From: Catajapyx aquilonaris
Taxonomy: Eukaryota
NCBI GenBank assembly: GCA_000934665.2
Contig: KZ538339.1
Coordinates: 62,001 to 85,791, forward strand
Direction of reading: 5' to 3'
DNA length: 23,791 nucleotides
Shown here in pieces: positions 1-23,791 of the stretch. Positions within the stretch are counted from its first letter, which is position 1. Every line of letters starts with the position of its first letter. The notes under the pieces were generated by a model. It saw only the letters and a list, made by a program, of their open reading frames with translations, searched no databases and was not told where the DNA came from. The position numbers and the translations under genes were made by a program.

Positions 1-310
1 GGGACGGGAAGCTTTTAATGTCAACAGTCAATGGCTGAAGCGACTGATATTTTTTTGGGTGGCGCCTAAGAAATTGCGGACGAACCGCCCTTTCTTTGCC
101 TGCATGTGCTGCATCTGCATGACAAATCCGAGTTTACGGCCAGCTAAACACATTCAAATTAGACGTGACGAGGGCCATTTTCGCTGCTCCAACGAGTCCA
201 ATTAGAGTCGGATCGCCCGAGTCTACATTTGCACCATGCTTTGTCACATCGTTCGCAACCCCCATTGTCTTAGCCCCGGATGCACAATGCCATGATGCAA
301 CAGTTTATGC

Positions 311-466
311 TGAATGGAAACATTAGCCTGTGAATGGCAACGTTGGATGTTGAATGGCAACGTTGGATGTTGAATGGCAACGTTGGATGTTGAATGGCAA
401 CGTTGGGTGTTGAATGGCAACGTTGGATGTTGAATGGCAACGTTGGCTGCTGAATGGCAACGTTGG
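311..466. repeat. 20-bp-unit minisatellite (TGAATGGCAACGTTGGATGT), 7 near-perfect copies plus one degenerate leading copy
   Basis: TGAATGGCAACGTTGG starts at 331, 351, 371, 391, 411, 431 and 451, an exact 20-bp period. Only the last 4 nt of the unit vary (ATGT/GTGT/CTGC). A degenerate copy TGAATGGAAACATTAG starts at 311. Each unit contains the palindrome CAACGTTG. Confidence 0.97.
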
Positions 467-616
467 TATGATCACTGCTACTTTTGAGTAGCGGTTACTG
501 CTAGAAATCGCCGTTTTGTTCTTCTCGACTTTCCAACATGAGCATAGCGTCAAACTTTTTGTTAATCTCATTTTAATTACCGCAGATTGTTCTACTTTGA
601 AGTAGTTTGTAGATGT

Positions 617-633
617 GGGGGGGGGGGGGGNGG
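617..633 (+). repeat. Poly-G homopolymer containing an ambiguous base
   Basis: 14 G at 617-630, N at 631, then GG. Confidence 0.95.
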
Positions 634-2612
634 CTCCGGTAAGTACCCTCCTCGCCCGGTAGTGTTGCATCGGATAGTGGGTTGCATAATGAGGTAATCA
701 GCTCGGAAGGAGGAAGAGACAGGTGTGGCGCGATAAAAGGAGCGCCTCGTAGTAATAATTGGGCCAAGAATATTGGAAGTTGGCTGGCGTTCGGCAGCTG
801 AGGCCCCCAAGGCCACTTAATTACTTCCATGTAATCTGCAATGCAAGCAGGGGCCTGCTGCTTTTCCCCGGGTTATCCTCAGGCCCGCTAGTTGCAAGTG
901 TGCTTTTGGATCTGCAAACTTCTTTCTTCTCTATAGTGGTAATAACCACCCCCCAGACTATATCACCTCTCCCAATTTCCCTCTGCGACTAGTTTTCCAA
1001 ACTATCGCCCACACCTTCATCTAGGGTGAGCAAACACACGCTGCTCTACTGATGGTGTGATCCGTCCACACTAATTTATTCCGTGTGATCAACACTTCGT
1101 TTTTTTCCATCTCATTTTTGAACATGCGACAAACCAAGGTGCGTAAAAGTCCTGCAATCCTGATTGGGACTTGTTGACGAGAATTGGTCCAGCTGGTCGT
1201 GTTGATAAAATGTAGAAGTGGGAGGGCCAGTTAATTTCGAAGGGAGCCCCCCACTGATTGTTGGAAGGGGTTTAGAACTAGAGAGAGTCGCTAACGCCGC
1301 ATGTAACCAATGGCACCAAACGACCCATACTCGTCTTTTCCCCGTCGCGAAACGGGCTGGGTTACTGCGCGTTTTATAGAAGCCGGTGGAAATAATTTTG
1401 AGGGAGGGAGGGGGGGGGGGTGTCCTTTCGGGTGTGGACCAAATCTTTGTCGCCGGAGTAGTGTCATTGTTTAATGACGGATGTTAACGAGGAACTAAAG
1501 CAGAGGTGGGGAAATGGAATTGGCCCCGTTTTACAGCGCTCTTTATATTGTGCGATTAACTTGCTCCGGCTATGAAATGTCTTGATTACTGGGGACGAAC
1601 CCCGGCCAATTGCGACCCTAGCCTTTTTTTGTATCCAATAGTTGGCTCTCTTTTTATGGGATTGGACTACAATATGTTCTAATTAGTGGCTAACAATTTT
1701 TGGTCCTAAGCAGTTACTTCTAGCTGCTATATTCAAGGCCGCAATTGCAGCGTGTTTTATTAGCTTAAAATAATTCATCCTAATAACAGCTGATAATATT
1801 ATTGACTGCCACAAATTGTAGATGTTCCACAATAGCGGGTTAAAAATAATCTATCGACATTTTCAAAGGAGCACACGGTATTTTGGATAGCATATGGTGA
1901 TTTGAATACGAATGAAAAAAGGGACTATTCCGTTACCTCTGTGTGTTGGATTGTTGCCGAGCTGCTCACGTACTTTTGCGGCCAACTGGGAGAAGATGCC
2001 AGGAGTGTCTTTTTTCTCTCTTTCTCTCTCCCTTCCCTTCCCTCAGGATCGATGGCATGTAATGGAAAGGCACATGTATGTAGATATACTAGAAATCGAT
2101 ATGTAGGGGGTAGGTTAGGCGATGGCTGCCTCGGGAAGCGCCTTATTTCCTTCCGGGTCCTCGTCTGGCATCTGCCGCTTTCGTGGGTCACGTCAACCTC
2201 TCTCTTTCCCTCCCCCGCCTTCCCCCACTATTTTTTCCCCCTTCTTCTTTTTCTCCCCCATCCTCCCAACCACCACATGCCTATACCTAAGGAAAAAAAA
2301 CCCAGCTGCTCTTCCATTTCCAATACTCTTGATTGAAATGGATTGGCACCGTAGTTGCTCCACTCCCACCGAAAGTGACTATTGAACTTCTCATGCTTTC
2401 AGGGGCAGGATAATAAATTTCTACAGGGTGTCAGAAGTGAGGGGGAATCGAAACGGTCTGGCAACACTGCTTGTGCGCATGCTCAGTTGACACCCAAAGC
2501 CACGTGGGGAGGGAGTGAGAGAAGTTTCTATTGGACCAGAAGGCACGCCGCCATCGTTGCCACACTTCTTCAACTGTTAGAGACAAAATGTTTCTCGCTC
2601 TCACTGATAGGC

Positions 2613-2664
2613 ACTGCTAACTTAGCAGTACCATTGCCAACACTGGCACAGCTAAGTTAGCAGT
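2613..2664. repeat. 52-bp hairpin (24-bp arms, 4-nt loop), possibly the centre of a decayed MITE or foldback element
   Basis: ACTGCTAACTTAGC (2613-2626) is the exact reverse complement of GCTAAGTTAGCAGT (2651-2664). The inner 10 bp pair at 7/10 around loop CCAA (2637-2640). Flanking CACTG/CAGTG extends the symmetry weakly. Confidence 0.75.
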
Positions 2665-3133
2665 AACCAGCAGTGGGACGAAAATTTGACCCAAATATTG
2701 TAAATGACAAAGTCTCGCACAGGGTTGAGGATACTGCACTGATGGTAGCATACTTAAAAGAGTTAAAATCGAAACACTTTTTTCTCAAAAGAAACAACTA
2801 TGTATTTTAAGTGTGGAAAATAAGGGATGATACAATAGTGTGGATGATCATGTTTTTAACAAACATTACTTTGGTTTTAAATTAATAATTGCATAACTAC
2901 TCAAATTTTCTGTACTTAATTAAAAGTGTCCATCTTCATTTATACACATTCAGTCCCGAGGGTTTCATTTCTTCAAGACAAACTGATTTTCGTAGGATTT
3001 AAACAAGTCGTACGTATATATTTGATGATGATATTGAAGTGGATGATGATGTACGCGAGAATCCAGGTGGAGGCCTAAAGGCGGTTTCACACGAGCAGAT
3101 TTTTGATCATCATTGAGTTATTTTATATTATCG

Positions 3134-3246
3134 CAGGATGTATGTGTATAGTAAGTGTTAACAGGATGTATGTGTAGTGTGTGTTAACAGGATGTATGTG
3201 TAGAGTTGGCTCGCAGGATGTATGTAGTGTTCACAGGATGTATGTG
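3134..3246. repeat. Degenerate minisatellite with core CAGGATGTATGT, 5 copies
   Basis: Core starts at 3134, 3162, 3188, 3214 and 3234 (periods 28, 26, 26, 20). The linkers are related GT-rich sequences. Confidence 0.92.
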
Positions 3247-4614
3247 AAGAGTGTGTTTGTTCATGTCATTATTTTCATTATCATCAAGCTCACCTATATA
3301 CCTATTACATATACGTAGGCCTATATTATGTAATAAACACCAAATCAAAAGTCACATCGAACCACCTGGCAATCCTGCTTGCGTGCGTCCAATCACCATC
3401 CAGGTCTGATTGAGCCAGCGGGCTTTACCCTTCCAGCGTTGTGACATCGTGAGTCTATAAACACTAGTCCAAAGAAAAAGGAGGTCGAGCACTCTATAAA
3501 ACCTGCCTTGGAGATCGGCAGTAAGACCCACGTGGATGTCGTTCTTTCCTCTTTCTGCAGACGTATATAGAAAGGGCCATCGAGGGTCACGTGCATGACC
3601 CCCGGTATCTTCCGGGAGCTGAGGGCCAACGCATGTCGACTTTGCCAGAGCATAGCTTCGTATCGTGCCATTAAGCACTAGACTCCCTTTTATATACCCC
3701 TCCACCCCCACCCTTTCCCTTTACCCTTCTCCACATTCACAATAGCAACATTGCCAAGCCGCCTTTATCCGGGATATTGAATTCCCAATGGCGGGCATTT
3801 GCTAAATTGCGCCTCCTTTGGAAACACTCGGCGAAAGGAGGGTCCTGGTCGGGGGGAGGGAAGGGGGGGGGGCAGACTTGTGGAGAAAACCTCTCTGCCT
3901 CGGCCTCTAGAATAGAGAGAAAATGAATAAATCTACAGGAGGGTGCTTTTGAAAAGCGAAAGTGGATGTGTACGGTCATGATTCCCTGACTTCTCTCTAG
4001 GACCCCATATATTCACAAAAGCTGAAAAAAAAAATCTCCAAAAATTGATGATGGGTCCGGTGAGAGTGCACTTTGGTCAGCTCAAGAAAGCATCGGAATT
4101 AAATCCTGACCCTTGAAGAGGACGATGCTTATCAGGCCGGAGGTCAAGTTGAGAAAAGATGACCTCCTGGTAAAGTGGGTTCTAATTAATGAAAAGACCT
4201 CCCCACTTGTGCCGAGGCGTCAATAGATCTTTGATGATGCGGGTGCCAGACCAGGTAAATTTGCAATTAACGCCTGGTCCAGGGAAAGGAGAGGATGCTG
4301 CTGACATCCATTCACAAGCCCCCTCATCTAGTTTTCCTCCAGTTTTTTTTTGGTTCCTCTACAGTCCCTTGGCGTAGCACAGGGGGAAAGGATCCTCAGC
4401 TGCAGCCCACAAATTCCCAGTGTTAAATCATTACGTCTAGGTCGCAATTTGTTCGTCGCATCTGCGTCCCTTCTCTGAGGCACGTGCCTGCAGTTTCTCA
4501 AAGAATCTCTCCTGTTAGAATTATCCAGGGGTGGACTTTTTTTCTTGGAAAGAAACTTGTCTTTTCAAGTTTTGGAGGTCCTAAATTTTTCTTGTTTTAA
4601 TGGCAAATTGATCG

Positions 4615-4693
4615 AAAATATAGGTTCATAGGTTGTGTTCATAATTACATGTGGACAAAATCTAGTTACAAGTAATGATAGATTTGCCCTAAT
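4615..4693 (+). repeat. Fragment of the same AT-rich interspersed repeat family as the arms at 18.9-20.7 kb
   Basis: AAAATATAGGTTCATA (4615-4630) is the exact reverse complement of 20439-20454. Downstream AAAATCTAGTTACAAGT and TTGCCCTAAT resemble the left-arm AAAATTTCTAACTACAAGT and TTGCACTAAT in the same order. Confidence 0.6.
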
Positions 4694-7600
4694 GCAATGA
4701 ATGGAACAACCGGATTCAAATATTATTGACTAAATAACATAATTGTGTCATTACCAAATGGTTATGTTGATTTTACGCATCAGAGCTCCGCACTTTATTT
4801 TTGCATAACTATGGCAATATCGAACCTGCGCACTCTAATTGGATTCTTTTCTCCAATCCCTGCGACTCAGCAAAAGTTGTCACATAAGCTTCCGTCTCTT
4901 TTTTTTCTTCTTCTCCTTGGTTGCTCAAGGCATATTTGTAGTGAAGTTTCGACGCTACCTTTAAAGTTTGCAAAAGAAAAAAAAAGTTCGTCCCCAGAGG
5001 CACTTTTTGGTCGTTTTCTCCCCTCCGATGTTTGCCATTCCATTCAGTGTGTTGTGATTAAACGTGTGGGGAGGCCAAGTCAAGCAATTTAATAAAGCGA
5101 TTAACGTGGGTCTCTGAGGTGATCGACAAAGTGATTCTGAAAGGGGGGGTTAGGAAAAAGGGAAGAAGAGTCCACCAATCAAAAGTTGCGCAGGGTTTAT
5201 GTGGCAGTGAATTCTAATGGGGGAGCTGCTGGTGCGGTTTATACATCGCCCCATGACTCTCTGCCTCTAGGGAAACAATTGAGTAATTAGTGCAGTAAGG
5301 AACTGGCTAGGGGGAAGGGAGACAAACCATTTCTGAAAATTGCAATGATGGCGGTTTGGTTTGCGGAATGGGGGAGCTTCATTACCCACCTGAGAGTTTA
5401 CCCCCTGCCAAGTTTGCACTCGTAATGTATGCACAGGACCGACTTCTTTCCGCCCCAGCAAACCCGAGTCCTCTAAATCTTCCAAAACAATGGATTTTTT
5501 CCCCCTTCTTCTTCCTGCCCCTTTTCTTCCTTGCTTTTCTCCAGCAACGCAGCCCATGAAATAAAAATGGCGCAATTTGTACCTGCCGCAGGACACAAGG
5601 CGCGAAAGAATTCTATTTGTTGCTATAAAAATGTATCTCACGTCTTTGCAGCATGTAAAATGAAGAGGGGAGGGGGGGGGGTTGTGCACACAGGAGAGGA
5701 AAAGGATTCCGGAGCGGGCTTGAATAAGGCAGAACTCCGGGCCCTATCCGGACAGAGGTGCAACCCAAAGCGACCACTGCAGAGAACATTTTCATGATGT
5801 CGCCAAGGCCGCAATCGCGGTTTTCCCGGGGCTTATAAACCCCGCTGCACACAAAAGCGCCAGTTCTAACATGGGGGCTCTCCGTATTGTACATTACAAT
5901 GGCCGTACACCCGACACACCAAAGTTTGAATATCCCCAGGACGCCCCCCTTCCTCCCTTCCCTCTGTCCCCGCCTTGTGAACTCTCTCGGAGCACTAGGT
6001 CTGACATGGCCCGTGTTTGCGAATGTGCTGCGGGCCTGCTCAACCATGGAATAAGCCCGACGATGACAACAATAGTTATTCCCCGCTCGGTTATCTTCAA
6101 CTGAACACGATTTCTGTAGACACACGAGTGTGTCGATTGCGTCTACTTGTCGTGACCCCCACAAGACATATAGCGCTTAATTGCAGCATCCGACATGTCC
6201 TTTGTCCGCTATTGTGTTCCCGGAAACAAAAGGCCTGGAAACGGGCAGCATGGGCCTGCAAGAAACGCCCAAAAGATGTGGTTTTGGATCCGCATGGCTG
6301 ACAAGTACTGAGTGTGGAGGGAGGTAAAACGCAGCCATCCGGAGCAAAGTGCAGTGTCAATAAGGCCTCGAGGATGCTTTGCTTAGCTTTGCGTTTGAAA
6401 CGGGCCTTCGGGTGTGTATCCGGAGGCTGCTTGTAGACCCGGAGGGCGACGGCCGCCACATACATTTTGCACTCTTGTAACTTTCCCGAAGTAGTAGCCA
6501 GAACCCGGAACGAGCTATGTCGTGTGACTTAATCTGGTTCAACATACTGCACACCCCCCTCCCCCGGAAGGGGGCAAAGCCCCGGAACTATTTGATCCCA
6601 GCAGTTTTTAGCAACCCTTCTGGCCTTGTTCATTGTGTGACATGGAGAGGGGGGCAAGCAGAGAGCATTGCATTATTAATAGAGCCCCAACATCTTACAT
6701 AAATCATGTCAAGGCAACGGATAACTTAATGAAGCTGTGGCTAGTAATAACTACCCCAGGGTTCCCCGCAGACACGTAACGCCGCACTCCGCCTCATTTT
6801 TCGGGCCTGTATAATTTATGAGCCCTCTTGCCTTCCATCCCTGCGTACAAATCACGCCTCCCTTCGTCTGGTAGCCCCGTCTGGGAAGTCTCCCTTGTAC
6901 CTGATACACTGCCACAGACGCTTTCCCACACGCTCGCCGCCATTTTTTTTTTTACCCCCATCTTCTTCCAAACAGTAGCATTTTGTTTCGGTGATCTTTG
7001 TGCAAGTTCCACACAGTGTAACAGTCAATTTGGAGAGTAGAATGCCGTCCCCATCATATATGGTTGCGGGCTCATCAATTATCGGTAATGAATCTCAACC
7101 AGCCCGGGGTTGGCAATCCCAATGACCAGACTAATCAGACGTGTTTTAAACACTTTTGTCCCCCGTAAATGGATCGCGTTATTGGTCAGCGACGGTGACT
7201 GCTGATAACATTTTCAAACACACCCCTCTGCTGCCTATAGCTGGTTTCAAAGTCAAGTAGCGAGGGAGTGAGGCCCACGATTTGGGAATTTGTTTGCTCC
7301 CAGCGATGGATGAATGCTCTACACTCACTTGCGGGTCTATTCACCCAAGTGAACTGTGCACACGAGATACATTACCGGTGCCAGGTCGTGCTTTCCCGGA
7401 AATTGAAACGCTACCTCTTGTACCGCATGACTGCTCAGAACTCTGGAACTATAAATTGGGTAAAACCCGGCGGGTTGGGGGAGGGGTAAAAACACAGGGA
7501 GCCTGTGTGGGTTGCATTATGCATGCATTTTTAAACATGTTCCGAGGATTTCACTAATTTCGGTAAGTAGCTTTCTGATCCACTGTGCTGTACAGTACAA

Positions 7601-10600
7601 GGTGAGGCAAAACTTTAGGATATCCACAGAATTCACTGGATGGAAATGTTTCGAATCCAATATGCACCAAAATTCTTAAGTCGGCAACGGCTGGTTTCTC
7701 GACATTTCTCGACTCTAGATTTCAGACTTGTAAAGGGCCAATCTGGCCATTGGCGGCGTGGTGATGAGTTCTGATTCACCCTGTGCGGTTGCTAGGGGAA
7801 AGGCCAGGCAAACGGCTGGCGATGGCTTTTCCTCCCCATGACTTGAGGCATTTTCTTCGTGGCGGTTGCATGGGGGACTGCTTTTGCGACTCTGCAGAAA
7901 GAGCCTAATGGGATTCGGCAGTCTCTCGGCAATGTCAACATTTAGTTGGGAAATAGCTCGAGGAAAGAACGAAAGAGCTGTGGTTGTGCAGCAGGTTGCG
8001 TGTGTAATTCCCCCCCTCCCCCCTTCCTTTCTTCCTCCTTCTTCGTCTCTTCTTTTTATTTCCTTTTTCGGTTTTTCGTCCCCTAGTTTTGCAGCTAAGC
8101 CAGGGAACGTGCGTTTCCTTCCGGTTTAACGAGGTGTTCACAACTGTCGTTAACCAGCGCCGGTATACAGAAGGATCATGTCTGCCGTTCCAGCCGGATT
8201 GCATTGCATTTATAACAACTGCGTAATTGAATGCAAACTAAAATTAAAGTTGACGCCGAATCAAATCTACGGGATCGAACTTTTTTGGGGTTGTCCAGAA
8301 TGGTGCGGGGGGAAAGAAAGGAAAAACACAGAAAGTGCAATAATCATAGCCATAAACCGTATAATGGATATTGAAGCTCTGGGCCATAATGGGAACTGGA
8401 ATAGCTTATCCAGGGGCTTGGGTTCTGTGTGCATTATTCCTCTCTAGTGATTCGCAGCATCCCCCGGCTGATTCGGCAGGCAGCCACTCCGAAAGCAATC
8501 AGGCCAAGTTCAAAGGCAGGCTATAAATTCTTAGGCTTTACGACAGGAGCTGAGAGGAGTGTGATAGGGCGCGACTAATATATGGCTAGAGCTAGGGGGG
8601 TCCTTCTTATCTGAAAACCAACTTTTTTTTTGATACAGAAATAACGGCAACATTTTCGACCTCCCCGAACAAATCGCGAGGACAATAGGTGAGAGGTTGT
8701 CGTTTATTTTTGTGGGGGTTGCTGTCACCGGGTGTCACAATCCCTGCTAAATAATGGCTGAGAAAGTGCCTACCTACTCTACAGATTGCTCAGACTAATT
8801 ACAACGCCATCATGACTGTTACATAGAAACCGTTCCACTTCCATAATATAGACAGTATTAATTCCGTTCCCAGTTCCAGCATGTACCAACCCCGGCATTG
8901 TCAAAGATGTTATATTTATTAGCTCTCCGGCTGTAAATAATTCCGCTCTAACATGGACTCGGAGAGTGTGCCCAGGTTTCAGACAGATTCTGGCGTTGAT
9001 TGGACCAGCGTTGGGAAGGAAATGGGTGCTGAAACATTCATGTCGGAGGTAGTCGGCGGGGGTCGGCCTCATTCCGTCCATTTGGAATGCAGGAGAAATT
9101 CCTAGGATGGTACTTTGCACTCGGCCTCCCCGTTCCTTCGTTTTTTGAAGGGGTGGTGGAGAGAAGGACTGGTGGAAGTTGAGATTCTCTCTACACTATT
9201 GCAAAACCTGGAGGGAAATCTGTTGCAAAATTCCGTCGTAATGATCGGTCGACCTGAGCCTGAGGGCGGCTTGCAAGAACGAAAGGAGAAGAAAAAATAT
9301 GCCGGAGAGATGAGTCTTCTTCAACTGCCGGAAGTCCATCGATCTTCACCTCTGCTAACCTTTGCCTCTTTTCTTCTTCTTTTTTTCCCCCCTTCCTCCG
9401 TTCCATATTGCTCCCAGAGTTCAAAGACAAGCGAGGATTCCCAGTCCTCATAGCTTCAAGGAGGATTTATTGATGAACTCCCGCAGTCCGGGCTCAATTC
9501 TCGTCCGCTTGAGATATTGCGACTATATCTCATTTCGGCGGGCAGGGGGTGGTGGGTGGGTGGGTCTGTTGATAGGCAGGGATAGTCAAATAGATTAAAC
9601 TGCTTTCCGCTGCATGGGTACTCCTGGCCTCCCCCCGAAATTTAATCCAAACTGCGTTTTGTTGGCAACAGAAGCCGGATAACGGGAACGGCAAATCAAT
9701 TCGAAGTCTAATCGAATTTATTGATTCCATATATTTTTTGTTTTGTTTTATCAGTTGTGCCAGTCCGTACCAGCCATGCTTCGTACTGACTTCACAATAC
9801 CAACAATGGCCATAGATAACAATTAAAGGATCATTGCGCACAATTACATGGCCTGTACCTTCTGAGCTGCCCTTTTGATCTCTTCTAACAAGGTTAAAAA
9901 TAAAAGGGGAAATAAGGTTAGAGCCCTTCTTTCTTGAGAGATAACCTTAGCATCCTTGCTAACTGCATGATCTCTATAGCAGCTATACTGCCACACGATT
10001 GTTACTTTCGCCAATTGGGTAAATCACTGATCAAATTGCTCATATGTAAACGGGGCCTGACTCGCAATAGGCAGGAGTGGGAATGCGCCTTTTAGGCCAC
10101 GCCCATTTCTCCCGCCAATTTGAGTGACTTTTAAGCACACGATAATAAATTATTGAGGAATGACATTTTGGTCCTGAAATGCGGAATGAGTGTGTTACTT
10201 GTGTACAATTTTCCCAAATCCCAGACCAAGGCTATGACCCTAATCCAATCAGAAGTTGATCAAATTAATTTTTGCCTATTGGCATCTTGCATCATTGACC
10301 TGCGTTACCTATCCGTAGGGTGGAGTGAGCATTGTTGATTTTTGTCATGTGTAGGAACTTAATTTCGACAGTGTTTCCCTTTGTGACCCTATATTGACGG
10401 ATCGGGGGGGTGATCTGAGCCACTTTGGGCTGAACTCAGCACCTTTCATCTTCCAAAAACCTGCCGTAAAACGTCCTCCCGTTGTAATTGGCCTATTAGG
10501 CACCTAACTCCCACATAGGGAGTGGGAAAAGGAGGAAGGGAGGAAGGACCAGCGCCTGCGATTGGCTGCAGGCAAATCGTCTAAACCCTTAACGACCTAG

Positions 10601-12511
10601 GTTGCAGAACAAGCCTTATAATCTACCCCAACCCGAGTTCCTTTACGGCGAGTCTGAACTTGGTACCAAGTTTTGCTGCGCAGAGCACTGAACTTTTTGC
10701 CTAATATTGATACTCAGGGTGGGAGGGGTTGGGTCGTGGGGAGAGTACATCACAGGCATCCATATTGTGCGTTTCTTAGGCAAAGGCAGGGCCTTCATCC
10801 ATATGCATGAGGTGGCTGAATGAGGTTCCAAGAAAGTCTTCATTGCCGTCGTTGCCTTTTGCTTAATTTACAGAAGGATTTTCGTCCGCCCCATTGTTCC
10901 CGTCATAAATTTTCCAAATGGGGCGCTGATAGAATCCCAAACGGCTCCCAGCAAGGCGAGTGAAGAGAGGAGAGGGGGTGGGGGGCGAGTGGGTGGGTGG
11001 GTGAAGAGAGGGCTTTATCTAGCCTTTGCATTTTGAACGCCCCAAATCCCCCCCTTCTCCTCTCTTCTCCAGCAACTTGGAAGGGAAGCTGCATCTCGAG
11101 TCCAGGGGAAAAGGGGGGGAGAAAGAGACAGTTTACCTGACAAGAGTCAAAGATGGCCGACCTTTCTTGCCACGTGCTCGTCGTAAAGTTTGTTGGAAGC
11201 TTCTTGTAATGGACTGCAGTTGGCGCTGAGATGCCACGCATGCTTTGAGGGTGGAATATGCATATTTCAAAATTTCGGATTCCAACGAGGCGACATCTCG
11301 ACGCCACATTATTCGTGACTGGCGCTATTCAACTCCACAAATGAGTTGCATGGACAGTAAATTAAGCCAACAAATATTTTTCAAACCAGCTGTTCATTTA
11401 CAGAGGCCTCCAACCATCTCCCTGAGAATGAGCGAGTCATGTGAAGCCCAAAGTTGGCAATTACGAGCCCGGAAAATCCGCGAAAATCGAGTAACAATAT
11501 CACAAAGAGAGGGAAAGTTTAGTCGAATTGGGATCTTGGCAACCAGAAGTTTAATTCTGGCAGGATTCAAACCAGCCCTTCAATTTACTTCCACTTCAGA
11601 TGTGAGTAATCGAGTTTAAAGCCGGTTTTGAGCTCGGAATGTGCTTCGTTTGGTGACTGTGCGGAGAAGCTGCAGTTATTAATATTGGCGCAGAGTTATG
11701 GAAGAAGTTGAAGAAAAAAAAATACCGGTCCATTTTTTTTTGCATCCCAAGGGCGGATGAATCCCTGGGCTCTCTGAGGAAGAAGTAATTGGCTTCTTTG
11801 GCGAAATGGCGTCCAAGTCCCCGTGCCTTTTCGCCGAAAAGTCTTTGGCTCGGCCCGACTTGAGCACAATGCTGCATTTCCGAATCAGCAAACGGGCCAA
11901 AATTAATTAGATTTGTCCTCAAATAAGAAGAGCGAGGGCCGGGAGAGAGAAATCATGGATGCAAATGAGATGCATAATTTATGCTGGTCATGTGTCACAT
12001 GCAAACTCCTGGCGGTCGTTATGGGTGGGAGGGAAAAAGGGGGAGGTGGAGGGTTTCCAACCCCTGTGACTACCCATTTATCTCAAGGATGGAAGTTTAA
12101 TCACGATTATTAGACTAGGGGGCTCGCCACTCGGCATCTGTCCTAACGTGTGCGGGGGGATATATACACACAGTGTATATAGCCCGGAAAAGAGGGGGGT
12201 GGGGGAGAGAGAATCCGGGTTCACGGAATTAATTTTGGCCACCAGAAGTCGAGCCCCGATGTGACATCTTTGCCCCTGCTTTTCAATTTATGGCCGCTGG
12301 AGAACCAGACAGAGGGGCAGGTGACACGTGGCGTTGGAAGAGAGATCCGTAATTACTATATAGGAAAAGGGGGGAAATTTTGGGAGTACTAAAAGTTATC
12401 GCGGAAAATGTTTTCTTCCTTGTGCAGCCGTCCAATAAATTATTCTGGGAAGGGGTTTAAATTCGATATGGAAATGTCTGGCTTGTTACTAATCCGGTTT
12501 TGGGTTTGGAA

Positions 12512-12549
12512 CTAATTTGCGATTTCTCTCTCTTTTTTTGCAGGTGAGT
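12512..12549 (+). promoter_or_regulatory. Candidate recursive splice site (ratchet point): 3' splice site directly abutting a 5' splice site
   Basis: Branch-point-like CTAAT (12512-12516), pyrimidine tract TTTCTCTCTCTTTTTTT (12523-12539), GCAG ending at 12543, then consensus donor GTGAGT (12544-12549). Confidence 0.72.
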
Positions 12550-12585
12550 TTGTTCTCAATTTGGGTCTGCGCACTCGAGTGGAGC
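12544..12585 (+). other. Candidate 42-nt cryptic RS-exon/microexon following the ratchet point
   Basis: Bounded by the acceptor AG at 12542-12543 and donor GTAAGT at 12586-12591. The length is a multiple of 3. It is open in two phases (VSLFSIWVCALEWS; xEFVLNLGLRTRVE) and has an immediate TGA in the third. Confidence 0.6.
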
Positions 12586-14886
12586 GTAAGTACTCTCTGA
12601 ATTAAGCCGTATGCGAAACGTTGAATTACAGGGCCTAATGGTAATTGCCTGGAAGATTGCGATGCTGCAGGTTTAACTGCAAAACTTTTTATTTACTAAC
12701 GGATTAACATCACTTTTACTCGCAGAAATTGATTAGGTATCTACAATGGTTAACCAGACTTTATAACTAATTAAACCTGCACCAATATCAATCAATTTGC
12801 ATATAATATACCCATCACATTTGCACACGTTGTTATATAATTTAATTGCAATTGTGGTAATGTATGGAACACTAATATGGAATAGCCCGAGGGAATATTA
12901 TTATCCTGGCTTCCACGCAACCCTTGCTGCACTGTTGTTCACCACGCTGCCTACAACTCAGGGGCTACTTTTTTCCTGCGACAATGTTCTCTCCTTGTCT
13001 CTCTGACTCCTTTGGTTCCTCCAGGGAGAGGAAATAACAGCGCTCATTTTTCACTAGTCACCTTGGCGCCTATTTTCCAAACGAAGTCATGATGTGGGTC
13101 GTTACTCAGCTCGGAAACGAAGCTTGGCATCGTGTTCCATATGCCAGAGGGGGTGGTGGTGCTGCTGCTACCAGGAGAGAAAAAGGAAGTCTGAGACAGA
13201 AAAAAAATATGAGAAGAATAAAGGAACAGAGAGGAAGATCTTGCGCAAAAATGGTGCAAAAACACCTACTCAATGTCCTGAGGGCTGGAGCCTTATTTTC
13301 ATCTGGCTCAATTACAGCGTGGCATCTCAGGTAGAATAGGGTGAGGAATTATGTTGCTGCTGCATCCATTATCTCAGGCCTGGATGTCACTTCGACCCGA
13401 CCTTTCTCACTGCGAAAAGGTGGCGGTGTTGCCAGCTGCACATTTTGCACTGACACGATGTCGCCAATTCTTGAACTCACTTCATGGCAGCTCAGAAAAA
13501 GAGGGCACGAGCTCTTAGAAAGCCCTCCATTTTTCTTCCCTCCTTTTCTTTATAATTTTCCGGCGGCCTAGTCAACCCCCGAGGGACACTTTGCGCAATG
13601 ACTAATAATTAGGTGAAGAAAATGCGGGCCAAAAGTGGGCGAAGCCCATCATCACACTTTGATCGCCATCACGCACTCGCTCAGACCCCCTTCTTCCTAT
13701 TTTTTTTGCGGCCTGGGAAGAAGGAAGATGGGGGGAAGTAAGTGGGTAGCTACATAAGACTGAAGCCAAGGGAGGGTTCTTTATAGTTTTGGGGTGGAAA
13801 AGGAAGGGAGGGCCAAAGAAGGGGACTTGCCCGGGAGCAAATTGCGTCTTCTTTGCTTATGAAGAGCCCTGGGGAATGAAGTAGAGGTGGTAAGGAAAAG
13901 GGGGTGAAATTCTTGCTGCTTCCTTCATCAAAGTTTCAAGCCGCCAAAAACCTCCAAAGGAGCCGCCATATTAAAGCAATTAGGATCACGCCTTCACACC
14001 GGGATAGATAAACTTGCGAATAAAGACACGCTGGTGAGAACTAGCAACAATTTTCGGGTGCTGCTGGGGAGCAACACTTGTGATTCATCATGTGACTCAT
14101 AATTCGATTAAGGCGACAGAAAGGGGTGGGATTCACCTCCCTGGGCCCAATCGATTGATCTGCATAAATGGGGACAAATTGGGGGAGTGGATAGGGTCAT
14201 TGTTGGGGAAAGAGGGGAGATGGGTAAGTTCACAGCTTCGCACGTGGATTCGATAAAAAAAAGAGGAGACACAAACACGCTGTTGGAGATGCTGAGGGCT
14301 CCTCTAAGGAAGGCCATTTGCTTGGATCACTAACTCTCAACAGACATTCCTCTTAATGAAGTTTGCTTAGGATCAGAGGAGCAGACTGGCATTAAGCGGA
14401 CGTCTCTTTGTTGTCATCTCTCACGCACATTTGTGTTACACTTGCGATAAACCAATTTATGAAACATACAGTATAGAGCGATGCAAATGAAGGTGAGTTG
14501 GTCCTGCCATCTTTCGAGTCTCCCTCTGAAGCTAGGAGGGGCCTGATCGTTAAAAATGCAATTCTTAGTCAAGTGCTGGGCAATTCCTGGGGCTGATGAA
14601 TGGCAGACGGGAGGAAACGTGACGTGATAAGAGATGGTGTGGGGGAGCCCTGCCGGAACACAAAAGAAAATTCTGTGGCCACTTACTTCCTCCAACACTT
14701 TCCTGCTGCTCCCAAGGAAAAAAAATTTAAAGCGGAATTTTTTTAAGACAAGAGCCCTGCGGTTTCTGAGATTTTTTTGAAAGTGTCCGTGACTGATTTG
14801 GCCGCGACGTTTGAAGGCAGACGTTTAGTTAGGTTGGAAAGATGGAGACGTGTCCCAAAGGTCTCCTTGCAAAAGCCAGAGAAAGA

Positions 14887-14945
14887 TGGTATAGGTCAGG
14901 GCACGTGGCAGACTGCGAACTAAAAGAGCTCTTGGCTCGACCTCC
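14887..14945 (+). mobile_element. Possible highly decayed tRNA-derived SINE head
   Basis: TGGTATAGG...CAGACTGCGAA...GAGCTCTTGGCTCGACCTCC follows the order of the intact SINE head TGGTGTAGG...CAGACTGCTAA...GAGGTCCTGGGATCAAATCC. No body, tail or TSD was found. Confidence 0.3.
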
Positions 14946-17900
14946 GCTCCGAAAATGAACGGAAGGCCAACCGGAACATTTGGGACCAATCAAAGGCGCG
15001 CCTTGTTCGCGACGGAGACTAATTAAGTTGGCTCAACTCTTCTTAATCAATTGAGGACTGAAAAGGAGGAAAGGAAAGCTCCCGGTATTGAATCGACACT
15101 CGTCCCTTACTCGCATTAAAGCTGACTTCTCCCTTGTCTATCTCTCGATTCTCATGAACGTAGCAACTGGCTGCTGGAGTGAACAATCTTTGGACAGTAG
15201 ACAAACCTGAAACTGGACTCAAAAATAGTATGAAAAATATCTGTATTGGCCCATCGAAATTGGGCATACATACACTGTGTTGTTGCCGGAAGCATCTGTA
15301 GAGAATGTGAGATTGTAAACAAATAAAAAATTCATATGCACAGTAATCAGCCTCGATGTACAATGCGGAGTTCAGGGTATTGTGTACGGCACAACGCTGT
15401 TTTGGCGAAATCGATGAAAGAATCTTTTCGAAAAAACAAAATAATGAAATATTGAATTGAATTCGTATTATACTTCATCGATCATGCAAACACTGTAGGC
15501 TATGGGCGTTATCTGAAATTGTGCAATGAGTTTTCTATCGGTAATCATTTTGCGTATTGTTCAGTGGAGAGCATATTTTTACTCTGATGGGAATAGGTTT
15601 TGTACTTCTAACGGGCACTTAACAGTTGCCCATATTTTAAAATAAGAACACGTTTTATTTACAAATGAGAGCATAGTTACTAATACGATAATCTTTGAAT
15701 TTCTACTCTCACATTGCCCAATTGCATGAAGGAAAATTCCGCTCTTCATGACATGTGATTAAAGCTTTTCTCTACATTTTAGTTGATAAAACTGGCTCTT
15801 AGCGTGTTGCAGCAAACACACTCTAGAATGGGCCAAGTTTTATCAGCTAATGCCTTAAAAGCTGACTACTTATCTGCAGTATGCTAACACCACTAGAGTG
15901 AAGTTGCGAGCTTGTTTTATGGGTAAAGTCTAACTGCGATATGTCTGAAGAGCCCCCCGTGTTGAGGAGATTCTAATGAGCTCTTACATCCGGTTTCATT
16001 ATTTATGAATCTAGTAAAAGCAACAAACTATATGAAGTTCACTAGAAGCACGATGGAAATTTTCATGCTCGTTTTGTGTCGACTGACATGCCCGCTTTTC
16101 TGGAGTATAAAAAAGAGGGGGGGGGGATGTAACGAGAGCGCATTCTACAAGCAACTTTGTGTAAGTAACTATTCAGAAAACTCAAAAGTTAACCATTACT
16201 TATTAAGCAAAAAAGTATAAAATGCTGCCGAGAGAAAACTTTTCAACCGCGTTTCCTCCCTTCAAAAAAATACGTGATGGCGGGGAAAAAAACTTTTCTT
16301 CTCCTCCCAACATATTATGAAGGCCCCCGGAATTGGAAACCGAAAAGCTGAACGATTTTATCCCCCAAGCCTTAGTCTGTGATTTTGGGCGGTGGTTTCA
16401 ACTAAGTAGTCATTCTTCTCATCGCGACCTGTCCTCAGGTAAAATTGCTTCAACTTTTTTTTTGCCCCCCCCCCCTTCCCCACGCCATCGGGGGGGATTT
16501 AATTTTCGCGTGGCCTCATTCTTTCTTCGCATGCGAATGACTTGCATGAGGCTTCAGAAGATTTCCCCCCCTCACCATCCTATTGGTCGGATACTCCCAA
16601 AAAAACGAAGAAGTTTTGAGAGAAAAGGGCCATTTTTTTTTTTGCAAAGTTAGTTGGATCGATGAAGGCGGCCCAAAGTAGTCCGTAGGAACAATAGCTT
16701 GTTCTCAATATCGCCTATTGGGAAAGCCTTTTTTTTCCTAGGGAAAGAAAGGCACGTTGGAATTACATATTGACAGATCGGAAGCCATTTTTTCATCCAT
16801 AATTCATGGTCATTTCATATCCCCCGAAACCGGCTCAGTTTTTTTTCCCTCTCCCGATCTAAATTATTCACTCCCAAGTACAAATCAACGTTTTAAATGA
16901 CACGTTTTGGCAAAATGTGGGTCAACACTTTTTATTTCAAACGTCGCTTAATGGGAGCAAGCCTGGAGTTTTCTATAGCCAACTAATTGGGTACAATCCT
17001 CCGACTTGATAGTCTATTCTCAGGAGATCAATTACACTTTAATAACGTTCTAATGTCTCGTTCCTTTCTCTTGCTCCCCCCCCCCCTCCGTATTCAATCC
17101 GTCCCATTTGGCTCTACGTATATATAGTCCCGACTCCGGGAGTGAATCCGGACTAATGAAAGTCACCTCCGGACTGCCTAATCTATAGTCCTCCCTCACC
17201 CTCTCTTCGCACTAGCCAAATTGAACTACTCGGCAGCAGCAGAGAGCAAGGGGCCACAATAGGGGGGTATACCCAACCTCTACACCTCGTCTCCATTACG
17301 AAACCCATTTCCATCAGTCCAAGGCAACTCTGGCTACTCCACTCAAGCAGAGGGTGTGTTTGCGTTCCTTTGGCAATTCTCTCCGAGTTGGCGATAATTA
17401 CTTTCCAGGGGGGAGGTGCTGGAAGCAAAACAACAAGACTGAAGCACTCGCCCTCAGGCTGGATGTAACATTTTTTGGAACACCCGGTACTTTTCAAGAA
17501 ATTCTTTCAACCTAATCAGAATTAGGCCTTTTTCTCATCGAATAAAAGGCTTATATAGAACTGCTTTGTCCGTCTGTCTGTGTGGTTGTATCGCATCGGG
17601 TTTGTCAACCTCATTTCCCACTGCCCCATGAGAAAAAAAGTCTACTCGAATCACTCTCGCGTGATCTTGTTTTCAGTGGATTAGCGCAACGACTGAACCG
17701 GATTTAAGCTTTCAGTTTACCCACCTTGTGATTACAAGTCCATTAACTGACCATTAAGGTATGGATTGACCCGTGCAGGTCACCGGATATCCGTATTGAC
17801 AACCTGCCAAGAACTGGGGGGGAAAGGGAACTCGGAATTTGGCCAGGCAATGAGAGGAAACCCTTCTTGTGAGTAAAGGGGAGGAAAAAAAAAGCAAACC

Positions 17901-18860
17901 CCCTCCATACTTGGAAATGGAAATGCCCTCCTTTTAAGCCAGTTGGGCATCCGCCCGAGCTATCCATCTTGAGAGGAGGTCGAGGAGATCCGCTCTTCTT
18001 GCGGCTTGCAAAAGGCAGTTGGTGGGACAAAAGCAGCTTGTAAAAGAAGCCGCCTTGCATCCTTTTGCGATTTTTATACAAATACGACTCGTATATATAT
18101 AAAAAAAAGAAAGGAAGGCGGAGGGAAAGGCGGATATTTATGGAGGGTTGGGCTTATATGCAGTTGCAGGGGAGGGTTGCAAGAAGGAAAATGCACTATT
18201 AATGTTCCAGAAGGAGAGATCTTCCTCCTTTTTTTAAACTTCTTTTTTTTAAATATAGGAGGGTCGTACATCAGCTGCAAAGTGGAGGTGCACTTAAGGC
18301 TTTAAGGCGGCAATGGCGGTTGCTTTGATGAAGTATAGATGACGTTGGGAATCGCAAGGTTGTCAGGTGACGGAACCTGAAATATTAGCGAGGATTTTCC
18401 AATAAACTTTCGAACTTAGAGGCTATAAAAATATTAATTGAATAGAAGCATCATTCAAACTAACTTGGGAAACACGCAGTATAGGCTGTAGTGCACTGTA
18501 CCCAGTAGACTATTAAACCGAGACTTTCAAGTGCGTATAGTTGTGTGTAATAAAGCCAGGACCCTAATGATATATTTTCTGTTTCTCTGCTAGACTGGGA
18601 GCTTCTGGTAATATGTAGTTGTTACCGTCGAATTTGATCTCCATTACGGCGTATAATTTTGGTCTCGCTAATTGGCCTAAGCCTGATGCTTGGCAACCTA
18701 ATAAGTAAGGGGCGGAAAATTCCGTATTTGGAACAAGCATCTTACTAAATCCACTTGGCCTGGTTTGTAAACAGTAATCAGCATTGCCCCCAGAACGTTA
18801 TAGAGAAACCTGCTTTCGTTCCGAAGCAATCCGTACTCAACATATATTTGTTATGTACAG

Positions 18861-19200
18861 CAAAAAATTGCATAAATTAATTATGCATTTTGTGGGCTGA
18901 CTCTGCACTGCAGGCTAAGTTTTATTATGTGCTTCCAAAGGAAAATTGAATGAATTATGAATCCATGTGGCTGCTATGCTGACAAAACTGCAATGTGAAT
19001 GACAGAACCATTCTATAAAAAATTGAAAATTCAAACATTTGCGCATACATCGCAATGGCTACCATTCGTCTATAGGGAAATAAGTTAGTGGGGCAACTAT
19101 ATTCTCCCAGAAAATTTCTAACTACAAGTTAGTTATACTTGCACTAATTTGTTTATAAGTTACTGCCCATGTCCACTGTTTTAATTGATCGTTTTCTTAA
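18861..19200 (+). repeat. Left arm of a long diverged inverted repeat (AT-rich interspersed repeat or long TIR)
   Basis: Colinear reverse-complement blocks with the right arm: 18861-18873/20725-20737 (13/13), 18951-18970/20609-20628 (20/20), 19049-19072/20494-20517 (23/24), 19108-19127/20409-20428 (19/20). Boundaries are approximate. Confidence 0.9.
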
Positions 19201-20020
19201 CTTTGGAATCACGTCAACATTGTTGTCATTTACAAAATGTCGCCATAACTTCTGAAAAAAGGTGATGTCGTTTCAAATTGTGTTGCGATATGCATGTAAG
19301 CAGACTTGTATTGCCATGTCGCATTGTTCACTGCCATGTTTTACATGCACCAGCTACCATGTTACTCCTAATAAGCATGGACATCGTGCATGAATATTTG
19401 ATACCTTCTTTGCCTGTAGACAAGGGCTCCCTCTTCCATGGTTGCATCTTGATCCATTTCCCTTCCAACTACGAAACCGTTCAGATGACAGTGATCCGCT
19501 TTCCTTTGAGAGCCTCGTGAAGTGCGCTTTAACATCCATAATGATGATAATCACGGGAAAGCCGTTCCATTAATTAAACATACTTCATTTAAAGTGGAAA
19601 GTGGGGGCTGGGGGAGGTTTCTGACGAAAGAAGAGGGGAGGGGAGGTGGGGAGTTTTTTTTTTTTAAACATACCGGGTATAAAAACCCAACAGCGGGGGT
19701 GGGCTACACGACATCATTGCATAAAATTCAGCAGAGCGGAAACTGAAGAGCTCAGTGGAAGCTTATCGAGTAACTCCATCACTAGCCTAATTATCTTCAG
19801 CTGCTGGTTTTCTCTTAACCTCGGGGGACAAGCAAATAGCTCGCCATTTCATCTGCACTTTCCCGTTCAACAAATGGACTCCACTTTTTAAAGCCGCACC
19901 AACCTCTGTGTATTAGCATATAGACCCGGTTTTATCATAAACACTATCAAAACAACAGATTCCTATCCGATCACATTCCGAAGAAAAAAAATAGTTCAAA
20001 AGAAACCCTCTTTTTGAACT

Positions 20021-20737
20021 ATGGACGTGAATAATAACTTGTGTATGTATCAAGTCAATAATTCGATTAGTCCAAACATCAATAAATTGTAGGTAACCGA
20101 AGCAGGTTGGTGTAGGGGTTAAGGAGCCAGACTGCTAATCGGGAGGTCCTGGGATCAAATCCCCGGGCCGGCAACTCTGACCGTGGTTTTCTGTGGTTTC
20201 CCACGGTCCCTCCAGGAAAATTCCGGAGTTGTTTCCGTAATTAACAGGCCACAGCCGCTTTCTTCCTTCCCTATCCCTTCCCAAAAAGCGAAGCAAAAAG
20301 TAAAAAGACAAGAGTTCCTGACAAAAAAAAATTGGGATGAACTCCCCCCCTAAGAGAGCCAATGGCTCTATCACGGGGTAAATTATTATTATTATATTAT
20401 TAAAAAAATTGTAGGTAGAAATTTTCTGATGAAATAAATATGAACCTATATTTTAACTGGCGGCACTTAAAAGACGAGTTTTATTTATTTCCCTAGACGA
20501 ATGGTCGCCATTGCGATATATATACGTAGTTCAAATGTTTGAGTTTTCAATTTTTTATGCTGTAGTTTTTCCACTCATATTGCAGTTTTGACTCGTCAGC
20601 ATAGTAGCCCACATGGATTCATAATTCAAACCCATTTCTCTTTGTAAGCACGTAATAAAACTTAATAGTGCAGGGAATTGTGTTTGGAAAGGACGGCAAA
20701 CAAAAGGAGCAAATAAACGAATTAATGCAATTTTTTG
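20021..20737 (-). repeat. Right arm of the long inverted repeat, interrupted by a SINE at 20096-20405
   Basis: Same blocks as the left arm. Similarity resumes on the far side of the SINE: ATTAGTCCAAACATCAATAAATTGTAG vs left-arm reverse complement ATTAGTGCAAGTATAACTAACTTGTAG, and TGGACGTGAATAATAACTT vs TGGACATGGGCAGTAACTT. Confidence 0.88.
20096..20405 (+). mobile_element. Full-length tRNA-derived SINE (~310 bp) with 12-bp target-site duplication
   Basis: Pol III A-box-like TGGTGTAGGGG (20108-20118) and B-box-like GGATCAAATCC (20152-20162). The body GGTTTTCTGTGGTTTCCC...CCAGGAAAATTCCGG...GGCCACAGCCGCTTTCTTCC resembles, from recall, the core of Lm1/Talua-type insect SINEs. There is a 3' stem-loop AGAGCC-AAT-GGCTCT (20355-20369) and an (ATT)n/A tail (~20381-20405). 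The exact TSD AAATTGTAGGTA lies at 20084-20095 and 20406-20417. Confidence 0.93.
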
Positions 20738-23695
20738 AGAAAAATATTGCATGTAACCTATTGTTTTTTAAAAGGTTCCTGCATATTCCATCTTTGATTT
20801 TATGTTCTGAAATAATGTTAGGAACCTCATTTATTATCATATTTTACACATGTTATAATTATTGTCCTTTTTTTACTGAAGTAGTTAGTCGGGGAAATTT
20901 CACCCGTGCAATCCTCATACAATATACTGTGTGATTCATCATACCTTTCGGCAACATTGGTTACTTGACACACCAATAATGATTAGCCGGCTAGTTATGT
21001 CATTCACGCGAAAGAACTTGCTATTAATCACATTTTAAAAAGTTTTCATACGCGATCCCCCCTCCCACCACCCCCAAAAATTCCAGGCAACAATTTTGGC
21101 CCAAGTAGGCTACTGCCATTTTCATCGAAAACTTTGGTGGTGGGGGAGGCTCGCCGGAGCGCAAAGTAGTTCTCTGGAGTTAGACGCGAATCGATTATGA
21201 AGTCCACCTGACGTGCGAAACGAGGCGAACGGCTCTGCAAAATGTGCAAAGTTGATTTTGATGCGGCGGCGATGCAATTGCCTCGGCTGCTAATTGCAGC
21301 AGCGCGCACTTGATCCCCTTACCCGAAGCTGATGCTCCGGCTAGATGGGGAGAAATAGCAAAAAAAATTTTCTGTTGCAGATTTTTTATAATCACAATTC
21401 GGTGTAAAAACGGACTCGAATCAGCTGGGTCGCACCTTTCTGGCGCTATGCGATTTTTGACCTGGCAGTGATCGCTGCTACTAGTGATAGCAGTGATTAA
21501 TAGCAGTGAAGAATGGCAGCTCATTTTTTTTAGCTGTTTGTGCCGTTTCTACCAACCGGTACTACTGGAGCTAGTTACTTAAAGCGACATTTGTCACACG
21601 CTTAACTGTGAAGGACAATGCAAATGAAGAGACGATTGTAGTGGGACTGGCATGGCCTGCCAGGAATAGGTCGTCTTATGCTTTATTAACAGGGTTTTGG
21701 TGGAGTTGGAAAGGTAGGGTGGGTGTGGTACGGGGGGAGGGGGGGTTTGAAGGAAGAAGAGAGGAGTAAACCTTCCAAGACTCTGAGAGAGAAAGGCAAC
21801 TCCCAAGCCAACTCAAGAGGCAAAGGGGGGGAAACAATCTCCTCTTTTCCGCCTCTTGGGACCAAATTAAATTATACCCTAAGAATGCACACGGATGGTT
21901 TTGCCCTCTTGGCCCACGTTGCCAAACTGTGGGTGGGGGGATACAAATAAGTATATGGTTTGCATTGAGAGCAGCAGCAGCCGCCTCAGGCCGATTATGC
22001 CTCGTTATTTATTCAGAACCGTTTGTATTTGTACAGTACACCTATACCCGGTTCAGGATGCCAGACCTCGTGGGAGCGGGGCATTAAAAATTATAGCTGG
22101 AGAAGTGGATGCGAGAGACATATTTTATGGGCCACTATACTGTATGGTTTGCACTGGAAGGGACGTGCCTAAAGAGTACAGTATAGTTGTTACTTCATTT
22201 TTGGGCAAAACTCTGCAGGAAAGTAGCAGAATGGAAAAGCGAACATTATATTTTGTAATGGGCCATTTAATGCTTGTATTGTCAGTCTGATTCAACTGCT
22301 CAAAAATGAATTGAAATTGGCCAACCTTCCTGCAACTCTCCACTAATTGCAGCACAGCTCAGTTTGACTTTTGACCAACGGCCGGATCCATGCCAAATTC
22401 AACGTGTAAATAGATGTGAAAGGCGTCTGCCTGTTGGCCCTCCCATCCTGTCCCAAAATTTACCTACGAAGGCTTGGCAACACGGGCCATGATTAATTGG
22501 GAAACTTGGACGCAGCCGTTGGTAAAGCTGACAGGCTTATTAGAAGCTTCCATCATCCTTCCTGACAGTTCTTTCTCTCCCACCGTGTGCTCTTGTTTTC
22601 ACGGGGAGCCCTTGGAAAATAAATAGGGGCGGGGTTTGTGGGGTGTGGAGGATGACAAAGACGCCGCCTGTTTTTCACCTTAGATCTGTATTTTCCCAAG
22701 AGGACATATGATCTGAGCTTATTGGAATTCAATAGAAACATGGCGGTAAAAAAATTGATTAAAAATTAAGATAATGCTTGAAAGTGTCAACAATAATTTT
22801 CCATATTGACCTGCTGTTGTGAAGAGATCCTTATAGGAGAAGAAGCATTGAAAGTGGAAGGGAGATGGTTTTTGGGGAGGGTTGGACCATTAGCATTAAT
22901 TTCCCAGCGGAGTCTAGCCGCACCAAATAATGGCGTAAAGCTTTTCGGAGCGAGCATTACTCCTGCAGTGCGGAATGAGGCCACTTATGAGGAATTCGGA
23001 GGGAGGGGGGGGAAAAGGTCCTTTTGTCCCCCCGTATCCTTGCTCCGGAATCAGAGTTTTCCAGGATTTGGGAAGGTAGTGGGACCCACCGGAGTGACGG
23101 AGAGAGACAGAATCTCTAGCTCTTTTCCCCACGCTGCCATGTGTGTTTATTTATACGGTTTTCTGGTGACGTGCGGAGTAAATTAAAGCGTGCGCCTGGA
23201 GGCCCCATTTCCGGGACCTCTAGAACCGGGAATATTTCCCAGCAGAGCGGTAAATTGGTGCCCGACTCCCAACTAACAGACACTCTTTGAGGACATTTTT
23301 TTTCTATGCACCAACTTTGAAGCGACCAGGTAAACAATATACATATAATATGTATTCCTATTTAATTACATATTCCTCCCTCCCTTTTTTCTGCTCGTAA
23401 ATAACAGTGACATGAACGTTTTGAACTTGGCCAGCTTGGTTGGCATTATTTACCAAACTGGGAGCGAGCCCGGGCAGGTTCATTAGTCAACAAAAAAGGG
23501 ACCCATCAATTTGAATGGGTCAAGACAACCGGGCTTGGCTCGCCAGGCACGATTGTGGTGCGCCGCTTTGGAACCAGGAACTAAATAGAACCGTTTCAGG
23601 GATTGGACGTTACCTTTTTTTTTGAGAGAACTGCTTTAGAGAGAACTACTGTGTAGCCTACAAGGTGTTTCAAAATGCTGCAATATTATACTACA

Positions 23696-23791
23696 CTAGG
23701 AAAATCCTCGCTCCGCTCGCCTTTTCCTAGGGCGCAGGCCTAAAAAACCACTCGCTTCGCTCGCTGTTTTCTAGGCCTGCGGCCTGCTGTG
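23696..23791 (-). mobile_element. Double-hairpin element end, possibly the 3' terminus of a Helitron-type rolling-circle element (truncated by the window edge)
   Basis: Hairpin 1 is CTAGGAAAA (23696-23704)/TTTTCCTAG (23722-23730). Hairpin 2 is CGCAGGCCTAAAAAAC (23733-23748)/GTTTTCTAGGCCTGCG (23766-23781), 15/16 paired. Both loops are 17 nt and contain CTCGCTYCGCTCGC. On the minus strand the structure ends CTAG|T. Confidence 0.5.

Follow-up and report, generated by a model that had tools for sequence, protein, structure and literature searches.

Ratchet points within Drosophila introns, together with cryptic RS-exons, are said to have been described by Hatton (1998), Burnette (2005), and Joseph (2018), and RS-exons of vertebrates reportedly by Sibley (2015) and Blazquez (2018). 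The fly elements are also treated in the portions of Duff 2015, Pai 2018, and Joseph & Lai 2021 used here. According to the excerpted text of the Duff et al. preprint, T occupies both positions -5 and -6 at 196 of 197 fly ratchet points, compared with 43.76% of all introns; a prominent pyrimidine (Y) tract is a feature of these sites, and the intron segments removed span 2,596 to 63,580 bp, with a mean of 17,953. In the fly catalogue, TTGCAG/GT (the slash marks the junction) is the most frequent form, with 128 entries in a 539-site table. In the same 539 rows, AGGTGAGT appears 51 times and AGGTAAGT 37 times, and TTGCAG/GTGAGT is a frequent catalogued form. The fly RS-exon is given, in the excerpts available, as about 50 nt long with a donor of its own, and the cryptic ones are there called “generally out of frame.” Further hallmarks of the fly type are a regenerated donor that outdoes the donor of the RS-exon, a cryptic exon missing from mRNA, a sense-strand position in a long intron (mostly >10–40 kb) of a gene that is expressed, junction reads with saw-tooth coverage and lariats, and an acceptor/donor core that is strongly conserved while its flanks drift.

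For mammals, the part of PMC8605326 used here counts “potentially >6,400” expressed exons that start with a donor-like sequence, against nine intronic sites that are fully suppressed. “Zero-length exons” go back to Grellscheid & Smith 2006, as cited in PMC2773006. In the long introns of vertebrates, fused sites are not enriched, with ratios of 0.9–1.5 (PMC2773006). Beyond flies and vertebrates, the same study (Shepard et al. 2009) reported that RP-sites are enriched in long introns of bee, beetle, mosquito, and sea urchin. The paired figures are 2.196 versus 0.101 for fly, 1.029 versus 0 for mosquito, 0.807 versus 0.101 for beetle, 0.484 versus 0.122 for bee, and 0.540 versus 0.066 for sea urchin, from which it follows that a good invertebrate site is several-fold to 20-fold likelier to have been selected than to be background. 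A ratchet site has also been predicted in locust NPF1 (PMC8892266), and in the literature that we found, experimental support in non-dipteran arthropods comes from the locust alone and is indirect.

Results

The window, by which we mean the whole stretch of 23,791 nucleotides analysed here, carries on its + strand a fused acceptor and donor, GCAG/GTGAGT at 12540–12549, with a second donor downstream. We confirmed this observation by reading the letters directly, and the fused site is the sole full match in the window. Every motif listed for this site in an earlier note on the same DNA was found where that note had placed it on the + strand: two copies of CTAAT, a 17-nt Y tract, GCAG/GTGAGT, and GTAAGT at exactly +42. 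The acceptor (3' splice site) GCAG lies at 12540–12543, its AG being 12542–12543. Upstream of it runs a pure polypyrimidine tract, TTTCTCTCTCTTTTTTT, at 12523–12539, which closes with seven T and places T at both -5 and -6 (12538–12539). The proximal CTAAT (12512–12516) is the likely branch point: its A at 12515 is followed 28 nt later by the final base of the intron, 12543, a distance within the usual range. For the distal, branch-point-like CTAAT (12489–12493), with A at 12492, the distance to the acceptor G is 51 nt. CTAAT is abundant in the window (39 copies on the + strand and 22 on the - strand) and therefore has little weight alone. Between the previous AG, at 12451–12452, and that of the acceptor lies an AG-free zone of 89 nt (12453–12541). 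Successive AGs on the + strand are 16.9 nt apart on average, with 17 of the 1405 gaps reaching at least 85 nt. The TT at -5/-6 and the AG-free zone are additions to the motifs that had been listed before.

Downstream of the acceptor, GTGAGT at 12544–12549 is the putative ratchet-point donor, which would be regenerated on joining an upstream exon at 12544. The putative RS-exon of 42 nt (12544–12585) is open in frames 1 and 3, while frame 2 has a TGA at bases 2–4. It is closed by the putative RS-exon donor GTAAGT at 12586–12591, in the context AGC/GTAAGTAC. This compares with xxx/GTGAGTTT at the ratchet point, where xxx stands for the last bases of the upstream exon; the GTGAGT of the ratchet point faces a fuller GTAAGTA at the RS-exon end. 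Many TAAT-type motifs surround the site, and a possible upstream donor, GAT/GTGAGTAA, lies at 11602, 942 nt before the acceptor.

The letters of the site are present in reads: two runs each have a single DNA contig of 7588 nt that covers 10076–17663, with one letter different. These runs may, however, be what the assembly was made from. Five runs were listed, four DNA runs from one study, possibly the source, and one under the same species label. The comparison took in three of the five and 20,000 of the 23,791 bases. The last-named run, which was among the three, matches repeats only, at about 2617–2686, 10093–10211, and 20130–20276, and so has no bearing on the locus.

On the features that can be read from DNA, the anatomy fits a Drosophila-type ratchet point with an RS-exon: the fused junction, the Y tract with its TT, the branch point at 28 nt behind 89 nt free of AG, and a donor-closed unit of 42 nt all have their counterparts in fly. 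The exception is the reading frame. The unit measures 3 × 14 nt and two of its three frames are open, which lowers the case for the cryptic subtype but leaves room for it, the word “generally” permitting exceptions. The GTGAGT start, the 42-nt length, and the open frames 1 and 3 correspond to the microexons m1 and m2 of Ubx, which start with a donor consensus and keep the frame. Since the length is a multiple of three and two frames are open, an expressed RS-exon of the Ubx type is possible.

To judge how often such a site would arise by chance, we relied on shuffles, Markov simulations, and counts from the window itself. Scanning both strands for Y8-N-YAG/GTRAGT with at most one mismatch gave 1 match where 0.10 was expected, and at least one match occurred in 10 of 100 shuffles. 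Relaxed scans of both strands left the candidate as the sole consensus-grade fused site in the window. The runners-up, at 16439 on the + strand (GTAAAA) and 11136 on the - strand (GTAAAC), have weak donors. YAG/GTRAGT with a strong Y tract appeared in 19 of 4000 windows simulated at Markov order 1 and in 21 of 4000 at order 3, and a strong fused site followed by a GTRAGT donor 25–80 nt downstream appeared in 0 of 4000 at either order. Markov models are too low on pyrimidine runs here. The window has 84 such runs of at least 12 nt against 39 simulated, and 34 of at least 17 nt against 3.4; its DNA is unusually rich in both pyrimidine and purine runs. The Y tract alone is consequently cheap.

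A semi-empirical estimate was built on the window's own counts of pseudo-acceptors and motifs. It puts fused sites by chance at 0.005–0.034 per window, or 0.02–0.03 at looser quality. Adding the second donor brings the rate to between 8e-5 and 1e-3 per window, and adding CTRAY to between 1e-5 and 2e-4. AGGTRAGT by itself is ordinary, occurring twice where 1.28 is expected. As a negative control, and purely as such, we used the metagenome loci that share the exact 19-mer spanning the junction. There are 40 of these in 29 distinct contexts, and none is a relative of the window, in that the match does not carry on outside the seed, the longest aligned stretch being 44 nt at 82%. A Y run of at least 12 nt or a downstream donor was found in 0 of the 40, and CTRAY in 6 of the 40.

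The full constellation is thus unlikely by chance, and its rarity is established together with the anatomy. This bears on the first alternative, a chance constellation that has no splicing function, at a locus that lies between genes or opposite whatever is transcribed. The window abounds in pseudo-acceptors (31 on the + strand and 36 on the - strand), Y runs of at least 12 nt are in the twofold excess already given, AGGTRAGT alone is at expectation, and a looser fused site has the rate of 0.02–0.03 per window given above, the published background being about 0.1 per 100 kb per strand (PMC2773006). Furthermore, no host gene is visible in the window, and very many windows were screened, so that rare constellations are bound to be met somewhere. 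Against this stand the 1e-5 to 1e-3 per window expected for the full constellation and the fact that its five parts share one strand in functional order. These are a first-rate acceptor with its TT, the 89 nt lacking AG, the CTAAT at -28, and two perfect donors, GTRAGT and another spaced from it as is typical of RS-exons. On balance, we regard chance as unlikely, although it is an explanation to be taken seriously.

The gene content of the window has a bearing on all of these readings. Of 99 stop-to-stop ORFs of at least 70 aa, 98 were scanned, and none gave a credible Pfam match; the remaining one spans the N at 631. Two matches fell below threshold, scoring 16.5 and 16.7 bits where about 25 is required, and were taken as noise. 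No host-gene exon is visible in the 23.8 kb, and the flanks of the candidate site are exon-free for 12.5 and 11.2 kb, lengths that would fit the segments removed in fly. The previous description of the window as DNA that has no recognisable genes holds and is compatible with a long intron. No tRNA gene was found in the window. The Rfam comparison was also negative, both at the gathering threshold for the whole window and, for 12300–12800, with E values as high as 1 allowed. The RNA fold of 12470–12620 is ordinary (z = +0.96) and is equalled or bettered by 169 of 200 shuffles. When pseudo-acceptors were naively paired with GTRAG donors, 11 candidate exons resulted on the + strand and 10 on the - strand, none of them coding-like.

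Signals of the transcribed strand are mixed between the strands, and composition was rejected as a test of it. On the + and - strands, respectively, GTRAGT occurs 12 and 3 times, CTRAY 103 and 59 times, Y8NYAG 6 and 12 times, and AATAAA 19 and 18 times. The skews of the + strand are +0.038 for GC (G>C) and +0.020 for TA (T>A). In mammals, G>C with T>A is the sign found on sense strands, and here it is weak evidence for transcription of the + strand. A tRNA-derived SINE, present in thousands of copies, lies at 20096–20405 in + orientation, which is the less favoured one for a SINE inside + strand introns. The CpG observed/expected ratio of the window is 0.72. Together with run sizes of about 254–257 million letters, which suggest a genome near 250 Mb, this ratio and the copy number of the SINE make it unlikely that the species is a Drosophila. 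The - strand has slightly more acceptor-like motifs, the reverse of the sense-strand excess in Table 4 of PMC2773006.

The 42-nt unit could also be a conventional short exon, such as a 14-codon microexon or an exon of a UTR or lncRNA, in a + strand transcript that is unannotated and spliced with no recursion. Its GTGAGT start would then be a coincidence, or would be kept inactive once spliced, with the exon junction complex as one possible agent. The length divisible by three and the two open frames would suit such an exon, as would the possible donor at 11602. Expressed mammalian exons with a donor-like start far outnumber fully suppressed intronic sites in the available part of PMC8605326, and the exon junction complex represses the re-splicing of donor-like exon starts according to the excerpt of PMC6224609. 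However, a perfect GTRAGT start by coincidence would be rare, the motif occurring at 3–5e-4 per position in the window, and neither a coding exon nearby nor a Pfam signal was seen in the 23.8 kb. So strong a Y tract with TT at -5/-6 is also reported as characteristic of ratchet points in fly rather than of the average intron. We find an ordinary exon improbable.

Functions other than splicing at this site appear highly improbable. The junction contains CAGGTG, inside GCAGGTGAG, and this might act as a transcription-factor site of the E-box type in an enhancer, with the TAAT-type motifs around it in keeping. Alternatively, it might be a U1-binding or trans-splicing element, and the excerpt of PMC4387717 describes a U1-binding intronic motif of fly that promotes trans-splicing. 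These proposals leave the Y tract, the AG-free zone, the branch-point motifs, and the second donor unexplained, and they sit poorly with an ordinary fold and no match to an RNA family.

Discussion

The reading that we favour, and consider probable on the sequence evidence, is a recursive splice site with a short RS-exon, within a long intron, the host being a + strand gene with its exons beyond the window. From the anatomy we infer the transcribed strand, the existence of a host gene, and the following RNA steps. The acceptor AG at 12542–12543, with its 17-nt Y tract and the branch point around 12515, would be recognised by U2AF and U2, while U1 at GTAAGT (12586) would allow the 42-nt unit to be defined as an exon. 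The upstream exon would be joined to 12544, the first segment of the intron leaving as a lariat. This joining would create a new donor, in which the exon end is followed by GTGAGT, and the recreated donor would compete with the one at 12586. If the recreated donor wins, the 42 nt would be removed with the next intron segment, and the mRNA would bear no trace of them. If the donor at 12586 wins, 14 codons would be kept, or a stop in one frame.

Several observations count against recursive splicing here: no host exon is seen, the DNA is rich in Y runs, acceptor-like motifs are in excess on the - strand, the SINE is in + orientation, and the unit is open and in frame. Furthermore, the RS-exon donor is fuller than GTGAGT, and whether the regenerated donor prevails would depend on the last bases of the upstream exon. 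If the species is like vertebrates in this respect, enrichment of such sites would not be expected either. A bolder proposal is that this is a working ratchet point of the fly type beyond flies, mice, and humans, where RNA has proven such sites, and that the 42 nt are kept in some cells as a 14-codon microexon through competition between GTGAGT and GTAAGT. This would be a Ubx-style switch in an unrelated long gene, and we think it improbable.

The earlier note had proposed recursive splicing at this site, and that proposal is partly supported, in that the anatomy fits, chance is unlikely, and no coding sequence was recognised in the window. Its suggestion that the site would be notable in a non-dipteran arthropod was overstated, as enrichment in invertebrates other than flies was published in 2009 (PMC2773006). 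The candidate is at most a further case of a known type of element, since non-fly enrichment of such sites was already in print. If used, the site would mark an unannotated, very long intron and would offer a clean natural test, outside model organisms, of the RS-exon model of exon definition followed by donor competition. It would also add junction-level proof to an enrichment in bee, beetle, mosquito, and sea urchin that is so far computational. Even then, the concept would be unchanged, as recursive splicing, ratchet points, and RS-exons are already well described.

The closest likeness is to the ratchet points of Drosophila, which share with this locus the fused (Y)nNCAG/GTRAGT, TT at -5/-6, a very strong Y tract, and long exon-free flanks. 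The RS-exon of fly and the putative one here are both short and donor-closed, at about 50 nt and 42 nt, respectively. In contrast to the cryptic fly exons, which are generally out of frame, the unit here is in frame and open. The 51-nt microexons m1 and m2 of Ubx are included or re-spliced out, and like the unit here they are short, frame-preserving exons whose donor-consensus start would place inclusion under donor competition. However, the Ubx microexons are, in the partial text available, conserved across all 51 nt and seen in mRNA, in a subset of the molecules; the 42-nt unit is a putative exon, and no tie between the window and any one gene was seen. The RP-sites of PMC2773006 and the site in locust NPF1 (PMC8892266) are, like this one, motif-level predictions outside Drosophila, but their long introns are annotated and they are on the sense strand, whereas the host intron here is presumed. 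Vertebrate RS-exons agree with the model proposed here in that exon definition comes first and the recursive 5' splice site next, with donor competition and possible control by the exon junction complex. They differ in being mostly annotated and included. With its strong, fly-like motif, the site described here looks closer to the invertebrate type.

Results

Sequence and surroundings of the candidate site

An acceptor ending in GCAG (last base 12543) directly abuts a donor, GTGAGT (12544–12549), on the + strand of the window, forming a candidate recursive splice site in which acceptor and donor are fused. A second donor, GTAAGT (12586–12591), closes a unit of exactly 42 nt (12544–12585), a putative RS-exon, while two copies of CTAAT (12489–12493 and 12512–12516) and a pure pyrimidine run of 17 nt (12523–12539) can be read upstream. 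All of the motifs that the earlier note had listed in proposing a ratchet point within a very long + strand intron were found where it had placed them, on the + strand. There is a T at both −5 and −6 of the acceptor, and the 89 nt preceding its AG are AG-free; gaps between AGs on the + strand of the window have a mean of 16.9 nt and reach at least 85 nt in 17 of 1405 cases. The TT and the AG-free zone fit a working acceptor. The DNA sequence at the site is sound. Two DNA runs, possibly the assembly's own source, each contain a single contig of 7588 nt that spans 10076–17663 with one letter different, and read depth at the locus is ~30, the single-copy level. In another run of the species, coverage of the window is confined to repeats.

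No recognizable gene was found in the window, in agreement with its description in the earlier note as apparently gene-free; 98 of the 99 ORFs of at least 70 aa gave only two sub-threshold Pfam matches. Neither an Rfam family nor a tRNA gene was found in the window, and the RNA fold around the candidate site was not unusual (z = +0.96). The site lies between stretches of exon-free DNA of 12.5 and 11.2 kb. Pairing of pseudo-acceptors and donors gave 11 candidate exons on the + strand and 10 on the − strand, none of which look coding. An ordinary exon spliced without recursion is an improbable explanation of the candidate site.

Relaxed scans revealed no second good fused site in the window; the next best were at 16439 on the + strand (CAG|GTAAAA) and 11136 on the − strand (CAG|GTAAAC). 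The former, a weaker fused site (TGTCCTCAG|GTAAAATT, within 16410–16445), is 3.9 kb downstream of the candidate and has 15 pyrimidines in the 20 nt before it. At 11575–11609 (+) there is a near-miss ratchet point, in which a pyrimidine-rich stretch ends in TTCAG and is followed by AT and GTGAGTAA, leaving acceptor and donor 2 nt apart; the GTGAGTAA at 11602 might just as well serve as donor for an exon whose last base is 11601, 942 nt before the 12543 acceptor. The window's second AGGTGAGT is at 14480–14498 (+), where GCAAATGAAG|GTGAGT lacks a preceding pyrimidine tract and an ATG stands two codons upstream of the donor. Chance may account for this copy, or it may close a first coding exon.

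Over the whole window, several motifs were more frequent on the + than on the − strand, including GTRAGT (12 vs. 3), GGTRAGT (5 vs. 0), CTRAY (103 vs. 59), and CTAAT (39 vs. 22), while Y8NYAG was less frequent (6 vs. 12) and AATAAA nearly equal (19 vs. 18). The + strand has more G than C and more T than A (GC skew +0.038, TA skew +0.020), and the observed/expected ratio was 0.72 for both CpG and TpA. As hints to the transcribed strand, these asymmetries are mixed, and composition was rejected as a test of it.

Several repeats were identified in the window. A tRNA-derived SINE (20084–20417, + orientation) lies between two copies of a 12-nt direct repeat, AAATTGTAGGTA (20084–20095 and 20406–20417). 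It has a tRNA-like head (20102–20173; a sub-threshold Rfam tRNA match of 17.2 bits, E 0.58), and its tail is (ATT)n/A-rich. Its read depth of ~10^5, against ~30 for single-copy DNA, indicates thousands of copies, and it is also abundant in the species' other run. Together with run sizes of about 254–257 million letters, this copy number and the CpG ratio would suggest a fairly small animal genome unlike those of vertebrates or Drosophila. Dispersed repeats at 2045–2690 (depth roughly 100-fold above single-copy) and at 10093–10211 and 17553–17665 (~10-fold) have many contig breaks at their edges. Of two tandem arrays (307–466 and 3134–3257), one has a 20-nt unit in 6.8 copies (96% matches) and the other a 26-nt unit in 4.9 copies (74%); the latter shows substitutions and small indels in a second contig of the DNA runs, which may be allelic. 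There is a single N at 631.

Chance expectation

AGGTRAGT alone was not unusual in the window (2 matches vs. 1.28 expected). With eight pyrimidines before it and at most one mismatch allowed, it matched once vs. 0.10 expected, with at least one match in 10 of 100 shuffles. In Markov-simulated windows, YAG|GTRAGT behind a strong pyrimidine tract appeared in 19 of 4000 (order 1) and 21 of 4000 (order 3). Such models understate the pyrimidine runs of this window, which has 84 of at least 12 nt (39 simulated); pure pyrimidine or purine runs, many of them C- or G-rich, numbered 48 of at least 15 nt and 34 of at least 17 nt, vs. 9 and 3.4 in order-3 simulations. Consequently, we added a semi-empirical estimate, in which the window's pseudo-acceptor counts (15 strict, 67 loose) were multiplied by its motif frequencies. 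This gave 0.005–0.034 fused sites per window, and 1e-5 to 2e-4 where a second donor and a CTRAY in range were also included. In a control from outside the window, CTRAY was present in 6 of 40 unrelated metagenome occurrences of the exact 19-mer across the junction, and none of the 40 had a pyrimidine run of at least 12 nt or a downstream donor. No related sequence was found, these matches included. Given the low rates in counts, simulations, and the outside control, it is unlikely that the full constellation is accidental in any one window. A fused site with a second GTRAGT 25–80 nt downstream appeared in none of the 4000 windows simulated under either model, and its semi-empirical rate was 8e-5 to 1e-3 per window. 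Across very many windows, a few accidental constellations are still to be expected. We regard a chance constellation as an unlikely reading, though one to be taken seriously.

Published base rates can be set beside these estimates. For introns longer than 50 kb, Shepard et al. 2009 (PMC2773006) give fused sites per 100 kb on the sense vs. complementary strand as 2.196 vs. 0.101 in fruit fly, 1.029 vs. 0 in mosquito, 0.807 vs. 0.101 in beetle, 0.484 vs. 0.122 in bee, 0.540 vs. 0.066 in sea urchin, and ~0.1 vs. ~0.1 in vertebrates. The background of ~0.1 per 100 kb per strand, or ~0.05 per window, matches our looser semi-empirical estimate. By these ratios, a good site in an invertebrate is several-fold to 20-fold likelier to be selected, and the second donor and branch point raise those odds further.

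Discussion

The reading that we favor, and consider somewhat probable from the sequence features, is that the candidate is a recursive site in use, of either the cryptic or the expressed type; that it is something else entirely is very improbable. In the proposed mechanism, exon definition across the 42 nt would involve U2AF and U2 on the branch point, pyrimidine tract, and AG, with U1 on 12586. The upstream exon would be ligated to 12544, and the junction would regenerate a donor (exon end|GTGAGT) in competition with the unit's own, AGC|GTAAGTAC. The unit's own donor pairs from +1 to +7 but is mismatched toward the exon, where −1 is C and −2 is G. In the regenerated donor, +3 is G, and the upstream exon end adds its own bases. 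An upstream exon commonly supplies AG. Given this gain and the mismatched exon side of its competitor, the regenerated donor would probably win, and the 42 nt would be lost from the mRNA.

A 2024 preprint (10.1101/2024.12.11.627982) describes recursive splicing as known from fruit flies, mice, and humans. For arthropods beyond fruit flies, a computational enrichment of fused sites was published in 2009 (PMC2773006), and a site predicted in locust NPF1 has the support of a U2AF65 pull-down (PMC8892266). A bee paper mentions recursive splicing just to rule it out for an exon of 3 nt (PMC8553928). Word searches of open-access full texts, which were not exhaustive, returned no junction-level proof outside flies and vertebrates. 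The candidate adds at best another example to the recursive splice sites already described.

Joseph & Lai 2021 (PMC8605326) describe fly ratchet points as tandem acceptor|donor pairs, put intronic sites at over 500 and expressed RS-exons at under 50, and note that the stronger donor is usually the regenerated one. Duff et al. (10.1101/006163) report TT at −5/−6 in 196 of 197 ratchet points vs. 43.76% of all introns, a pyrimidine tract of more than usual prominence, and removed segments of 2,596–63,580 bp (mean 17,953 bp). A search of the 539 sites in Table S1 of Pai et al. 2018 gave 128 hits for TTGCAGGT, 51 for AGGTGAGT, and 37 for AGGTAAGT. The putative site in Catajapyx aquilonaris shares with them TTGCAG|GTGAGT, the TT, the 17-nt pyrimidine run, the short unit with a perfect donor, and the long exon-free flanks. 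In all of these DNA-level features, it is like a fly ratchet point; it differs in frame, a cryptic RS-exon in flies being generally out of frame. The 42-nt unit is 3 × 14 nt long, with frames 1 and 3 both open, which points suggestively rather than decisively to the expressed, Ubx-like subtype, the rarer one.
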